Origin: Spirochaetia bacterium
GTDB taxonomy: Bacteria > Spirochaetota > Spirochaetia > SZUA-6 > Bin103
Length of the DNA stretch: 64,000 bases
Direction: 5' to 3'
NCBI GenBank assembly: GCA_965208575.1
Contig: CBDBOV010000004.1
Location: forward strand, 384,001 to 448,000
Shown here: one piece after another, positions 1-64,000 of the stretch
How positions within the stretch are numbered: the first letter of the stretch is position 1
How the letters are laid out: each line of letters opens with the position of its first letter
The notes under the pieces: generated by a model
What the model was told of the DNA's origin: nothing
Databases searched by the model: none
What the model saw: the letters and a program-made list of their open reading frames with translations, nothing else
Position numbers and translations under genes: made by a program

Positions 1-295
1 CCCTATCTACTGCCCAGTCTCCTATAACTAGCTTCTCTATAACGCCAGAGACGAACAAACTGGCGTTGCCACTAATGAACCAGGCGTCGGCAATCTCAAA
101 CTCCTTAGTAGTGGGGAAGGTCAATGTCCCGCCGTACTCTGGCGCGACCACTACCTCCCCGGTGCTGGGGTCGGTCACATACCTCTTGTCGGCGGCGGCT
201 GCCGGTGCCTCTTCCGTGCCAGCGGCCCACAGGCCGGTTGCGGTCAGGGCGAATCCAATCAGGATCGCCAGGCTCTTTCTTACCATACTGCTCAT
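1..295 (-). CDS. ABC transporter solute-binding protein, family 5 (N-terminal part; runs off window start)
   Basis: Not in ORF track. Minus frame from ATG 295 (RBS AAGGAG) reads MSSMVRKSLAILIGFALTATGLWAAGTEEAPAAAADKRYVTDPSTGEVVVAPEYGGTLTF..., a clear paralogue of the SBPs at 12213 and 42492. Confidence 0.9.
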   Translation of the reverse strand, partial: MSSMVRKSLAILIGFALTATGLWAAGTEEAPAAAADKRYVTDPSTGEVVVAPEYGGTLTFPTTKEFEIADAWFISGNASLFVSGVIEKLVIGDWAVDR

Positions 296-626
296 GGTTT
301 ATCTCCTTGGAGAAAGCCAGTTGAGAGCACTGACTCCACTGCCGGCCCCTCGCAACGCTCGCGACGGTCGCAAGCGAGCGCACTCTCGTCGAACGAGGGC
401 GACACCCTGTAGCGGCCGCAGCCGCTCGGTCTCTCGTGAGTCTCTTATCGCGTGCCTCCTTTGGCGCGCGCCGCGCCGAAAGGCAGCCATGCGCGCCGTC
501 CAGCCAAGAGCCACCGTAATCCATGCGCGGCGAGCTGTCAAACTCTCTTTCTCGGGCTGGTCAGGCTGGAGCACGGCGGGCGGATCGGGTGGCAACCGTC
601 ACCCGGCGCGGGTAGTATGGGCGGTA

Positions 627-2189
627 GTGAAGCGCAGACTGCCGCTCGGCATCCAGACCCTCCGCGAGATTCGTGAGCGGAACTGCTACTACGTGGACAA
701 GACCGGCTACCTCGACCGGCTGCTCGACGAGGGCAAGCACTGGTTCCTGTCGCGACCGCGGCGGTTCGGCAAGAGTCTGTTCCTGGACACCGTGAAGGAG
801 TTCTTCGAGGGCAACGAGGAGCTGTTTCGGGGGCTGTACATTCACGGGCGCCGGGACTGCTCGCAGCGCCACCCGGTGGTGCGGTTGAGCTTCGCCGGCG
901 GCAACTTTGCCAACCCGGGTTACCTGCCCAAGAACGTGATCGCCCAACTGGACGGAATCGAGCGCCAACGGTCGATCCGCGGGCGCTTTGACACGGCGGC
1001 GGACCGCCTGCGGGACCTGCTGGAAACCCTGCACCGGGAGACCGGACAGCGGGTGGCGGTGCTGGTGGACGAGTACGACAAGCCGATCCTGGACGCGCTG
1101 GAGAAGCCGGAGCTGGCGCGCGCCAACCGTGACGAGCTGAGCGGCGTGTACGGGGTGATCAAGGACGCCGACGCCCACGTGTGCTTCACGTTCCTGACCG
1201 GGGTCAGCAAGTTCTCGAAGGTCAACCTCTTTTCGGGACTCAACAACCTCACCGACCTCACCCTCGATCCGCGCTACGCGGCGATCTGCGGCTATACCGA
1301 CGAGGATCTGGATCGGGTGTTCGCTGCGGAACTCCCCGGGCTCGACCGCGAGCAGATCCGCGACTGGTACAACGGCTACCACTGGCGCGGCAGCGAGCGG
1401 GTGTACAATCCCTACGACGTGCTGCGGCTGTTTCACAGCCGCGAGTTCGACGCCCACTGGTTCGAGACCGGTTCGCCGGCGTTCCTGGTGAAGACGCTGT
1501 TCGAGCGCCGCGTCACGTCGGTGTCACTGGGGGAGACGGTGAGTACCGCGGAGTTACTGTCGGCGTTCGACGTCGGCGGCCGCTCCGCCGCCGAGCACAT
1601 CGGCACCGAGGCGTTGTTGTTCCAGACCGGCTACCTGACCATCGACAGCGAGGAGCGGCGCGCCGGCAGGACGATGTATCGCCTCGGCTACCCCAATCGC
1701 GAGGTGCGCCAGAGCCTGAACGACCATTTGCTGCGCCACCTGGTGCGGGATTCCAGCCGCCAGACCGCCAACAGCATCCGCCTCTACGACCTGCTGGAGG
1801 CGAACGACTTCGACGGCATGCAGGCGCTGTTCCAGGCATTTTTCTCCAGTATTCCGTACCAATGGTACACGAACAACGACATCGCGCAGTACGAGGGCTA
1901 CTACGCGAGCGTGTTTTTCTGCTACTTCGCGGCCCTGGGATATGAGATCACCGTGGAAGACTCCAGCAGTCACGGGCGGCTGGACATGGCGGTGCGGGCC
2001 GGCGGCCAGGTGTACCTGTTCGAATTCAAGGTCGTGGAGATGGAACCGGAGGGCAGTGCGCTGGCGCAGCTTCAGAGCCGGGACTACGCGGCCAAGTACC
2101 GCCACCTGGGCGAGCCGATCCACCTGGTGGGGGTGGAGTTCAGCCGCGCCACCCGCAACGTGACCGCGTTCGCGGTGGCGCCGGGCTGA
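627..2189 (+). CDS. AAA-ATPase-like protein with C-terminal PD-(D/E)XK nuclease domain
   Basis: LPLGIQT...YYVDKT, Walker A SRPRRFGKS, Walker B LVDEYDKP, C-terminal GRLD...FEFK...QLQSRDYAAKY. Start moved to GTG 627. Confidence 0.92.
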   Translation: MKRRLPLGIQTLREIRERNCYYVDKTGYLDRLLDEGKHWFLSRPRRFGKSLFLDTVKEFFEGNEELFRGLYIHGRRDCSQRHPVVRLSFAGGNFANPGYLPKNVIAQLDGIERQRSIRGRFDTAADRLRDLLETLHRETGQRVAVLVDEYDKPILDALEKPELARANRDELSGVYGVIKDADAHVCFTFLTGVSKFSKVNLFSGLNNLTDLTLDPRYAAICGYTDEDLDRVFAAELPGLDREQIRDWYNGYHWRGSERVYNPYDVLRLFHSREFDAHWFETGSPAFLVKTLFERRVTSVSLGETVSTAELLSAFDVGGRSAAEHIGTEALLFQTGYLTIDSEERRAGRTMYRLGYPNREVRQSLNDHLLRHLVRDSSRQTANSIRLYDLLEANDFDGMQALFQAFFSSIPYQWYTNNDIAQYEGYYASVFFCYFAALGYEITVEDSSSHGRLDMAVRAGGQVYLFEFKVVEMEPEGSALAQLQSRDYAAKYRHLGEPIHLVGVEFSRATRNVTAFAVAPG

Positions 2190-2445
2190 CCAAGCTATAC
2201 CGGCGTGGCATCTGAAGTCGGCGTGTCGTCCGAGGGGTCCACGTCGTCCGTGAGCCGATGCCTGGTGATTCCCCCGTCCGGGAACCGCTCGTCAAGGGTG
2301 CACACAGGCCGTCCGGAGGCACCGTTCCGGCCGCTGGCAACGGTGAAGCTCGCGGACGATTGACGACCGCGCCGAACGCCCCTACCGTGGTTGATCGACG
2401 GGCCCAGGTGAGCGGTGGACGCACACGCGACGGGCAGGAGGGAGA

Positions 2446-3234
2446 ATGGCCAGGAAACTGGAAGGCAAGGTCGCCGTCGTTACCGGCGGCAACAGCGGCA
2501 TCGGCGAAGCAACCGGCAAGGCGTTGGCCCTGGCGGGTGCCAAGGTGGCGCTGCTGGCCAGACGGCAGGACAAGGGCCAGGCCGTACAGGACGAGATTCG
2601 GGACGCGGGAGGCGACGCCACCTTCATCGGCTGTGATGTCAGCGACAACGAAGCCGTCGAGGCGGCAATCGCGCAAGCCGTCGAGACCTACGGAGCGATA
2701 CGTATCCTCGTCAACAACGCCGGCGGCGGTGGGTTTGGCGGCAAGGCCGGGGAACCGATGCGGTTGGAGGACGACGAGACGTGGAACCGCGTCATCTCCG
2801 TCAACCTGACCGGCCCGTTCTACGTAACCCGGGCCGTCTGGCCGCACATGGCAGCCGCCGGCGGCGGCGTTATCACCAATATCTCATCCGGCGCCGCCGG
2901 GGCGGGCTTCACCCAGAAGATGCTGGAGATACGCGGCGGCTTTGACGTCTCCAGCTACTACGCCGCCAAGGCGGGGCTCGAAGGCTTTACGCGCGTCACC
3001 GCGAGCATGGGCGCGCCGGAGAACATCAGGGTCAACGCCATCCGGCCGCGCCTGATAGTGGACAAGAAAGGCCACCACTGGCTCGAACACGTCCGCGAGT
3101 ACACCCAGATTCTGGACGGCAAGGTGGAGGCGGAAGACATCGCCAACACCGTGCTGTTCCTCAGCTCCGACGATGCTCGCTACATCAACGCCGCGACGCT
3201 GGAGGTCGGCGGCGGTACTGTCGCCAACGTCTAA
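2446..3234 (+). CDS. Short-chain dehydrogenase/reductase
   Basis: TGGNSGIG, NNAG, YYAAK; RBS GGAG(G). Confidence 0.93.
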   Translation: MARKLEGKVAVVTGGNSGIGEATGKALALAGAKVALLARRQDKGQAVQDEIRDAGGDATFIGCDVSDNEAVEAAIAQAVETYGAIRILVNNAGGGGFGGKAGEPMRLEDDETWNRVISVNLTGPFYVTRAVWPHMAAAGGGVITNISSGAAGAGFTQKMLEIRGGFDVSSYYAAKAGLEGFTRVTASMGAPENIRVNAIRPRLIVDKKGHHWLEHVREYTQILDGKVEAEDIANTVLFLSSDDARYINAATLEVGGGTVANV

Positions 3235-3250
3235 CGCGAAGGATGCGACC

Positions 3251-3279
3251 TTGACCGCCAATGGGCCGGGTCGTATAGT
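3251..3279 (+). promoter_or_regulatory. Sigma70-type promoter, probably leaderless transcript
   Basis: TTGACC-N17-TATAGT, 6 nt before ATG 3286; no SD. Confidence 0.65.
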
Positions 3280-3285
3280 CCGCCG

Positions 3286-4353
3286 ATGCATCGATTCACG
3301 GCGAGTCATCTGCACTCGATCACGCGGCGGGCTTTCCGTGCCGCGGGAGCCGCGCGCGCCATCGCGGACGAGGTGGCCGGGATTCTGGTCGGCGCCAACC
3401 TCGCCGGTCACGACTCCCACGGGGTGCTGCGTATTCCGGAATACGTGCGGCAGGCGCAACGCGGCAACCTGAAGATGGATGCCGAACCGGCGATCCTGGC
3501 GGAGACCGCCACCACCCTGCTGATCGACGGCAACGACGGCTTCGGCCACTACACGGCGCGCCGTGCCATGGCGCTGGCCATCGACAAGGCGCGCGGCGCG
3601 GCGGTCTGCTGCGCGAGCCTGGTGCGCACCGGACACATCGGCCGGTTGGGCGAGTACGCGGAGCAGGCAGCGCGGGCCGGCTGCATCGGCATCGTTACGG
3701 TCGGCTGGGGCCAGACCGGGGTCGGCAGCACCACGCCGTACGGCGGCGCGCGCGGCGCATTCGGCACCAACCCGATCGCGTTCGGGGTTCCGACCGGCGA
3801 CGAGGTGCCGTTCATTGTCGACTATGCCACCAGCATGGTGGCCGAAGGGAAGCTGCGCGTCGCCCGCAGCAAGGGAGAGGACCTGCCGGAGGGCTACATC
3901 GTCGACCGCAACGGTGTCCCGAGCGTCAAGCCGGAGGATTTCTACGACGGCGGCTTCCTGCTGCCGTTCGGCAACCACAAGGGCTACGCGCTGGCGATGC
4001 TGACCTGCCTGCTTGGCGGGTTGTCGGGCCGCTTCGACGTCGAGCAGGGCACCATGGGCGGGGCGTACCTGCAGGTGATCGACGTAGCCGCACTCACACC
4101 CCTGGAGACGTATCAGCAGGGGGTTCGGGCGTTCCTGGACGGCATCAGGGGGACGCCGCCGGCGCCCGGATTCGACGCGGTGCTGGTGCCGGGTGACTTC
4201 GAGCACCGCTCGCGCGCACAGCGTCTTGCGCACGGGGTCGAGGTGCCGGAGGCGATCTACCGGCAGATCGAGGAATGCGCCGCGAAGCTCGGCGTGGCGC
4301 TGGGAGAGGACGCGGTGGCAGCGTCCGACATGGTGCGCTACGCAACCGAGTAG
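3286..4353 (+). CDS. Ldh_2 (type 2 malate/L-lactate dehydrogenase family) oxidoreductase
   Basis: GHDSHG, GHIGRLGEY, GTNPIAFG, HKGYAL motifs. Confidence 0.93.
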   Translation: MHRFTASHLHSITRRAFRAAGAARAIADEVAGILVGANLAGHDSHGVLRIPEYVRQAQRGNLKMDAEPAILAETATTLLIDGNDGFGHYTARRAMALAIDKARGAAVCCASLVRTGHIGRLGEYAEQAARAGCIGIVTVGWGQTGVGSTTPYGGARGAFGTNPIAFGVPTGDEVPFIVDYATSMVAEGKLRVARSKGEDLPEGYIVDRNGVPSVKPEDFYDGGFLLPFGNHKGYALAMLTCLLGGLSGRFDVEQGTMGGAYLQVIDVAALTPLETYQQGVRAFLDGIRGTPPAPGFDAVLVPGDFEHRSRAQRLAHGVEVPEAIYRQIEECAAKLGVALGEDAVAASDMVRYATE

Positions 4354-4418
4354 ACGCCGAGCATGCTTCCCCACGCCAGAGGGCCGCGCACCTCGGGTCC
4401 CCATCCCAGCGACACCAA

Positions 4419-6071
4419 ATGAGTTTCTGGACGCCGCACGGCATCGGCCATCCGGCCTACCGGCCGTCGGTGGCGGGCCTCAATGGCATGGTGGCATCCG
4501 GTCACTCGCTCGCCTCGCAGGCGGGGGTGCACATCATGCAGGCGGGCGGCAACGCGATCGATGCGGCGATTGCCGCGGCGGCGGCGGTGGGCGTAGTGGA
4601 GCCGGCGATGTCGGGCGTCGGCGGCGACGGCTTCATCCTGATCTTTGACGCCGCGACCGGGCGGCCGTACGGCGTCAACGCCACCGGGCCGGCGCCGGCA
4701 CGCGCGACGCGCGAGCGCTACCTGGAGCGCGGCGGCATTCCGTTGCACGGCATGCTGAGCGTGTCGGTGCCGGGCCTGGTCGACGGCTGGCTGCTGGCGC
4801 AGCGCCGGTTCGGCAAGCTGGACCTGGCTCAGGTGCTCGCCCCGGCGGTCGAGCTGTGCGAGCGCGGCTTCCCGGTGAGCCACAAGCTGGCCGCCGCCCT
4901 GGCGGCCGAGCACGGGCCGCTGGCGGCGGACGCCGCGGCCGGGGCGGTGTTCGCACCACGCGGGCGTCCGCTGCGCGCGGGCGAGATCCTGGTGCAGCGC
5001 GACCTGGGCACCACGCTGCGCCGGATCGGCGAGCAGGGCCGGGCGGCGTTCTACGAGGGCGAGATTGCGCGCCGCATCGGGGAAGCCAGCCGCGCACACG
5101 GCGGCGTGCTGGACGAGGACGACCTGGGCGCCTACCACGCCCGCTGGGACGAGCCCATCCACGTGGACTACCACGGCCACCGGGTGTACGAGATGCCGCC
5201 CAACTCCAGCGGCCACGTCCTGCTGCAGGCGCTCAACCTGGTGGAGCGGTTCGACCTCGCCGGCATGGGCTGCCTGTCGGCCGACGGCATTCACGTCATG
5301 GTGGAGGCGATCCGGCTCGCTTTCGCCGACCGTGAGCGGTACGTGGCCGATCCCGACTGGATCGACGTGCCGCTCGACCGCCTGCTGGGAAAGGACTACG
5401 CCCGGCAACGGGCAGCCTTGATCGACCCGGCGCGTACTACTCCCGGCGTCGGTCCCGGCGCGCTGCCCGGCGCGGATCAGGCGGGCGATACCACCTGCCT
5501 GTGCGCGGCCGACGGCGCCGGCAACGCGGTGTGCCTGCTGCAGAGCATCCAGACCGCGTTCGGCTCCTGCGTGGTCGCCGGCGGCACCGGCGTTCTGCTC
5601 AACAACCGTATGACCTACTGGCACCTCGAGGCCGATCACCCGAACGTGCTCGCTCCCGGCAAGCGGGTGCGCCACACCATGAACCCGGTCATCGCCACGC
5701 GCGCCGGCCGCCCGGTGATCGTGTGCGGCACGCCGGGGGCGGACACGCAGGTGCAGACCAACCTGCAACTGCTCGCCGGCGCCATCCACTTCGGCATGAC
5801 CCCGCAGGAGGCGGTCGAGGCGCCGCGCTGGCGCAGCCTGCAGAACCCGATGGAGTCCACCCTCCCCCACACCTGTGAGGACCGGCTGGACATGGAAACC
5901 CGCTTCCCGCCGGCGGTGCGGGCAGCCCTGGAGAGCAAGGGCCACCGTGTCCATACCATCGGCCCCTGGGGCGGCCCCGGCAACGCCCAGTTCATCGGCA
6001 TCGACGCCACCACCGGCGTGCTGCAAGGCGGCTCCGACCCGCGCCGGGACGGCTACGCCATCGGCTTCTGA
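4419..6071 (+). CDS. ggt: Gamma-glutamyltransferase family protein
   Basis: GGNAIDAAIA, SGVGGDGF, PPNSSG, GD/TT autoprocessing site, GSDPRRDG terminus. Confidence 0.92.
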   Translation: MSFWTPHGIGHPAYRPSVAGLNGMVASGHSLASQAGVHIMQAGGNAIDAAIAAAAAVGVVEPAMSGVGGDGFILIFDAATGRPYGVNATGPAPARATRERYLERGGIPLHGMLSVSVPGLVDGWLLAQRRFGKLDLAQVLAPAVELCERGFPVSHKLAAALAAEHGPLAADAAAGAVFAPRGRPLRAGEILVQRDLGTTLRRIGEQGRAAFYEGEIARRIGEASRAHGGVLDEDDLGAYHARWDEPIHVDYHGHRVYEMPPNSSGHVLLQALNLVERFDLAGMGCLSADGIHVMVEAIRLAFADRERYVADPDWIDVPLDRLLGKDYARQRAALIDPARTTPGVGPGALPGADQAGDTTCLCAADGAGNAVCLLQSIQTAFGSCVVAGGTGVLLNNRMTYWHLEADHPNVLAPGKRVRHTMNPVIATRAGRPVIVCGTPGADTQVQTNLQLLAGAIHFGMTPQEAVEAPRWRSLQNPMESTLPHTCEDRLDMETRFPPAVRAALESKGHRVHTIGPWGGPGNAQFIGIDATTGVLQGGSDPRRDGYAIGF

Positions 6072-6160
6072 TGCAGGTCGAACGCGCCATGCGATCGGTC
6101 CCAGGCGGTCAGCGCGACTGATCTTGCGTCATGAACCATTATGCGGATAGTCTATGAACC

Positions 6161-6415
6161 GTGAAGTCAATCACAGTTCATAAACTGGACGACGCCTTGG
6201 CCCGGGAGCTGGAACTGAAGGCTCGGCGCGAAGGCGTGTCGATCAACCGGCTGGTCAAAGGACTGCTGCGAGCATCGCTCGGCCTCGAGAAACCCGCCGC
6301 CATCGACAGGCGGGCCGACTTCGAGGATCTGTTCGGCGGCTGGTCCGAGGAAGAGGAGCATCGGTTCAAGCGCCGGTTGGCGGATCTCGAACGCATAGCG
6401 CCCGACGAGTGGTAG
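6161..6415 (+). CDS. Ribbon-helix-helix antitoxin (FitA/VapB-like)
   Basis: 84 aa, MKSITVHKLDD...ARREGVSINRLV, directly upstream of a PIN gene; TTGCGT-N18-TAGTCT promoter. Confidence 0.85.
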   Translation: MKSITVHKLDDALARELELKARREGVSINRLVKGLLRASLGLEKPAAIDRRADFEDLFGGWSEEEEHRFKRRLADLERIAPDEW

Positions 6416-6422
6416 TTGGTCC

Positions 6423-6824
6423 GTGAGGTGGATCCTGCTCGATACCAACGCGTACAGTGCGTACCGACGCGGCAACTCGGATGTGCTGGATGCGCTTGGC
6501 AGGGCCGAAAGGGTGTTCATGTCGGTGTTTGTTCTGGGCGAACTCCTGTACGGCTTCCGCGGTGGCAATCGATATGTCCAGAACCGGCGTGAACTCGGTG
6601 CTTTTCTCGACAAGCCATCGGTGTTCGTGGCCACGGCTACCGACGAAACGTCCGAGCAATTCGCGGTAACCAAGGAGGCCCTCCGCCAAGCCGGCACGCC
6701 GCTACCCATGAACGACGTGTGGATCGCCTCGCATTGCCTTCAGTTGGGCGCCACCATGGTCACGCTCGACGGACACTTCGGCAACGTCCCGGGACTACGC
6801 GTCTGGCCGCCGGCCGGCGCATGA
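6423..6824 (+). CDS. vapC: VapC-family PIN-domain toxin
   Basis: ILLDTNAY, GELLYGF, PMNDVWIA, TLDGHF acidic PIN motifs. Confidence 0.92.
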   Translation: MRWILLDTNAYSAYRRGNSDVLDALGRAERVFMSVFVLGELLYGFRGGNRYVQNRRELGAFLDKPSVFVATATDETSEQFAVTKEALRQAGTPLPMNDVWIASHCLQLGATMVTLDGHFGNVPGLRVWPPAGA

Positions 6825-6858
6825 GAAACAGCACACTGGGGAGTGACCGTACAGACTC

Positions 6859-8301
6859 TCAGCGCAATGGGTGCGGGCGCGTCGGCGGATCGACGTCGGC
6901 CGGAATCGGACACACGTAGGGGGTGCCGTTGGCGGCCGCCGCCAACTCGGCCTGTGCGTTGCGCAAGTGCTCGGGATCCAGGTACAGGTCGAGCGCCGCC
7001 ACCGCCATCACCTTGGCGGAGTGCATCATGCCCTTGTGACCGATTGAGGTAGCCCCGGTGGCCACGATGCCCCAACTGTGGCCGGGGGCTTGGGTGGCCC
7101 AGCAGGCGGTGCGCAGCATGCTCAGCGGCGTGATCCAGCTCACGTCGCCCACGTCGGTAGAGCCGGTGCCCACCCAGTCCGCGTCCCACGCCGGGAAGTT
7201 GTCGCCGATCAGCGGTTCGTGCGCCAGCCGTTGCAGCCGCGGACGCTCCTCCGGCGGCGTCTGCCAGCCGGCGAACATCTCGTCGGCGCCCCGCGCCCGG
7301 AACGCCGCGTTGACCGTCGCCGCGTACGCCTTCTCCTCGGCGGTGAACTCGATCGGACCGACCAGTTGCATCGCCTCGTACTGCAGATCCGCCAGGTGAG
7401 CGTTGTTGAGCACCCGCGAGCAGGCGCCGCGCACCCGCATCTGCACGGTGGTGTCGGTCATCAGCGCCGCGCCGCGGGCGCAGTTGCGGACCCGCTCGGA
7501 CACCTCCTCGATCTCGGCCCGTTCCAGGGCGCGCACGAAGTACCACACCTCGGCGGTGTCCGGGACCACGTTGGGCAGCTTGCCGCCGTCGGTGATCACG
7601 TAGTGGATGCGCACCTTGTCGGTGACGTGCTCGCGCAGGAAGTTGACGCCGACGTTCATCAACTCCACGGCGTCCAGGGCCGAGCGCCCCTCGTGCGGCG
7701 CGCCGCCGGCGTGCGCGGTGCGGCCGTGGAAACGGAACACCAGGTCGTTGACGCCGACGCAGGTACCCTTGGACGGTGCGTTGACATTGGCCGGGTGGAA
7801 GTTGAACGCCGCATCCAGGTCGTCGAACGAGCCGGTGCGGGCCATGAACGCCTTGCCGCTGATCTGCTCCTCGGCCGGACAGCCGTAGTAGCGCACGGTG
7901 CCGGCGGTGCCGGTCTCCTGCAGCCAGCGCGCCACGGCCACCGCCGCGGCCAGGCCGCCGGTACCGAGCAGGTTGTGCCCGCAGCCGTGGCCGGGGCCGC
8001 CCTCCACCACCGGCTCCTGGGTCGGCTGGCGCTTCTGTGACAGCCCAGCCAGCGCGTCGTATTCGCCCAGGTAGCCGATGATCGGGGCGCCGGAACCTGC
8101 CTCGGCGCAGAACGCGGTGGTGATGCCGCCCAGGTCCCAGGTCACGGCAAACCCCTCGGCGGCCAGGAAGTCCGCCTGCAGCTTGGAAGAGGCGAACTCT
8201 TCCCAGGCCACTTCCGGGTTGGCCCACAACGTGTCGGCCATATCCGTAAACCGCCCCCGGTTCCGGTCGAGCCACTCGATGACATCCTGTTTACTGTGCA
8301 T
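6859..8301 (-). CDS. M20 amidohydrolase (AbgB-like)
   Basis: GEYDAL, GHGCGHNLLG, GCPAEE, GSTDVGDVSW. Confidence 0.92.
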   Translation of the reverse strand: MHSKQDVIEWLDRNRGRFTDMADTLWANPEVAWEEFASSKLQADFLAAEGFAVTWDLGGITTAFCAEAGSGAPIIGYLGEYDALAGLSQKRQPTQEPVVEGGPGHGCGHNLLGTGGLAAAVAVARWLQETGTAGTVRYYGCPAEEQISGKAFMARTGSFDDLDAAFNFHPANVNAPSKGTCVGVNDLVFRFHGRTAHAGGAPHEGRSALDAVELMNVGVNFLREHVTDKVRIHYVITDGGKLPNVVPDTAEVWYFVRALERAEIEEVSERVRNCARGAALMTDTTVQMRVRGACSRVLNNAHLADLQYEAMQLVGPIEFTAEEKAYAATVNAAFRARGADEMFAGWQTPPEERPRLQRLAHEPLIGDNFPAWDADWVGTGSTDVGDVSWITPLSMLRTACWATQAPGHSWGIVATGATSIGHKGMMHSAKVMAVAALDLYLDPEHLRNAQAELAAAANGTPYVCPIPADVDPPTRPHPLR

Positions 8302-8322
8302 AAGCTCCTCTCCGTGCTCTAC

Positions 8323-9240
8323 CTATCGGCCCAGTCCAGCCCCACGTCCCCTGAGCCGCGGATCGAGCAGGTCGCGCACGGCGTCGCCGAACATGTTCAG
8401 GCTGTAGATGGTAACGGTCAGGCAAAGACCTGGCCAGAGGGCCAGCCACGGCGCCGCCTCCATGTATTTGCGCCCTTCCCGGCTCAGCATGCCTCCCCAG
8501 TCAGGAATTGCGGGCGGCAGACCGAAGCCCAGGTAGCCCAGCGAAGCCAGAGCCATGATAACGCCGCCTACACTGGTGCTGAATGAAATGATTATGACGG
8601 GTGTGATATTGGGCAAGACGTGGCGTAAGAATGACCTCCATTTCGACGAACCGACGGCCTCCGCCACCACAAAATAGATACTCTCCTTGATGCCGATCAC
8701 GGCGCTCCTGATTACGCGCGCGCCAGCTATACCTCCTGATATACCCAGGATCAGGATTATCTGCACGAGACCCTTCCCCACTATGGAGATGACCGTCAAC
8801 ATGAGCAGCAATCCCGGGAACGCCATCCAGGAGTCGACAAATCTCTGTACGATCAGATCCAGCTTACCACCCACGAATCCGGAAACGCCGCCTACCAGGG
8901 TACTGATGAGGACACTGAGCGTGGTCACCGTCAGACCGACAAGTACGGAAACACGAGCCCCGAATATGACACGGCTGAGAACGTCTCGTCCGGTTTGGTC
9001 GGTACCCAGTAGATATTTGGAGGACGGGCCCAAGAGCCTGTCTGCCAGGTGCATTTCCTTGTATGGATAAGGGGCTAATTCGCCCCCGAACACAGCCACC
9101 ACAATCAATAGGAGTATGACGATTCCGCTGGCCATGCCCAGTGGCTTCTGGCGGGCCAGCCTGACGAAGAAATCGGCCACGGCACTACGGCTCTTTGGCG
9201 TACCTGCCGGTGAGGATGGCGCGGTACCAGCACTACTCAT
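8323..9240 (-). CDS. Dpp/Opp-type ABC permease (C subunit)
   Basis: LGTDQTGRDVLSR, EAA-like loop, GDAVRDLLDPR. Confidence 0.93.
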   Translation of the reverse strand: MSSAGTAPSSPAGTPKSRSAVADFFVRLARQKPLGMASGIVILLLIVVAVFGGELAPYPYKEMHLADRLLGPSSKYLLGTDQTGRDVLSRVIFGARVSVLVGLTVTTLSVLISTLVGGVSGFVGGKLDLIVQRFVDSWMAFPGLLLMLTVISIVGKGLVQIILILGISGGIAGARVIRSAVIGIKESIYFVVAEAVGSSKWRSFLRHVLPNITPVIIISFSTSVGGVIMALASLGYLGFGLPPAIPDWGGMLSREGRKYMEAAPWLALWPGLCLTVTIYSLNMFGDAVRDLLDPRLRGRGAGLGR

Positions 9241-9255
9241 AGTCCGATTCCACTC

Positions 9256-10215
9256 CTATTGATAGCGGATCCTGGGGTCCAAATAGGGATACAACATGTC
9301 GATGAGGAGAATATTGAGCAGGACTACGGTGGAAAGAATCAGGTTGATTGCCGAGATTACCGGGTAATCTCGTTTATCGAGTGCGTCCAGAAACATCCGG
9401 CCGAGCCCCGGCAGAACAAATATGTCCTCCATGATGACGGAGCCGCCTATCAGGATCGGCAGATGCAGGCCGACCAGCGTCACGATCGGGATGAGAGCAT
9501 TCTTGACGGCGTGTCGGGCTACGACGACTCTCTCCTTGAGGCCCTTCGACCAGGCGGTTCGGATGTAGTCTTGCCTGAGCACCTCCAGCATCATGGTGCG
9601 CGTCATCCGCATTATGGCTGCCGACATGCCGGTGCCCAGAATCAAGCCTGGAATGAAGAACATGCCGAGATTCCCCAGTGGATTGTCCGCGAACGTAATC
9701 AACTCGACCGGTGGCGACCAGCCCCACCAGATCGCCGGGAACAGCATGATCATGATTCCCAGCCAGAAGTTAGGGGTTGCCATGCCGATTACGGCGACGG
9801 TCCGTCCTAGGTAGTCGGTGGGCGTATCCTGGCGGATCGCCGAGTAGATGCCGACCGGCAGGGCTATCACGAGCGCGATTGCGATTGCCATGGCACCGAG
9901 CTCGATGGTGACCGGCAATCTACCCGATATCCTCTCCGCTATCGACCACTGGCCGATAAGCGACTCGCCAAACGTGCCGTGCAGAAAAATACCTCTCATC
10001 CAGCGTCCATACTGCATGTAGACCGGCACGTCCAACCCCAGCGAATGCCGAAGCGCCACCTCGTCCACCTGGCCTCCGGTCTGCGGCCCCAGCGAAGTCA
10101 CGAGATAGTCCACTACATCGCCGGGTATGAAGCGGGCCGCGAGAAACACCAGGATGGTCAACATGAACAGGGCCGGGATGGTCAGCAACAACCGCCTGAT
10201 GAGATAGGCTCTCAT
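9256..10215 (-). CDS. Dpp/Opp-type ABC permease (B subunit)
   Basis: MRAYLIRRLL, QDYIRTAWSKG, LDPRIRY. Confidence 0.93.
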   Translation of the reverse strand: MRAYLIRRLLLTIPALFMLTILVFLAARFIPGDVVDYLVTSLGPQTGGQVDEVALRHSLGLDVPVYMQYGRWMRGIFLHGTFGESLIGQWSIAERISGRLPVTIELGAMAIAIALVIALPVGIYSAIRQDTPTDYLGRTVAVIGMATPNFWLGIMIMLFPAIWWGWSPPVELITFADNPLGNLGMFFIPGLILGTGMSAAIMRMTRTMMLEVLRQDYIRTAWSKGLKERVVVARHAVKNALIPIVTLVGLHLPILIGGSVIMEDIFVLPGLGRMFLDALDKRDYPVISAINLILSTVVLLNILLIDMLYPYLDPRIRYQ

Positions 10216-10371
10216 GGGACAGACCTCATTTTCTTTGCCCCGGCGAAAGCCGCAAAGGGAGCTGGGATGCGCTACGGTACGCGACCGCCTCCCAGCTCCC
10301 AGGCAGTCCGGTTGGGCCGGAAGCGCCGCCGCAGGCGGCGGCTTCGGGGCGCTAGTAGTGAGTGAAACCCA

Positions 10372-12213
10372 CTAGTAGCCCATTGCTTCCTTCAGGTCCT
10401 GGTCAATCCAGAGGCGGGCAAAGAGCGTATTGCGTTCCGCGCGTCCCATGTTCCATTCGCCGTTGTAACCCTTGACCCACGGTTGATTCACGCTATAGAT
10501 GGGACTGGTGGACTTGGTCAGGCCCCAGTGCTCCCTTACCATGATCTCATCGGCCTGTCTGATAATGCTCTTCATCTCGTCCATGTCGATCGGCTCCACG
10601 TCCGGAAACTCCGAGTGCCACCCTCCGCCGGTCGAACGATACAGGGCATCCACCCGCGGGTCGGTAGCCTTGTTGAAGCAAATCCTGCAATAGCTGGTCT
10701 TCGTGCCAAGGTTCCAACGCATGCCAAAGGTGCCCGCGAAGCCCTGGTATGTGCCACTCAACAGGTGCCACTCAGCCGTCTTCGCCGCGTTTCTGGCTCC
10801 GGACTCGGCATTGGACTGCAAGACGAGCTCGCTTTCAACGCCAATGGCCTCAAAGTAGCCCATGACGATCTCTGCGTAGGTCGGGTCGAACCTGTCGTGC
10901 AGGGCTAACGCGATCTTGAATCGATAGCCGTCGTCGCCGCGCGGGTGCCCGGCCTCATCAAGCAGAGCTTCCGCCGCGGCCGGGTCGTAGCGGTATTCTT
11001 CCTTGATCTCTTCGGGCCATTCCTCATATGGCCAGTAAAATCCTTCCGCCACGTTTTGCGAGACCAACCCACCAGGGGTCGGATCTCCGTAGCCCCGGAA
11101 GTAGTTGGCGGAAATGTTCTCGCGGTCCACCGACATCTGCAGTGCCTTGCGCACGTTGGGATCGTCAGTGGGTGCCAACGCCCAGTTGAAATTGAACTGG
11201 CCCGATGGTCCCCCATAAACGCTCCACGCCTCGATCTCAGGGTTGGTCTTCTGCAGGGTCTCCAAGTCGTCGATCGAGTAGATGTTTACGTCGCCGGTGT
11301 TACCCATGTAATCAACTTTGCCGGTGCGCAGTGCCGCCAGACGGGTTGACATGTCCGGCATGAGGAGGGCCCGGTACTCGTCAATGTACGGCAGGCGGTT
11401 GTCCGGAAATTTCTCGTCGTAGCCCCAGTAGTTGGGATTCTTCTGCCAGGTTACGGAGCTTCCCTCTACCACGTCAGTCAGTCGCAACGGCCCGGTACCG
11501 ACCACGTTCCGCCAGTCCTTCATGTCTCCGTATTCCTCGATCACCTCACGCGGGACCGCAAACCAGAAATTGTTGAGCATACTCTCCAGCGTGGCGAGTA
11601 CAGGGTTCGTCAGCTTGATCTCAACCGTCCATTGGTCAGTGGCGGTTACCGACTCGACAGGTACACCGAGCAGATACCCATGGGCACTAGGTCCGGCTTC
11701 GGCAAAATCTCCCAGACCCAGATAGCGGTGGAAGTTCCACTCGACGTCGTAGGCATCGAACCCGCGACCGTTCACCGGTGCCTTGTCGTCCCAGGAGACG
11801 CCCTGGCGGATACTGAAGATCAGCGTGGTGTCGTCGGGCATGGACCAGCTTTCGGCCAGAGCCCCCCTACTGAACTCGGGCGGTCGGTCCCAGAATCCGA
11901 AATTGAACGTGTCCCTGGATATTCCCCAGTCGGTGAAGGCGAGCGGCTCATTGACGCCACTGATGAAGTGGGCCGCCCAGCCGCCACCAATCAGGAACGG
12001 ATCAGGATTCTCGGCAAGAGCCTTCGTCGGCCAGGTGATTGTCCCGCCATACTCCGGCGCGGTCACCATCTTGCCGGTGGTGGGGTCGAGCACCATCTCC
12101 TTCTCGGCGGTCGCGGCCGGCTCCTCTTCCGCCGCCGCGGCCCAGAGACCGGTTGCGGTCAGAACGAGGACCAGCGCAACCGCGAGGGTCCGTGTGATCT
12201 GTACAACGTGCAT
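10372..12213 (-). CDS. ABC solute-binding protein, family 5
   Basis: Signal peptide ...TATGLWAAAAEEE, LAESWS, VGTGP, NRLPYID; start moved to ATG 12213. Confidence 0.93.
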   Translation of the reverse strand: MHVVQITRTLAVALVLVLTATGLWAAAAEEEPAATAEKEMVLDPTTGKMVTAPEYGGTITWPTKALAENPDPFLIGGGWAAHFISGVNEPLAFTDWGISRDTFNFGFWDRPPEFSRGALAESWSMPDDTTLIFSIRQGVSWDDKAPVNGRGFDAYDVEWNFHRYLGLGDFAEAGPSAHGYLLGVPVESVTATDQWTVEIKLTNPVLATLESMLNNFWFAVPREVIEEYGDMKDWRNVVGTGPLRLTDVVEGSSVTWQKNPNYWGYDEKFPDNRLPYIDEYRALLMPDMSTRLAALRTGKVDYMGNTGDVNIYSIDDLETLQKTNPEIEAWSVYGGPSGQFNFNWALAPTDDPNVRKALQMSVDRENISANYFRGYGDPTPGGLVSQNVAEGFYWPYEEWPEEIKEEYRYDPAAAEALLDEAGHPRGDDGYRFKIALALHDRFDPTYAEIVMGYFEAIGVESELVLQSNAESGARNAAKTAEWHLLSGTYQGFAGTFGMRWNLGTKTSYCRICFNKATDPRVDALYRSTGGGWHSEFPDVEPIDMDEMKSIIRQADEIMVREHWGLTKSTSPIYSVNQPWVKGYNGEWNMGRAERNTLFARLWIDQDLKEAMGY

Positions 12214-12370
12214 ACGTAACTCCGTATGTTGACTTGTTGAGAGTGTTGCGGAGCGCCGTGCCGCTCTCTGGCCACTCTCGCGCCCGCAACGCAGGCAGTC
12301 AGTCAGACTGGCACGCTCGCCCCGAGGCGTCAAGCGCGCGCGGACTCGACAATTCCTATGTTGGCTTGCC

Positions 12371-12568
12371 ATCACCTCGACCCTCCGCGGCGCGCCCACC
12401 GAGGTAGAGCTGGGTACCGCCGAGGGGCTCAAGGGAAGCTCGTGCGCCAACCTGTGCAACCTGTTCACGGTAGAGCAGCGCCGGCTGCGAACCTTCGTGG
12501 GGAGCGTCGGTGCGGACAAGATGCGCCAAGTGTGCCGGGCGCTGCTCGTCGCCAGCGGGTGCGACTGA
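12371..12568 (+). pseudogene. 5'-truncated PemK/MazF-family toxin remnant
   Basis: Unlisted frame ITSTLRGAPTEVELGTAEGLKGSSCANLCNLFTVEQRRLRTFVGSVGADKMRQVCRALLVASGCD*; N-terminal RPV-motif half and antitoxin are missing. Confidence 0.8.
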
Positions 12569-12601
12569 ACAGGGCACACGAACGCCGCGCCGGCAGCGGG
12601 G

Positions 12602-13441
12602 TCAGGCGAAGTTGACGCCGGTGATGCGCGGCCACTCCGCCACCGGCGGCGGTGGCGCGTTGTTGGCTCCGGGTACGGTCTGATCGAAGTCGATGAGCGA
12701 GCCGGTCATCATGCCGGATTCGCCGGACGCCAGAAAGGCAACGGTGCGGGCGATCTCGTCCGGCTTGAGGAGGCGCCCGAACGGCCTGGATGCCTCGGCG
12801 GCCTGCAACCAGCCGTCGCCGGCGCCGTGGTAGCGGCGCTGGATGGCGTCCTCGGCCGGGGTGTCCATGGAGCCGACGTGAATGGCGTTCACCCGGATGC
12901 GGCTGTGCATCACCGCGTTGGCGACGTTCTTCGTGAGGGCGTCGAGGGCGCTCTTGGAGATGGCGTAGCTCATCAGGAACGGCGGGCCGCAGCGTGCCAC
13001 CACGCTGGAGATGTTGACGATCGATCCCGCCACGCGCTCGCGCTGCATCAGCCGGATGGCATCCTGCATCAGCAGCAGCGGCGCGCGGGCGTTGACCGCC
13101 ATCATGCGGTCGAACTCGTCCGGGCTCGCGCTCCAGATGCTGTCGCGATCGGTGACCGCGGCGGCGTTCACGAGCACGTGCAGGGTGCCGAACCGCTCGT
13201 CGGCGGTGGCGACCAGGCGGCGGCAGTTGGCCACCTCGGCGAGGTCGCCGGACACGTAGTACGCACGGCAACCGCCGGCTTCCAGGTCCGCCGCTACCGC
13301 CTCACCGCGCGCCACGTCGCGCCCGCTGAGCACGATGCCGGCGGCCCCGCGCGCCGCGAACAGGCGCGCAACCGCCTCGCCCAACCCCTGGCTGCCGCCG
13401 GTCACTACCGCATAGCAGCCCTGCAAGGAATCATCACTCAT
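12602..13441 (-). CDS. Short-chain dehydrogenase/reductase
   Basis: [17 protein letters not shown]. Confidence 0.92.
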
Positions 13442-13448
13442 GGCGGCG

Positions 13449-14465
13449 CTACCATAGCCGGGCGCCGGCTCCCTCGCCTACCACGGCGACCGCGTGCTCC
13501 GGCAGCCAGGCGCGGCGGCCGTCGTCCAGGGCTACCTGGTACCAGTCGTTGCGCCGCTCCAGCACCACCAGCTCCGTTCCCGCATGCAGCGCGCCGTCGA
13601 AGCTGGCCTCGTAGGCGGCTCCGTCGCCACGCCGGGCCACCACCTCCGGGGCCACCACCACGGCGGCGGAATCCTGCAAATCGACCAGCTCGACCGCTAC
13701 GGAACCGCCCATGGCGACCGCAACCACCGCGGCGGCGGCCACGACCGCTCCGACCACCTGGCGGCGCACCCGCCGCCAGGTGCGCCACGCGTGCAGCCGT
13801 TCGCGCACACGGCGGGCAGGCGCAACCATGGTGGCCAGGGCCCGCAGCAACGCGAGCAGCCACAGCAGGTTCCAGGCGGTCAGCAGCAGGGCCGTGCGCG
13901 CCCGCAGCGGCATCGTGAAGTGCCAGAAGAACAGCAGGCGCGCCACGCCGCCGGCGGCGGTGGGTGCGACCCGGTCGCGGCGCAGGGAGCGGGCGTGGCG
14001 CAGGCTCTGCTGCAGGTTGCGGTCCGCCGGAATGAACTGCTGCGCCTCCCGGTAGTACAGGATGGCGCGGCCGAGGTCACCGAGGCGCAGGTAGCTGTTG
14101 CCGATGTTGTACAGCAGGTAGCCGTTGCCGCCGCCGAGTGCCGCGGCGGCCGCCTCGTAGCGCAGCAGCGCGGCGCGAAACTGCTCTGCCGCCGCGGCGG
14201 AGCGGCGCTCGCCGGCGAGCCGGTTGCCTGCGGCAAAGTGGCGCTCCGCCTCGGCCAGCAGCACCGCCGGCGCGGCGGCCGGGTCCGGGGTGGCCGCGGC
14301 CGCATCCTGCGCCGCCGCCGGCACGGCCGCTCCCAGGCCGCACAGCGCGGCAAGCAGAACTACCCGCCGAAAGCCGCCGGGAAGCCGAAGCCGCTCGCGG
14401 GCGCCGTGCAACGACACAGAGCCGTTGCCGCCGCGGCTCCGGTGCCGATCAAGAGTGCGGCTCAT
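13449..14465 (-). CDS. batE: BatE-like TPR/SH3b membrane protein
   Basis: [25 protein letters not shown] segments, [11 protein letters not shown]...W...AWLP; last gene of bat operon. Confidence 0.8.
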
Positions 14466-16312
14466 CGGCGCAACTCAGCCTCGACGTCGGCAGCCCATGC
14501 GCGCAGGTCGGCCGTCACGTCCGCACCGGTACCGGCAGCGCCGTAGCGGGCCGCTTCCAGGCCGCCGAACAGAACGCCCAGTTGGTCGACGTGGCGCTCC
14601 GACACCCCGCGTTCGCGCAGCAGACCGGCGACGTCGGCAATGCCGTGCACCGGGCGCCCGGCGGTGAATCGTTCCGCCAGGTAGGTGCGCAACGCGTGGT
14701 GCTGGGCCGACGGGTCGGCATACGACGGGCCGGCATGTGCGGGGCCGGCGCCGGCATCGAGGGCGCGGCGCAACCGGCTCAGGGCGGCGCCGGGGCTGCC
14801 CGTCCGTTGCCGGCGGCGACGGACCGCGGTCCATGCGGAGAGTCCGGCCAGCAGCAGGGGCGCCGCCAACAAGGCGGCAAGCCCGCCGGACGACGCGGCG
14901 AAGGCGAGCGCGTCGAAGCGCTGTTCCTTGAGCAGCAGCGGACCGGCGTAGTTGTGCGTAATCCCCTCCTCGCGGCTGGCCACCGCGGCGCTCGGCACCG
15001 CTCCGTCGCCGTCGCCCTCCACGTCCAGCATGGTCACCTGGCGGGTCGGCTGTACGCTCACCGGAATGGGGTCGCTGGCCAGCTCCACGTAGCGGCCGCC
15101 GGCGGCGTCGAATACGACCAGGCGCACCGGCGGGATGGCGGTGGTCTCGTGACTGAGCGCCCGCACCGTGCGGCGGACGGTGGCGCGTTCGAAGGTTGCC
15201 GCGGCCGCCGGCGCGTCGCTGATGCGAAACGCTTCGAAGCCGTCCATTCGGCCGATGTCCAGGGGCGGCAGGGTGCGCAGGTCGCCACTGCCGGCAATGG
15301 TCACCGTGAGGTCGATCGGGTCGCCCACCTTCACTTCCCGCGGCGCAGCCTCGGCGCCGATCGTGAACGTGCCCACCAGGCCGCTGAAGGCCCCGGGGCG
15401 CCCCGCGTCCGGCAGCGGCTTGACCTGCAGCATCAGCTCGTTGGACGGCAGCACGAAGCGTTGCGTGACCGCCTGCCGTACGGCACGCCCGAAGACGTCG
15501 CGCGTGTTGCGATAGCCGGCGATGCCCTCGAACACCAGGGTCGCCTTGGGGATGGCCAACTCGCCGGGCCGCTGCGGGATCAGCGTGGTGGTGAAGCTCA
15601 GCGTCCCATGGCGCTCGCCGTCGACGCCGGTCTCGCCGCGCTGCCAGACCACTTCGCGGCCGGACACCTCCAGGCGCACCGGATCGTCTGCCATCGTTGC
15701 GGGCCGCCGGTGTTCGTAAGTGACACCGGTGCCGGGCGCGCCGTCGAACAAAGGATAGCTCAACTGGTGGAACCGCTCCGGGCCAAGGCGCGGATCCCAC
15801 ATCCAGGTGGTGGTGAGCACTACCGGCTGGCCGACCCAGACCTCGCGTTCATCCAGGGTCAGGTGCAGGCGGTAGCCGTCCACAGCGCCGGGCTCGTTCA
15901 CCTCCACCGTGATCTCCGGTGTGTACCGCTGCACACCGCCGGCGACGACCGCCAGCGCGGGAATGGTGAGCGTGCCGGCCCGGGTGGCGGTGAGCTGATA
16001 GGTCATGACGTAGCCGCGGCGCACCTCGCGCGTGGAATTGCCGTTGATTACGGTCACGCTTTCGCTGTTGTTGGGGCCGGCCGCCAGCGGACGCACGGTG
16101 AAGCCGTGCAGCGCGCCGAGGTCGGGCGGCGTGACCTGGTCGGTGCCGCCCACCGCGATCTGGTAGCGAAACGGATCGCCCACGTCCACCGCCCGGCGGT
16201 CGACCGCGGCCCGCACGGAGATCTCCTGGGCGCCGGCGATGACCGCGCCCGCGATCAACGCCAGCACCGCCGCGGCACGTGCCAACCGGAATGGGATGGC
16301 CCGGCTCACCAT
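14462..16312 (-). CDS. batD: BatD family protein
   Basis: Signal peptide, repeated VxVGDP beta-sandwich units, VKPLP...FSGLVGTF; start uncertain. Confidence 0.85.
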   Translation of the reverse strand: MVSRAIPFRLARAAAVLALIAGAVIAGAQEISVRAAVDRRAVDVGDPFRYQIAVGGTDQVTPPDLGALHGFTVRPLAAGPNNSESVTVINGNSTREVRRGYVMTYQLTATRAGTLTIPALAVVAGGVQRYTPEITVEVNEPGAVDGYRLHLTLDEREVWVGQPVVLTTTWMWDPRLGPERFHQLSYPLFDGAPGTGVTYEHRRPATMADDPVRLEVSGREVVWQRGETGVDGERHGTLSFTTTLIPQRPGELAIPKATLVFEGIAGYRNTRDVFGRAVRQAVTQRFVLPSNELMLQVKPLPDAGRPGAFSGLVGTFTIGAEAAPREVKVGDPIDLTVTIAGSGDLRTLPPLDIGRMDGFEAFRISDAPAAAATFERATVRRTVRALSHETTAIPPVRLVVFDAAGGRYVELASDPIPVSVQPTRQVTMLDVEGDGDGAVPSAAVASREEGITHNYAGPLLLKEQRFDALAFAASSGGLAALLAAPLLLAGLSAWTAVRRRRQRTGSPGAALSRLRRALDAGAGPAHAGPSYADPSAQHHALRTYLAERFTAGRPVHGIADVAGLLRERGVSERHVDQLGVLFGGLEAARYGAAGTGADVTADLRAWAADVEAELRR

Positions 16313-16392
16313 GGCGCGCACGGCCCCGGCGCAGCTCGGGCGCTTGCGGTTGTCCGATCGTACGCCGATGTCCGGCCGACACCCCATTCGTC

Positions 16393-17253
16393 CTACCAAT
16401 CCCGCGCCACCGGTTCCATCTGCTGCCGGCGGCGTTCCATCATGGCGGCAAGCGCCTCTTCGGCGGCGATGATCTGTCGCGCCACGGCGTCCGCCTCCTC
16501 ATCGGAGCGCGGCGCGTCGGCCATCTCCTGCTGCGCGCCGGAGTCCTGCTGCCCCTGGTTCTGCGGCGGCGCCTGCTGCTCCTGCTGTTGATCCGCTCCC
16601 TGCTCTGACCCGTCCTGTTGTTGCTGTTGTTGCTGCTGCCCCTGTCCTTGCGGTTGCTGTTGTTGATCTCCGTCGCCTGGTGAGCCGGTACCCTGCTGCG
16701 CCATCTGCCGGCGCAACTCGTCGAGCAACGTGCGCGCCCGTTCCAGGTGGTAGGCGGCGGCCTCATGATCGCCGGCCAGCCGCAGGGTGCGCTCGTAGCT
16801 CTTGATGGCGGACTCCAGTGCCGGCATCGCGCCCGCCGGGTCGGTCTGGGCGAGCTGTTCCGCCTCCGCCATCCAGGAGTGTCCGACGGCGAGGTGGCCG
16901 GCGGCGGCGAGCCGGTCCTCGGCGGCGTTGTTGATGGCGGCCTGCAGCAGGCGCCGCGCGGCGCCGTAGCGGCCGAGCCGATACGCCGCCGCCCCGGCGT
17001 TGTACAGCAGTCCCGCGTTGCCCGGCCGCAGCTCGGCGGCGCCGGCGAAAGCGCCGGCGGCGGTTTCGAAGTCGCCGGCGTGGTAGGCGGACACTCCGGT
17101 CCGCGCCGCGCGCTCCGGCTGGCCCAGCGCCGCGGCGCCGCTGCCGCTGACCGCGAGCCAGCCGGCCACCGCCAGCAGGCACAACGCGCGCGGGCTGATG
17201 CACCTTCCCGCGGGTTGGACGGCGAGAGGCTTCACCCGGCTACCTCCGGCCAT
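16393..17253 (-). CDS. batC: BatC-like TPR protein with Gln-rich linker
   Basis: TPRs, poly-Q tract, C-terminal ...VARDW; start uncertain. Confidence 0.8.
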   Translation of the reverse strand: MAGGSRVKPLAVQPAGRCISPRALCLLAVAGWLAVSGSGAAALGQPERAARTGVSAYHAGDFETAAGAFAGAAELRPGNAGLLYNAGAAAYRLGRYGAARRLLQAAINNAAEDRLAAAGHLAVGHSWMAEAEQLAQTDPAGAMPALESAIKSYERTLRLAGDHEAAAYHLERARTLLDELRRQMAQQGTGSPGDGDQQQQPQGQGQQQQQQQQDGSEQGADQQQEQQAPPQNQGQQDSGAQQEMADAPRSDEEADAVARQIIAAEEALAAMMERRRQQMEPVARDW

Positions 17254-18355
17254 CCCGTACCGTTCCCACGCCCGCCGGCGTGCGCTGCCGGCGCAGGAGG
17301 CCCCCCGGCTGGCGCACGCGCAGGCGTGGCAGCCGCAAACGGTCCGGCACGGCGGAGGCGACCGCGAACAGCAGCAGGGCAAGCCCGATGAAGATCTGAA
17401 ACCGCTCGCTGATCAGCTCCATCGCCTCCGCCTCCAGCAGGCGCCCGGGGGCGGCGGCGATCATCTCCCGGTACAGGCGCCCCAGGTCCAGGTTGCCGGT
17501 GGCCCAGTGCACGTAGCGGCCCGCCGGGGTGGCGCCGGCCACGGCGCGGAGCAGGTCGGCGTCCAGCACGCTGAGCACGATCTCGCCGTCGTGCTCGATG
17601 TAGGCGGCGGCTCCGGAGTCGGACCGTTGCGGGTCGGGTATCGGCTGGCCCGCGGTGTCGCTACCGAGTCCGATGGCCAGGATGCGGGCCCCGCCCTGGC
17701 CGAGCGTCTCGGCCGCCTCCACCGGGAAACTGTCGTGGTCGCCGCCGTCGGTGATCAGCAGCACGTCCTTGAATTCGCGCACCTGGTTGTCGAGCACGTC
17801 GTCGTGCACCGTCCGCAGCGCGTCGCCGAGCAGCGACCCGCCGCGGCTCACGCTGCTCACCGACAGTTGCTGCACGGCCATGCGGAAGAAGCCGTAGTCG
17901 AACGTCAGCGGGCTCTTTACCACCGCGCTGCCGGCGTACGCCACCAGCGCCACCCGATCCCCGTCCAGCACCTGCACCGCGTCCAGGATCGCCAGCTTGG
18001 CGCGCTCCAGCCGATTGGGCGCCAGGTCCTCGGCCAGCATGCTGCGCGAGGTGTCCACCACGAACACCACGTCGCGGCCGCGCCGCTCCACGGTGGTGGG
18101 ACTCGACTCCCAGCCCGGCCGGGCGATGCCGATCACCAGCAGCGCCAGCCCCGCCAGCGTGAGGACGGCCAGCAGCGGGCGCGCGCCCCACGCCGGCGCC
18201 GCCCGCTCCGGCACGGCGCGGAACCGGGCCGCGTCGCGCCGCCGGGCCCGCCCGGCCAGGTACAGCGCCGCCGCCAGCGGCAGCAGCAGCCACAGCAGCA
18301 GGAACGCCTCGGGATGCACGAAGCGCAGCGCGCCGTCGGTTGCGATGAGCGCCAT
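17240..18355 (-). CDS. batB: BatB-like vWA protein
   Basis: MIDAS DTSRSM, DLAPNRLERAK, LITDG. Confidence 0.85.
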   Translation of the reverse strand: MALIATDGALRFVHPEAFLLLWLLLPLAAALYLAGRARRRDAARFRAVPERAAPAWGARPLLAVLTLAGLALLVIGIARPGWESSPTTVERRGRDVVFVVDTSRSMLAEDLAPNRLERAKLAILDAVQVLDGDRVALVAYAGSAVVKSPLTFDYGFFRMAVQQLSVSSVSRGGSLLGDALRTVHDDVLDNQVREFKDVLLITDGGDHDSFPVEAAETLGQGGARILAIGLGSDTAGQPIPDPQRSDSGAAAYIEHDGEIVLSVLDADLLRAVAGATPAGRYVHWATGNLDLGRLYREMIAAAPGRLLEAEAMELISERFQIFIGLALLLFAVASAVPDRLRLPRLRVRQPGGLLRRQRTPAGVGTVRDGRR

Positions 18356-19407
18356 CACGGGCTCCGGCGCAACACGGTCGCGCTCAGCAGGGTGGCCGTG
18401 AACATGCACGCCGCGGCGGCCACGGCCCAGGGCACGAAGCGCTCGCGATAGCTCACGTAGCGCACCGACTCGATCTCGCTGCGCTCCAGGGCATCGATCT
18501 CGCGGTACACCTCGTGCAGAGCGCGCGCATCCCCGGCGATCCGGAACAGGCCGCCGGTGGTCTCGGCGATGGCGCGCAGGGCCGCCTCATCGATCTCGCG
18601 CCGGCCGAGCCGGAACAGCGTGGTGTTGCCCTGCGCGCGTACCGTCTCGTCCGCGGCGATGCCGATGGCGTGCACGGTGATGCCCCAGTCACGCGCCAGC
18701 TCGGCCGCGGCCAGCGGGTCGCGGGTGCCGGTGTTGTTGATGCCGTCGGTGAGCAGCACAACCACCTTGCTCTTGATCTCGTAGGTGGCGCCGCCGCCGG
18801 CGGCGCGCAGCTCCTCCTCGGCGGTGTGCAGGCGGGCCGCGGCCAGGGCGATGGCATCGCCGATCGCGGTGCCGTCTTCGGCGCTGCCCTTGCCGGCCAG
18901 CTCGATGCCGTGCAGGAAGCCGCCGGCGGCGTCGTGGGCCAGGGTGAGCGGCAGAATGGTCTCCGCGTAGCGGGCGAAGGTGATCAGTCCGATCAGGTCC
19001 TGGGAACGCCCCTGCAGGCCGGAGTCGTCGCCGCTGATGAACCGCGCGAGCACCGCTTTGGCGGCCTGCAGGCGGCTCGGGCTGTCCTGCCCGGCGGCCA
19101 TCGGCACCCGCATGCTCGACGACCGATCCACCACCAGCTCGATCGCCACCCCGCGGCTGACGTCCACCACCTGCTCCTGCCCCTCGCGCGGGCGCGCCAG
19201 CGCCACCACCAGCAGCAGCAGGGACGCCACCTGCAGCGCCAGCGGCAGCCACGCCAGCCGCTGCCGCCACGACGGCGCCACCGCGGCCGGCAACGCCGCC
19301 GAGGAAAAGGGCAGGCCGGCCTGCCGGCGCCCGGCCCGGTGGCGCAGCAGCGGCAGCGCCGCCACCACCGGCGCCAGCAGGAATGCCCACGGCGCTTCAA
19401 ACTGCAA
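18355..19407 (-). CDS. batA: BatA-like vWA protein
   Basis: MQFEAPW, ALARP, DRSSSM, GTAIGDA, LLTDG. Confidence 0.88.
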   Translation of the reverse strand: MQFEAPWAFLLAPVVAALPLLRHRAGRRQAGLPFSSAALPAAVAPSWRQRLAWLPLALQVASLLLLVVALARPREGQEQVVDVSRGVAIELVVDRSSSMRVPMAAGQDSPSRLQAAKAVLARFISGDDSGLQGRSQDLIGLITFARYAETILPLTLAHDAAGGFLHGIELAGKGSAEDGTAIGDAIALAAARLHTAEEELRAAGGGATYEIKSKVVVLLTDGINNTGTRDPLAAAELARDWGITVHAIGIAADETVRAQGNTTLFRLGRREIDEAALRAIAETTGGLFRIAGDARALHEVYREIDALERSEIESVRYVSYRERFVPWAVAAAACMFTATLLSATVLRRSP

Positions 19408-20428
19408 CCGCGGCCTCCTCCCCGGGCACCAGGCGCAACGCGGTGACCAGGTCGGCCGCCGTGTCGATCAAGCCGCGCGCGGCCGCCGCCGGCGGGCGCG
19501 CCCCCGCAAACTTGACCCGGTCGCAGCTTGCCAGGAAGGCCCGCAGGGCGTGCCGCTGCGCGTCGTCCAGCCAGTCCGCGTCGGCCACGATCTGCATCAG
19601 CTCCTCGGTGGTCCGCTCCGGGGCACGCACCGCGAACCGCCGTTCCAGGTAGCGGCGCACGACATCGGCCACGGCGTGGTGGAACGCCAGCGGATCGCGC
19701 TCCGGCAGGTCGCCGGCGGCCAGCTCCCTGAGCATGCGCAGCGCCGCCTCGTGCGGCGGAACGAGCGCCGCGCGGGCGCGCGCGCGGGCCGCCCGGCGCC
19801 GCCACCAGAACGCGGCGGCGGCACCGGCGGCGGCCAGCGCCAGCACCACACCCGCGAGCAGCGCGACCTGGGTGATGCGCGGCGCCACCGCTACCGGATC
19901 CTGCACCTCGCGCGGTCGCGGCGCCGCCTCCGCCGGGTCGATCACCGACACCACCGTCACCGGGATCGGTTCCGTGGTCAGCCGGATCTCCCCCCCGGCG
20001 TCGGCGGCGGCAGCGGGCGCGCCCGCGATCGCCACCTGCAGGGCGGGAACGGTATAGTCCCCGGCCAGGAACGGCTGCAGCTCGAACCGTCGCAGCCAAC
20101 GCACCAGGCCGTCTTCGATCAACTCCGGCGGCGCGGTATGCATCCGCTCCACGCGCAGCGACCCGGCCTCCAGCTCCGCGGACGCGGGCAACCGCACCGC
20201 CCGGCCCTCGGCAGCGTGCACCTCCACCTCCACGGTCAGCCACTCGGCCGTGGTGATGGCGTCGCGGTCGGCCCGCACCGACAGCGCGGCGCCGTCCGCG
20301 GCGGCGGCCCGCTGCACCGGCCACGCGACCGCCGCGTCCTGCTCACCCGCCCCGCCGCCCGCACAGCCGAACAGCAGCGCCAGCCACGCGCCGACCACGC
20401 CCCAGGCAGCGCCGCGCCGCCACGCCAC
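19397..20428 (-). CDS. Membrane-anchored hypothetical protein of the moxR-bat operon
   Basis: Single TM, PPHEAALRML, RRYLERRF...ERTTEE, DRVKFA; expected position between DUF58 and batA. Confidence 0.75.
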   Translation of the reverse strand: MAWRRGAAWGVVGAWLALLFGCAGGGAGEQDAAVAWPVQRAAAADGAALSVRADRDAITTAEWLTVEVEVHAAEGRAVRLPASAELEAGSLRVERMHTAPPELIEDGLVRWLRRFELQPFLAGDYTVPALQVAIAGAPAAAADAGGEIRLTTEPIPVTVVSVIDPAEAAPRPREVQDPVAVAPRITQVALLAGVVLALAAAGAAAAFWWRRRAARARARAALVPPHEAALRMLRELAAGDLPERDPLAFHHAVADVVRRYLERRFAVRAPERTTEELMQIVADADWLDDAQRHALRAFLASCDRVKFAGARPPAAAARGLIDTAADLVTALRLVPGEEAAVAV

Positions 20429-20432
20429 CGTG

Positions 20433-21320
20433 CTACCGTCCGCCCGCGGCGCGCCGCTCGCGCGCCTTGAAGAAGCGCACCAGGTCGCGCGTCCACGACC
20501 GGTCGGTGTGGATCGGAATCTGGTCGACGCGCAGTCTGCGCAACTGCGCCGCGAGGTTGTCCTGCCGTTCCCGTCCGCGCCGCTCGTAGTCCGCGCGCAC
20601 CCGGCGGCTGGAGGTGTCCACCAGCACGCGGCGCCCGGTCTCCGCGTCTTGCAGGTCGAGCAGCCCGGCACGCGGCAACGACAGCTCATGCGGATCGACG
20701 ATCGACGCCGCGATCAGGTCGTGCCGCGCCGCCGCCAGCCGCAACTCCGGCTCGTAGTCCGCGGCGAGAAAGTCGGAGACCAGGAACACCGTGGCCCGGC
20801 GACGCTGCACGCGGCTGACGAAGCGCAGCGCCGCTCCGATGTCGGTGCGCGTGCCCTCAGGCTCGAAGAACAGCAATTCCCGCACCAGGCGCAGCACGTG
20901 CGTCACGCCCTTCTTGGGCGGGATGAACAGCTCGACCTCGCCGGTGAACGCAACCAGGCCGACCCGGTCGTTGTGCCGGATCGCCGAGAACGCCAGCAGC
21001 GCGGTCAGCTCCGCCGCCACCTCGGTCTTGCTCTTGGCGGCCGAGCCGAACGTCCCGGACGCGGACAGGTCGACCACGAACAACACGGTGAGTTCGCGTT
21101 CTTCCACGAAGCGCTTCACGTAGGGGTGCCCCATGCGCGCCGTCACGTTCCAATCGATGGAGCGGATCTCGTCGCCGGGCTGGTAGTCGCGCACCTCCTG
21201 GAACTCGATGCCCTGGCCGCGGAACACGCTCGCGTACTCGCCGCCGAACACGGTGTCCACCGCGCGCCGGGCGCTGATCTGGATGTAGCGAATCTGCCGC
21301 GCCAGCTCCGGGGAGATCAC
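20433..21320 (-). CDS. DUF58 domain protein
   Basis: GIEFQEVRDYQPGDEIRSIDWNVTAR, EERE, DLSAS, VSDF. Confidence 0.93.
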   Translation of the reverse strand: MISPELARQIRYIQISARRAVDTVFGGEYASVFRGQGIEFQEVRDYQPGDEIRSIDWNVTARMGHPYVKRFVEERELTVLFVVDLSASGTFGSAAKSKTEVAAELTALLAFSAIRHNDRVGLVAFTGEVELFIPPKKGVTHVLRLVRELLFFEPEGTRTDIGAALRFVSRVQRRRATVFLVSDFLAADYEPELRLAAARHDLIAASIVDPHELSLPRAGLLDLQDAETGRRVLVDTSSRRVRADYERRGRERQDNLAAQLRRLRVDQIPIHTDRSWTRDLVRFFKARERRAAGGR

Positions 21321-22300
21321 GGCACCGGAATGGCGTCCAGTACTTCCGCCACCAGGTCGTCGGCGGTGCGCTCCTCGGCTTCCGCCTCATAGCTGAGGAT
21401 GACGCGATGGCGAAGCACGTCGGGGGCCATCGTCTTGACGTCCTGAGGCGTCACGTAGCCACGTCCGTGCAGCAGGGCGTGCGCCTTGGCGGCCAGGGTC
21501 AGGTAGATGGTGGCGCGGGGGGACGCGCCGTACTCGATCAGGCCGTCCAGTTCCAATCCGAAGCTGGCCGGCTCGCGCGTCGCGTACACCACGTCGACCA
21601 CGTACTCCTCCACCTTCTCCTCCATGTGAATCTGCTCCACCAGGGCGCGCAGGCGGCCGAAGTCGGCGGGCTGCAGAATCGGCTCCACGCGCGGCGCGGC
21701 CGCGGTGCGCGCCATCTGGCGCAGGATGCGCAGTTCCTCGTCGCGGCTGGGATAGCTCACCTGCACCTTGAGCATGAAGCGGTCCACCTGCGCTTCCGGC
21801 AGCGGGTAGGTGCCTTCCTGCTCGATCGGATTCTGCGTGGCGAGCACCATGAACGGATCGTCGAGCGCGTGGCTGTCGTCCCCGATAGTCACCTGCCGCT
21901 CCTGCATCGCCTCCAATAGGGCGCTCTGCACCTTGGCGGGGGCGCGGTTGATCTCGTCGGCGAGGATGATGTTGGCGAAGATCGGCCCGCGCCTGGTGGT
22001 GAACTCGCCGCTGCCGGGCTGGTACACCAGGGTGCCGATCAGGTCGGCGGGCAGCAGGTCGGGGGTGAACTGGATGCGCCGGAAACGGGCGTTGATCGCC
22101 TGCGCCAGCGTGGTGATGGAGAGCGTCTTGGCCAGGCCCGGAACTCCCTCGATCAGCAGGTGGGCATTGCACAGGAGTCCAATCTGCAGCCGTTCGAGCA
22201 GGTAGCCCTGCCCGACGATCACCTTCTCAAGCTGCTGGCGGACCCCCTGCAGCAGCCCGCTCTCGCGCTCCACCTGCGCGCCAATCTGCGTGACGTCCAC
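21317..22300 (-). CDS. moxR: MoxR-family AAA+ ATPase
   Basis: GVPGLAKT, RIQFTPDLLPAD, DEINRA, ATQNPIEQEGTYPLPEAQVDRF. Confidence 0.95.
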   Translation of the reverse strand: MDVTQIGAQVERESGLLQGVRQQLEKVIVGQGYLLERLQIGLLCNAHLLIEGVPGLAKTLSITTLAQAINARFRRIQFTPDLLPADLIGTLVYQPGSGEFTTRRGPIFANIILADEINRAPAKVQSALLEAMQERQVTIGDDSHALDDPFMVLATQNPIEQEGTYPLPEAQVDRFMLKVQVSYPSRDEELRILRQMARTAAAPRVEPILQPADFGRLRALVEQIHMEEKVEEYVVDVVYATREPASFGLELDGLIEYGASPRATIYLTLAAKAHALLHGRGYVTPQDVKTMAPDVLRHRVILSYEAEAEERTADDLVAEVLDAIPVP

Positions 22301-22534
22301 GATGCCTCTACCCTTCTCACTCTGCGTGTTGCTGCGACAGCGGATCGCGCTCACAGCCGGGCCGCCGTGCCCGGACCATCCGGTCCGCCAGAGCGGCACA
22401 AGTATTCTCAATGTAGTTGACCGCCAGCCGCGAAATCAACACGACCGAAGCAGCGCGAGCGGCCGACGTGCGATGGCACGACGCACCGCTGACTCGGGTT
22501 GCTGGCGCCACGCATGCGTGCAACAGTAGGAGCC

Positions 22535-22876
22535 ATGAGTGAACCTACCCTGCAGGACGTGCTCCAGCGTCTGGACCGGATCGACGGTCGCCTGGACCGG
22601 GTCGACCACGCGCAGCACGGCCAGGGCGGCGTCAGCCAGCAGCTCGCCGCAATCGGCCGATGTCTGGACGAGATGGAAAAGCGCACCGATGCTCGGGTGG
22701 GTGTCGTGAGGGCCGAGCTGGCTCAGCTACGCGCCGACGGCGGCGACCGTCTCCGCCAGACGGAGGATCGGATCAACGCTCGGCTCGACGCGATGAGTGG
22801 CCGGCTCGACCAGCTACGGAAGGAACTGCACGCCGACCTTTCGACGTTACGGGCGGCGATGAACGATCGCCGGTGA
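22535..22876 (+). CDS. Small coiled-coil hypothetical protein
   Basis: RBS AGGAG; heptad RLD/RID repeats. Confidence 0.7.
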   Translation: MSEPTLQDVLQRLDRIDGRLDRVDHAQHGQGGVSQQLAAIGRCLDEMEKRTDARVGVVRAELAQLRADGGDRLRQTEDRINARLDAMSGRLDQLRKELHADLSTLRAAMNDRR

Positions 22877-23039
22877 GGCTCCTGCTCGTGGCCGCGCTGC
22901 TGTGCACTCGCACCCGGAGCAGCCGGTCGCGGGACCCGGCGTCGCCGCACTCGGTCCAGCAGGTTTCGTCGCGGGCTGCCGGTCCCGGCGGCGCCCTGCG
23001 GCGGTGGACGAGTTGCGTCGCTCCGTGATTGGGTAAGAC

Positions 23040-24059
23040 ATGCAGACGGCAACCCTGGGACGCACCGGCGTCGAACTCACCCGGCTCGGTCTCGGCTGCG
23101 CGCCGATCGGCGACCTGCTGAGCACGGTCAGCGAGACGACCGCCCGGGAGGTGCTCCGCAGTGCCTGGGACGCCGGCATCCGGTATTTCGACACCTCGCC
23201 GTTCTACGGCCACGGCAAGAGCGAACACCGCCTGGGCGAGTTCCTGCGCGGCATCCCGCGCGATCAGTTCATGGTCTCCACCAAGGCGGGCCGCGTGCTG
23301 CGCCCCACCACCCGGCCCGACCTGCTCGATCAGCAATACTGGCGCGATCCGCTGCCGTTCACGCTGCACTTCGACTACAGCTACGACGGCATCATGCGTT
23401 CCTACGAGGACAGCCTGCAGCGGCTCGGCCTGGCATCGGTCGACCTGCTGGTGATCCACGACCTCGACCGGATGTTTCATCACTCCGAGCAGCGCATCGC
23501 GGCGCTGATGCAGGAGATGGCCACCAGCGGTTGGCGCGCGCTGGACCAGCTCCGCTCCAGCGGCGCCATCTCCGGGGTGGGCGCCGGCATCAACTTCGTC
23601 GGCCTCATTCCCCGCTTCCTGGACCTGATGGAGCTCGACTTCTTCCTGGTCGCCCAGGACTACAACCTGCTCGACCACGACGTGCTCGACCACGACTTCC
23701 CGCGCTGTGCCGACGCCGGGGTGGCGATCATCATCGGCGCCCTGTTCGCCTCCGGCATCCTGGCCACGGAGGGCCGCGGCAACGCCAGCTACCGCTACGC
23801 CGACCCGCCGCCCGAAGTGGTGCAGCGCGTGCAGGCGATGGCTGCCGTGTGCAACCGCCACGGCATCGACCTGGCCACCGCCGCGCTGCAGTTCCCTCTC
23901 GCGCACCCGCTGGTCACCGCCGCCATCCCCGGCGCCGCCCGGCCCGAATACGTCACCGGCAACGTCCGACGCCTGCAAACCCCCATCCCCGCCGACCTCT
24001 GGTCCGAACTGAAGTCCGAGGCCCTGCTCCGCCCCGACGCTCCCGTACCGGGCGCCTGA
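23040..24059 (+). CDS. Aldo/keto reductase (D-threo-aldose 1-dehydrogenase-like)
   Basis: LGLGCAP, FDTSPFYG, STKAGR, FDYSYDG, IHD. Confidence 0.92.
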   Translation: MQTATLGRTGVELTRLGLGCAPIGDLLSTVSETTAREVLRSAWDAGIRYFDTSPFYGHGKSEHRLGEFLRGIPRDQFMVSTKAGRVLRPTTRPDLLDQQYWRDPLPFTLHFDYSYDGIMRSYEDSLQRLGLASVDLLVIHDLDRMFHHSEQRIAALMQEMATSGWRALDQLRSSGAISGVGAGINFVGLIPRFLDLMELDFFLVAQDYNLLDHDVLDHDFPRCADAGVAIIIGALFASGILATEGRGNASYRYADPPPEVVQRVQAMAAVCNRHGIDLATAALQFPLAHPLVTAAIPGAARPEYVTGNVRRLQTPIPADLWSELKSEALLRPDAPVPGA

Positions 24060-24081
24060 GACGCTGCCGGATCGTCGGCTC

Positions 24082-24861
24082 TCAACCCGCCTGGTCGGGC
24101 GGGCGGATCCAGAACGGTTCGAGGTGGTAGGCGGGTTGCCAGCCGAGGATGCGGGTGATCTTTTCGCTCGAGAACTTGCGGTGCGGGCTGCGGGCGAACG
24201 TGAAGTAGGTCTCGCAGCGTGACGGCAGGCGGGCCAGCTCGACCTCCAGGGCGGCGCGCACGGCGGTCCCGGTGTCGGGCCAGGCGATCACGAACGGCCG
24301 TTCGAGGTCGTGGCCGAGAATCGCCTTGTCGCCGGGTTGGTGGCGGTTCCACAGCCACGTACCCGGGTGGCGCATGCCCATGAACAGCAGGGTCTGCACG
24401 TAAAGGTCATGCCGCTCGCTGAATACGCGCAGCACCTCCTGACCGAGCGCCTTGGTGAGCGCATACAGGCGGGTGCCCGGCTGCGGCGGCATGTCCGGGT
24501 TCAGGTCGAAGTCCCAATCCTCGTACTGAGGGCCGGCGAGCTGGTAGTGGGGGCCGGTGTTGACGATGCGCCTGATGCCGTGGCGCACCGCCGCCGCCGC
24601 CAGGTTGTAGTTGCCCTGCACATTGACCTCGAACGCCTGCACGCGGTCTTCGCGCAGCACCGAGAGGTTGACGATGGCGTCCATGCCATCCGCGGCCGCG
24701 ACCACGCCATCCCGGTCGGCGACGCTCAGGCGCCGGTATTCGTGGCCGAAGTTCGCCGGCGGGTCGTTGATGTCGGTCACGCGCAGAGTGTGGCGGCCGG
24801 CGAGGGCGTCGATCACCCACGGACCCATCATGCCGTTGCCACCGAGGATGAGCACGTTCAT
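24082..24861 (-). CDS. NAD-dependent epimerase/dehydratase family protein
   Basis: GGNGMMG, YALTK. Confidence 0.85.
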   Translation of the reverse strand: MNVLILGGNGMMGPWVIDALAGRHTLRVTDINDPPANFGHEYRRLSVADRDGVVAAADGMDAIVNLSVLREDRVQAFEVNVQGNYNLAAAAVRHGIRRIVNTGPHYQLAGPQYEDWDFDLNPDMPPQPGTRLYALTKALGQEVLRVFSERHDLYVQTLLFMGMRHPGTWLWNRHQPGDKAILGHDLERPFVIAWPDTGTAVRAALEVELARLPSRCETYFTFARSPHRKFSSEKITRILGWQPAYHLEPFWIRPPDQAG

Positions 24862-25532
24862 GGCGCGGCCCCGCCGTCATCCGCTCCCGGAAACGCCAAC
24901 AGCGTCCCGGCCTCGCGCATCAGGTAGCGGGCCCCCGGCACGGGAGACTGCACGTGCACCTCCTGCCACTGCGCCAGTTCCGCCGTCAAGGCCCGGCCGA
25001 CCGCCTCCGCGGCATCCGACGCGGCGACCGCCGCCGGTCCGTGCTCAGAACGCAGCGCAGTGCGGTCGCCGGGCACCTCCGGGAACCCGATTCGCAATGT
25101 GAGCACTCGCATGAGTCGGTCGCGGGCGCACTCCTTGGCGACCATCTCGCCGAGGTGGCACGCCAGCAGCGCCGGATCATCGCTCGGCGGCCGTGAGCGC
25201 CACTGTTCGGTTACCGTCAGGTGGGCGGGCAGCTCCTCCAGCAGGCGCAGCGTGCTGACGCAGATGCATCGTTCCGCCCCGGCGGCCGCGGCCGCCAGCA
25301 GCAGGTTGTAGGTGCGCCGCGTGGCATGGTCGATCAGTTCGTTCGCCTGGCCGCCGGCGCACGAGTACGCGAAGTGGACCACGGCATTGACTCCCACTAC
25401 CAGTTGTTCGGTCGCGGCATCCGCCTCCAGCGGTTCCTCCCACCCGATCCGCCGCACCGCGTGGTGCTCGGCGAGCCGATCGGCAACGGCGCCCGCGAAC
25501 GGGTTGTCGGCGTTGGTCACCAGGATGTTCAT
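24858..25532 (-). CDS. Degenerate NAD-dependent epimerase/dehydratase-like protein
   Basis: Rossmann-like layout, but glycine loop (TNADNPFA) and YxxxK (LLACH) are not conserved; stop overlaps next start. Confidence 0.7.
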   Translation of the reverse strand: MNILVTNADNPFAGAVADRLAEHHAVRRIGWEEPLEADAATEQLVVGVNAVVHFAYSCAGGQANELIDHATRRTYNLLLAAAAAGAERCICVSTLRLLEELPAHLTVTEQWRSRPPSDDPALLACHLGEMVAKECARDRLMRVLTLRIGFPEVPGDRTALRSEHGPAAVAASDAAEAVGRALTAELAQWQEVHVQSPVPGARYLMREAGTLLAFPGADDGGAAP

Positions 25533-25641
25533 CTCGTCTCTTTCCGCGGCACTGTATCGGAAACGCGGGCGGACCGCCATGGCGGGTAACGTCGCGGCCC
25601 AATTCCGCAACTCGCGCGATTCGTGTAGTCTCCGCGCCAGT

Positions 25642-26292
25642 ATGCGAACGCTGGTACTGTGCGATGACCGCGCCCACCCCGCTACGCTGACGCGCGGCGG
25701 GCTCGCTCCGCTGGCCGGCAGCGGCTACGAATTCGACTGGATCGAGGATCCCGACACCTGGTCGGCCGAGGCGATGCGACAGTACCGCGTGGTGGTGTTC
25801 TCCAAGGCGAATAATCGCTCCACCACCGACGCGGCGCCGTGGGCGGCCGAGCAGGAGGGAAGCGCGTTTGCGGACTACGTGGCGGACGGCAACGGCATCC
25901 TGTTTCTGCACTCCGGCACCGCGCTGTACGACGACTCGCCGTCGCTGTGCCGGCTCATGGGCGGCACGTTCGCGGGCCATCCGCCGCAGTGCGAGGTTAC
26001 CGTAGAGCCGGCAGCGGGACATCCGCTCACCGCCGGCTGCACGCGGTTCGCCGGGCGCGACGAGCACTACCAGATGGCGATGAACGACCCGCACGTGGAG
26101 CTGTTCCTGCACACCGCCTCCGAACACGGCACCGAGCCCGGCGGCTGGACGCGCACGCATGGCAAGGGCCGCGTGTGCGTGCTCACGCCGGGCCATAACC
26201 TGCCCATCTGGCTGCAGCCTTCCTACCAGCGCCTGCTGCGCAACTGCCTGGCGTGGTGCGCCGGCGAAACCGACACAGGAGTCTCGACATGA
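25642..26292 (+). CDS. ThuA-like domain protein
   Basis: GILFLHS, GGTFAGHP, DEHY, GWTRTHGKGRV, PGH. Confidence 0.88.
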   Translation: MRTLVLCDDRAHPATLTRGGLAPLAGSGYEFDWIEDPDTWSAEAMRQYRVVVFSKANNRSTTDAAPWAAEQEGSAFADYVADGNGILFLHSGTALYDDSPSLCRLMGGTFAGHPPQCEVTVEPAAGHPLTAGCTRFAGRDEHYQMAMNDPHVELFLHTASEHGTEPGGWTRTHGKGRVCVLTPGHNLPIWLQPSYQRLLRNCLAWCAGETDTGVST

Positions 26293-27236
26293 ACACCTCC
26301 GACACCCCCGCCGTCCCGCGCCGTGTGCTCGGCAAGACCGGGCTGTCGATCCCGGTCATTCCGTTCGGCACCCAGGGATTCGGCAACCACTTCGGCTTTG
26401 TGTCCGACGAGGACGCGGTGGCGCTGGTGAAGCACGCCGTGGCGCTGGGCGTAAACCACTTCGACTGTGCGCGCTGCTACGGCGACTCGCTACGCAAGCT
26501 CGGCGTGGCGCTCAGGGAAGTCCCGCGCCCGGACGTGATCATCACCGGACGGCTGTGCTGCCACTCCGGAGCCCAGTGGGGCGGCTACGGTGAGGGTGAG
26601 CCGGACTTTTCGGCCGAACGCGTGCTGCGCGACGTGGAGGATCAGCTTGCCGTGCTTGGCATCGACCACTTCGACGGCATGTTGATCCACGATCCGCCGC
26701 GCATGGAGCCGACCCTGGCCAAGGAGGGCACGCTGGCCGGACTGCTGAGCCTCAAGGCGCGCGGCGTGGTGCGCAACGTCGGCTACGGCATGCGCCCGCA
26801 CGAGTTCCACCGGGAGGCGATCGCCACCGGCGACGTCGACTTCCTGCTGTGCTTCAGCGACTACCACCTGCTGCGGCAGACCGCCGCCGACGGCGTGCTG
26901 GCGGCCGCCGCCGCGGCCGGCGTGGGCGTCATGAACGGCTGGTCGATCCTGCGCGGCCTGCTGACCGGCGGCGATCCGGCGGAGACCGCGCGGCTCGGCA
27001 ACTACCGCAACGAAGAGGACATCGCGGCGGCGCGCGAACGCTGGCAGTGGTGCCGCGACCGGGGGGTCGACCTGCTGCAGCTCGCCCTGCAGTTCTGCCT
27101 GCGGGAGCCGCGCATCCACGGCAACCCGATCGGCAGCCTCAACGCCGCCCAACTGGAGCAGAACATCCGCGCCGCGGCCACCCCCCTCGACGACTCGACC
27201 TGGACCGCCTACCAGGAGGCATTCCCCGAACGGTGA
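26289..27236 (+). CDS. Aldo/keto reductase
   Basis: RRVLGKTG, FDCARCYG, LIHDP. Confidence 0.88.
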   Translation: MNTSDTPAVPRRVLGKTGLSIPVIPFGTQGFGNHFGFVSDEDAVALVKHAVALGVNHFDCARCYGDSLRKLGVALREVPRPDVIITGRLCCHSGAQWGGYGEGEPDFSAERVLRDVEDQLAVLGIDHFDGMLIHDPPRMEPTLAKEGTLAGLLSLKARGVVRNVGYGMRPHEFHREAIATGDVDFLLCFSDYHLLRQTAADGVLAAAAAAGVGVMNGWSILRGLLTGGDPAETARLGNYRNEEDIAAARERWQWCRDRGVDLLQLALQFCLREPRIHGNPIGSLNAAQLEQNIRAAATPLDDSTWTAYQEAFPER

Positions 27237-27278
27237 CCGCGCCGAGCGCAGGGACCCGGGCTGGCTGAGAGCGCCTCC

Positions 27279-27767
27279 GTGCCCGAGATCGACGTACGGC
27301 GCATGCTCCCCACGGAGTTGGCGTCGGCAGCCGACCTGTATGTACGAAGCATCACCGGCCTACTACGGGACATCCTGAAGCCGGAACAGATCCGGGCCGA
27401 CCACGAGTACCGCCGCTACTTCACCGACGTCGTCGCCCGTGACCTGGAACTCTGGGTGGCGGTCCGACCTGGCCGCCGGGTCGGCGTGATGGCCATGGCC
27501 GGCGAGTGGATCGATCAGCTCTACGTCGACCCGCCGGAGCAGCGCCGCGGAGCCGGCTCCGCACTGCTGGCACAGGCCAAGGCGTTGTCGCCGCACGGGC
27601 TGCGCGTGCTCACGCTGCAGCGCAACGCCGTCGCCTGCCGATTCTACGAGCGCCGCGGCTTCGCAGCCTACGACCACGGCGTCAGCCCACCGCCCGAAAA
27701 TGAACCCGACATCAGCTACCTGTGGCGCCCGAACCAGAACAGCAGCGCGGGCACGGGGACCCGTTGA
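27279..27767 (+). CDS. GNAT N-acetyltransferase
   Basis: LYVDPPEQRRGAGSALL, NAVACRFYERRGF. Confidence 0.9.
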   Translation: MPEIDVRRMLPTELASAADLYVRSITGLLRDILKPEQIRADHEYRRYFTDVVARDLELWVAVRPGRRVGVMAMAGEWIDQLYVDPPEQRRGAGSALLAQAKALSPHGLRVLTLQRNAVACRFYERRGFAAYDHGVSPPPENEPDISYLWRPNQNSSAGTGTR

Positions 27768-27768
27768 C

Positions 27769-28476
27769 CTACAGTGTTCGGATCCGGCGTACCAGGTCGC
27801 GGAGCGGGCTGGTTGCGCCGCGAGTGAGGTGCCGGTCGAGGGAGGTCAGGAGGTCGCGTTGGAAGGCCGTGACCTGGCGGAACACGGCAGCCGCGGACAC
27901 GCCGAATTCGACGGCGAATCCACAGGCGTCGCGCTCCAGCCTGGTGCTCCCGATGCTGTAGACCAGCGTCTCGCCGGTTACGCCGCCGTCTACCGTGCGC
28001 GCGAGCTCGATCAGGTCGGTGAGAGCCCGGTCGGGAAACGCGTTGCACAGCCAGATCAGGTCGTAGAGATCCTTCTCGCTGCACCGAGACACCAGCGTTG
28101 CGGCCTTCATGGCGAGCAGCCCGGACAGGCCGGCCACCACCACGTCGCCGGATCGGTTCGTGCAGGTGATGCCGAACACGTGCTCGTCATGCACGACGTC
28201 CACGGTGAACGAGAGTTCCCGGTGGTGGCACACGGCACGGAAGTACTGGTTGCTGTGGGCCGCCTCGACCAGTTCGACTCCGAGCGACCGCAAGGTGCGC
28301 ACGGCGAGCACGGTCTCGGTAAAGGCGGCTGCGCTGCCGGTAAACAGGTCGAGATCATCGGAGCGCCGGTGGCCCGCATAGAAACCCGCCAGCGCGGTGC
28401 CGCCGACCAGCATGCAGCCGCTGATCCGTTGCGCGAACACGTGCCTGAGCGCCTGCAGCAGCGGCGGCGGCAGCAC
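27769..28476 (-). CDS. AbiEii/AbiGii-family nucleotidyltransferase toxin
   Basis: LVGGTALA...HRRSDDLDLF, MK...R...KDLYDL. Confidence 0.88.
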   Translation of the reverse strand: MLPPPLLQALRHVFAQRISGCMLVGGTALAGFYAGHRRSDDLDLFTGSAAAFTETVLAVRTLRSLGVELVEAAHSNQYFRAVCHHRELSFTVDVVHDEHVFGITCTNRSGDVVVAGLSGLLAMKAATLVSRCSEKDLYDLIWLCNAFPDRALTDLIELARTVDGGVTGETLVYSIGSTRLERDACGFAVEFGVSAAAVFRQVTAFQRDLLTSLDRHLTRGATSPLRDLVRRIRTL

Positions 28477-28484
28477 GCGGACCG

Positions 28485-28958
28485 CTAACGACGGCTCAAA
28501 TCGCGGTGAATCTTCCACACGGCATCGACCACGGTGCGTCTCGCCGCCGGCAACCTCGAGCGGAGATCGGGATAAGCGTCCCACACCTGTGGCCCGAGCA
28601 CGACGGCGGCCTCGTATATTCCGCGGCTCTCGATCAAGCGTGCCACCGCGCGGGCCTGCCCCGTGGCCAGCGCGGCCAGAAAGCGGTAGACGTCGGGAAA
28701 GGAGCGGTCCCAACAGAACTCCGCGTACAACCGCCTCTCCTCGGCGGGACTCGCCAGTCCCGGCAGCGGCTGGAGCAACTCGGCGGGCGCGATGCCGAGA
28801 CCGGCGCTCAGGTTCAGCAGGTTGGCGACGTGCACATTGCGAAAATCCCCTTCGGCGGCGAACCACAGCGACACGGCCTGCCGGCTCACCGCGGCAGCCT
28901 GGGCCATGTCTACCTGCCGGTACCCCTTCTTCGCCGCCGCAGCCTTGAGCACGCTCAT
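28485..28958 (-). CDS. XRE-type HTH protein, putative antitoxin
   Basis: QVDMAQAAAVSRQAVSLW HTH plus C-terminal FCWD...VARLIESRG segment; directly upstream of AbiEii. Confidence 0.8.
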   Translation of the reverse strand: MSVLKAAAAKKGYRQVDMAQAAAVSRQAVSLWFAAEGDFRNVHVANLLNLSAGLGIAPAELLQPLPGLASPAEERRLYAEFCWDRSFPDVYRFLAALATGQARAVARLIESRGIYEAAVVLGPQVWDAYPDLRSRLPAARRTVVDAVWKIHRDLSRR

Positions 28959-28973
28959 GTACACGATACTGCG

Positions 28974-29002
28974 ATGCTGCCGCTTGTGAGCGGCTATGTC
29001 AA
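28974..29002 (-). promoter_or_regulatory. Promoter with palindromic operator in the spacer
   Basis: TTGACA-N17-CAGCAT; GCCGCT-N4-AGCGGC at 28979-28994. Confidence 0.6.
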
Positions 29003-29057
29003 GCTTACTTGTCGTCCGAAAGCGACCGTGACACCGACTCGCGGCACGAGATGACGG

Positions 29058-30488
29058 TTACGAGTCTTCGGAATACGTTTGCCAGCGCCGGCGGAGGCGG
29101 GCGCCCCATTGGTCTACTACCTCGCGTGGCCTGCCGGGGTCGAGCGGCCGCCTCTCCAGGCGGCGCTCCTCGGCGGTGAGCGCGGCGCGCAACGCCGCCA
29201 GCGTGGCGGCCTGCGCCGGGTCGGAGGTCAGGTTGCGGGTCTCGCCGGGGTCGGCCTGCAGGTCGAAGAGCTGCTCCAGGCCGCGCTCGGCGGTGTCCGG
29301 CCCCGGCGGCACGTAGTCCTCCACTTCCTTCGGACGGTACTCGGTGACGTACTTGTGGGTGGCGGTGACCAGCGCCCGGCCCCAGTAGTTGGACTCGATG
29401 TAGACCCCGTCCCGCCACGGCACCTCGCGGCCCTCGACCAGGGGCCGCAGGCTGCGCCCGAGGCAGCGCGGCGGAGCGGGAATGCCGGCGTAGTCGCATA
29501 TCGTTGCCGGCAGGTCGACGCCGGACACCAGGTGGTCGAGCCGGCTGCCCTTCTCCACCGGCAACCGGTCGCCGAGGCTGGCCACCACCAGCGGCACGCG
29601 CACACTCTCCTCGTACAGGGTGAACTTCTGGAACATCTGGTGCTGACCGGCCGCCTCACCGTGGTCGGCGGTGAAGATCACGATGGTGTCGTCGCGAAAC
29701 CGGCTGGCGGCCAGGGCGTCGAGCACCAGGCCGATCTCGGCGTCCACCTTCTCCACGAAGCGGTACAGGTTCCAGGCGAACGAGCGCCAGTCCAGGGCGG
29801 AGAAGCGGCGCGTCTTGCGCAGGATCTTCCAGTGGATGAGGCACTCGTCGTCACGCCGGATCACGCGGTGTTGCAACGGCTCGCGCGGGTCGTAGTCGAA
29901 GTTGTTCGGCAGCGGCGGCAGCTCATCCTCGCGCAGGATGCCCTGGGCGACCGCGTCGGGAATCTCCTTCTCCTCGTAGTTGTGGCCGTACTCGCACACG
30001 TCGTGCGGATTGACGAACGCAAGTTGCAGGTAGAATGGCGCCTCGCCGTTGTGGGTGGTCAGGAACTGCAGCGCGGCGTGGGTGATGGCGGGGTCGTAGA
30101 ACTCGCCGGTGCTGGCGCCGATGCGGCGCGCCCCGAAGTACAGCGTGTCGAAGCTGCGGGTCACGTCGCGGCCGTCGACGTGCCACTTGCCGGCGTGGAA
30201 GGCGCCGTAGCCGCCGGCGCGCAGGAGCTGTCCCAGGTCGGGAATGTCGTCGTGCAGGTGGCCGCCGTTGAACGGCACGCCGGCCTCGGATGTGTAGCGC
30301 CCGGTGGCCCAACTGGTGCGCGCGGGGGCGCACACCGGGTCGGTGCAATAGGAGCGCATGAACGAGGTGCCGGACGCCACCAGCCGGTCCATGTTCGGGG
30401 TGTTCAGCCAGCGGTTGCCGTAGGCGGAGATGGCGTCCCAGGTCTGCTGGTCGGTGTTGATGAATACGATGTTCGGACGTGTGCTCAT
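29058..30488 (-). CDS. Sulfatase (FGly-dependent, Cys-type)
   Basis: RPNIVFINTDQ, CAPARTSWATG, GKWH, NPHD, ADHG. Confidence 0.93.
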   Translation of the reverse strand: MSTRPNIVFINTDQQTWDAISAYGNRWLNTPNMDRLVASGTSFMRSYCTDPVCAPARTSWATGRYTSEAGVPFNGGHLHDDIPDLGQLLRAGGYGAFHAGKWHVDGRDVTRSFDTLYFGARRIGASTGEFYDPAITHAALQFLTTHNGEAPFYLQLAFVNPHDVCEYGHNYEEKEIPDAVAQGILREDELPPLPNNFDYDPREPLQHRVIRRDDECLIHWKILRKTRRFSALDWRSFAWNLYRFVEKVDAEIGLVLDALAASRFRDDTIVIFTADHGEAAGQHQMFQKFTLYEESVRVPLVVASLGDRLPVEKGSRLDHLVSGVDLPATICDYAGIPAPPRCLGRSLRPLVEGREVPWRDGVYIESNYWGRALVTATHKYVTEYRPKEVEDYVPPGPDTAERGLEQLFDLQADPGETRNLTSDPAQAATLAALRAALTAEERRLERRPLDPGRPREVVDQWGARLRRRWQTYSEDS

Positions 30489-31282
30489 GACCCGTCCTCG
30501 GCTCCGGGGCCGCGCAGGACCAGGGTGTGGAACATGCTTCTCACCACGCACGCCGTGCCGCGCTCGTCCAGCCACCAGTAGCTCGGCAGCATGCCGGCGC
30601 CATGCTGGCAGAATCCGCGCAGGCGGTGGCCGGCTACCTCGATCGGCCCGCCGGCGAGCACGCGGACCGTGCACGGCGCTCGCAACTTCTCCAGGTCCTC
30701 CAGCACGGCGAACGGCTCCAGCTCGGGTGCGCCCGCCACGATCGACGGCAGAGCGTCGAACAACGTCCACCAGGAGGTCAGCGGCAGCGCAGGACCCAGT
30801 TCGCCGGTGCGCAACTCGATGCCGTTGATCGTCAGGGCGATCACGCGCCGGCCGGCCTCCATCACGGTCGATCCCGCGACCTTGATGCCGCTGTACTGGT
30901 CGCCGGCCGCGTTGGTCGTCGTAACGCTCCAAGGGCCGGCAAGCCGGGGCAACGGGTCGCCGGTGGTGCGGAAGTCGAGCGTCACCTGCTCGCCGCTGGT
31001 GACGTTGTCGTGCGTGACACGGTAGTGCGCGCCGCCCGACGCCTCGGGGCTGCGCACGATCTCGGCGCTGCCGATGGGCAACGCGCCGTCCCCATCCAGC
31101 CATGCCTGGTGCCAGCCGGCGGCAAAGTTCGGCAGCACCTCGTAACGGCGCACGGCGCCGTCGTGCGCGGTACCCGGAGCCCAGCTCTCCAGGGCGGCGC
31201 ACAGCGCGTTCCCGAAGTGCGGGCGTTGCAACCCGGTGTCATGATCGATCGACCAGTGCCGTCGCTCGCCGACGGTCGGCAT
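30485..31282 (-). CDS. Hypothetical protein coupled to sulfatase
   Basis: RBS GAGGAGG; ATGA overlap with sulfatase start. Confidence 0.75.
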   Translation of the reverse strand: MPTVGERRHWSIDHDTGLQRPHFGNALCAALESWAPGTAHDGAVRRYEVLPNFAAGWHQAWLDGDGALPIGSAEIVRSPEASGGAHYRVTHDNVTSGEQVTLDFRTTGDPLPRLAGPWSVTTTNAAGDQYSGIKVAGSTVMEAGRRVIALTINGIELRTGELGPALPLTSWWTLFDALPSIVAGAPELEPFAVLEDLEKLRAPCTVRVLAGGPIEVAGHRLRGFCQHGAGMLPSYWWLDERGTACVVRSMFHTLVLRGPGAEDGS

Positions 31283-31486
31283 CGGTAATCCTCCTCGCTC
31301 GCGCTCCGTTCGGTTGCACCGGCCAACCTGCGCGGCGTCTCAAGTGTACCCGGTGCGCGTCAGCCTGCCCAACAAGGCATCGCGGCCGTCGCGGCCGCCA
31401 CCACGCTCGTCACTTACTGAACCCGTTATGCCGTGGATAGCGTGAGTGGCGGCGGCTGATGCCGACGAATTTGCAGCCTGAGTCCC

Positions 31487-31783
31487 TTAAAGCGAAGACT
31501 CGGAGTCGATCCAGTCCTCCAGTGTGACGCTTATCGTCTCACCCCGGCGCGAAAGAACATTGAAGAACGCCCATACGTCGATGCCAAGTAGCGATGCAGC
31601 CTGTGACAGGGAGATGCTGCCGGAACGATACGCGGCCAGCACCTCGTCCTCCCGGTCGCGCGCCAGAGCGTCGCGAAGCAACTCCCGCAACAACGTCGCG
31701 CGATCCTTGCCGCGCGCCCGGGCGCGGCGATCAAGCTCGCACAAGATCTCCTCAGGCAGACGGATCGTCGTTGGTTTGGTCAT
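31487..31783 (-). CDS. RHH + UPF0175-like antitoxin
   Basis: TTIRLPEE...RATLLRE; YRSGSISLSQAASLLG. Confidence 0.82.
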   Translation of the reverse strand: MTKPTTIRLPEEILCELDRRARARGKDRATLLRELLRDALARDREDEVLAAYRSGSISLSQAASLLGIDVWAFFNVLSRRGETISVTLEDWIDSESSL

Positions 31784-32282
31784 CTTGACGCACCTCCTGC
31801 AACGCCACCATTGCGGCAGCGATCATGTCGCGGCCATAGCGTCCGGTCACCGCCAGCACCTCGAGGGCCCTCCGCGCTCTAGGCAACGTGACTGCTCCCG
31901 TGCGGTAGAGGTCGACAACAACCCTGGGCGAACTCGTGAACGGGATCCCCAAGATTCTACACGCCCGGATAGCGCGACCATCGTCGGACAACACCAAGTC
32001 GGCATCGGCCTCGAACCAGAGTCGGATCGCCGCAGCTTCGCCACGCCCCAGTGCGCGCGGCAGTTCCCGGTGCGTGGTCCCCGTGACCACTCGTATCGAA
32101 CCATCCCGGGCAAGCTTGGCAACAAGCGCCGCATCGTCGTATCGGCGCACAAGCGATGCAGAGGCGACCTCCTCAAACGCCTGCCGCGGAACCTGCAAAT
32201 CCACTCCCCGAGAATATTCAGACAGCGTCGAACACTTGGCGAGCAGTATGAGCGAGCTGGCGTCGGCGACGACTACTCGCAT
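31752..32282 (-). CDS. PIN-domain protein (DUF3368-like)
   Basis: VVADASSLI, LGRGEAAAI, LSDDGRA. Confidence 0.82.
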   Translation of the reverse strand: MRVVVADASSLILLAKCSTLSEYSRGVDLQVPRQAFEEVASASLVRRYDDAALVAKLARDGSIRVVTGTTHRELPRALGRGEAAAIRLWFEADADLVLSDDGRAIRACRILGIPFTSSPRVVVDLYRTGAVTLPRARRALEVLAVTGRYGRDMIAAAMVALQEVRQDDQTNDDPSA

Positions 32283-32381
32283 ACGCAGAGAGTACAACTG
32301 TATTCTATCGCCGTCAACTGCTCTGCTGCGTTGCCTCGATGTCGGGCCGTGCGCTGATGCCCGGACCGCGTGGTCCCTGCC

Positions 32382-33488
32382 CTACTGGTAGGGGTCGGCG
32401 GCGTCGCGCAGGCCGTCGCCGAGCAGGTTGAACGCCAGCACGGTGATGATGATGAACACGCCCGGCAGCATGAGCCACGGCGCCAGCGCGATGGTGTGGA
32501 TGTTCTGCGCCTCGCCGAGCAGCACGCCCCAGCTCACCACGGGCGGGCGCAGGCCCAGACCAAGGAAGCTGAGCGCCGTCTCGGCCAGGATCATCTCCGG
32601 TACGGCCAGGGTCAGCGCCACGATCACGTAGCTCAGGAACGACGGGATCAGGTGCCCGGCGATGATTCTCGTGGCACTGGTGCCGGCCACCCGCGCGGCC
32701 ATCACGAAGTCCTCCTCGCGCAGGCTGAGCAGCTTGCTGCGCACCACCCGTGCCAGGCCGGTCCACCCGATCAGCGACAGGATGATGGTGATACCGAAGT
32801 ACACCCGCAGCGCCGGCCACTGCGGCGGCAGGGCGGCCGCGAGCGCCATCCACAACGGCAGAACGGGAATGGAACGCAGGAACTCGATGATGCGCTGAAT
32901 GAGGTTGTCCGCGGTGCCGCCGAAGTAGCCCGATACGCCGCCGATGCCGAGCCCGAGGACGAAGCTCAGCAGCACCCCGATCAACCCGACCGACAGCGAC
33001 ACCCGCGCCCCGCACACCAGCCGGCTGAACACGTCGCGCCCGATCTGGTCGGTGCCCAGCAGCAGCAGCGTCCCCTCCCGCACCGCAAACAGGTGCACGC
33101 GCGCGGGAATCAACCCCCAGAACCGGTATTCGTCGCCGGGCTCGAACAGGTAGATCGGTCGCCGGGCGCTGAGGTCCTCGCCGTACGACTTGCGCCAAGT
33201 GACCGGATCCTCCACCAGCGTGAAGTCGTATACGAACGGGCGCAGGTGGAAGCGGCCGTCGTGGAAGAAGTGGATCCGCTGCGGCGGCGCCAGCGGCAGC
33301 TCCGAAAAGCGCGTGCGAATGTGGTACGGCGCCACCACCTCGCAGAACACGCCGACCAGGTACATCAGGCCCAGCACCACGCCGCCGGCGATGGCCAGGC
33401 GGTGCTTGCGGAACCGCTGCCACATGAGCTGGTACTGGGAGGCGATGAATGCCTGCTCCGGGTCGACCCGGCGGTGTGCGCGGCTCAT
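32382..33488 (-). CDS. Dpp/Opp-type ABC permease (C subunit)
   Basis: LGTDQIGRDVFSR, GDGLRDAADPY. Confidence 0.93.
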   Translation of the reverse strand: MSRAHRRVDPEQAFIASQYQLMWQRFRKHRLAIAGGVVLGLMYLVGVFCEVVAPYHIRTRFSELPLAPPQRIHFFHDGRFHLRPFVYDFTLVEDPVTWRKSYGEDLSARRPIYLFEPGDEYRFWGLIPARVHLFAVREGTLLLLGTDQIGRDVFSRLVCGARVSLSVGLIGVLLSFVLGLGIGGVSGYFGGTADNLIQRIIEFLRSIPVLPLWMALAAALPPQWPALRVYFGITIILSLIGWTGLARVVRSKLLSLREEDFVMAARVAGTSATRIIAGHLIPSFLSYVIVALTLAVPEMILAETALSFLGLGLRPPVVSWGVLLGEAQNIHTIALAPWLMLPGVFIIITVLAFNLLGDGLRDAADPYQ

Positions 33489-34474
33489 TGCTCCAACCGA
33501 ATGCGCGGGTCGAGCGCCGCGAGCAGCAGGTCGGAAATGAAGGTTCCCACCACGGTCAGCACGCTCAGCAGCAGGATGAACGCGCCGGCGAGCAGCATGT
33601 CCTGGCTCAGCAGGGCGCGCAGCATCATGGCGCCGGTGGTCGGCAGGCTCAGCACCACCCCGACGATGGGCGCGCCGGATATGATGGTGGCAAGTTGCCA
33701 GCCGATGGTGGCGACGATCGGATTGAGCGCGATGCGCACCGGGTAGCGGAACACCAGGCGCCGTTCCGCCAGCCCCTTGGCGCGGGCGGTCACCACGTAC
33801 TGTTTCTTGAGTTCGTCGAGCAGCATGCCGCGCATGATGCGGATGATCGACGCCGTGCCGGCGGTGCCCAGGACGACCACCGGCACCCACAGGTGGGAAA
33901 GCATGTCCAGCAGCTTGCGCAGACTCCACGGCGCGTCGGCGTACTCGGGCGAGAACAGCCCCCCGACGCTCTGCCCGAACACCTTGAAGCCCATGTACAT
34001 CAGCAGCAGGGCCAGAAAAAAGTTGGGCGTTGCCAGGCCGACGTAGCCGATCACCGTGAACGAGAAATCGAACGGGGAATACTTGTGCAGCGCCGAGTAA
34101 ATCCCGATCGGGATCGCCACCACGTAGGTGAACAGCAGCGAGCCGAGCGCCACTACCAGGGTCCACCCCATGCGCTCCCAGATCAGCTCGCTCACCCCCA
34201 CGTTCCACAGCAGCGAGCGGCCGAAGTCGCCGCGGCTGACGATGCCCCAGATCCACTTCAGGTACTGCACCATGATCGGCTGGTCGAGCCCGAACTGGCG
34301 CCGCAGGCCCTGCAACTCGTACTCGGACACGGTGGAGCCCTGGTTCTCGAGCTGAATGACGTAGGTGGTGAGGTAGTCGCCGGGCGGGAGCTGGATCAGG
34401 ACGAACGCCACCACCGAAACCGCCGCCACGGTGATCAGCAGGTAGAACGAACGCCTGATGAAGTAGGTGAGCAT
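33485..34474 (-). CDS. Dpp/Opp-type ABC permease (B subunit)
   Basis: IQLPPGDY, YVVTARAKG, LDPRIR. Confidence 0.93.
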   Translation of the reverse strand: MLTYFIRRSFYLLITVAAVSVVAFVLIQLPPGDYLTTYVIQLENQGSTVSEYELQGLRRQFGLDQPIMVQYLKWIWGIVSRGDFGRSLLWNVGVSELIWERMGWTLVVALGSLLFTYVVAIPIGIYSALHKYSPFDFSFTVIGYVGLATPNFFLALLLMYMGFKVFGQSVGGLFSPEYADAPWSLRKLLDMLSHLWVPVVVLGTAGTASIIRIMRGMLLDELKKQYVVTARAKGLAERRLVFRYPVRIALNPIVATIGWQLATIISGAPIVGVVLSLPTTGAMMLRALLSQDMLLAGAFILLLSVLTVVGTFISDLLLAALDPRIRLEQ

Positions 34475-34542
34475 TACCGCATGGGCCGCCCGCCACGCGG
34501 CAAGCGGCCCATGATCTCAGGTCCCGAGCGGTACGTGCGCGC

Positions 34543-36585
34543 TTACTGGCGGATGAACCACTGCTCGGGGATGGTGTTGTTGAACCAGCGGCCCTCCGGC
34601 CACCACCAGTCCACGTCCGGCACGTTGACCAGGTCGTTGCGCACGATCACCGGGACGGGCGCCTGCGACACGGTGCCGATGCCGTACAGTTGCCGCACCA
34701 TCCTGGAGGAGTACTCGTTGCCGATGGCGGTCGACTCCGGCGTGAACAGCGGCGTCTGCAGGTAGCGGGTGAGCAGCGCGTAGATCTCCTGCACCTCCTG
34801 CGGCGGCACCACGCCGGATGCGCCACCCGACATCCACCAGTCGTCCCACCCGTGGTTGCTGACGTCGCCGGGCCGGAACTGGCCCGCCTCGCGCAGTGCG
34901 AAGCCCACGTCGGTGGTCAGGTGCGCGGGATGATGGGCCACCTGTACCTGGCCGGCGGCGTTGCGGGTCGAGTACAGCCGGTCCTCCTCCACCTTGAGCG
35001 TGATCTGCACGCCGACCGCCTCCCAGTACTCCTTGACCAGTTCGAAGATCGGCTTGCGGTCGCCGCGGTCGTAGTACTCCAGCAGCAGGCTGAGGGTTTC
35101 ACCATCGGGACGGGTGCGCCACTGGCGATTCGCGTCCCAGGCCAACCCGATCTCGTCGAGCAGCGCATTGGCCTGGTCGACGTCGTACTCTGCGAAATGG
35201 GCGGTCATCCACGGCTCGTGGTAGGTGGCCAGCGGCGGCGGCGCCACCTGGCTGGTGACGGCACGCCCGAAGAACACCAAGTCGTTGATCTCGTCGCGGT
35301 TGATGGCCAGCGACATCGCCTGCCGGAAGCGCAGGTCCCGGAACAGGTCGCGCAGCACCGTATCCTCTTCGTAGAGCTGGTTGAAGGCGAACCGCATCTC
35401 GTTCCCCACCGGGGAATTCCACAGCAGCGCCCGGTACCCGCCCTGGTGCTCGTTCTCCTTGTACAGCGTCCAGTTCTTGAGTTGCAGGTGGGCCCGCCCG
35501 GTGTGAAACTCGCCGGCGATGGTCTTCAACTCCGCGACGTCGCGGCTCTCGACCAGAATGCGCGCCATGCTGTCCATGTACGGAAGCTGGCGGCCGGCGG
35601 TGTCGACCTTCCAGTAGTAGGGATTGCGGTGGAAGAAGCGGCTGCCGAATTCATCTTCACGCGCCAGGTCCCAACCCTCGATGGTGGGAAAGTCGAGGTC
35701 GTTGCGGTCGTCCGACTGGCCGGCGAGAATCGCCAGGAAGTGCTGCGTCCAGCCCTCGAAGCCGGCCGCCTTGGCGTTCGCCTCGGCGTCGTCGTTGTAG
35801 TCGGCGTGGAACCGGCTCAGGTAGTGCTTGGGAGTGACCGGGAAGGTCGACCGGCTGCGGGCATAGGGAGAGAATGCGATCTTGTCCACCACGATCGGGT
35901 ACGGCACCGCAAACTGCATACGTACCGTGGTGTCGTTCACCTTGGTCACCGTCATCGGCGTGCCGCCCGGCTTCCAGGCCACGTTGATCGCCTGGCTGAG
36001 ATTCTCGTTGGTGGCGTAGTCCTCCCACCAGAACAGGAAGTCGTCGGCCGTGAACGGCGCGCCGTCGCTCCACTTCATGTTGTTGCGCAGCGTCAGGGTG
36101 AGGGTCTTGAAATCCTCGGTCAGGTCCCAGTCGAGCACCACGTTGGGAATGGTGGCATCGATCTCCGGGCTCACCGTGAGCAGGTTCTGGAAGCGCGTGA
36201 ACATCACTTCGAAGTCGCCGCAGCAGCCGGGCGTGATGGTTGCCGCGCGATACTCGCCGCCGTACACCCCCATCTCGTCGAGCGGGTCGACCACCACCAC
36301 CTCGTCCGGCAGGCGATCTTCGACCGGCGGCAGGTCGCCCGCGGCCACCATCGCGGCCAGCACCGGCGCTTCCGTGAACGCCGGCAGGTTGTTGCCGGTG
36401 TCGGCCTCGAAGGCCGCCTGCGATCCCCACACCACGGTGCGTCCCGGCACCAGCACCTCCAGGTCGGATGCCGCCGCCGTGCCCGCCTGCGAACCGGACT
36501 GCTCCTCGTCACCGGATCCGAACGCGGTGCCGGCTACGAGCAGCGCCAACCCCACCGCCAGTGCGAATCGAACAATCAGTGTCAC
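34543..36585 (-). CDS. ABC solute-binding protein, family 5
   Basis: GTG start with GGAGG; EAPVLAAMVAAGDLPPVEDRLP, KWSDGAPFTADD, FRQAMSLAINR. Confidence 0.93.
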   Translation of the reverse strand: MTLIVRFALAVGLALLVAGTAFGSGDEEQSGSQAGTAAASDLEVLVPGRTVVWGSQAAFEADTGNNLPAFTEAPVLAAMVAAGDLPPVEDRLPDEVVVVDPLDEMGVYGGEYRAATITPGCCGDFEVMFTRFQNLLTVSPEIDATIPNVVLDWDLTEDFKTLTLTLRNNMKWSDGAPFTADDFLFWWEDYATNENLSQAINVAWKPGGTPMTVTKVNDTTVRMQFAVPYPIVVDKIAFSPYARSRSTFPVTPKHYLSRFHADYNDDAEANAKAAGFEGWTQHFLAILAGQSDDRNDLDFPTIEGWDLAREDEFGSRFFHRNPYYWKVDTAGRQLPYMDSMARILVESRDVAELKTIAGEFHTGRAHLQLKNWTLYKENEHQGGYRALLWNSPVGNEMRFAFNQLYEEDTVLRDLFRDLRFRQAMSLAINRDEINDLVFFGRAVTSQVAPPPLATYHEPWMTAHFAEYDVDQANALLDEIGLAWDANRQWRTRPDGETLSLLLEYYDRGDRKPIFELVKEYWEAVGVQITLKVEEDRLYSTRNAAGQVQVAHHPAHLTTDVGFALREAGQFRPGDVSNHGWDDWWMSGGASGVVPPQEVQEIYALLTRYLQTPLFTPESTAIGNEYSSRMVRQLYGIGTVSQAPVPVIVRNDLVNVPDVDWWWPEGRWFNNTIPEQWFIRQ

Positions 36586-36848
36586 CTTTGTACCTCCAGG
36601 AGCGACGCACGTGTGGCGCATCACGATGACCGACGCCACGTCCGTCCACTGTTGTCCGCGATGGTAGAGGCCACCCGGGCAGCGGTCAAGCCGGCTGACC
36701 GGAACGGCCGAAGCTGAGCCGAGCCACCTGGGCTCCGTCGCCGCAGCGGCCCGGGGCCGCGCATCCCACCGGGACACACAGCCACGACTGACTGACGACA
36801 CGCGCGCAGGTGTGACCCCATTTTGTGGATAGTAGGAAGACGAAAAAA

Positions 36849-36889
36849 GACCTCCCAGTCGATGGCATGATGGCTACGACTGGGAGGTC
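36849..36889 (+). promoter_or_regulatory. 13-bp inverted repeat covering the transposase RBS; terminator-like on minus strand
   Basis: GACCTCCCAGTCG/CGACTGGGAGGTC; GGGAGG precedes ATG 36897; A6 tract on the left. Confidence 0.7.
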
Positions 36890-37082
36890 AAACAAAATGA
36901 GTGAGGAATTGGTGACTCGATTCGTCGAGTATGTCAAGGCCGGACACGGCGCTGATGGTGGCGGTGGTGCCAGATCGGGAGCGTGCGCGATGCTGCGCCT
37001 GGAGGGACGGGACGCTCCTGCACAGCGACTTAGATTCGGGGGGCTCGCCAGCTCCAACTGGCGAGTTCCGTGCCGCTTTCCC

Positions 37083-38006
37083 CTACTCTACCACCTTTCG
37101 GCGGGGACCGTAAGGTCCCCTCGGACCCGGCTTCGGCGTCCGGGCGTCGATCAACTCGACCACTTCGCGCGCCGTCCACCGCTGCCGCGCCACGCCGGCC
37201 GCCATCGCCGGCGTGGTGCCCGTGCCCCACTTCTTCTTCAGGCTCATGTGCGGCCGGCAGAAATTGTAGGCCATCGACCACATGGCGAAGCTGTGCACAT
37301 GGTTCTCCAGCTTCTTGGAGAAGGCGTTGGTCAGCCGCGTGAACCGCCGCTGTGACATGCGGATGGTCAGGTTCTGCCGCTCCGCGTAACTCGTGCTGAT
37401 CAGGTCCAGGTTCGGCGCGCCCTGCACGATGATCCGCTCCACCCCGTTGCACTCGCCGGGGCTGTACCGCCGGTGCGCGGCGGTGGCTTCCTCGCCGTCG
37501 CCCTTCGAGGTGCCGTAGTGCTTCACCAGCATGGCATAGTCCACGTCCCCCGCGAATGCCGCGTCCACGGCCTCCAGGTACGCCGAGTGCCCGTCCGTGG
37601 TGAGCTGCACCCGGTTCCGTAGCCGCTGCTCCAGGTCGATCATGAACGGGATCGCCGTCTGCGCCGAGCGATCGCCGACGATCCATGACGCCAGCAGCTT
37701 CGTGTGCGCGCACAGCGCCGTCCACGTCCACACGTCTCCGGCACCCCGCGGCGGGTTCTTCGCCCGCTCCACGTTCTTGTTCTTCGCGTAGATGAACGAC
37801 CAGATTTCGTCGATCTCCAAGCGGGAGCACGGCAGGTTGCGCAGCACCTCGTCCTGGTACTCTGCGCAGATCGGGCCGGCGTCTCTGATGAACTTCCCTA
37901 CCGTGTGCTTCGCGCAGCCGACGATACGCATGGTGGCGGCCATGCTGTTCCCCTCGACCAGGAGCTGGTACATAAGTGCCCTGCGTTCGATAGGTAACTT
38001 GTTCAT
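37083..38006 (-). CDS. IS1-family DDE transposase
   Basis: N-terminal HTH (LVEGNSM), IDEIWSF, LTTDGH, STSYAERQNLTIRM..RRFTRLTNAFSKK, TPAMAAG; TTGCGC-N17-TATATT promoter. Confidence 0.92.
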   Translation of the reverse strand: MNKLPIERRALMYQLLVEGNSMAATMRIVGCAKHTVGKFIRDAGPICAEYQDEVLRNLPCSRLEIDEIWSFIYAKNKNVERAKNPPRGAGDVWTWTALCAHTKLLASWIVGDRSAQTAIPFMIDLEQRLRNRVQLTTDGHSAYLEAVDAAFAGDVDYAMLVKHYGTSKGDGEEATAAHRRYSPGECNGVERIIVQGAPNLDLISTSYAERQNLTIRMSQRRFTRLTNAFSKKLENHVHSFAMWSMAYNFCRPHMSLKKKWGTGTTPAMAAGVARQRWTAREVVELIDARTPKPGPRGPYGPRRKVVE

Positions 38007-38419
38007 CGTGAATGAAATATACTACTTCATATGGTGTTGCGCAAGCGAAATATCAATGTTTCAATGGAAAGGGCCGCCGGGGATGTGGTATCCTCGCCGG
38101 CGGCCCTGCTCGTGAATCATGGGGGTGGATTGGTTCGCCAGCGGGCTCCAAACTCAGCCTAGCCTGACCTTCCTACTTATCCCGTTGATTTGACCGCGGG
38201 ATTCTCTGGTTCATCCAGATAAGTTGTTACCATGAAACAAGATAGGTTCACGGAAGTGGACTCTCCTCTTGAGAGGATCAGTGTATACACTGAATATATC
38301 GAGCGCCGTGCCGGACAGCTTCCTCAATACTACTCGAAGTATCCCCTCTTCGATCCTTCCGACCCACTCATGCCGGTTCTCCTTGACTGTCTCCGTACTA
38401 AGTGTATACACTGATTGCA

Positions 38420-40016
38420 GTGGCCACCCTCCAGAAAAAGGTCTCCCGCGGGCACACCTACTGGCAGATCGTCGAGTCCAGACGCGTCAACGGCAAACCA
38501 CGTCCCATCGTCCTCGAACATCTCGGCAGCGCAGAGAAGTTGCTCCAGCGCCTCCGTGAGGCTCCCACCCGACCGGCAAAGGCGAAGGTCATTCAGTTCG
38601 GTGCGTTGGCCGCGCTCTGGCAGATCGCCCAAGAGTTGGATGTGGTGGGCCTTATCGATACCCAGGTCCCCAAGCGAGACCAAGGACTGTCCTGCGGACA
38701 GTATCTGCTGGTGGCGGCGCTGAACCGTTGTGTGGCCGCCTCCAGCAAGGCTTCTCTGTACCAGTGGTATCGACGCACGGTGTTGAATCGGCTGCTCCCC
38801 GCTGCACAGCGCTCGCTCGCCAGTCAGCGATTCTGGGATCACATGAACATGCTCGACAGCGCTGCCATCGGCGCGATTGAGCAACAACTGGCGCAGCGGG
38901 TGATCGACCACTACCGGATCGATCTGCGACCGCTCATCTTCGATGCGACCAACTTCGATACGTTCATCGACAGTCGCACCGTCAGTGCACTGGCACAACG
39001 TGGCCACGCGAAAAGCAAACGCGCCGATCTGCGGATCCTGGGCTTGGCACTCCTGGTAAGCTGCGACTACCACATTCCGCTGCTCTCACACCCGTATCCG
39101 GGAAATCAGAATGACGCCGCGATGTTCTCGAGCTTGATCGAGACGCTGATCAGCCGCTGCAAGCAGTTGGCCCAGGACTGCGAAGATGTCACGCTGGTGT
39201 TCGATGGCGGCAACACCTCGAGAGCGAATATCGAGGCGCTGCAAGCCGGCCCATACCATTTCGTCACCTCCTTGACCGTGACTAAGCACGAGGATCTGCT
39301 GGCGGTTCCCGCCGGCAGGTTTCACTCCTTCACTGACCCACGGCTGGCCGGGGTGACCGCTTACCGCAGCGACAAGGTGATCTGGGGTGAGCGCCGCACC
39401 GTGGTGGTCACCAACAGTCGCCGGTTGCTGGACGGGCAGCTGGCTGGGATCAAACCAGCGCTTGCAACGCCGGCGCTTGGGCAAACGCATCCTGTGCACC
39501 GACAACGAGTCGTGCAGAGCGCGAATCCGACGGCGTGCCAGTTTTCGATTTCGCACCGATTGGGCAGCGTACCAGCGCTTGCAACGCCGGCGCTTGGGCA
39601 AACGCATCCTGTGCACCGACAACGAGTCGTGGAGCGACCAGGAGATCATCTTGGCCAGCCGCGCTCAACATCACGTGGAGCGGGCGTTCAAGCAGATGAA
39701 GAATCCCCACTGGGTGAGCTTCTCGCCGACCTTCCACTGGACCGATCAGAAGCTGCGCGTACACGTGTTCTATTGTGTGTTGGCACTGCTGCTGAGTTCG
39801 CTGCTGCAACGCAAGGCGGCCGACGGCGGACAACTCCTTACCATCGAGCAACTACTGACGGAACTCAGCGGCGTGACCGAAGTGGTCAACCTCTACGCCG
39901 CGCCTGAGCCGGCCACCAGAGGGCGCTACCGGGCTCAATACGTGCTCTCTGAACGGTCGTCCCTGCAAGACAAACTGTGCCGCCTACTTGACGTATACCG
40001 ACACGCCCATCCCTGA
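38420..40016 (+). pseudogene. IS1634-family transposase, frameshifted
   Basis: YWQIVESRRVNGKPRP, FDATNF, RGHAKSKRADL, VFDGG in one frame; ILCTD, VERAFKQMK, HWTDQKLRVHVFYCVLAL in another. Confidence 0.88.
39454..39631 (+). repeat. 61-bp exact direct repeat (39454-39514 and 39571-39631)
   Basis: ACCAGCGCTTGCAACGCCGGCGCTTGGGCAAACGCATCCTGTGCACCGACAACGAGTCGTG occurs twice. Confidence 0.95.
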
Positions 40017-40179
40017 CAGCACCACGGTCAGTGTATACAAGCCCCGTCCGACAGGATAGCGAGTAACTTGCTATCCTAAAATGACTTATCCACTCAAACT
40101 ACCAGCCACCCGAAATAACTAGGAAACTCACGCTAGCCGGGGTTCGATTCCCCGCACCTCCACTACATCACTGATGCCG

Positions 40180-40392
40180 TTATGGTGTACGCGCGGCGCG
40201 CGCCTTCTGCGCGATCTCCCGGCGCCGCTCCGGGGTCAGGGCGCGTGCCCGCGCGCGTGCCGCCTTCGTCTGTTGGGACGGGCGCGGCGGGTTCAGGATT
40301 TCGTCCTTGTCATTGGGCAGTTCGCCGGTGGCTATACGCCCGATCAAAGTGGCCCTCTCTGCAGGGTCTTTCGGCCTCCGGTGGATGGCCAT
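40180..40392 (-). CDS. Small basic protein of the type often seen beside IS1-like transposases
   Basis: RBS AGGAGG; MAIHRRPKDP...IATGE...ARARALTPERRREIAQKARAAR. Confidence 0.82.
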   Translation of the reverse strand: MAIHRRPKDPAERATLIGRIATGELPNDKDEILNPPRPSQQTKAARARARALTPERRREIAQKARAARTP

Positions 40393-40471
40393 ATCTCTAC
40401 CTCCTGAAATGAATAAAACGCCTGTGCGTTTGTCCTTGCATAGTCTTACCCATTGCGCCACACTAAGTCAA

Positions 40472-40601
40472 CGCTACGACAGGCCAGTTTCCCGATGCCG
40501 GGTTGCCTGGTCGAATAAGCGCGTCCTGGCGCTGGGGGTCGCTCCCCTGGCGCCGCGCGAATAGCCAGGGTCCTTCTCGATGTAGCAGGTCTGTCGTAGC
40601 G
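40472..40601 (+). ncRNA. Putative rod-shaped structured RNA or 5' leader
   Basis: 14-bp closing stem, nested helices; begins at the expected +1 of TTGCAT-N17-CACACT (40436-40464). Confidence 0.55.
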
Positions 40602-40637
40602 GCAATGGCCCGGCACCTTCCGGGCCGGGAGGCACGC

Positions 40638-40967
40638 ATGACCAAGATCACGGCTACTCTCCTGTTCCCGACCGAACACGGCGAGATTGAGGTTTCGCCC
40701 TCGGACGTGCTGGCTGCCGCCATGACAGGGCTCGCACTCAAGGGCGTGGCACCCAAGAAGGCAGCCCGGCGCGCATACAGATACATGGTTGAGTTGCTCC
40801 AAGAGATGGACCGTCGATCCCCTCCAGAGCCATCAGCACCACCCGCATCGCCAACCCCGCCGCCGCGCCTCGCTCGTGCCCCCCAGGAGCCCGGCGGTCG
40901 ATACGACGGACGGCCCGCCGGCGAGTGGGAACGCCACGAAGCGAAGCGCAAGCGCGAGCACCAGTGA
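40638..40967 (+). CDS. Hypothetical passenger protein (109 aa, Pro-rich C-terminus)
   Basis: RBS GGGAGG; MTKITATLLFPTEHGEIEV... Confidence 0.6.
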   Translation: MTKITATLLFPTEHGEIEVSPSDVLAAAMTGLALKGVAPKKAARRAYRYMVELLQEMDRRSPPEPSAPPASPTPPPRLARAPQEPGGRYDGRPAGEWERHEAKRKREHQ

Positions 40968-41102
40968 TATAGTGGGCGGGGGCTGGCGCGCCCAGCAACG
41001 CCCCACCAAGCCATTTTCTTAGCCAAGTTATGGTCCGGCGAGGTATGGCGTGGCCGGTTCGGCATCCGCCAGCCCCCTATTTTTCAAATTGACCCACTAC
41101 CA

Positions 41103-42134
41103 CACGGCCTGTATGGGATGCTCACGGTGGTGCGCGCCTACTACGCCAGCAGCACGGGTCGGGGGCTGGCGCCGCTGGATGAACGGCTGGGGATCGGGCA
41201 CGGGCACACGCCGGCGTGTGAGTACCATGTGGCGCGGTTCGTCGGCGACAATCCCTACCAGAGGAGCCGGGAACATTTTTGTCAGATCTTCCGCCCCGAC
41301 GGCACCGAAGAGATCTCACTGCACAAGATCGAACAGATGGTCGATGGGCTTGGGGTGCGGCTGGAGCACGAACGTCAGGAGGAGATCACGGCTCAGTTCG
41401 AGGACGGCAAGCGCATAGCGGTCGCCGATGAGATCACCGGCACGATGGTGGTGTGCATCGATGCAGGGAAGGCGCCAACGAAGGGCAACGAACGTATAGA
41501 TGACGACAAGAGAAAGAGATACGACCGTGAGTTCCGAGACGTCAAGGTGGCGAGCGTGTCGGCGTTGGAGTGGGATGAGGTAAATCAGGAGGCACGCTGC
41601 AGCGACAGTTCCTACGTGCTGGGCATCGAGCATGCCGATCAGTTTTTTCAGCGTATCTGGGTGGAGATGAACCGGCGCAGCCGCGATCTGAGCTCGCTAC
41701 GTTTGGTGTTCATCGGCGACGGGGCTGACTGGATCTGGCGCCGTGTGGGAGACCTGGACCACGAGCGCAGTCGCCACATCCTGGACTTCTGTCACGCCGC
41801 CGATCACCTCGCGGATGTGTGCAAGATCGTCGACGGAGAGGGCAGTGATCGCTTCTATGAACGCTTCCAACGCTGGCGCGGCATCCTCCGCGAGGGCGGG
41901 GCCTCCGAGCTGATCGTCGAGCTGAAGCAGTTGCGCGACACCGCCGACAGCGGCAAGGCGCGCGATTACGTCGTCGCGGCCCGCATGAAGCAGAGCGGCA
42001 TGACCTGGACCCTGGCGGGAGCACAGCACATGCTTCAGATCCGTGCATCTCTCATGAGCTCGCGGTTTGCACGCGACTTCCAGCACTCACTTCCAGCACG
42101 TCCCGAGATTGAGGAGCTGCCGGCTGCCGCCTGA
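41103..42134 (+). pseudogene. ISKra4-family transposase, 3' part (5' stub at 36897-36950), internally deleted
   Basis: RAYY, PLDERLG, VCIDAG, IGDGADWIW, ILDFCHAADHL, RMKQSGMTW; the usual IGSGxxES segment is absent. Confidence 0.85.
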
Positions 42135-42173
42135 GCCCGCTATCCACAGTTTGGGGTCGCACCCCACGCGCGC

Positions 42174-42202
42174 TTGACGGCCGTTGCAGAGTCGGCTATG
42201 GT
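42174..42202 (+). promoter_or_regulatory. Sigma70-type promoter abutting the ISKra4 TSD
   Basis: TTGACG-N17-TATGGT. Confidence 0.55.
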
Positions 42203-42491
42203 GATCCCCTTGGGATCGCGACCGATGCGCATGCTGCATGACGACACGTACCCGCGCAGCCACTGGTCAATTACGTCATCACATCGACAACAACCCGGTA
42301 TTCCCGGCGCACAGGAGGTGCACATGGCACGCAAAGAACCGCACGCGCGCGCGGCGTAAGCCCCGTGAGTCACGCGCCCCGCGCCTGGGGAGTTGACTCT
42401 GTTCGAACGCCTGCGTTGCGGGCGCTGAGAGTACCGGAAGCGGCAATACGCCACCCGATACGCTCGTAATCTTTCTATCAAGGAGTACGTC

Positions 42492-44288
42492 ATGAACCAT
42501 ATGACAAAGACCTGCGCCGTTGCGCTGGTCCTGGGCCTTGTGCTGACCGCAACCGGCCTGTGGGCCGCGGCCGCAGAGGAGGAGCCGGCCGCGGCGATGG
42601 AGAAGGAAATGGTGCTCGATCCCACCACCGGCGAGATGGTGGAGGCGCCACGGTACGGCGGCACGTTGACCTACGCCGAGCGGATCGAGCCGCCGGGTAC
42701 CGACCCCTTCGACCAGGGCGGCGCGCCACGGGGCGTCGATAGCGTTTTGGAGAAGCTCTCCATCGGCAACTGGGGCATAGGCAGGGACGAATTTGCCTTC
42801 TCCACCAGGTACGTGCCGCTGTGGGCCATGAAACCCAACTTGGCGGAGAGCTGGGAAACGCCTGACCCCACCACGATCGTCATCAACATCCGCCCGGGCG
42901 TTCGCTGGCACAACAAGGCACCGATGAACGGTCGGGAGCTGACCGCCCAGGATGTCGAATTCAACTTTCACCGCTATACGGGTCTGGGCAGCGGCTTCAC
43001 GGAACCGAGCCAATTCAACTCGATGAATGCCGCGACCTGGGAATCGATTACGGCCACCGACGATGCCACGGTGGTGTTCAAGCTGAAGGTGCCTCGCAGC
43101 GACGGGCTGGAGGTCATCGTCACCCACTGGTTCCATTTCATTCTGCCTCCCGAGGTAATCAAGCAGCATGGCAACATCCACGATTGGAGGAACCTGGTCG
43201 GCACCGGGCCCTACATGCTGACGGACTGGGTCAAGGGCAGCTCCCTGACCTATACCAGGAACCCGGACTACCGGGGCACCGACGAGAAATACCCACAGAA
43301 CCGGTTGCCCTACATCGACGAGTTACGACGCGTGGTCATGCCCGAACAAGCAACCTGGCTGGCGGCACTGCGCTCGGGCAAGCATGACATTACCGGCTTG
43401 TTCGGCGACACGCAATTGGGCGATGTCAACCAGGTAGAGAGCCTCCAACAGAGCAACCCCGAGATCACGTTGCACCCGTGGTACTTTCGCTCGGAGACCT
43501 CCGTTCTTTTCAACCTGCGCAACCAGCCGCCATTCGACGACATCCGGGTGCGCAAAGCCATGCAGATGGCCATCGACCTGGAGACCGTCAACAACACCTA
43601 CTACAAGGGTCTTGCCAAGTGGCAACCCCAGGGGATTATCGGCGACAGTCTGAAGGGGTACCATGTCCCCTTCGAAGAGTGGCCCGAAGCCGTGAAGCAG
43701 GGCTACCGGTATGATCCGGAAGGGGCGGAAAAGCTTCTGGATGAGGCGGGGTATCCGCGCGGCGCGGATGACGTTCGATTCAAGACCTTCCTGCACCACT
43801 TGCAGCGATTGGACGTCGGCTATCAGGAAATAGCCGTCCAATACTGGGCGCAGATTGGCGTCGACGTGGAGATTCAGCAACATGACAACACTCCGCATGC
43901 GGCGCTGAAGAGGGAAGGCAATTATGAAGGGATGGCGTCTTCGGTGCTCGGCGTCGACCAGGCGCCCCTCCCGATGATGGGATGGATTCACTCGAGAAGA
44001 CCGGACGCGAACTCCGGCGGACATCAGGACCCGGTGATGGACGCCAAGGCGGAAGCCGCCGAAACCGCTGCCAGCGCCGAGGATCAGCAGAGGCTGGTTG
44101 GCGAGGCAGATATGTACTTTGTCGCGCAGCATTACAACCTGTGGGGTCCCAAGGTTCCGTTGTTCAATGCAACCCAGCCATGGGTCAAGGGCTATAACGG
44201 CGAAGTCGAGCTGGGACTGGCTCGCGCAATTGCCATCCTGGCCCGCATCTGGATCGATAGTGATCTGAAGCAAGAGATGGGCGGCTAG
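42492..44288 (+). CDS. ABC solute-binding protein, family 5
   Basis: RBS AAGGAG; TATGLWAAAAEEE, LAESWE, VGTGPY, NRLPYID. Confidence 0.94.
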   Translation: MNHMTKTCAVALVLGLVLTATGLWAAAAEEEPAAAMEKEMVLDPTTGEMVEAPRYGGTLTYAERIEPPGTDPFDQGGAPRGVDSVLEKLSIGNWGIGRDEFAFSTRYVPLWAMKPNLAESWETPDPTTIVINIRPGVRWHNKAPMNGRELTAQDVEFNFHRYTGLGSGFTEPSQFNSMNAATWESITATDDATVVFKLKVPRSDGLEVIVTHWFHFILPPEVIKQHGNIHDWRNLVGTGPYMLTDWVKGSSLTYTRNPDYRGTDEKYPQNRLPYIDELRRVVMPEQATWLAALRSGKHDITGLFGDTQLGDVNQVESLQQSNPEITLHPWYFRSETSVLFNLRNQPPFDDIRVRKAMQMAIDLETVNNTYYKGLAKWQPQGIIGDSLKGYHVPFEEWPEAVKQGYRYDPEGAEKLLDEAGYPRGADDVRFKTFLHHLQRLDVGYQEIAVQYWAQIGVDVEIQQHDNTPHAALKREGNYEGMASSVLGVDQAPLPMMGWIHSRRPDANSGGHQDPVMDAKAEAAETAASAEDQQRLVGEADMYFVAQHYNLWGPKVPLFNATQPWVKGYNGEVELGLARAIAILARIWIDSDLKQEMGG

Positions 44289-44403
44289 CGCCCCCGCTGA
44301 CCTCCGTGCACAGGGGCTGGGATGTTGCATTCGGAGCGCCGCTTCAGAGCGCGCTCCCAGCCCTCACTCATTGCATCCCTCACTCATTGCATAAGGTGTC
44401 CCA

Positions 44404-45363
44404 GTGAGAGCCTATATCATCAGGCGCTTGTTGCTGGTCATCCCCACCCTGTTTCTCCTGAGCATCATCGTCTTTCTCACCGTGCGCTTCATCCCCGGCG
44501 ACGTCGTAGACGCCATGTTGAGCGAGATGCAATGGGAGGGTGGCGGAGATCTGGACCGTGCAGCGCTTGAGCATCGGCTGGGATTGGACGTGCCGGTCTG
44601 GATGCAGTATGGACGCTGGATCGGCGACATGTTCCGGCACGGCAGCCTCGGCCGATCACTGTGGCGCGACTTGCCGGTAGAGGAGGAGATACTCTCCCGG
44701 TTGCCGGTCACCATCGAGCTTGGCCTCCTGGCCATCTTCATCGGGCTCGTGATCGCGCTGCCGGTGGGCATCTACTCGGCGGTGCGCCAGGATACCGCCG
44801 CCGACTACCTGGGACGCTCGGTCGCCATCATCGGCCTGGCCACGCCGAACTTCTGGCTGGCCATCATGGTGTTGATCTATCCGACCATCTGGTGGGGCTG
44901 GACCCCGCCGCTGGAATACGTTCCGTTCGCCGAACACCCGCTGGACAATCTCGCGGGGTTCTTCATCCCCAGCCTGATCCTGGGGACGGCGATGGCCGCC
45001 GCCACCATGCGGATGACGCGCACCATGACGCTGGAGGTGCTGCGGCAGGACTACATCCGTACCGCCTGGTCCAAGGGGATGGCGGAGCGGGTGGTGATTG
45101 TGCGGCACACCCTCAAGAATGCCCTCATCCCGGTGGTGACCCTCGTCGGCCTGCAGATGCCGATCCTGGTCGGGGGTGCGGTGATCATGGAGAACATCTT
45201 CGCCCTGCCGGGACTCGGTCGCCTCATGCTCGATGCCCTGCAAAGCCGTGACTACCCGGTGGTGCAGGGAACCAACCTGTTCTTCGCCACCGGGGTGGTG
45301 CTGCTCAATCTCCTCATCGACCTGATCTATCCCTACCTGGACCCGAGGGTACGGTATGAGTAG
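44404..45363 (+). CDS. Dpp/Opp-type ABC permease (B subunit)
   Basis: Close paralogue of 9256-10215. Confidence 0.93.
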   Translation: MRAYIIRRLLLVIPTLFLLSIIVFLTVRFIPGDVVDAMLSEMQWEGGGDLDRAALEHRLGLDVPVWMQYGRWIGDMFRHGSLGRSLWRDLPVEEEILSRLPVTIELGLLAIFIGLVIALPVGIYSAVRQDTAADYLGRSVAIIGLATPNFWLAIMVLIYPTIWWGWTPPLEYVPFAEHPLDNLAGFFIPSLILGTAMAAATMRMTRTMTLEVLRQDYIRTAWSKGMAERVVIVRHTLKNALIPVVTLVGLQMPILVGGAVIMENIFALPGLGRLMLDALQSRDYPVVQGTNLFFATGVVLLNLLIDLIYPYLDPRVRYE

Positions 45364-46366
45364 GAACAGGGATGCGCAGACAGCACCCGCCGGTCAGCTT
45401 GTTCGGACCGGTGAATCCAGGTGGCGGGGCTGGCTGGCTGATTTCTTGATCAGGCTGTGGCAGGAGAAGCCCCTGGGGACCGCCTGCGGGATTCTCGTCG
45501 TGATCCTGATTCTCGTCGCGATGCTTGCCGAGCGTCTGGCGCCCTACCCCTACCAGGAAATACACCTGCCGGACATCATGCAGGGCGCATCCGCCCGCTA
45601 TCTGCTGGGGACCGACCACCTGGGGCGAGACCTGTTGAGCCGCATCCTCCATGGAGCTCGCATCTCCTTGACCGTCGGTCTGGCGGCAACGGCACTGAAT
45701 GCGTTGGTCGCCGTGCTGATCGGCGGGATTTCCGGGTTCCTTGGCGGAAGAGTGGACTTGGCGGTACAGCGTTTTGTCGATGCCTGGATGGCCTTCCCGG
45801 GGCTGCTGCTGTTGTTGACCATCATGTCGATCGTGGGACAGGGGTTGCTGCAGATCATCGTGGTGCTGGGGATCGCCGGCGGCATCGGCGGCTCCCGCGT
45901 CATCCGCAGCGCCGTGATCGGGGTCAAGGAGAACGACTACTTTCAGGCCGCCCGGGCCGTGGGCACGCGCACCAGCCGGATCCTGGTGCGGCACGTGGTG
46001 CCCAACATCATGGCGCCGATCATCATCATCTTCTCGATCAACATCGGCGGCGTGATCATTGCCGAGGCCAGCTTGAGCTTCCTGGGATTCGGGCTGCCGG
46101 TCCAGGTTCCGAGCTGGGGAGGGATGCTCAGCCGCGAGGGACGCCAGTACATGGAGCAGGCGCCCCGGCTGGCGCTGTGGCCCGGGCTCTGCCTGACGAT
46201 CGTCGTCTATGCGCTCAACATGTTCGGCGACGCGGTCCGCGACCTGCTCGACCCCCGGCTGCGCGGCGGCCAGGGAAGTTACGGCACCTCGGGTAACCGC
46301 CAGCGAGGCCTCCTGCGGCGTGGCGGTCACGCTGCTTCCGCATCGCCACGGGACTCGCGCGTTTGA
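45356..46366 (+). CDS. Dpp/Opp-type ABC permease (C subunit)
   Basis: Close paralogue of 8323-9240. Confidence 0.93.
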   Translation: MSRNRDAQTAPAGQLVRTGESRWRGWLADFLIRLWQEKPLGTACGILVVILILVAMLAERLAPYPYQEIHLPDIMQGASARYLLGTDHLGRDLLSRILHGARISLTVGLAATALNALVAVLIGGISGFLGGRVDLAVQRFVDAWMAFPGLLLLLTIMSIVGQGLLQIIVVLGIAGGIGGSRVIRSAVIGVKENDYFQAARAVGTRTSRILVRHVVPNIMAPIIIIFSINIGGVIIAEASLSFLGFGLPVQVPSWGGMLSREGRQYMEQAPRLALWPGLCLTIVVYALNMFGDAVRDLLDPRLRGGQGSYGTSGNRQRGLLRRGGHAASASPRDSRV

Positions 46367-46550
46367 TCCCGGCAGCCCGAGCGCGACGGCACCCTGGCCG
46401 CTACCGAGGCGCGCGGACTGGCGTTCATCCCCTGGAGTCCCTGGAGCGCCACCCCTGGCCGGAGGAGAGCGACGCACAGCCACGGCGACGTTTGACGCGC
46501 GGGCGCGGGCCACGATAGGTTGTGCGACGTTCCCAACAAGGAGGAAGTCG

Positions 46551-48569
46551 ATGAAAGTGATATCGCGGCTCGTACCGGCCGCCCTGATCGCCGGCTTGGC
46601 GGCGTCTGCCGCGTTCGCCGGCGGGGATGGCGAAGGCGAGGTACAGATGTCCGCGCCGGCGGCCGAGATGATGGCCGAGTACGGCGACGTGTGGCAGTGG
46701 GACACCGTGCAGGAGTACGAGGCCGACACCGGCAACAAGATCACCCAGTTCGGCGAGGCGCCGATGCTGGCGGCGATGGTGGCGGCCGGAGATCTGCCCC
46801 CGGTGGAGGAACGGCTCCCCGACGAACCGCTGGTATTCAACGTGTTCGAGGGCATCGGCACCTACGGCGGCACCCTCAAGGCGGCCTCGATCGGTACCGA
46901 GTACACCGAACTGACGCCGATCCGCGGGTTGGCCGGCGCCGTGCAGACCGCCAACCGCGGTCCGGGAAACCCGATCGACATCGTGCCCTATGCCCACAAG
47001 GGCTGGGAGATGTCGGAGGACCAGAAGACGGTCACCATGTACCTGCGGCGCGGCATGAAGTGGTCCGACGGCCACCCCTACACCGCCGACGACGTGATGT
47101 TCTCGTTCGAGGACTTCATACTCATCGACGAGTTCCCGTCCGGCTGGCATCGCAGCGGCTGGGGGCCGATGTCGCACGCCGAGAAGGTGGACGACTTCAC
47201 GGTACGGCTGCACTACACCGATCCGTTTCCGACGCTGCCGGGCTGGTACGAGTTCTGGGGCGGCTGGCAGCCTCACTCCTATCCCAAGCACTACCTCTCC
47301 AAGTACCATGCCAAGTACAACGACAACGCCGACGCCCTGGCCAAGGAGGAAGGCTACGACAACTGGGTGCAGGCGGTGTGGGCGAAACAGGCCAGCACCA
47401 GCGACTTTCGGGTGGAGGACCTGAACACCCCGAGCGTCAATCCCTGGAACCACGAGGAGATCACCACCACCTACGTGCTCCACGTGCGCAATCCCTATCA
47501 CTTCGCGATCGACCCGGCCGGCAACCAGCTCCCCTACATCGACCGCCTGCGCGTGGAGACGGTAGCCGACGCCGAGACCCTCAACCTGAAGGTGATCTCC
47601 GGCGAGCTGTCGGTGGCCGCCATCGGACTGTCCACTCCCGACTTCCCGCTGTTCAAGGAGAACGAGGAAGCGGGCGACTACGAGACGCTGATGTGGCCGC
47701 GCGCCGCGGGGGCGGAGAGCTTCTATGCCTTCAACCTCACGCACCAGGACCCGGTGCAGCGCGAGATTTTCCAGGACGTGCGCTTCCGGCAGGCGATGTC
47801 GCTGGCGATCGACCGCGAGGAGATCAACAAGGTGCTGTTCTTCGGGCTGGCGGTTCCGCGGCAGGCGGCGATGGACCCGGAGAACTCCTTCTACAAGGAG
47901 GAGTGGGCAACCCGCTACGCGGAGTACGACCCCGACACCGCCAACCGGCTGCTCGACGAAATGGGACTTGAGCGCGGTGGCGACGGTTTCCGCCTGCGCC
48001 CCGACGGCGAGGTGCTGACGGCCCAGATAGTGATCCCGCTGGAGTGGCCGAGTCACGTGGCGGTCAGCGAGCTGGTGGCCGAGTACTGGGGGGACGTGGG
48101 CGTCAAGGTGGACCCGCGCTCGTACAGCATCGACCTGGTAGTGGAGCGGCTGACCACCAACGACTATGACGTTTCCGTGTGGTTCCTGCGCCGCACCAAC
48201 GCGAGCAAGGGCTATCTGCCGTCCAACAAGTTCACCTCCAACGACGGCTGGTACGCGACCCAGTGGTGGGCCTGGCACCACTCCGGAGGCGAGCAGGGCG
48301 AGGAGCCGCCGCCGGAGTTCCAGGAGTACTTCAAGCTGGCCGACCGGTGGTACATCACGGCCGACAAGGCCGAACGCGACCGCATTGCCACGCAGGTGTT
48401 CGACTTCGCCTCCGAGCAGGTGCTGCTGATCGGCACGGTCGGCTATGCCCCGGTGCCGGTCGTAGTGAGCAACCACTTGGGCAACTTTCCGCGTGACGTT
48501 CGGTTCGCCGGCGACGACGCGCATTCCCTCCGCGACGTCAAGCCCGACCAGTGGTACATCAAGCAGTAA
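46551..48569 (+). CDS. ABC solute-binding protein, family 5 (orphan paralogue of 53073-55094)
   Basis: TTGACG-N18-TAGGTT promoter, RBS AGGAGG; start moved to ATG 46551. Confidence 0.94.
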   Translation: MKVISRLVPAALIAGLAASAAFAGGDGEGEVQMSAPAAEMMAEYGDVWQWDTVQEYEADTGNKITQFGEAPMLAAMVAAGDLPPVEERLPDEPLVFNVFEGIGTYGGTLKAASIGTEYTELTPIRGLAGAVQTANRGPGNPIDIVPYAHKGWEMSEDQKTVTMYLRRGMKWSDGHPYTADDVMFSFEDFILIDEFPSGWHRSGWGPMSHAEKVDDFTVRLHYTDPFPTLPGWYEFWGGWQPHSYPKHYLSKYHAKYNDNADALAKEEGYDNWVQAVWAKQASTSDFRVEDLNTPSVNPWNHEEITTTYVLHVRNPYHFAIDPAGNQLPYIDRLRVETVADAETLNLKVISGELSVAAIGLSTPDFPLFKENEEAGDYETLMWPRAAGAESFYAFNLTHQDPVQREIFQDVRFRQAMSLAIDREEINKVLFFGLAVPRQAAMDPENSFYKEEWATRYAEYDPDTANRLLDEMGLERGGDGFRLRPDGEVLTAQIVIPLEWPSHVAVSELVAEYWGDVGVKVDPRSYSIDLVVERLTTNDYDVSVWFLRRTNASKGYLPSNKFTSNDGWYATQWWAWHHSGGEQGEEPPPEFQEYFKLADRWYITADKAERDRIATQVFDFASEQVLLIGTVGYAPVPVVVSNHLGNFPRDVRFAGDDAHSLRDVKPDQWYIKQ

Positions 48570-48574
48570 AATCC

Positions 48575-49708
48575 TCAATGATAAGGGTCGGCAGCATCCC
48601 GCAGCCCATCGCCCATGAAATTGAACAGCAGCACCGTCACCACCACAAACAGACCAGGTATCAACAGCCAGGGATGAAGGGCAACGGCGCGGAAGTTCTG
48701 CGCCTGGCTCAGCAGGACTCCCCAGCTCACTACCGGAGGTCTCAAGCCCACGCCGATGAAGCTCAGCGCCGTCTCCCCAAGGATCATGCTCGGAACCGCA
48801 AGGGTTAGGCTGACGATCAGGTAGCTCATGAATCCCGGCAACAGATGCCGGGTGATGATACGCCGCTCTTTGGCACCAGATATCCGCGCCGCAAGCACGT
48901 AGTCCTCCTCCCGTAGCTGGATGATCTTGCTGCGAACCACCCGCGCGAGCTCGGTCCAACTGACGATGGAGAGAATGACGGTCACGAGGAAGTACAACCG
49001 CACCGGCGGGAAGCGCGGGGGCACGGCCGTGGCGAGGGCCATCCACAGCGGAATCTGCGGCAGCGACTGCAGGAACTCGATGAGGCGCTGGATGAGCAGA
49101 TCCACCGTTCCGCCGAAGAACCCGGAGACTCCTCCAAGAATGGCACCGATCACAAAGCTCAGCGCCACTCCCACGAGTCCCACCGAAAGCGACACCCTGG
49201 CGCCGGCGAGAATACGGGAGTACACGTCACGACCGAGGTGATCTGCACCGAACAGGTACAGCTTGCCCGGCTCATCCACACCGAAGAGGCGCGTGCGAGC
49301 AGGGAACAAACCCAGCAGCTTGTATTCCTCCTCCCCGCGGACGAAGAGGCGAATGGGATAGACTTGAGACTCGTTTATCTCGAACAATTTGCGCAGCGTC
49401 TCAGGATCCCTGCCGGGCACAAGCCCATAGACAAAGGGCCGGACAAGCCTGCCGTCGTGAAAGATCCTGACCCGTGTCGGCGGTGCAAAAACATGATCCG
49501 AGCTGCGCTGAAAGGTGCCCCAGACGGAGAAGAAACCGGCAAATGCAGCGCCGAGATAGAGCACAGCGAGTCCGGTAAGCCCCACCAGAGCGAGCTTATG
49601 CTTGAAGAACTTCCGCCTCATCAGCGTCCAGCTGGACGCCGCGTAGAGTTTCTCCTGCTCAGCAGTTTCCTGCCTCCCGGCGGCGATGATCTGATCCGAT
49701 GTGCTCAC
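48575..49708 (-). CDS. Dpp/Opp-type ABC permease (C subunit)
   Basis: FGADHLGRDVYSR, GDGLRDAADPY. Confidence 0.93.
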   Translation of the reverse strand: MSTSDQIIAAGRQETAEQEKLYAASSWTLMRRKFFKHKLALVGLTGLAVLYLGAAFAGFFSVWGTFQRSSDHVFAPPTRVRIFHDGRLVRPFVYGLVPGRDPETLRKLFEINESQVYPIRLFVRGEEEYKLLGLFPARTRLFGVDEPGKLYLFGADHLGRDVYSRILAGARVSLSVGLVGVALSFVIGAILGGVSGFFGGTVDLLIQRLIEFLQSLPQIPLWMALATAVPPRFPPVRLYFLVTVILSIVSWTELARVVRSKIIQLREEDYVLAARISGAKERRIITRHLLPGFMSYLIVSLTLAVPSMILGETALSFIGVGLRPPVVSWGVLLSQAQNFRAVALHPWLLIPGLFVVVTVLLFNFMGDGLRDAADPYH

Positions 49709-50712
49709 CCTTCGGCCCTCTTCTCGAACCGGATCCGTGGATCAGCGGCCACCAGCAGCAGGTCCGAAATGAACGTGCCGATGATACCGAGGGCCCCCAA
49801 CATCAACAGAAAACCGGCTGCCAACAGCATGTCCTGTCGTAACAGCGCATTCAGCAGCATGGGTCCCGTCGTAGGAAGCGCCAGCACAATAGAGGTCAGG
49901 GCTGAGCCGGAAAGCAGAAACGGCAACAGACCGCCGAGGGAGGCGACGATGGGGTTGAGTGCGACCCGGACCGGATACTTGAACAGCAGCGAGCGTTCGG
50001 GCGCGCCCTTGGCCCTCGCTGTGATCACGTACTGCTTGCGCAGTTCGTCCAGGAGCGATCCACGAAAGACGCGGATGATTGACGCGGTACCGGCAGTCGC
50101 CAGTATGAGCACCGGCGCCGGGAGATGTTTCAGCATGTCGATGACTTTGGCAAAGCTCCACGGTGCATCGCTGAAACGAGTGGAAAAGAGCCCGGTGATG
50201 TTCCACCCGAGGTAACGAAATGCCAGCCACATGAAGATCAGTGCCAGCAGGAAGTTGGGTGTCGCCAGACCCACAAACCCCAGCGTCGTAAAGGCATAGT
50301 CGCCAACCGAGTATTGGTGGGTGGCGGAGTAGATACCGATGGGTATCGCGACGGCGTACACCAAAATAATGGTGATAAAGGAAATTGTCGCCGTGAGGGC
50401 GATGCGCTCCCCGATCAATTCGCCTACCGGCTGCTGCCAGTAGAACGAGCGGCCGAAGTCACCTTTGAGCACGTTTCCGAGCCAACTGAGGTACTGAACG
50501 ATCAGCGGTCTGTCCAGCCCGTAACGGGCGCGGATCAGCGCCTCCTGTTCCGCATCCAACACCGTATTGGTACCTGCCGTCCGCACGCTGTTGACGACAA
50601 AATCTGCGTAGTCCCCCTCCGGGAGCTGGATGATGGCGAACACGGCTGCTGACAGCAGGAAGAGCGTCACCACCATGTACAGAAACCGATTGAGGACGTA
50701 CTTGACAGACAT
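49705..50712 (-). CDS. Dpp/Opp-type ABC permease (B subunit)
   Basis: IQLPEGDY, YVITARAKG, DPRIRF; start moved to ATG 50712. Confidence 0.93.
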   Translation of the reverse strand: MSVKYVLNRFLYMVVTLFLLSAAVFAIIQLPEGDYADFVVNSVRTAGTNTVLDAEQEALIRARYGLDRPLIVQYLSWLGNVLKGDFGRSFYWQQPVGELIGERIALTATISFITIILVYAVAIPIGIYSATHQYSVGDYAFTTLGFVGLATPNFLLALIFMWLAFRYLGWNITGLFSTRFSDAPWSFAKVIDMLKHLPAPVLILATAGTASIIRVFRGSLLDELRKQYVITARAKGAPERSLLFKYPVRVALNPIVASLGGLLPFLLSGSALTSIVLALPTTGPMLLNALLRQDMLLAAGFLLMLGALGIIGTFISDLLLVAADPRIRFEKRAEG

Positions 50713-50774
50713 ATCAGCTTTGTTGCCGGCGTGCGCGGCGCAGGGACGGTGGGACTCTGGACACCAATGGGCCC

Positions 50775-50815
50775 GCGTCAGCGGCTGCGTACTATCCGTA
50801 CGCAGCCGCTGACGC
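50775..50815. repeat. Perfect 18-bp intercistronic hairpin
   Basis: GCGTCAGCGGCTGCGTAC-TATCC-GTACGCAGCCGCTGACGC between SBP and permease. Confidence 0.85.
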
Positions 50816-50839
50816 AAGCTTGGGCGCCCGACGCTTGCG

Positions 50840-52876
50840 CTAGCGCCGCGACGCATCCTTGAAGTAGAGCTGGTCATTGAAGTAGTTGAGCTCACCATTC
50901 CAAGTCATCCACGGTAGCAATCCCGTTGGCGTATTGCCGAGGTCGGTGCCGGCAATGTAGAGCTGTGGTGCCAGCCCCACGGTGCCGATCAGATACAGTT
51001 GCTCGGCATGATAATCGTAGAGCTTGGTGACTGCCTCGACGTACTCCGGGGTACCGGTAAGCATATTCGCGGCGGCCTCAAAGTTGCGAGACCACTCCTT
51101 CCAGTGCTCGGGCGGCTCTTCCACCATGTTCGGCGGGGGGCTGTAGGAATAGGCTGATCCCGGGTCGCGCTGAAAGCTGGAACCTTGCGGGGTGCCGCCG
51201 TTCTGAACATAGAACCACTCATTCCATCCCATTGCCCAACGGAGGTCAGCTTGCCGTACGTTATGCATAATACCTGTGGCGGCGAACTCGGTAGCCTCCC
51301 GAATGAGCCCAAAGCTCGCGTCGGCGGTGTCCGGGTCGATCTCCCACCAAGTGTCTCCTCCCGTTTCCGGAAAAACGGGTTTCAGGATCAGTTTCACCCC
51401 CACATCCGCCCACTGATCGATCAGCAACTCTACCGTGCCGATTGCGGTGGGTTGATCGCCCCTGCCGGCTTCTACATACATCACAATTTCCAGCGGCTCG
51501 CCGTTTGACATCAGGCGGGTCCCATCGCTGCTTCTTTGGGTCAGTCCAAGCTCGTCGAGCATAGTGTTCGCCAGGTCGGGGTCGTACTGCGCCCACGCCT
51601 GCTCCCACTCCGGATTGAACCAGCTGACGCTCGGACCAATGGTGAACTGCCGCGGAACTCCCTGACCGGCGTACAGGACCTCGTTAATGTCCTCGCGGTC
51701 AATGGCGATCGACATCGCCTGGCGAAATCTCACGTCCTGGTAGAGCTCCCGCTTGATCGGATCGCCGTTATTTACGTTGAAGGCGACCCCCCCATCACTG
51801 GCGTTGAAGCCGGGTAGAGCGGAGACACGGTACCCTCCGGCGGCCTCGTTTTCCTTGAACAGCGTAAAGTTTTCAAAGGCAACGCTCATGAAGCCGACAT
51901 CCGATTCACCTGAGAGGATGCGCGCCGTGTACACCTCCGTGTCGGCCACGACGCTGATCACCACACGGTCGACATAGGGCAGTTGATTGCCCTCCTCATC
52001 CACGCGGAAGTAGTAGGGATTGCGGACGAAGCGCTTTACGGTGGTGTCCCGGGACTCATAATTCCACGGGTAGGTAACCGGTCGCCAAACGCCATCGGCC
52101 GAGGGTTGTCTATTGTGCCAGAAGTAGTGGTGCTGTGCGGCAGCTTTCCAGTCGGCGAACCCCAGCTCTTTAGCGAGCGCCTCTGCGTCGGGGTTGTACC
52201 TTGGGAAGAACCGCTCCAGGTAGTGTTTGGGTGCGTACATCTGCCAGTCGGAGCCGGGCCACAAGCCCATCTTTGTGTAGTCGCCTACGGCACCGCCGGC
52301 CGCGTGCAGCTCCACCGTGTAGTCATCGATCCTGTCGATTGACTGGAACGTCAGTTGGCCCTTCCAGGATTCGAGACCTTCCGTCGCTTGGATGTCCTCC
52401 CACATGAACACAAAGTCGTCCGCTGTAAGCGGCGCGCCGTCGGACCACTTCATGCCCTCACGCAGATGGAGAATAACTGAGGTCTGGTCGGGGCCCAGTT
52501 CAACCGACTTCGCGATGTCTCCTTGCAGCTGCATGTTCGCATCGTAGGCGCCGAGAGAACCTCCGGCGTCCGGCATCTCGCTCAGATCACCCCAGGGGGT
52601 TATGTTCATCATCGCCGAATGCAGCGTGCCGCCATAGAGGCCGATATCATCAACCCCGCCTCCTACCAACGGCCGCACCGAAGGTTCCAGCGGGAGTCGC
52701 TCTTCCACCGGCGGCAGCTCGCCCGCGGCCACCATAGCGGCCAGCATCGGCGCCTCGCCGTACTGGCCTGTCCGTACCGGAGCGCCCGTCTCACCTTCTT
52801 CTGGCTCTGCCCCTGCATAGAGGGCTCCGCCGGTCAGCACAGTCAGCACGAGAGCCAAAACGATTGTCCTATTCAT
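50840..52876 (-). CDS. ABC solute-binding protein, family 5
   Basis: GEAPMLAAMVAAGELPPVEERLP, KWSDG, NQLPYVD, FRQAMS. Confidence 0.94.
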   Translation of the reverse strand: MNRTIVLALVLTVLTGGALYAGAEPEEGETGAPVRTGQYGEAPMLAAMVAAGELPPVEERLPLEPSVRPLVGGGVDDIGLYGGTLHSAMMNITPWGDLSEMPDAGGSLGAYDANMQLQGDIAKSVELGPDQTSVILHLREGMKWSDGAPLTADDFVFMWEDIQATEGLESWKGQLTFQSIDRIDDYTVELHAAGGAVGDYTKMGLWPGSDWQMYAPKHYLERFFPRYNPDAEALAKELGFADWKAAAQHHYFWHNRQPSADGVWRPVTYPWNYESRDTTVKRFVRNPYYFRVDEEGNQLPYVDRVVISVVADTEVYTARILSGESDVGFMSVAFENFTLFKENEAAGGYRVSALPGFNASDGGVAFNVNNGDPIKRELYQDVRFRQAMSIAIDREDINEVLYAGQGVPRQFTIGPSVSWFNPEWEQAWAQYDPDLANTMLDELGLTQRSSDGTRLMSNGEPLEIVMYVEAGRGDQPTAIGTVELLIDQWADVGVKLILKPVFPETGGDTWWEIDPDTADASFGLIREATEFAATGIMHNVRQADLRWAMGWNEWFYVQNGGTPQGSSFQRDPGSAYSYSPPPNMVEEPPEHWKEWSRNFEAAANMLTGTPEYVEAVTKLYDYHAEQLYLIGTVGLAPQLYIAGTDLGNTPTGLLPWMTWNGELNYFNDQLYFKDASRR

Positions 52877-53072
52877 AGATCCTTTCCCTCATAAAGATTT
52901 GCCTGGAATTGATAGTTCGGCGCCAAAGGCGCCTTCTCGCCCTATGTAATATATACTGCACGCTGACGTCAACGCGCTCCTGTGCGTGCAGCGCCAACTC
53001 ATGCGTGCGTTACGTTGACGCCACAGCGGTCTGCGCGATAGGGTTGCGCAACGATTCTCAGCAAGGAGGAAT

Positions 53073-55094
53073 ATGGTGAGAAAGGTATGGCGAGTGGCGC
53101 TTGCCGTCCTCATTGCCGGCTTGGCGGCTGCTGCCGCGTTCGCCGGCGGGGAGGGTGAAGGCGACGTACAGATGTCCGCGCCGGCGGCCGAGATGATGGC
53201 CGAGTACGGCGACGTGTGGCAGTGGGACACCCTGCAGGACTACGAGCGCGACACCGGCAACACGATCACCCAGTTCGGCGAGGCGCCGATGCTGGCGGCG
53301 ATGGTGGCGGCCGGAGAGTTGCCCCCGGTCGACGAACGGCTGCCGGAGGAGCCGCTGGTGTTCAACGTGTTCGAGGGCATCGGCACCTACGGCGGAACGC
53401 TCAAGACGGCCTCGATCGGCACCGAGTACACCGAGGTGACGCCGATTCGCGGGCTGGTCGGCGCCGTGCAGACCGCCAACCGCGGTCCGGGCAAGCCGAT
53501 CGACATCGTGCCCTACATCCACAAGGGATGGGAAATGTCGGACGACCAGAAGACCGTCACCCTGTACATGCGGCGCGGCATGAAGTGGTCCGACGGCCAC
53601 CCCTACACCGCGGACGACGTGATGTTCTCGTTCGAGGACTTCCTGCTCATCGACGAGTTCCCGTCCGGCTGGCATCGCAGCGGCTGGGGGCCGATGACGC
53701 ACGCCGAGAAGGTGGACGACTACACGGTGCGGCTGCACTACTCCGACCCGTTTCCGACGCTGCCGGGCTGGTACGAGTTCTGGGGCGGCTGGCATCCGCA
53801 CTCCTATCCCAAGCACTACCTCTCCAAGTACCACGCCAAGTACAACGACAACGCCGACGCCCTGGCCAAGGAGGAAGGCTTCGACAACTGGGTGCAGGCA
53901 GTGTGGCAGAAACAGAGCAGCGGCGGCGACTTCCGGGTCCAGGACATCGACACGCCGAGCACCAAGCCGTGGAACCACGAGGAGATCACCACCACCTACG
54001 TCCTCCACGTGCGCAATCCATACCACTTCGCCATCGACCCGGCCGGCAACCAGCTCCCCTACATCGACCGCCTGCGGGTGGAGACGGTGGCCGACTCCGA
54101 GACCCTCAACCTGAAGATAATCGCCGGCGAGCTGTCGATTGCCGCCCTCGGACTGGCAACGCCCGACTTCCCGCTGTTCAAGGAAAACGAGGAGTCGGGT
54201 AACTACCAGACGCTGATGTGGCCGCGTGCCGCCGGCGCCGAGAGCTTTTACGCGTTCAACCTCACGCACCAGGATCCGGCGCAGCGCGAGGTATTCCAGG
54301 ACGTGCGCTTCCGGCAGGCGATGTCGCTGGCCATCAACCGCGAGGAGATCAACAAGGTGCTGTTCTTCGGGCTCGCGGTCCCGCGGCAGGCGGCGATGGA
54401 TCCCGAGAACTCCTTCTACAAGGAGGAGTGGGCGACCCGCCACGCGGAGTACGATCCCGATACCGCGAACCGGCTGCTTGACGAAATGGGCCTTGAGCGC
54501 GGCGGCGACGGGTTCCGCCTGCGGCCCGACGGCGAAGTGCTGCACGCCCAGATTCTGATTCCGCTGGAGTGGCCGATCCACGTGGCGATCGGCGAGTTGG
54601 TGGCCGAGTATTGGCAGGACGTGGGCGTGAAGGTGGACCCGCGCTCGTACAGCATCGACCTGGTGGGCGAGCGGCTGGGCACCAACGACTATGACATTGC
54701 CGTCTGGTTCCTGCGCCGCACCAACGAGAGCAAGGGCTACCTGCCGTCCAACAAGTTCACCTCCCCGGACGGCCACTACGCTCCCCTGTGGTGGGCGTGG
54801 CACAATTCCGGTGGCGAGAGCGGCGAGGAGCCGCCGCCTGAGTTCCAGGATTTCTTCGAGCTGGCCGGTCAGTGGTACATCACGGCCGACAAGGCCGAGC
54901 GCGACCGCATCGCGACGCAACTGTTCGACTTCGCTTCCGAGCAGGTGCTGCTGATCGGTACGGTCGGCTACGCCCCGATTCCGGTCGTCGTCGGCAACGA
55001 GATGGGCAACGTCCCGCGCGACGTACGGTACATCGGCGACGACGTGCAGTTCCTCCGTGACGTCAAGCCCGACCAGTGGTACATCAAGCAATAG
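53073..55094 (+). CDS. ABC solute-binding protein, family 5
   Basis: TTGACG-N18-TAGGGT promoter, RBS AGGAGG; same motifs as above. Confidence 0.94.
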   Translation: MVRKVWRVALAVLIAGLAAAAAFAGGEGEGDVQMSAPAAEMMAEYGDVWQWDTLQDYERDTGNTITQFGEAPMLAAMVAAGELPPVDERLPEEPLVFNVFEGIGTYGGTLKTASIGTEYTEVTPIRGLVGAVQTANRGPGKPIDIVPYIHKGWEMSDDQKTVTLYMRRGMKWSDGHPYTADDVMFSFEDFLLIDEFPSGWHRSGWGPMTHAEKVDDYTVRLHYSDPFPTLPGWYEFWGGWHPHSYPKHYLSKYHAKYNDNADALAKEEGFDNWVQAVWQKQSSGGDFRVQDIDTPSTKPWNHEEITTTYVLHVRNPYHFAIDPAGNQLPYIDRLRVETVADSETLNLKIIAGELSIAALGLATPDFPLFKENEESGNYQTLMWPRAAGAESFYAFNLTHQDPAQREVFQDVRFRQAMSLAINREEINKVLFFGLAVPRQAAMDPENSFYKEEWATRHAEYDPDTANRLLDEMGLERGGDGFRLRPDGEVLHAQILIPLEWPIHVAIGELVAEYWQDVGVKVDPRSYSIDLVGERLGTNDYDIAVWFLRRTNESKGYLPSNKFTSPDGHYAPLWWAWHNSGGESGEEPPPEFQDFFELAGQWYITADKAERDRIATQLFDFASEQVLLIGTVGYAPIPVVVGNEMGNVPRDVRYIGDDVQFLRDVKPDQWYIKQ

Positions 55095-55169
55095 TTCAGG
55101 CGATCGTCGCTGCAGGAGGCCCGCTCGCGCGGGCCTCCTGCATATAGGGGATAGGAGCTAACCGCACGG

Positions 55170-56171
55170 ATGACCGCGTACGTGGTGCGCAGAGTGTTCT
55201 ACATGATGATCACCCTGGCACTGGTATCGGTGGTGGGCTTTGCCATCATCCAGTTGCCCCCGGGCGACTTCCTGACTACCCACCTGCGCCAGCTCGGGCT
55301 TACCGGCACCCAGCTCACCGAGGAGGAACTGCAAGACATCCGTGCCTACTACGGGTTGGACAAACCGGGCTACATGCAGTACTTCGTGTGGGTCGGCAAC
55401 ATGTTGCGCGGCGACCTCGGCGAGTCGTACTCGTACCGGATCCCGGTCGGGGAACTGTTGGGGGACCGGCTGCCGCTCACGGTGCTGGTGTCGCTGCTGA
55501 CCATCGTGGTCACCTTTCTGCTGGCCGTGCCGATCGGCATCTACTCGGCCACTCATCAATACTCGCTCGGCGACTACACGGCCACCGTGTTCGGCTTCAT
55601 CGGGCTGGCCACGCCCAACTTCATGCTCGCCCTGCTGCTGATGTGGATTTCGCTGAGCTGGTTCGGTTTCCCCATCACCGGGCTGTTCTCGTCCGAGTAC
55701 CTGGATCAGCCGTGGAGCGTGGCCAAGTTCCTGGACATGCTGTTGCATCTGCCGGTCGCCATTCTGGTAGTGGCCACCGGCGGAACCGCCGGCCTGATTC
55801 GGATTATGCGCGGCTCGCTGCTGGACGAACTGCAGAAGCAGTACGTGATCACTGCGCGCTCGAAGGGGCTGGAGGAGGGCGCGCTGCTGTTCAAGTACCC
55901 GGTGCGCATCGCCATCAACCCGATCATCAGCGGTATCGGCGCCGTGTTCCCGGAGATCGTCTCCGGAACGATCATCACGGCCATCGTGCTCAACCTGCCG
56001 ACCGTGGGGCCGCTGCTGTTCAACGCGCTCACCCAGGAAGACATGCAGCTCGCGGCGAGCATCGTGATGGTGCTCTCGGTCCTTACCATCATCGGGGTGT
56101 TCGTGTCCGACATGCTGCTGCTGTGGCTCGACCCGCGCATCCGCTTCGGGGCGGGAAGGAGCACGGCATGA
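55170..56171 (+). CDS. Dpp/Opp-type ABC permease (B subunit)
   Basis: IQLPPGDF, YVITARSKG, LDPRIRF. Confidence 0.93.
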   Translation: MTAYVVRRVFYMMITLALVSVVGFAIIQLPPGDFLTTHLRQLGLTGTQLTEEELQDIRAYYGLDKPGYMQYFVWVGNMLRGDLGESYSYRIPVGELLGDRLPLTVLVSLLTIVVTFLLAVPIGIYSATHQYSLGDYTATVFGFIGLATPNFMLALLLMWISLSWFGFPITGLFSSEYLDQPWSVAKFLDMLLHLPVAILVVATGGTAGLIRIMRGSLLDELQKQYVITARSKGLEEGALLFKYPVRIAINPIISGIGAVFPEIVSGTIITAIVLNLPTVGPLLFNALTQEDMQLAASIVMVLSVLTIIGVFVSDMLLLWLDPRIRFGAGRSTA

Positions 56172-57313
56172 GCGACAGCAAACCCCGGTCGGGCGAGGCG
56201 GGACTGCTCGCCACCGAGGAGGATGCGTCGGAGCGCTACTACCTCGCGTCGCAGTGGACCCTGATGCGGCGCCGCTTCACGCGCCACCGCCTGGCCCTGA
56301 TCGGGCTGGTGGTGCTGGGGCTGCTCTACTTCGTGGCCCTGTTCGCCGAGTTCTTCGCCACCCAGGACATCTACCGGCGCGACTCCGACCACCTGTACGC
56401 GCCGCCGCAGCGCATCCGCTTCATGGGCGAAGACGGCCTCTCGCTGCGCCCGTTCGTGTACCCGTGGCGGGTCGAGCTCGACCTGGAGACGTTCCGCAAC
56501 CGCTACGCCCCGGACACCTCGCGCAAGGCGTACCTGCGCTTGTTCGCCCGCGGCGACGAATACGAGCTGTGGGGCGTGTTCCCGAGCCGCATACACCTGC
56601 TCGGGGTCGACGAAGGCACCCTGTTCCTGCTGGGCGCCGACAAGTTCGGGCGCGACATCTACTCGCGCACGCTGTACGCCGCCCGCACCTCGCTGTCGAT
56701 CGGCCTGGTCGGCGTGGCCCTGGCGTTCGTGCTCGGCTGCACGTTCGGCGGCATTTCCGGCTTCTTCGGCGGCGCCGCCGACATGGCGATTCAGCGCCTG
56801 ATCGAGTTCATGCAGTCGATCCCCTCCATTCCGCTGTGGATGGCGCTGTCGGCCGCGGTGCCGCGCCAGTGGGGGCCGCTGCAAGTGTACCTCGGGATCA
56901 CCATCATTCTGTCGCTGCTGGCCTGGACCGGGCTGGCGCGGGTGGTGCGCGGCAAGCTGCTGCAGTTGCGCGAGGAGGACTTCGTGATGGCGGCGGCGAT
57001 CGCCGGTTCCACCGCGACCAGCATCATCGTGCGCCACCTGCTGCCCTCCTTCCTGAGCTTCCTGATCGTGTCGCTGACGCTGTCGATACCGGGCATGATC
57101 CTGGGCGAGACCGCGTTGAGCTTCCTCGGCCTGGGGCTGCGCCCGCCCACGGTGAGCTGGGGCGTGCTGCTCAAGGAGGCGCAGAACGTGCGCACTATCG
57201 AACTGCACCCGTGGATGATGATTCCCGGCCTGCTGGTGATCGTCACGGTGCTATGCTACAACTTCGTCGGCGACGGCCTGCGCGACGCCGCCGACCCGTA
57301 CAAGAGCAATTAG
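56168..57313 (+). CDS. Dpp/Opp-type ABC permease (C subunit)
   Basis: ATGA overlap; LGADKFGRDIYSR, GDGLRDAADPY. Confidence 0.93.
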   Translation: MSDSKPRSGEAGLLATEEDASERYYLASQWTLMRRRFTRHRLALIGLVVLGLLYFVALFAEFFATQDIYRRDSDHLYAPPQRIRFMGEDGLSLRPFVYPWRVELDLETFRNRYAPDTSRKAYLRLFARGDEYELWGVFPSRIHLLGVDEGTLFLLGADKFGRDIYSRTLYAARTSLSIGLVGVALAFVLGCTFGGISGFFGGAADMAIQRLIEFMQSIPSIPLWMALSAAVPRQWGPLQVYLGITIILSLLAWTGLARVVRGKLLQLREEDFVMAAAIAGSTATSIIVRHLLPSFLSFLIVSLTLSIPGMILGETALSFLGLGLRPPTVSWGVLLKEAQNVRTIELHPWMMIPGLLVIVTVLCYNFVGDGLRDAADPYKSN

Positions 57314-57321
57314 CGGCGTTC

Positions 57322-58953
57322 ATGATCTGGCCACGCGCTCTCGGGCTGACGCTGCTGTTCTGTGCAATGTGCCCCACCCTGGTTCCGGCGGACCCGCGGG
57401 TGACCCACCGGGCGCAGCCGGTGGTGGCGGGAGCGGAGTGCAGCGGGGCGTTCGTGTCCCATCCCCTGCCCCACACCACCGTGTTCTCGCCGCAGCGGGG
57501 GCCGATCTTCGCCGGCGTCGGTTCGGCGCTCGGCCTGGGCGACCTGGACAACGACGGCGACATCGACATCGTGCTGGCCAACCTGGACGGACCGAGCAGC
57601 ATCCTGTGGAACGGCGGTGCGCTCACCTTCTCGCGCCGGGAGTTGGCGGCCGACAACGCGCGCGCGGTCAACATCGTGGACTTCGACGGCGACGGCTGGC
57701 AGGACCTTGTCCTCTCCCACCCCGGCAACCCGCCGAGCCTGTGGCTCAGCGCCGCCGCCGACGGGACGCGCACCTTCGTGCGCACCGAGGGCTTCGGGCC
57801 GTGGCACGTGCTCAACGCGATCGCCCTGGCGGACGTGGACCGCGACGGCGACCTGGACCTGGCGGGCGCGAGCTACGACGGCGAGATCGCCGAGTTCTAC
57901 GACGGCTTCGTGATCGGCGGCGGCGTCGCCTATTACGAGAACGTCGACGGCAAGCTGCACGCGTTCGAGTTGGTGCGCCACGCGCATGCGCTTGCGATGC
58001 TGCTGACCGATCTGGACGGCGACGGGCGGCTCGACATCCTGGTCGGCAACGACTTCGAGCTGCCGGACTACGCCTTCCTGTGGACTCCGGACGGGTTCCG
58101 GATCCGCAACGTGCTGCCGCGCATGCCGCGCAACACGATGAGCCTCGACGCTGCCGACATTGACAACGACGGCCGGCTCGAGTTGTTCAGCGCCGACATG
58201 AAGCCCTACGCCGATGATGCCGCCACCCGCGCGGCGTGGGGCGCCCTGAAGGCGAACTACGACGCGCTGGCCGCCGATGATCCGCAGATCGAGGAGAACA
58301 CACTGCTGGTGGGCAGCGTCGCCGAGGGCTTCGAGAATCGCGCCCCGGACAGCGGCGTGGACGCCAGTGGCTGGAGCTGGTCGGCCAAGTTCGCCGACCT
58401 GGACAACGACGGGCTGCAGGATCTGTACGTGGTCAACGGCATGTACAGCGAGGACTCCTTCGGGCACCTTCCCGGCGCCGAGCTGATCGAAGAGAACCAG
58501 GTGTTTCGCAACCAGGGCGGCGGCAAGTTCCGCCGTGCCCCGGAGTGGGGCCTGGGCAGCACCGCCGGCGGCCGCGGCATGAGCATGGCCGACCTCGACG
58601 GCGACGGCGACCTCGACATCGTGGTGAACAACCTGCGCGCGCCGGCGGAGGTGCTGGAGAACCGGCTGTGCGGCGGCGCGAGCCTGCAGGTGGACCTGCG
58701 GTGGCCCGGCAGCGGCAACACCCGCGCCATCGGTTCGCGCCTCATCTTGCACGCGTCGACCGGGACCTACCTGCGCGAGATCCGCAGCTCCAGCGGTTTC
58801 CTGTCCGGCGACCCCGGCCGCGTCCACTTCGGCTTCCCGGAGGGCGCCGCGCTGCAGCGGTTGGAAATCTCCTGGCCCGACGGCGCCCGCTCCACCCTGC
58901 CCGCTCCCGCCGCCAACACCCTGCTCACCGTGCGGCGGGCAACCCTGCGGTAG
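57322..58953 (+). CDS. CRTAC1-family secreted protein (FG-GAP repeats + ASPIC/UnbV domain)
   Basis: About seven DxDxDGxxD repeats; NTRAIGSR, SSSGFLS, VHFG, ISWPDG. Confidence 0.9.
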   Translation: MIWPRALGLTLLFCAMCPTLVPADPRVTHRAQPVVAGAECSGAFVSHPLPHTTVFSPQRGPIFAGVGSALGLGDLDNDGDIDIVLANLDGPSSILWNGGALTFSRRELAADNARAVNIVDFDGDGWQDLVLSHPGNPPSLWLSAAADGTRTFVRTEGFGPWHVLNAIALADVDRDGDLDLAGASYDGEIAEFYDGFVIGGGVAYYENVDGKLHAFELVRHAHALAMLLTDLDGDGRLDILVGNDFELPDYAFLWTPDGFRIRNVLPRMPRNTMSLDAADIDNDGRLELFSADMKPYADDAATRAAWGALKANYDALAADDPQIEENTLLVGSVAEGFENRAPDSGVDASGWSWSAKFADLDNDGLQDLYVVNGMYSEDSFGHLPGAELIEENQVFRNQGGGKFRRAPEWGLGSTAGGRGMSMADLDGDGDLDIVVNNLRAPAEVLENRLCGGASLQVDLRWPGSGNTRAIGSRLILHASTGTYLREIRSSSGFLSGDPGRVHFGFPEGAALQRLEISWPDGARSTLPAPAANTLLTVRRATLR

Positions 58954-58978
58954 CCGACACGCCGCCCGCCGGTCCGCC

Positions 58979-60019
58979 CTAGCCGTGGTCGTGCTGGTGG
59001 CGGTGGTGGACGTCGGGCACGTGCGGATGCTCGTGTTCGACGGCGTCGTGGAGGTGCGGGTGCACATGGCCGATCCAGGCGGGCAGCCCGGGGTGCTGGT
59101 GCAGGTGGTGGCCGTCGTTGTGGCGGTGCCAGTGTTCGTGCTGCTGGGCCGGATGGCGGTGGCGATGCGCGTGACCCTCGCGCATCAGCACCAGGAGGCC
59201 GAGCACCAGTACCGCGGTAGCGGCGATCTGGATGGCGCCGAACGGCTCACCGAGCACGACCACCGCGAGCAGCACGCCGAAAAACGGCGCGGCCGAGAAC
59301 ACGAGCTGCCCGCGGGTGGCGCCGATATTCTGGGCGGCGGCAATGTACAGCACGATGCTCGCGCCATAGGCGAGTGCTCCCAGCAGCAGCGCGGCCATAG
59401 CGGTGCCCGCCGTGGCGCTCCAGGTCGACACGCCAAGCCCGATGGCGAGGTTGGTGGTGCCGGCCACCAAGCCCTTCCACAGCGTGGTCTCCTGCGGGGT
59501 CAGTCCGTCGATCAGGGAGGTGAAGTGGTTGTCGAAGCCCCAGCAGACGCACGCCAGCGCCACCAGCATCCCCGGCAGGAGCCCGGCGGAATGCTCCTCC
59601 CATGACAGCAGCAGCGCGGCGGCCACGACGAGCCCCGCTCCCACCCAGGCGCGGCCGGTCAGCTGATCGCGGAACAGCACCACGCCCAGCACGGCGGTGG
59701 CGACCAGCTCCAGGTTGAGCCACAACGACACCGACGCGGCCGCGGCCAGCCGCAGCCCGAGCAGCAACAGCGCCGGCCCGGCCATACCGCCCAGTACAAC
59801 CGCCCCGGCGAGCCGCACCAGGTTGGCGCGGTCCAGGCGGACGACCCGTTGCACGACCCGCTTGCGGACCGCAAAGGGGCTCACTCCCAGCGCCGCCCCC
59901 AGGTAGAGCAGACCCGCCAACTGGAACGGGCTTACCTGGTCCAGCAACAGCTTGCTCAACGGCGTGGACGCCCCGAACAGCAGCGCCGAAACCAGTGCTA
60001 TGCCGACCCAGATCGTCAT
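58979..60019 (-). CDS. DMT/EamA transporter with His-rich C-terminal tail
   Basis: LFGASTPLSKLLL, CWGFDNHFT, HAHRHRH...HEHPHVPDVHHRHQH. Confidence 0.9.
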   Translation of the reverse strand: MTIWVGIALVSALLFGASTPLSKLLLDQVSPFQLAGLLYLGAALGVSPFAVRKRVVQRVVRLDRANLVRLAGAVVLGGMAGPALLLLGLRLAAAASVSLWLNLELVATAVLGVVLFRDQLTGRAWVGAGLVVAAALLLSWEEHSAGLLPGMLVALACVCWGFDNHFTSLIDGLTPQETTLWKGLVAGTTNLAIGLGVSTWSATAGTAMAALLLGALAYGASIVLYIAAAQNIGATRGQLVFSAAPFFGVLLAVVVLGEPFGAIQIAATAVLVLGLLVLMREGHAHRHRHPAQQHEHWHRHNDGHHLHQHPGLPAWIGHVHPHLHDAVEHEHPHVPDVHHRHQHDHG

Positions 60020-60119
60020 GCCGCGGGCGCCACGTTACCACGGGGTGCGGATGCGCTGTTCGGTGGGTTGTGGCGCGCCGCCGCGGTACGGAGCAAACAG
60101 GATCTGCTCCTCGATTGAC

Positions 60120-60500
60120 TCAAGTGTCCGCGCGGTGGCAGTCGTTGCACAGTCCGAACAGGGTGATTTCGTGCCCTTCGGTGAGGAAGCCGGCGGGCGC
60201 GAGCGCCTCGACGCCGCGCAGGCAACCGCCCACCTCCCACAGTGCGTTGCAGACGCGGCACAGGAAGTGGTGATGGTGCGGCTTGCCGGCACGTTCATAG
60301 CGGGCCGGCAAGCCGGGAATCTCGACCGTTCGCAGCCAGCCGGACTTCACCAGGTCGCGGATGGCGCGGTACACCGTGGCGATGCCGAGTTGGGGCTGGT
60401 GTTCGCGGGCGGCCTCGTACAGCTCCGTCGGGCTCAGCGGCCGGTCGTAGGACTCGATGACCGCCTGAATCGCATCACGCTGCCGGGTTTGCCGTTCCAT
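60120..60500 (-). CDS. Fur-family regulator (Zur-like)
   Basis: TRQR, GIATVYR, HHHHFLCRVC, GLCNDC. Confidence 0.92.
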   Translation of the reverse strand: MERQTRQRDAIQAVIESYDRPLSPTELYEAAREHQPQLGIATVYRAIRDLVKSGWLRTVEIPGLPARYERAGKPHHHHFLCRVCNALWEVGGCLRGVEALAPAGFLTEGHEITLFGLCNDCHRADT

Positions 60501-61347
60501 GGCGCTCCTCTGACGACGCCGCCCGCAGGACCCGGTCCAGCGCCGAAATGATCAGAAACACGACTACGCACACCAGTGCGATGGCCGCACCAGATGCTAC
60601 GCTCAGATGGTAGGAGATGTACAGGCCGACCAGGCCCGAGAACATACCGATTCCGGCCGCAAGCAGGACGGCGTGATGGAAACGCCGCACGACCTGCAGC
60701 GCGGCGGCGGCGGGCGCCACCATCAAGGTTACCACCAGCGTGATGCCGATGGTCTGCAGCGCCACGGCGATGGCCAGCGCCATCAGCACGAACTGCAGCG
60801 CGGTGAGCATCCGGCTGTTCAGGCGCAGCGCCGCCGCGAACACGCGGTCGAAGGTGACTACCACCATCTCCTTGTAGAATAGCGCCACGACCACGACGAT
60901 GATTGCCGCGACCACGCCAATGCGGATCAGGTCGGCGCGGGTCACGCTCAGGACGTTGCCGAACAGAAAGTGCACCAGGTCTACGGCGAAACTCCGCACC
61001 GTGGAGATGATCGCGATGCCGAGCGCGAACATGCCGGAGTAGACCACCCCGACCGCGGCGTCCTCGCTGATGCGGAACCGCCGGACCAGCGCGGACATAC
61101 CCAACGCGGTAAGAATCGCCGTCCCGGTTGCCCACCAAAACAGGCGGTCGCGCGACAACCCGCTGGCCAGGTAGCCGACGGCGACGCCCGGTACCAGCGA
61201 ATGGGCGAGCGCGCTGCCGATGTAGGACATGCCGCGCAGCACGGCGAAGGTGCCTACCAACGCGCACACGCCGGCGACCATGGTGACCGCCAGCAGCGCG
61301 CGTGCCACGAACGGGTAGCCAAGGGGGGCGAACAGCAACTCGTTCAC
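60475..61347 (-). CDS. Mn/Zn ABC permease (ZnuB/MntB-like)
   Basis: LRGMSYIGSALAHSLVPG, HFLFGNVL, TFD, ASGAAI. Confidence 0.92.
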   Translation of the reverse strand: MNELLFAPLGYPFVARALLAVTMVAGVCALVGTFAVLRGMSYIGSALAHSLVPGVAVGYLASGLSRDRLFWWATGTAILTALGMSALVRRFRISEDAAVGVVYSGMFALGIAIISTVRSFAVDLVHFLFGNVLSVTRADLIRIGVVAAIIVVVVALFYKEMVVVTFDRVFAAALRLNSRMLTALQFVLMALAIAVALQTIGITLVVTLMVAPAAAALQVVRRFHHAVLLAAGIGMFSGLVGLYISYHLSVASGAAIALVCVVVFLIISALDRVLRAASSEERHGTANPAA

Positions 61348-61460
61348 GGCAGCACGTGCAACCTGGCCGGGTGGGAAGCGTCCGCCGGGACGGACACCGT
61401 GTCGACGTCGAGCAGTACCGTCCCGGGCGTGTGGGGAGACTCTCGGCCGCTGATACGCAT
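61344..61460 (-). pseudogene. Probable metal ABC ATPase gene collapsed by internal deletion
   Basis: 38-aa ORF MRISGRESPHTPGTVLLDVDTVSVPADASHPARLHVLP whose TGA overlaps the permease GTG. Confidence 0.55.
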
Positions 61461-61549
61461 GGCTTCCGGAAGCCTACCCCATTTGCGAGCACGACGAAAA
61501 CGGTTCCTCGTTGTCACCTGTTGTCACCGGCTCAACGCGGCCGCCGATT

Positions 61550-61942
61550 TCAGGGGGAGGAGAGCGCGCGGGCGGCAGCCATCCCGGCCGCGGTTGCCAA
61601 CAGGCAACCGCCCACGTTCAGGCCGACACTGGCGAGCAGTGCCGACCAGCGGCCGGCCTGCCAAAGCTGGACCGACTCATGGCTGAACGCGGAGAAGGTC
61701 GTGAAGGCTCCGAGGAATCCGGCCACCGCCAGCAGCCGGATGGCGCCGCCCGAAAGGATCCGTCCGGCGAGCGCGCCGGCCAGGAACCCGATCGCCAGCG
61801 AACCGATCACGTTCACCGCCAGCGTACCGGCGGGAAACCGCTCCGCGCGGGCGCCGATCCAGCCGGACAGCAGAAACCGCCCGAGCGCCCCGAAGAAGCC
61901 GCCGATTCCGACCAGCACCGCGTCGCGCAGCAGGTCGCTCAT
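61550..61942 (-). CDS. crcB: Fluoride exporter CrcB/Fluc
   Basis: GGFFGALGR, GTLAVNVIGS, GFLGAFTTFSAF. Confidence 0.93.
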   Translation of the reverse strand: MSDLLRDAVLVGIGGFFGALGRFLLSGWIGARAERFPAGTLAVNVIGSLAIGFLAGALAGRILSGGAIRLLAVAGFLGAFTTFSAFSHESVQLWQAGRWSALLASVGLNVGGCLLATAAGMAAARALSSP

Positions 61943-61989
61943 CCGCCCTTCCTGTCTCGCCGCAGGCAGCTGGTCATCATGGGACCTGT

Positions 61990-62799
61990 TCAATCCGGCG
62001 AGTTCAACCCGGTGAGCGCCGCGCTGACGCGCCACAGGTCGGCGGCCAGCCGGGTGTCGCCGGTGGCGGGGGCGGGACCTGTCTGCCGCCGGTCGACAAA
62101 ATAGCAGCCGGTGACGCCTGCCACGTCCGGAGCCAACGCAAGGTGGACCGGGGTGCGGGCGCCCTCCGCAACCGGAGCTCCGCCGCCGAAGTTCACGTGC
62201 AGCAGCTTGGTGTCGATGACGCCCGGATGGAGGAAGTTGGCGGTGACCTCGGCGGCATCCAGACGGCGGGCCAATTCGCAGGTGAACAGTGCGTTCGCCA
62301 ACTTCGAGTTGGAGTACGCCTGCCAGCCGTCAAAGCCACGTTCCATCTGCAGGTCGTCGAAGTCGATGCGCCCGCCGGTGTGCACCCCGGAGCTGACGTT
62401 GACGATGCGCGCCGGCGCGCTTTCGCGCAGCCGGTCGAGCAGCAGGTTGGTCAGCAGGAACGGGGCGAGGTGGTTGACGGCGAACGTGCTCTCGAAGCCG
62501 TCCGTGGTGGTGCGGCGCCGCCGTACGGCGATGCCGGCGTTGTTGATCAGCACGTCGAGCCGTGCGCTGGTGCGCAGGATCTGCTGTGCCATCGCTTGCA
62601 CTTCCGCCAGCGACCCGAAGTCGCCGGCAACGGCGGTCACGCTCCGGTTGCCGGAGGCGGCCGCGATCGCCCGCGCCGCCTCCCGCGCGCGTCGCTCGTT
62701 GCGCCCGTGCACGATCACCGCGCAACCGCGTTCGGCCAGCTCCCGCGCCGTGGCGCGCCCGATCCCGTCGCTGCTGCCGGTTACCAGAATGGTCTTCAC
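61990..62799 (-). CDS. SDR (retinol dehydrogenase-like)
   Basis: TGSSDGIG, NNAG, FAVNHLAPFLLT, YSNSK, HPGVIDT. Confidence 0.93.
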   Translation of the reverse strand: MKTILVTGSSDGIGRATARELAERGCAVIVHGRNERRAREAARAIAAASGNRSVTAVAGDFGSLAEVQAMAQQILRTSARLDVLINNAGIAVRRRRTTTDGFESTFAVNHLAPFLLTNLLLDRLRESAPARIVNVSSGVHTGGRIDFDDLQMERGFDGWQAYSNSKLANALFTCELARRLDAAEVTANFLHPGVIDTKLLHVNFGGGAPVAEGARTPVHLALAPDVAGVTGCYFVDRRQTGPAPATGDTRLAADLWRVSAALTGLNSPD

Positions 62800-62877
62800 G
62801 ACAACCGATTATGCCACGCCGGCCCGGCCCCCGGCACCAGCATGCCCGCGGCCACGGCGTATTGCGGCAGATTCCCG

Positions 62878-64000
62878 TTATCCGGCATCGAGAATCCGGA
62901 CTTCGTTGACTTCGATGTTGAAGTAGCTGCCGAACTCCTCGTCGTAGGAGTGCACTTCCAGGTACAGCCACTCGCCGGAAAAGCGCTCGATCAGGGCGGA
63001 CTTGTACTCATTGCCGTTGATGTAGCCGGCCGAGGCGAGCTTTGTGCCGTGGATGCCGTCGTCGTATACGTAGAAATGGAACAGCCAGGTTCCCCGCACT
63101 TCCTCCTGGGTAGCCTTGATCAGGTACACCTTGCCGGAGTCCACGGGAAGCTTGTAGTAGCTGGTGCCCTCGGCCTGCACCTGTCCCCGATAAAGAGTCC
63201 CGGCAATCGGCAATGGATCCTGTTCCTCGCCCTCGTTCTCGAACGTCTCCTCGATCACGTGCAGGTCGTAGTTGGCGCCCGATCCGTTGGTGTGGCTGCC
63301 ATCCACCGAGAACAGGAAACGATCGCCCGCCGCGGTCACCGAGAGCGCCTCGTCCGCGCCGCGGAGATTGTCGGAGATGTCCTGCACCACGGCGAACGCG
63401 GAGCCTTCCTCGGCATCGCCATCGGAGTCGTCTCCGTGGTCCGCTTCGCCGCCGTGCGTGTACAGGTCGGCGTCCATGGTCGGCGCCAGCAGCTTGATGG
63501 TGTAGTGGCCGCCCGGAGTGGACGAGAAGAAGTAGAAGCTGCGGTCGCCGCCGACCTGGGCTGCCACTTCCTCGCCTACCGGTATCTCCATCGGCTCGCG
63601 TTCCGAGCCCTGGTCACGGAGCCGGTCGTGCCCGGCCACGGTCAACGTAAACGGGGTCCCCGACGTGGAGTGGCGCCCGCGCACCTCTACGTACAGCACG
63701 TCAGCGGGCGCAGTAACCGTCACGAAGTCTTCCTCGGTGTAGTTCTTGGTCGATCGTGCCAGTTCTTCCCGGTAGCGCGGATCGGAGAACACGAACAGAT
63801 CGGCGTCCACCTGCATGCCGGAGATTGCGACCCGATACGTGGCTTCCGCCGTCAGGCCGCCAATCTCGTACAGGCTCGATCTCGTTCCGACCTGCCCGGC
63901 GTAGGAGACCTCGCCGTCGAGGCGAATCGGGGACAGCGCCTGCATTTCGTCCAGGAATACCTTGCTGCGGGTCAGAAGAATCCGGAAGTCCGATGCCTTG
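62878..64000 (-). CDS. Acidic beta-repeat (PPC-like) hypothetical protein, 5' part outside window
   Basis: Three repeated units (GQV...SxY...Y.I...DADLY); frame is open to the window edge. Confidence 0.7.
   Translation of the reverse strand, partial: KASDFRILLTRSKVFLDEMQALSPIRLDGEVSYAGQVGTRSSLYEIGGLTAEATYRVAISGMQVDADLFVFSDPRYREELARSTKNYTEEDFVTVTAPADVLYVEVRGRHSTSGTPFTLTVAGHDRLRDQGSEREPMEIPVGEEVAAQVGGDRSFYFFSSTPGGHYTIKLLAPTMDADLYTHGGEADHGDDSDGDAEEGSAFAVVQDISDNLRGADEALSVTAAGDRFLFSVDGSHTNGSGANYDLHVIEETFENEGEEQDPLPIAGTLYRGQVQAEGTSYYKLPVDSGKVYLIKATQEEVRGTWLFHFYVYDDGIHGTKLASAGYINGNEYKSALIERFSGEWLYLEVHSYDEEFGSYFNIEVNEVRILDAG

Follow-up and report, generated by a model that had tools for sequence, protein, structure and literature searches.

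The locus examined here raises the question of whether a small insertion sequence (IS) can carry a non-coding RNA as its passenger and, if so, what that RNA might do for the element. The window, the whole 64,000-nucleotide stretch of Spirochaetia bacterium DNA that was analysed, contains at positions 36952–41101 an IS1-family element that is nested in an ISKra4-like IS and has itself been hit by an IS1634-type IS. Its passenger is a tRNA/tmRNA-like gene of ∼68 nt. The original prediction, of an IS1-family element whose tRNA mimic, small basic protein and structured RNAs form one module, is partly supported. The anatomy of the element, taken alone, is held with high confidence. The reading as a whole, a passenger-carrying IS1-family element with an alanine-type, Trp-loop tRNA-like RNA, function included, is evenly balanced, and the function proposed for the RNA, charging and action in trans, is tentative, with the balance lying somewhat against it.

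The nesting is visible in the flanks. The left end of the ISKra4-like IS (36849–36950, plus strand), the target of the nested element, consists of a hairpin (36849–36889, inverted repeat I3) followed by an ATG at 36897 and 18 codons, and this hairpin-plus-MSE..LVT start is shared with an intact ISKra4-like relative present in 10 copies in the genome. The C-terminal part of the ISKra4-like transposase, starting HGLYGM, lies at 41103–42134 on the plus strand (NCBIfam ISKra4, E 1.8e-29, model positions 82–340), separated from its start by the nested element. A possible 8-bp target duplication, read from the sequence, flanks the insertion, ACACGGCG at 36944–36951 matching ACACGGCC at 41102–41109 at 7 of 8 positions, where IS1-family elements are expected to duplicate 8–9 bp. 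The predicted GGTAGTG-type end at 41101 agrees with the inverted repeat of the IS family, and the repeat on this small-protein side is intact (41083–41101, GGTAGTGGGTCAATTTGAA on the minus strand). On the transposase side, no inverted repeat with up to 6 mismatches in 19 is present within 36800–37200 on either strand; the window element thus has one terminal repeat whereas its relatives have both. The 131 nt from the presumed boundary to the transposase stop (36952–37082) are unique in the genome and show neither a family inverted repeat nor homology to the element of the closest relative, G001, which begins to match at 37101. A structured end segment had been proposed here; folding of 36951–37083 does not exceed chance (z = −1.08, 29 of 200 shuffles folding equally well), and the proposal is not confirmed.

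The IS1634-type insertion, by contrast with the structured end segment, was called correctly. It occupies 38159–40136 on the plus strand with CTAG at both ends (38159–38162 and 40133–40136), one CTAG being the duplicated target, and it disrupts the RNA gene in the 3' strand of its central helix. Its transposase scores 154.8 bits against NCBIfam IS1634 NF033559, above the cut-off of 100, and at least nine further copies with the same ends are present in the genome at 98–99.9% identity. From CTAG to CTAG, eight copies measure 2082 bp versus 1978 bp in the window, where the assembled sequence gives a disrupted transposase frame (501 aa versus 572 aa in a full copy). Both junctions are bridged by contigs of the source sample. 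With its RNA gene interrupted and no repeat on the transposase side, the window copy of the IS1-family element is dead and cannot be active.

Assignment of the minus-strand transposase to the IS1 family, also made originally, appears to be supported by its relatives. The intact 307-aa DDE transposase (37083–38006, minus strand) scores below the curated cut-off of both family profiles, matching NCBIfam IS1 NF033558 at 53.5 bits (cut-off 100, E 2.8e-14) and Pfam DDE_Tnp_IS1 PF03400 at 23.7 bits (cut-off 24.1), and plasmid relatives 51–53% identical to it are annotated 'IS1 family transposase' in public records. At least 579 loci of this IS1-related family occur in one-genome-per-species data. 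At the core of this widespread family are two genes, one for a ∼70-aa basic protein and one for the DDE transposase, enclosed by ∼19-bp inverted repeats (GGTAGTGGGTCA...) and an 8-bp target duplication. The ∼70-aa gene comes first, just inside one repeat, followed by variable passengers, and the transposase lies at the other end. Relatives with passengers are 2.0–3.8 kb long. Among 12 elements, chosen for repeat motifs on both sides, matching terminal repeats are found in all 12 and identical 8-bp flanks in 10; judged from ORF lists, at least nine begin with the small-protein gene, and the passengers are mostly HigB-like toxin and HTH/Peptidase_M78 genes. Perfect 8-bp duplications are also observed in the elements of genome G018 and of loci L050 and L096.

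The small basic protein noted on the minus strand belongs to a conserved family. In the window it is 70 aa long (40183–40392, stop codon 40180–40182), is preceded by AGGAGG 7 nt before the ATG, and has a predicted structure of four helices (pLDDT 82.7). Its dN/dS is ∼0.18 and that of the transposase, compared with G001, ∼0.22; by this measure both proteins are under purifying selection. The small protein is detected by tblastn in 42 of 80 loci spanning many phyla, and in 12 further loci of the L007–L027 set (duplicate loci counted once). Most of these loci have no tRNA-like gene, and it is therefore not an RNA-specific partner. Since the family core in relatives includes it, the small protein is the core first gene of the whole IS family and not cargo. 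This conserved small first gene was previously unremarked.

The predicted mini-tRNA is recovered when the IS1634-type IS is removed in silico. Its 5' part (38121–38158, plus strand) supplies the 5' strand of the acceptor, a single-stranded D-loop analogue, the 5' strand of the central helix and the loop CUCCAAA; its 3' part (40133–40162, plus strand) supplies the 3' strand of the central helix, a T arm with loop TTCGATT, and the 3' strand of the acceptor with U70 and discriminator A. Rejoined, they fold into acceptor, central and T helices. The 7-bp acceptor stem carries G3:U70 and A73, the alanine identity set, which is also found in the RNAs of G018, G001, L110 and L112/L113/L116, pair 3-65 being G-U in 5 of 5. 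Acceptor stems are identical to those of host tmRNA and tRNA-Ala(CGC), while the loop capping the central helix is the anticodon loop of host tRNA-Trp. The T arm is normal and the D arm is reduced to a short single-stranded stretch, as in the tRNA-like domain of tmRNA. Position 8 of the window RNA is G, not U, and a D stem is absent in both the window and G018 copies, making use of this RNA by EF-Tu and the ribosome doubtful.

An ARAGORN scan, as originally proposed, calls the rejoined gene Trp(cca) in mitochondrial mode and an undetermined tRNA with -ps80; in default mode the program is silent on both the window and G018 genes. A canonical elongator tRNA was rejected on this silence, the absent D stem, and a match of the G018 RNA to Rfam tRNA RF00005 of 28.4 bits, below the cut-off of 29. 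The Rfam tmRNA model matches only the T arm in the window (40137–40154, 15.4 bits) compared with 133.2 bits for the full host tmRNA elsewhere in the genome, and a total of ∼68 nt leaves no room for the tag frame by which a tmRNA is defined.

The RNA gene runs towards the small-protein gene, which is on the other strand; in the window, G001 and L050 the small gene and the tRNA(-like) gene converge at a distance of 15–36 nt. Just 5' of the RNA gene is a G+C-rich leader hairpin (38070–38107, plus strand, I10), expected to be of 11 bp and found to have 14-nt arms (38070–38083/38094–38107) that are 93% complementary; G001 and G018 have a hairpin of other sequence at the same place. A conserved block upstream of the transposase (38007–38069), also present in G001, contains the palindrome TTGCGCAA where it had been reported (38037–38044). 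By eye, the block may contain a minus-strand −35 TTGCGC and −10 TATATT for the transposase and a plus-strand −10-like TTCAAT for the RNA gene. Of the two divergent promoter regions proposed, the palindrome and hairpin are real; a sigma-70 consensus scan returned no promoter site in either region. No terminator was found after the RNA gene.

Intact homologues of the RNA are present in related elements of two other genomes, G018 and G001, and to this extent the claim of RNA cargo stands, the small protein being removed from it. The G018 element is complete, having a repeat at each end and a perfect 8-bp duplication, CGCGCCTC, and its RNA is 89.7% identical to the window RNA over 68 nt. The G001 RNA, of 73 nt, folds as a complete cloverleaf that includes a D hairpin and a variable loop of 5 nt, is called tRNA-Trp(cca) by ARAGORN, scores 42.7 bits against Rfam tRNA-Sec (cut-off 47), and has changed two acceptor pairs on both sides while keeping G3:U70; model R2, built from other sequences, recognises it at 38.1 bits. 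When five intact minis are aligned, pairing holds in 96.9% of cells and 9 of the 20 pairs show two-sided changes, values matched by none of 500 shuffles, slid controls lying at 48–61%. The set is small, with five rows of which three are near-identical; it was picked by a pattern fixing the loop and T arm and scored on a structure derived from the same sequences. Within this set the compensatory changes support the tRNA-like fold.

The RNA is rare. Of the 24 genomes of the family, 3 contain it, and a strict pattern found it in none of the 401 sampled across the phylum; a tRNA(-like) gene lies within ∼1 kb upstream of the transposase in only 4 of 80 transposase-family loci. Similar minis are located away from any IS1 transposase at L112/L113/L116 and L110, and the tie between RNA and IS is therefore not exclusive. 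Distant family members with intact repeats and duplication carry other odd tRNAs: L050 has two, one of them again convergent with the small gene and 15 nt beyond it, whereas L096 has GNAT and a Sec-like tRNA with anticodon UAA.

Could the RNA gene have been captured from host tRNA-Ala or tmRNA, as a fragment or a chimera, and be hitch-hiking as a functionless pseudogene? This is unlikely. Between the window and G018 the RNA is 90% identical over 68 nt, compared with 56% for the transposases (dS ∼0.8) and flanking non-coding DNA that is unalignable; its stems are kept by two-sided changes, and the structure of the leader hairpin, not its sequence, is kept in all three elements. The equality of its acceptor stems with host alanine acceptors, its rarity, the tolerated splitting in the window genome and the missing canonical tRNA features are nevertheless what a pseudogene would show.

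A second alternative regards the RNA as a tmRNA cut down to its tRNA-like domain, working with SmpB on stalled ribosomes or competing with host tmRNA and not decoding UGG. In its favour, the nucleotides that follow the acceptor stem look like the Rfam tmRNA D-loop consensus, the acceptor stem itself is that of host tmRNA, and the L112/L113/L116/L110 minis align end to end with Rfam tmRNA with 304 internal positions deleted (29–32 bits, E ∼1e-9). However, none of these matches reaches the Rfam cut-off of 47, the RNA of G001 is a full cloverleaf, a partner of SmpB would not need the tRNA-Trp anticodon loop, and the host retains a full tmRNA (133 bits), making such a reduction quite unlikely.

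The fold could also serve the element's own genes as a processing signal or antisense device, RNase P/Z cuts defining the RNA ends and read-through being antisense to the small-protein mRNA. The close convergence with the small gene in three elements, the absence of a detected terminator and the best Rfam match of the G018 copy, mascRNA, a tRNA-like processing module (39.5 bits, cut-off 42.5), are consistent with this. We consider it very unlikely, as in G018 the RNA gene and the small gene are separated by a 61-aa ORF and the kept alanine identity set and Trp loop would be left unexplained.

Two further predicted features lie beyond the small gene. The 130-nt imperfect long hairpin, or rod (40472–40601, I12), is thermodynamically real (z = −4.58, 0 of 200 shuffles as stable) but not conserved as a whole; only 46 nt, at its 3' arm and the leader after it, recur, in one other genome. 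The orphan ORF (40638–40967, plus strand, ORF list) encodes 109 aa with a proline-rich C-terminus, and no homologues were found. Both are missing from G001 and G018. A single RNA-based module, in which the tRNA mimic, the Arg/Ala-rich protein, the rod RNA and the structured end would together couple transposition or maintenance to host translation, is thus highly improbable: all parts lie between the presumed element ends and the small and tRNA(-like) genes converge in three elements, but the small protein is family-wide without the tRNA-like gene (42 versus 4 of 80 loci), the rod and the ORF are absent from those relatives, no homologue of the ORF was found and the end segment is not structured beyond chance.

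We tentatively favour the reading in which the RNA mimics a tRNA, probably accepts alanine, and works on translation or serves as a decoy. The gene would have a promoter of its own; RNase P would trim the transcript and AlaRS would load it with alanine. The charged RNA would then act in trans on translation, either by placing alanine at UGG or by titrating a factor or toxin recognising tRNA-Trp or tmRNA. It would in this way give the element a selectable effect, as toxin-antitoxin passengers of sister elements would. A wider generalisation, that small mobile elements (IS1-family IS, perhaps islands or prophages) spread ∼68-nt alanine-charged hybrids of tRNA-Ala, or of the tmRNA tRNA-like domain, with a tRNA-Trp anticodon loop that act on host translation, is speculative and doubtful at present. 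If true, such hybrids may recode UGG to alanine, engage SmpB, or act as decoy or antidote against toxins that cut or modify tRNA-Trp, and an IS would owe a selectable phenotype, whether addiction-like or protective, to an RNA and not to a protein.

The usual view is that an insertion sequence carries nothing beyond what its movement requires, and those with passengers are known mostly for protein genes. The closest known systems are IS1-family IS with passengers, the ISMhu11 group of ISfinder, to which the window element may belong. Its family resembles them in an IS1-related DDE transposase, repeats starting GGnnnTG and 8-bp duplications; it differs in the conserved ∼70-aa first gene and the tRNA(-like) passengers, which we did not find described. 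The cargo had been put forward as possibly undescribed; in the literature searched, such cargo is described only loosely. In several independent cases this IS1-related family moves tRNA(-like) genes within elements whose repeats and target duplications are intact. If the RNA is active, this is a new route by which a minimal mobile element can touch host translation; if inactive, the case still documents tRNA-like gene shuffling by DDE transposons.

Phages and genomic islands carry tRNA genes, whereas the carrier here is a 2–4 kb DDE IS and the RNA combines an Ala acceptor and Trp loop in a reduced fold. Mitochondrial tmRNAs can be reduced to the tRNA-like domain. The window RNA shares with that domain the G3:U70 acceptor, D-loop analogue, T arm and a helix in the place of the anticodon stem; unlike tmRNA, it has an anticodon-type loop and neither an mRNA-like domain nor pseudoknots. 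The Bacillus cereus pseudo-tRNA 'tRNA-Other' is a tRNA-like small RNA beside mobile DNA that is not a normal elongator; organism, fold and charging differ. Irregular and allo-tRNAs of soil bacteria are described by Mukai et al. (2017, PMC5389517) as non-canonical tRNAs, among them members that combine G3:U70 with a non-alanine anticodon and receive alanine in E. coli, and as occurring near toxin-antitoxin genes and transposon-related ORFs. In allo-tRNAs the variable arm is long and the acceptor/T stems are of the 8/4 or 9/3 type. Identity with allo-tRNAs was rejected on the 7/5 arrangement and absent variable arm of the window RNA, which further lacks a D stem and lies inside a defined IS. The long-suspected link of irregular tRNAs to transposable and toxin-antitoxin elements can now be tested in a defined unit of 2–4 kb.

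At 36952-41101 lies an IS1-family element of the passenger-carrying type. Its passenger in this lineage, a tRNA-like gene of ~68 nt that is conserved and under structural constraint, is here termed the mini and is interrupted in this copy by an IS1634-type insertion. The layout of the original prediction can be seen in the listed ORFs, in the sequence itself and in a repeat search; it comprises an IS1-type transposase ORF (37083-38006, minus strand), a 1.98-kb insert with an IS1634-type transposase (38159-40136, located by BLAST against the genome), a small basic ORF encoding 70 aa (40183-40392, minus strand), a long hairpin, the rod (40472-40601), an orphan ORF (40638-40967, plus strand) and, in reverse complement, the GGTAGTGGGTCA... 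end at 41083-41101, the intact repeat on the small-protein side. At the transposase-stop end no family repeat is found with ≤6 mismatches in 19, 131 nt of unrelated sequence standing in place of the transposase-side repeat, and this copy of the element is dead. The element may be of ISMhu11 type, the label used in the original prediction. In the uninterrupted window, neither ARAGORN nor Rfam at gathering thresholds returns an RNA gene.

The insert at 38159-40136 is one copy of an IS with at least nine more copies in the genome at 98–99.9% identity (BLAST), these lying on C1, C3, C4, C5 and C6. With at least ten copies at 98–99.9% identity, the IS is highly active here. Its transposase is assigned to IS1634 by NCBIfam (154.8 bits). 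Eight full copies measure 2082 bp from CTAG to CTAG; since one copy is flanked by TTAG on both sides and the homologue in the related genome G018 aligns to the interrupted gene only with one CTAG kept, CTAG is a 4-bp target duplication. An initial choice of TGTATACACTGA repeats as the IS1634 ends, used with ARAGORN on 1050 junction combinations, was wrong and was dropped because the other genomic copies fixed the true ends. The window copy is 104 bp shorter, with a frame broken as assembled (501 aa vs 572 aa); a 64-nt direct repeat is present in the IS (39454-39517 and 39571-39634), and the missing 104 bp possibly reflect an assembly effect at this repeat. Contigs from the source sample, of DNA or of unspecified kind, span both junctions of the insertion, and no uninterrupted form of the mini is seen among the junctions listed from these contigs.

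Scripted removal of the IS together with one CTAG rebuilds the mini as 68 nt (38121-38158 joined to 40133-40162). In the minimum-energy fold, a few unpaired nucleotides separate a 7-bp acceptor stem from a central helix, which is capped by a loop of 7-8 nt; a 5-bp T stem with the loop TTCGATT lies on the 3' side. The acceptor stem, with G3:U70 and a following A, is the same as in the host tmRNA, and the loop CUCCAAA is also the anticodon loop of host tRNA-Trp. The rebuilt gene is silent in default ARAGORN, is called Trp(cca) in mitochondrial mode and is reported as an undetermined tRNA at a lowered threshold. That the IS1634 insertion had split the host's own tmRNA gene was rejected, as removal of the IS leaves only ~68 nt and a full tmRNA lies elsewhere in the genome (C4:152941-153291, 133.2 bits); a duplicated attachment site of an ssrA island was likewise rejected because the T stem is not that of the host tmRNA and the acceptor half on the 5' side is there as well. 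Elsewhere in the genome, ARAGORN makes 80-100-nt 'tRNA-Ala(cgc/agc)' and undetermined calls (C5:308614-308693, C6:15441-15520, C6:260602-260681 and others) whose printed sequences lack a tRNA-like T loop and which are probably false positives in G+C-rich DNA.

Homologues were sought by searching 61 related genomes with the transposase and comparing the resulting loci with the mini sequence. Intact minis lie beside the two closest transposases, those of G018 and G001. The G018 mini (67 nt) is 89.7% identical to the window RNA beside a transposase that is 56% identical, and the non-coding DNA around it fails to align with the window. The G001 mini (73 nt), beside a transposase 83% identical, is called tRNA-Trp(cca) by ARAGORN and has a 6-bp D-type hairpin, a 5-nt variable loop and a 5-bp anticodon stem whose sequence is entirely different; G3:U70 is retained while acceptor pairs 6 and 7 are altered on both sides, and the resulting stem is identical to that of host tRNA-Ala(CGC). 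Rfam scores are below threshold for both, the G018 mini reaching 39.5 bits as mascRNA (cut-off 42.5) and 28.4 as tRNA (cut-off 29), the G001 mini 42.7 bits as tRNA-Sec (cut-off 47). A G+C-rich hairpin of differing sequence precedes the mini in all three elements.

A pattern scan of metagenome contigs, requiring a set loop, T arm and 3' strand of the acceptor stem, gave eight matches, four being ordinary tmRNA 3' ends and four being minis of 66-68 nt with the same build and no IS1 transposase nearby (L110, L112, L113 and L116). The last three are syntenic loci of related organisms, in which the 68-nt mini (L112 3670-3737, L113 3479-3546, L116 1102-1169) follows a TATAAT box, resembles the tRNA-like domain of tmRNA and is nearly invariant though its flanks are only 65-82% identical; by ORF reading, its neighbours are ybaB-recR-type genes on one side and, on the other, an island that includes a DNA methyltransferase and a DUF3800-like ORF. 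The L110 mini adjoins phage lysis-type genes, as read by eye. Carriage by phage was not borne out, the strict pattern giving no match in viral contigs and a loose pattern giving 12 matches but no mini: ten are copies of a single unrelated prophage sequence, one is an ordinary tRNA-Ser within a tRNA cluster and one is unclear. The strict pattern is also absent from 401 genomes sampled from the phylum, a set exclusive of the family's other genomes. Model R2, built without G001, recovers the G001 gene at 38.1 bits; its other matches in 24 family genomes are only of ~74 nt, at 34-36 bits and about one per genome, and are taken to be putative ordinary tRNA-Ala genes.

Across five intact minis, a three-helix structure pairs 96.9% of cells with two-sided change in 9 of 20 pairs, a level reached by none of 500 shuffles and compared with 48-61% in slid controls, in a pattern-selected set where three of the five rows are near-identical and the structure is derived from the same sequences. 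An alternative, that the mini is an SmpB-dependent tmRNA mimic, would be consistent with the acceptor stem shared with host tmRNA; the four metagenome minis align with Rfam tmRNA end to end, with 304 internal positions deleted, at 29-32 bits (cut-off 47). The mini might instead be a processing or antisense device. That it is a pseudogene would suit the interrupted window copy, less so the paired changes among the intact minis. On the favoured reading, the mini RNA would be transcribed, processed and alanylated; AlaRS recognises its substrates mainly by G3:U70 together with A73 (PMC5389517). The alanylated RNA would cause UGG to be decoded as Ala, or the mini could engage, as mimic or decoy, a factor that binds tRNA-Trp or tmRNA, an option raised by the missing D stem and G8. 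Such an RNA may provide a selectable effect for the element, comparable to the addiction modules of sister elements.

The transposase family was defined with a ten-transposase alignment as query, giving at least 579 confirmed relatives (one genome per species); 80 of these were retained, and the groups represented include Alphaproteobacteria, Acidobacteriota, Nitrospirota and Chloroflexota. In twelve loci chosen for repeat motifs on both sides, terminal repeats of 19-22 bp are present in all twelve and identical 8-bp flanks in ten, and the elements are 2.0-3.5 kb long. Counting inward from one repeat, the first gene encodes the ~70-aa small-protein homologue and is read in the direction of the transposase; tblastn detects it in 42 of the 80 loci and in most closer relatives. 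Usual passengers between this gene and the transposase are a HigB-like toxin and HTH/Peptidase_M78 genes. Database homologues of the small protein are all unnamed or 'hypothetical', and it belongs to no Pfam or NCBIfam family. Its alignment conserves an N-terminal RPxD and a C-terminal ARA..LTPE.R.EIA..A..R, and the AlphaFold2 model has four helices (pLDDT 82.7) and no fold match in the PDB at E ≤ 0.001; the nearest ESM Atlas clusters, at 0.88-0.89 ('hypothetical', 'Histone H1 family'), are a lead only. In public plasmid records, relatives 51-53% identical are annotated 'IS1 family transposase' and their small genes as hypothetical. Comparison with G001 indicates purifying selection on transposase and small protein (dN/dS ~0.22 and ~0.18). 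Elsewhere in the window's genome, C6:1391752-1394178 contains another IS1-family transposase, 46% identical and accompanied by a small-protein gene of its own. At C4:1238964-1239100 a small-protein gene, decayed and with an in-frame stop, adjoins a family inverted repeat, and at C4:147233-147265 two family inverted repeats stand back to back with nothing between, a 33-bp palindrome that could represent a footprint or else a non-autonomous element of minimal size.

Other tRNA cargo was sought in the loci with ARAGORN, Rfam and a general tRNA model, R1, which over 98 loci added no tRNA-like genes to the ARAGORN/Rfam set, its training rows matching by construction. Within ~1 kb upstream of the transposase, tRNA(-like) genes occur in four of the 80 loci, one being the G001 element (L028). 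L050 carries a class I tRNA with anticodon UAG, convergent and 15 nt after the small gene, whose body resembles tRNA-Glu by eye, and a second, class II Leu(UAG); L096 carries a Sec-like tRNA with anticodon UAA (47.7 bits, tRNA-Sec cut-off 47) adjoining a GNAT acetyltransferase; L105 has two odd tRNAs and no repeats were found there. In L050 and L096, perfect repeats and 8-bp duplications enclose the tRNA cargo. At L096 1393-2392 (a Chloroflexota MAG contig), the acetyltransferase and the tRNA are grouped, within a complete family IS, with a 50-aa ORF on the opposite strand; since some GNAT toxins acetylate aminoacyl-tRNAs, they may form a toxin/tRNA pairing. Ordinary tRNA genes lie 75-340 nt past the end of the transposase match in L032, L072, L093, L095 and L074, outside the repeat in both cases where one was found (L032 and L072), and the L072 IS is placed between two tRNA genes; target preference or chance may account for these.

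The mini of G018 lies inside a repeat-bounded element, from the repeat at L027:4249 to a repeat ending at 8081 with CGCGCCTC on both flanks. The internal segment of this element runs in the opposite orientation to that usually seen, and an ORF of 448 aa is carried as an additional passenger. In the G001 element the transposase-side repeat is intact and the other degenerate. Three DnaA-box-like TTATCCAC/GTGGATAA motifs lie between its small-protein gene and the degenerate repeat (L026 8300-8345), and the element as a whole is flanked by a 16-nt inverted pair, CGGGTAGCTACTCCCT (6820-6836 and 8541-8557). The window element itself interrupts an ISKra4-like IS, whose hairpin, start codon and first 18 codons lie at 36849-36950 and whose transposase resumes at 41103 (to 42134), the insert being abutted by ACACGGCG on the left and ACACGGCC on the right. 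Because ~75 N-terminal codons are absent compared with an intact 10-copy relative, the left junction has probably undergone a deletion or a rearrangement. The ten intact copies of this relative (44% identical protein, e.g. C4:144126-145532) each have a hairpin just ahead of the start codon.

Other parts of the predicted cargo fared less well. The supposedly structured end segment (36951-37083) folds no better than chance. The rod, far stabler than shuffles (z = -4.58) but without a counterpart in G001 or G018, occurs once in the genome (BLAST); only 46 nt of its 3' arm and the leader that follows recur, in G006, a related genome, ahead of a different ORF and beside a degenerate repeat. In this G006 locus (L119 1501-2245), the leader (window 40593-40638) is found again at 96% identity, leading into an unrelated ORF of ~190 aa whose start is signal-peptide-like, and ending at a degenerate family repeat; no significant transposase match was obtained in G006 by genome-wide search or by tblastn of L119. 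For the orphan ORF, neither Pfam nor NCBIfam gives a family, and no homologue was found. The palindrome TTGCGCAA, proposed as a promoter centre, lies in a block conserved with G001, and a consensus scan finds no promoter in either intergenic region of the element; by eye, it can be read as a transposase -35 (TTGCGC, 17 nt, TATATT, with ATG 9 nt on).

A limited literature search gave no description of the conserved small first gene, nor of IS1-family elements that have intact repeats and duplications and enclose tRNA(-like) genes. Searches of similarly limited extent gave no description of an RNA of 7/5 build that lacks the D stem and combines an Ala acceptor with a Trp loop, no report of an allo-tRNA coupled with a transposase, no publication under the name ISMhu11 and none on point for IS1-family passenger genes; by title or abstract, no relevant report paired a tmRNA tRNA-like domain lacking the mRNA-like domain with a transposase. 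Elements of the IS1 family with passengers are themselves a known kind. Irregular tRNAs near mobile or toxin-antitoxin genes are already in print (PMC5389517).

What the first reader, a model, noticed from the sequence alone, without database searches (positions are those of the whole stretch)
38086..40165. Split mini-tRNA with alanine identity elements and a tryptophan anticodon
Seen: joining 38121-38162 to 40137-40162 gives a 68-nt cloverleaf. Acceptor GGGGGUG/CACCUCC has G3:U70 and A73; the D-arm is shrunk to (U)UGG-UUCG-CCA(G); anticodon stem GCGGG/CUC-A-GC has a bulged A around loop CUCCAAA; T-arm is CGGGG-UUCGAUU-CCCCG; U8 is absent; the end is CUA, not CCA. An extended -10 (TGgTATCCT, 38086-38094) lies just upstream. 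Established: G3:U70 plus A73 is the AlaRS determinant, also used by tmRNA; CCA reads UGG; some VapC toxins cut tRNA-Trp. From memory, the ends resemble a tmRNA tRNA-like domain and the compact body resembles Methanomassiliicoccales tRNA-Pyl (needs checking). Inference: a Trp-to-Ala mistranslating tRNA, a decoy for anticodon nucleases or AbiEii-type toxins, or an SmpB/AlaRS mimic. The split would hide it from standard scanners.
Basis: partly seen in the sequence, partly recalled or inferred. Interest (0 to 1): 0.85.

Follow-up and report, generated by a model that had tools for sequence, protein, structure and literature searches.

The report
IS-broken alanine-type mini tRNA-like gene
An insertion sequence has cut a 68-base tRNA-like gene that looks like the tRNA end of tmRNA with an anticodon hairpin added, and it belongs to a large, apparently undescribed family that travels with transposons and phages.

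Summary
An IS1634-family insertion sequence (window 38163-40132) with a 4-bp CTAG target duplication splits a 68-nt cloverleaf.

Uninterrupted homologues exist in two related genomes, G018 and G001. They keep G3:U70, A73 and the CUCCAAA loop. Acceptor pairs 6-7, the anticodon stem and the D region change by compensation.

Pattern and covariance-model searches place it in a large family. Members are 60-73 nt, with the same acceptor stem as tmRNA, a D region without a stem, one long helix and a normal T-arm. Loops vary widely and include amber and ochre anticodons. Only 2 of 77 unique metagenome members carry CCA.

22 of 134 loci have an IS1-like or IS1595 transposase beside the gene, and 40 viral contigs carry members.

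In the window's clade the RNA, a 93-aa ORF and an IS1-like transposase form a ~1.3-kb block that sits in unrelated flanks.

The window copy is dead. When intact, the RNA is most likely charged with alanine. Whether it decodes UGG or acts as a tmRNA-like mimic is open. It fails the membership tests for tRNA-Trp, tmRNA and allo-tRNA.

The parts
37083..38006 (-). IS1-like transposase gene (307 aa), divergent from the mini-tRNA gene
   Evidence: ORF. NCBIfam IS1 family NF033558 scores 53.5 bits (below its cut-off of 100) and Pfam DDE_Tnp_IS1 scores 23.7 bits. It is 80% identical to the G001 neighbour and 55% to the G018 neighbour. Among the 8 of 80 metagenome contigs with an IS1-like hit, 7 (L164, L173, L178, L187, L191, L206, L217) are 36-44% identical to the window or G018 transposase over 234-288 aa, all beside mini-tRNAs; the eighth (L204) is a 37-42-aa fragment at 57-59%.
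38070..38107 (.).
   Evidence: Inverted repeat I4, 93% complementary. A hairpin at the same relative place in G018 is L030 1455-1490. No promoter or terminator call.
38121..38158 (+). 5' part of the mini tRNA-like gene: acceptor 5' strand, tmRNA-like D region, helix 5' strand, CUCCAAA loop and the start of the helix 3' strand
   Evidence: 95% identical to G018 over 38117-38155. Unique in the genome.
38159..38162 (+). CTAG, target-site duplication copy 1 (part of the original RNA gene, variable region)
   Evidence: CTAG flanks 8 of the 9 other full-length IS copies and TTAG flanks 1, on both sides each time.
38163..40132 (+). IS1634-family insertion sequence, defective copy. The whole copy with both CTAGs is 1978 bp, against 2082 bp for normal copies. 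The transposase frame is broken (38402-39907 and 39387-40016). A 64-nt direct duplication lies at 39454-39517 and 39571-39634.
   Evidence: NF033559 scores 154.8 bits. About 10 copies in the genome. Internal repeat D1. Contigs of three DNA runs carry 170 nt where this copy has 67.
40133..40136 (+). CTAG, target-site duplication copy 2
40137..40162 (+). 3' part of the mini tRNA-like gene: T-arm CGGGG-UUCGAUU-CCCCG, acceptor 3' strand CACCUCC, discriminator A; the trailer is CUA
   Evidence: Rfam tmRNA model positions 346-363 match at 15.4 bits. 23-nt near-identity to the 3' end of the genome's own tmRNA.
40180..40461 (-). 93-aa ORF convergent with the RNA gene, conserved partner in G001 and G018. 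Its C-terminal motif is shared with the N-terminus of phage P63C/phrog_2384 proteins.
   Evidence: Homologues sit beside the RNA in G001 (68%) and G018 (51-56%). No Pfam, NCBIfam or PADLOC hit. Motif match to the L217 P63C protein: E 4e-5 and E 9e-8 for the G018 ORF.
41083..41094 (.). Candidate distal terminal repeat of the IS1-like unit (low confidence)
   Evidence: It differs at 1 position from the perfect 12-nt inverted repeat that brackets transposase, RNA and small ORF in G001. The transposase-side repeat is missing in the window.

Best explanation
The window holds a dead copy of a compact tRNA-like gene. An IS1634-family element inserted at a CTAG in the variable region and cut the gene in two.

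The intact RNA is 67-73 nt in the relatives. It belongs to a large family built on the plan of the tmRNA tRNA-like domain:
- a 7-bp acceptor stem GGGGGYG/CRCCUCC with G3:U70 and A73;
- a short D region with a conserved GG and no proper D stem;
- one long helix ending in a hairpin loop;
- a normal T-arm.

The family is carried on mobile DNA. In the window's clade the RNA is cargo of, or tightly linked to, an IS1-like transposon that also holds a small ORF.

Inferred mechanism when intact: the transcript is trimmed by RNase P and a 3' nuclease, receives CCA, and is charged with alanine by AlaRS through G3:U70 and A73. In the CCA subfamily the long helix (about the length of a stacked D stem plus anticodon stem) presents CUCCAAA as an anticodon loop, so Ala-RNA delivered by EF-Tu can read UGG and insert Ala at a low level. 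That would make it a mobile-element-borne missense recoder, analogous to allo-tRNAs.

Shown here: the insertion, the gene family, the covariation and the transposase linkage. Inferred only: processing, charging and decoding.
For: Insertion and exact empty site.

Intact homologues:
- G018 is 95% identical over the 5' half.
- G001 was found through the neighbouring ORF, so its loop was not selected for. It keeps G3:U70, A73 and all 7 loop bases, while every anticodon-stem pair and acceptor pairs 6-7 differ by compensation.
- Both fold as cloverleaves on the + strand only.

Covariation on 9 compact members from 8 lineages:
- 92.2% of cells pair, against 80.0% when shuffled (0 of 500 shuffles reach it) and 52-67% when slid.
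- 22 cells have double-sided changes, against 8.7 expected.
- G3:U70 holds in 9 of 9, although only the 3' side was fixed by the search pattern.

Family size: 27 genome loci, of which 14 are compact or tRNA-like members; more than 118 metagenome stretches; 40 viral contigs.

Covariance model R2 is specific. In the window's family it hits only G018 (74.6 bits) and G001 (53 bits) among 24 genomes.

The acceptor stem and T-loop are identical to the genome's own tmRNA. That a G3:U70 minihelix suffices for AlaRS is established knowledge. G3:U70 allo-tRNAs insert Ala in E. coli (PMC5389517, Results read).

Transposase linkage: 22 of 134 loci. With IS1-like transposases the RNA is on the 5' side of the gene in 9 of 9 loci plus the window.

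The block of transposase, RNA and ORF shares homology between window and G001 only within about 37101-38080 and 40139-40351, with unrelated flanks. A perfect 12-nt inverted repeat brackets it in G001.

The genome has its own tRNA-Trp and tmRNA, so this RNA is an extra.
Against: - No expression, processing or charging data. The laid runs hold only the IS family outside the probable source sample.
- In the window allele the 7-nt CUCCAAA loop is not the minimum-energy register.
- Family loops are heterogeneous by minimum-energy fold: 17 of 77 are 7 nt, and 11 of those have U33 and R37. Many are tetraloops with no anticodon, so the shared function may not need decoding.
- Most CCA-loop members from other phyla were found with a pattern that required CTCCAAA, so their loop conservation is by construction.
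- The second pattern fixed both acceptor strands, so G3:U70 in that set is also by construction.
- Uninterrupted homologues stay below Rfam gathering scores: tRNA 28.4 vs 29, tRNA-Sec 42.7 vs 47.
- In the family search only 150 of roughly 400-1200 first-look candidates were scored in 23 of the 24 genomes (all 106 in G016).
- Transposase genes beside amber or ochre members have no in-frame stops, so no cis need for suppression is visible.
- The G001 inverted repeat has no target duplication. The window and G018 each show only one of the two ends.
Confidence: 0.45

Rival explanations
1. A non-decoding tmRNA-domain mimic. The RNA is alanylated and/or bound by SmpB, EF-Tu or AlaRS, or it serves as a decoy for tRNA-targeting toxins or defence nucleases. 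Proteins read the loop, not codons. Mobile elements would use it to tap or blunt ribosome rescue or tRNA-directed defence.
For: - The architecture equals the tmRNA tRNA-like domain, and the acceptor stem and T-loop are identical to the host tmRNA.
- Many family members have the tmRNA-type GGUUUCGAC...GGAC frame closed by a plain tetraloop with no anticodon, for example L167, L181, L207, L211, L212. These include a marine phage-like lineage.
- Mukai et al. found that most allo-tRNA-UAU species were inactive in translation and suggested links to transposons or toxin-antitoxin systems (PMC5389517, section 16 read).
Against: - In the window's subfamily the loop is a textbook anticodon loop (C32, U33, A37, A38) held constant while the stem covaries.
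- Amber, ochre, GUC, GCG and UGC loops recur.
- The window's D region (GGUUCGCC) departs from the tmRNA GGUUUCGAC/GGAC frame.
- The tested neighbour proteins had no PADLOC hits, and no SmpB-like or toxin neighbour was found.
Confidence: 0.3
2. Mainly a DNA-level feature. tRNA-like genes of this kind would be preferred targets or landing pads for IS1-superfamily transposases, integrases and other IS, and any RNA function is secondary or lost.
For: - IS1595 transposases lie on either side of the RNA (9 on the 3' side, 4 on the 5' side), usually 40-400 nt away.
- In L109 the IS's own inverted repeats exclude the tRNA.
- IS1595 is multi-copy (4-6 matches per genome) in 3 of the 4 genomes searched and single-copy in the fourth, G093, while the RNA is single-copy in the 5 genomes searched with R2.
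- The window copy was itself hit by another IS.
- L112 lies between two cas6 halves next to a tyrosine recombinase.
- Many viral-contig hits are near contig ends.
Against: - Compensatory changes preserve the RNA structure, and only the + strand folds well.
- No Pfam integrase among the 10 nearest large ORFs tested in viral loci.
- Several members sit in housekeeping contexts with no mobile gene within 3 kb.
- With IS1-like transposases the geometry is fixed, and in G001 the RNA lies inside the candidate terminal repeats.
Confidence: 0.12
3. A decaying relic: a degenerate tRNA-Trp pseudogene or a tmRNA/att-site fragment with no function of its own.
For: - The window copy is broken by an IS, lacks the transposase-side terminal repeat, and has an irregular middle helix.
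- G018 holds a second, decayed copy with only the 3' part, next to a small ORF with an internal stop.
- Standard tRNA finders reject it.
Against: - Both acceptor strands, the T-arm and the loop are kept in distant lineages with compensatory changes.
- The body does not match the genome's tRNA-Trp or the interior of its tmRNA.
- It is a full cloverleaf and not a 3' fragment as att sites are.
Confidence: 0.08
4. An ordinary extra tRNA-Trp isoacceptor charged by TrpRS.
For: CCA anticodon in a canonical loop frame. ARAGORN's mitochondrial mode calls it Trp.
Against: - The discriminator is A. The genome's real tRNA-Trp ends in G, and G73 is the bacterial TrpRS determinant (recalled, not from a call).
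- G3:U70 is present, there is no D stem, and U8 is missing.
- ARAGORN's mitochondrial mode is promiscuous. It calls a 'Cys' inside every IS copy.
Confidence: 0.03

Closest known systems
tRNA-like domain of tmRNA (SsrA)
   Same: Acceptor stem GGGGGUG/CACCUCC with G3:U70 and A73, and a T-loop UUCGAUU identical to this genome's own tmRNA. The D region has no stem but has a GG. A long helix sits where tRNA has its anticodon arm. Rfam tmRNA matches the T-arm.
   Different: Only 68 nt. There is no mRNA-like domain, tag reading frame or pseudoknots. The helix ends in an anticodon-like 7-nt loop. The real tmRNA lies elsewhere in the genome (133 bits).
Allo-tRNAs (Mukai et al. 2017, PMC5389517; Results and section 16 read)
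   Same: Irregular bacterial tRNAs whose identity elements do not match their anticodon. Some carry G3:U70 and insert Ala. Anticodons are diverse, with GUC, GCG and UAU common and ochre present. They are found near transposon and toxin-antitoxin genes, also on phages and in tandem arrays. The G001 copy has an 8/4 acceptor/T split and a 6-bp D stem, and scores 42.7 bits on Rfam tRNA-Sec.
   Different: No long variable arm, which is a stated feature of allo-tRNAs. The window and G018 copies are 7/5 and have no D stem. They are about 20 nt shorter. The linkage is to IS1/IS1595 transposases specifically.
Bacillus cereus tRNA-Other
   Same: A tRNA-like small RNA with a CCA anticodon that works outside normal Trp decoding. 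It is named in PMC5389517 section 16. The CCA anticodon detail is recalled, not from a call.
   Different: It is charged with Lys by a LysRS1:LysRS2 complex (as stated in PMC5389517). It has no G3:U70 and is not reported on mobile elements.
mascRNA / MEN-beta tRNA-like RNAs (Rfam RF01684) and D-arm-lacking mitochondrial tRNAs
   Same: Compact cloverleaves with a reduced D arm. G018 scores 39.5 bits on RF01684, whose gathering score is 42.5. ARAGORN accepts the rejoined sequence only in mitochondrial mode.
   Different: Those are eukaryotic nuclear or mitochondrial RNAs. The likeness is of shape only.

Membership tests
Canonical bacterial tRNA-Trp | Recognised by general tRNA models (Rfam RF00005 at 29 bits or more; ARAGORN bacterial mode) | tested here: not met
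   Window: no call. Rejoined sequence: 0 genes in standard ARAGORN. Uninterrupted G018 copy: 28.4 bits, below 29.
Canonical bacterial tRNA-Trp | CCA anticodon in a 7-nt loop with U33 and a purine at 37 | tested here: met
   The CUCCAAA loop is present in the window, G018 and G001. In the window allele this register is not the minimum-energy fold.
Canonical bacterial tRNA-Trp | G73 discriminator and normal D arm with U8 (TrpRS identity rule recalled) | tested here: not met
   A73, G8 and no D stem. The genome's own tRNA-Trp ends in G.
tmRNA | tRNA-like domain: G3:U70 acceptor, T-arm, stemless D loop | tested here: met
tmRNA | mRNA-like domain with a tag reading frame and pseudoknots; full-length Rfam RF00023 match | tested here: not met
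   The whole RNA is 68 nt. RF00023 matches only 18 nt at 15.4 bits, against a gathering score of 47.
Allo-tRNA (Mukai et al. 2017) | 12-bp acceptor branch split 8/4 or 9/3 | tested here: not met
   The window and G018 copies are 7/5. Only G001 folds 8/4.
Allo-tRNA (Mukai et al. 2017) | Long variable arm | tested here: not met
   The variable region is 4-6 nt. The Rfam tRNA-Sec alignment shows 2 nt where the model has 18.
Allo-tRNA (Mukai et al. 2017) | Long D stem with a tetraloop, as in tRNA-Sec | tested here: inconclusive
   G001 has a 6-bp stem with a UGG loop. The window and G018 have only a 2-4-bp hairpin or none.
Allo-tRNA (Mukai et al. 2017) | Identity elements at odds with the anticodon; neighbourhood of transposon or toxin-antitoxin genes | tested here: met
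   G3:U70 and A73 with CCA. Transposase neighbours in 22 of 134 loci.
AlaRS substrates (tRNA-Ala, tmRNA, Ala minihelices) | G3:U70 in the acceptor stem with A73 | tested here: met
   Window. 9 of 9 in alignment A5, where the 5' side was not fixed by the search. Also in CM-found tandem copies that the pattern did not select, L175:10585 and L201:383.
AlaRS substrates (tRNA-Ala, tmRNA, Ala minihelices) | Actual aminoacylation with alanine | not testable with these tools
   Needs an AlaRS charging assay.
IS1-family transposon cargo | The gene lies between the element's terminal inverted repeats and moves with it | tested here: inconclusive
   In G001 a perfect 12-nt repeat brackets transposase, RNA and ORF (about 0.006 expected by chance), but there is no target duplication. 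The window and G018 each show one end only. The flanks of the block differ between the window and G001.

The most novel reading that the evidence does not exclude
Mobile elements (IS1-superfamily transposons and phages) across many bacterial phyla carry a hitherto undescribed class of 60-73-nt RNAs. These are shaped like the tmRNA tRNA-like domain, accept alanine, and have anticodon loops that vary freely and include amber and ochre. The elements would use them to recode translation (Ala at UGG here, stop read-through elsewhere) or to hijack ribosome rescue. The window shows one such gene caught after being knocked out by another IS.
Probability: 0.3. Interest if true: 0.85.

Novelty: new variant of a known kind. 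Interest (0 to 1): 0.7.

Why it matters
If these RNAs are charged and used, they are natural and mobile missense or nonsense adaptors built on a minimal scaffold. That bears on three questions: how the genetic code is bent in nature, how transposons and phages manipulate host translation or ribosome rescue, and where tmRNA came from, since this is a tRNA-like domain that still carries an anticodon hairpin.

A 65-70-nt AlaRS-charged adaptor would also be a useful chassis for code engineering.

Standard annotation misses these RNAs even when they are intact, so the family is probably under-counted.

For this window alone the finding is modest: the copy is an insertion-inactivated pseudogene inside a decaying transposon.

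Tried and rejected
1. tmRNA gene interrupted by the IS. Rejected: the non-IS sequence between the two acceptor strands is only 68 nt, and a full tmRNA lies elsewhere.

2. The 15-nt similarity AAACTCA(GC/CG)CTAGCC as a long target duplication or att core. Rejected: its right-hand copy is the IS terminus, present in all copies.

3. The suppressor tRNA is needed to read its neighbouring transposase. Rejected: 7 of 7 IS1-like transposase frames beside CUA, UUA or other members have no in-frame stop.

4. The RNA as generic cargo of IS1595. Rejected: IS1595 is multi-copy in 3 of the 4 genomes searched (single-copy in G093) while the RNA is single-copy, and in L109 the IS repeats exclude it.

5. A dedicated protein partner (SmpB-like, synthetase-like, toxin). 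None was found by clustering 2155 neighbour ORFs of 134 loci. The small conserved operon in 5-7 loci has no Pfam or PADLOC name beyond a weak HTH.

6. Integrase adjacency in viral loci. 0 of 10 nearest large ORFs had an integrase domain. Only 10 were tested out of 40 loci.

7. L217 against L178 to find element ends. Homology ran to the contig end.

8. My first loop classifier and the MFE loop tally are crude. MFE closes extra pairs inside anticodon loops, so these counts are weak evidence either way.

9. Model R1 (single sequence) did not separate the family from ordinary tRNA-Ala and tRNA-Trp, which score about 34 bits. Its 45-bit hit in G010 has G3:U70 but no clear anticodon arm, and R2 at E 0.001 did not find it. 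I left it unclassified.

10. Read laying. No contig bridges an empty site. Runs X5, X6 and X23 (RNA) cover only the IS. This says nothing about expression or about the absence of an intact allele.

11. Literature. Searches found no description of Ala-identity bacterial tRNA-likes that lack a D stem, or of tmRNA-like genes that consist of the tRNA-like domain only. For PMC5389517 I read the outline, section 12 part 1 and section 16. For PMC7609411 and PMC7590224 I saw find-mode passages only. Supplements are closed, and the supplementary figures of PMC5389517 (irregular tRNA polycistrons) could hold related sequences. Subscription papers are not searched, so prior description is not excluded.

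Full report
WHAT IS IN THE WINDOW

ARAGORN finds no tRNA or tmRNA in the 64-kb window, and Rfam at gathering score finds nothing. With relaxed thresholds, only the 18-nt T-arm at 40137-40154 matches the tmRNA model (15.4 bits, E 0.0015).

Between the two pieces lies a DDE transposase gene that NCBIfam assigns to the IS1634 family (154.8 bits). Its frame is broken, and a 64-nt segment is duplicated 117 nt apart.

The 37 nt before 40137 and the sequence from 38159 on each recur at 10 other places in the genome at 97-100% identity. The sequence left of 38159 is unique.

Flanks of all copies were printed. Of the 9 other full-length copies, 8 have CTAG at both ends and one (C6:1250917) has TTAG at both ends. 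A tenth, interrupted copy also has CTAG at both ends. The terminal tetranucleotide therefore comes from the target, as a 4-bp duplication. The window's IS copy is 1978 bp against 2082 bp for the others.

Contigs of the probable source run bridge both junctions at about 39x, while the IS body is at about 383x. No contig spans an empty site.

IS THE REJOINED SEQUENCE A tRNA?

Joined by coordinates in a script, the 68-mer folds into a cloverleaf as its minimum-energy structure (-29.4 kcal/mol; shuffles -23.5 +/- 3.1; 17 of 500 fold as well).

The middle arm prefers a register with an 8-nt loop.

ARAGORN results on the rejoined sequence:
- Standard mode rejects it.
- The metazoan mitochondrial mode calls Trp(CCA).
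- An 80% threshold calls it ambiguous and also makes two spurious calls next door.

The mitochondrial mode is promiscuous.

The genome has 60 tRNA genes including a normal tRNA-Trp(CCA) and a normal tmRNA (133 bits). The mini-RNA's acceptor stem (GGGGGUG/CACCUCC, A73) and T-loop (UUCGAUU) are identical to that tmRNA. Its body matches neither the tmRNA nor tRNA-Trp. Only about 7 of 60 tRNA genes encode CCA, so the CUA trailer is unremarkable. The proposed extended -10 gets no support.

UNINTERRUPTED HOMOLOGUES

A BLAST of the 5' piece over 60 related genomes gave one significant hit: G018, in another genus of the same family (95% over 39 nt, E 6e-11). There the RNA is continuous and 67 nt long, with the same acceptor, D region and CUCCAAA loop. 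Its T-loop is UUCAACU, which still obeys T-loop rules.

Next to it lie homologues of the window's 93-aa ORF and of its IS1-like transposase.

Searching the small ORF across the order found it only in the window's family (16 of 23 genomes; 0 of 68 in the other families). Next to the best hit, in G001 (same genus), is a third copy of 73 nt. This copy was found through the protein, so its RNA features were not selected for. Compared with the window copy:
- G3:U70, A73 and all seven loop bases are the same.
- Acceptor pairs 6-7 changed from U-A/G-C to A-U/U-A.
- The anticodon stem is completely different but perfectly paired (CCGUA/UACGG).
- The D region forms a 6-bp hairpin with a UGG loop.
- The acceptor/T split becomes 8/4.

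Both intact copies fold as cloverleaves on the + strand. The minus strands fold no better than shuffles.

Rfam's nearest models are all just below gathering score:
- G001: tRNA-Sec, 42.7 bits against 47.
- G018: mascRNA, 39.5 against 42.5.
- G018: tRNA, 28.4 against 29.

G018 also holds a decayed second copy.

THE WIDER FAMILY

First scan. A motif pattern (anticodon loop, T-arm, 3' acceptor) run over one genome for each of 185,579 species gave 27 loci.
- 9 are clearly 3' ends of ordinary tmRNAs.
- 4 are unclear.
- 14 are compact or tRNA-like members. Two of these are identical to the G001 and G018 copies. Eleven are compact RNAs from Acidobacteriota, Planctomycetota, Chloroflexota, Latescibacterota, Gemmatimonadota, Acidimicrobiia and others. 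One is a full-size tRNA with a normal D arm, G3:U70, A73 and a CCA anticodon (L109).

The pattern fixed the loop and the 3' acceptor strand but not the 5' strand. All 14 have G at position 3.

On nine compact members (alignment A5), the core structure pairs in 92.2% of cells. That compares with 80.0% when shuffled (0 of 500 shuffles as high) and 52-67% when slid. There are 22 double-sided changes against 8.7 expected.

A covariance model from these nine (R2) is specific. In the window's family it hits only G018 and G001 among 24 genomes. Only 150 of roughly 400-1200 first-look candidates were scored in 23 of the 24 genomes (all 106 in G016).

Second scan. 80 loci were returned, with 77 unique sequences of 60-70 nt. 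It also hit 40 viral contigs. Only 2 of the 77 have CUCCAAA.

Aligned to R2 (82 matches), the common plan is:
- a 7-bp acceptor stem;
- a single-stranded D region with a conserved GGU;
- one helix of mostly 7-10 pairs;
- a short linker;
- a 5-bp T-arm;
- A73.

Loops include CUA (amber), UUA (ochre), GUC, GCG, UGC, UAU and CAU. Others are plain tetraloops inside a tmRNA-type GGUUUCGAC...GGAC frame, that is, a bare tRNA-like domain. Several contigs hold two or three members in tandem.

A minimum-energy tally of loops is heterogeneous and unreliable.

GENE NEIGHBOURS

I clustered 2155 ORFs within 2 kb of the RNA in 134 loci. The only widely recurring families are IS1595-type transposases (13 loci; Pfam PF12762 and PF12760) and IS1-like transposases homologous to the window's (9 loci). 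That is 22 of 134, mostly on short contigs.

- With IS1-like transposases the RNA is always on the 5' side of the gene (9 of 9, plus the window).
- With IS1595 it is on either side (9 on the 3' side, 4 on the 5' side).

IS1595 genes are multi-copy and divergent (4-6 matches per genome) in 3 of the 4 genomes searched and single-copy in the fourth, G093, while the RNA is single-copy in the 5 genomes searched with R2. In L109 the IS's repeats exclude the tRNA.

Transposase frames next to amber or ochre members have no internal stops.

Other contexts:
- housekeeping genes: L9, FtsY, YbaB-RecR, GroES;
- a split cas6 with a tyrosine recombinase (L112);
- phage genes.

No integrase was seen among 10 tested viral neighbours. 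The tested neighbour proteins had no PADLOC hits.

In L217 and L178 a P63C-domain protein (phrog_2384, 392 bits) lies between the RNA and the IS1-like transposase. Its N-terminal 28 residues share a motif with the C-terminus of the window and G018 small ORFs (E 4e-5 and 9e-8).

THE LOCAL UNIT

DNA homology between the window and G001, which are in the same genus, is confined to about 37101-38080 and 40139-40351. That covers the transposase, the RNA and most of the small ORF. Everything outside is unrelated. The ~1.3-kb block therefore sits in different places in the two genomes.

In G001 a perfect 12-nt inverted repeat brackets the block (1522 bp; about 0.006 expected by chance). No target duplication is visible.

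The same 12-mer, with one change, overlaps the transposase stop codon in G018. It also lies at window 41083-41094. The window lacks the transposase-side copy.

I read this as an IS1-like transposon carrying the RNA and the small ORF. In the window it is eroded at one end and then hit by the IS1634 element.

WHAT IT MOST LIKELY DOES

Shown: a conserved, structured, strand-specific RNA gene family with the full AlaRS determinant set, on mobile DNA.

From established knowledge, a G3:U70 acceptor helix with A73 is enough for AlaRS, and tmRNA with the same stem is charged and bound by EF-Tu.

The long helix is about as long as a stacked D stem plus anticodon stem, so an L-shape of normal size is plausible (inference).

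In the window's subfamily the loop has the textbook frame and stays fixed while its stem covaries, which argues that the loop sequence matters. I therefore favour an Ala-charged adaptor that can read UGG (0.45 for the whole statement). The parts carry different confidence:
- the insertion and the gene family, above 0.85;
- charging with Ala, about 0.65;
- decoding, about 0.3.

The main rival, at 0.3, is a non-decoding tmRNA-domain mimic or decoy. The many loop-less members support it.

COMPARISON WITH WHAT IS KNOWN, AND VERDICT

It works like an allo-tRNA and looks like the tmRNA tRNA-like domain, but it fails defining tests for tRNA-Trp, tmRNA and allo-tRNA (see Membership tests).

Four literature searches and passages of three papers gave no description of this compact class. 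Supplements and subscription journals were not seen, so prior description is not excluded.

The window copy itself is a pseudogene. The interest lies in the family it reveals.

Noticed in passing
window 38163-40132; genome copies listed: The IS1634-family element has about 10 copies in this genome, inserts at YTAG with a 4-bp duplication, and has imperfect terminal repeats of about 22 bp. IS1634 elements are recalled as making long, variable duplications, so a 4-bp one is unusual for the family. Near-identical copies occur in contigs of marine and sponge metagenome runs and of one metatranscriptome.
   Followed up: partly
window 38150-38162 versus 40124-40136: The target sequence left of the insertion (AAACTCAGC+CTAG) resembles the IS's own right end (AAACTCACG+CTAG). 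Three of the ten copies with a left IS end printed have GC before the CTAG. This may hint at a target preference for end-like sequence.
   Followed up: no
L109 2534-2605 (Acidimicrobiales MAG): A full-size tRNA with a normal D arm, G3:U70, A73, a CCA (Trp) anticodon and an encoded CCA end, 140 nt from an IS1595 transposase. It is a candidate Trp-codon-reading tRNA with Ala identity in canonical form.
   Followed up: partly
L142 (G096 C186:19576-19648): A 73-nt tRNA with anticodon UAA (Leu codon UUA) but a short variable arm, A73 and G3-C70. This is irregular for tRNA-Leu.
   Followed up: no
L182 491-559, 1693-1764, 2164-2233; also L201 305-452 and L175 10332-10652: Tandem arrays of irregular tRNA-like genes on one strand, mixing the compact Ala-type members with other odd tRNAs (CUU and CCA anticodons). 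They are reminiscent of the polycistrons described in PMC5389517.
   Followed up: no
L112 2340-3988 (Acidobacteria MAG): The mini-tRNA lies between ORFs matching the C-terminal and N-terminal halves of Cas6, next to a tyrosine recombinase. This may be an insertion that split cas6.
   Followed up: no
L080 1501-1574 minus strand (G010): A 74-nt RNA-like sequence with a G3:U70 acceptor, a 5-bp D hairpin with a UGGU loop and a T-arm, but no clear anticodon arm. It sits between an ABC-transporter gene and a secreted-protein gene. Model R1 gives 45 bits and R2 does not hit it at E 0.001.
   Followed up: partly
G000 C6:1391791-1394181 (L074): A second, 46%-identical IS1-like transposase in the same genome. 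A DNA methyltransferase-like gene (judged by eye; no family search run) and a distant small-ORF homologue lie where the window unit has the mini-tRNA.
   Followed up: partly
L289, L299, L305, L308, L275, L297, L174, L160: A conserved operon directly downstream of amber-type or related mini-tRNAs: a protein of about 224 aa (phrog_6361, function unknown), one of about 105 aa, and a weak HTH protein of 115-160 aa. None has a functional annotation.
   Followed up: partly
window 41118-42134 (+): Another 338-aa ORF that looks like a transposase by eye lies just beyond the unit. The region around the finding is rich in IS. I did not run it against family libraries.
   Followed up: no
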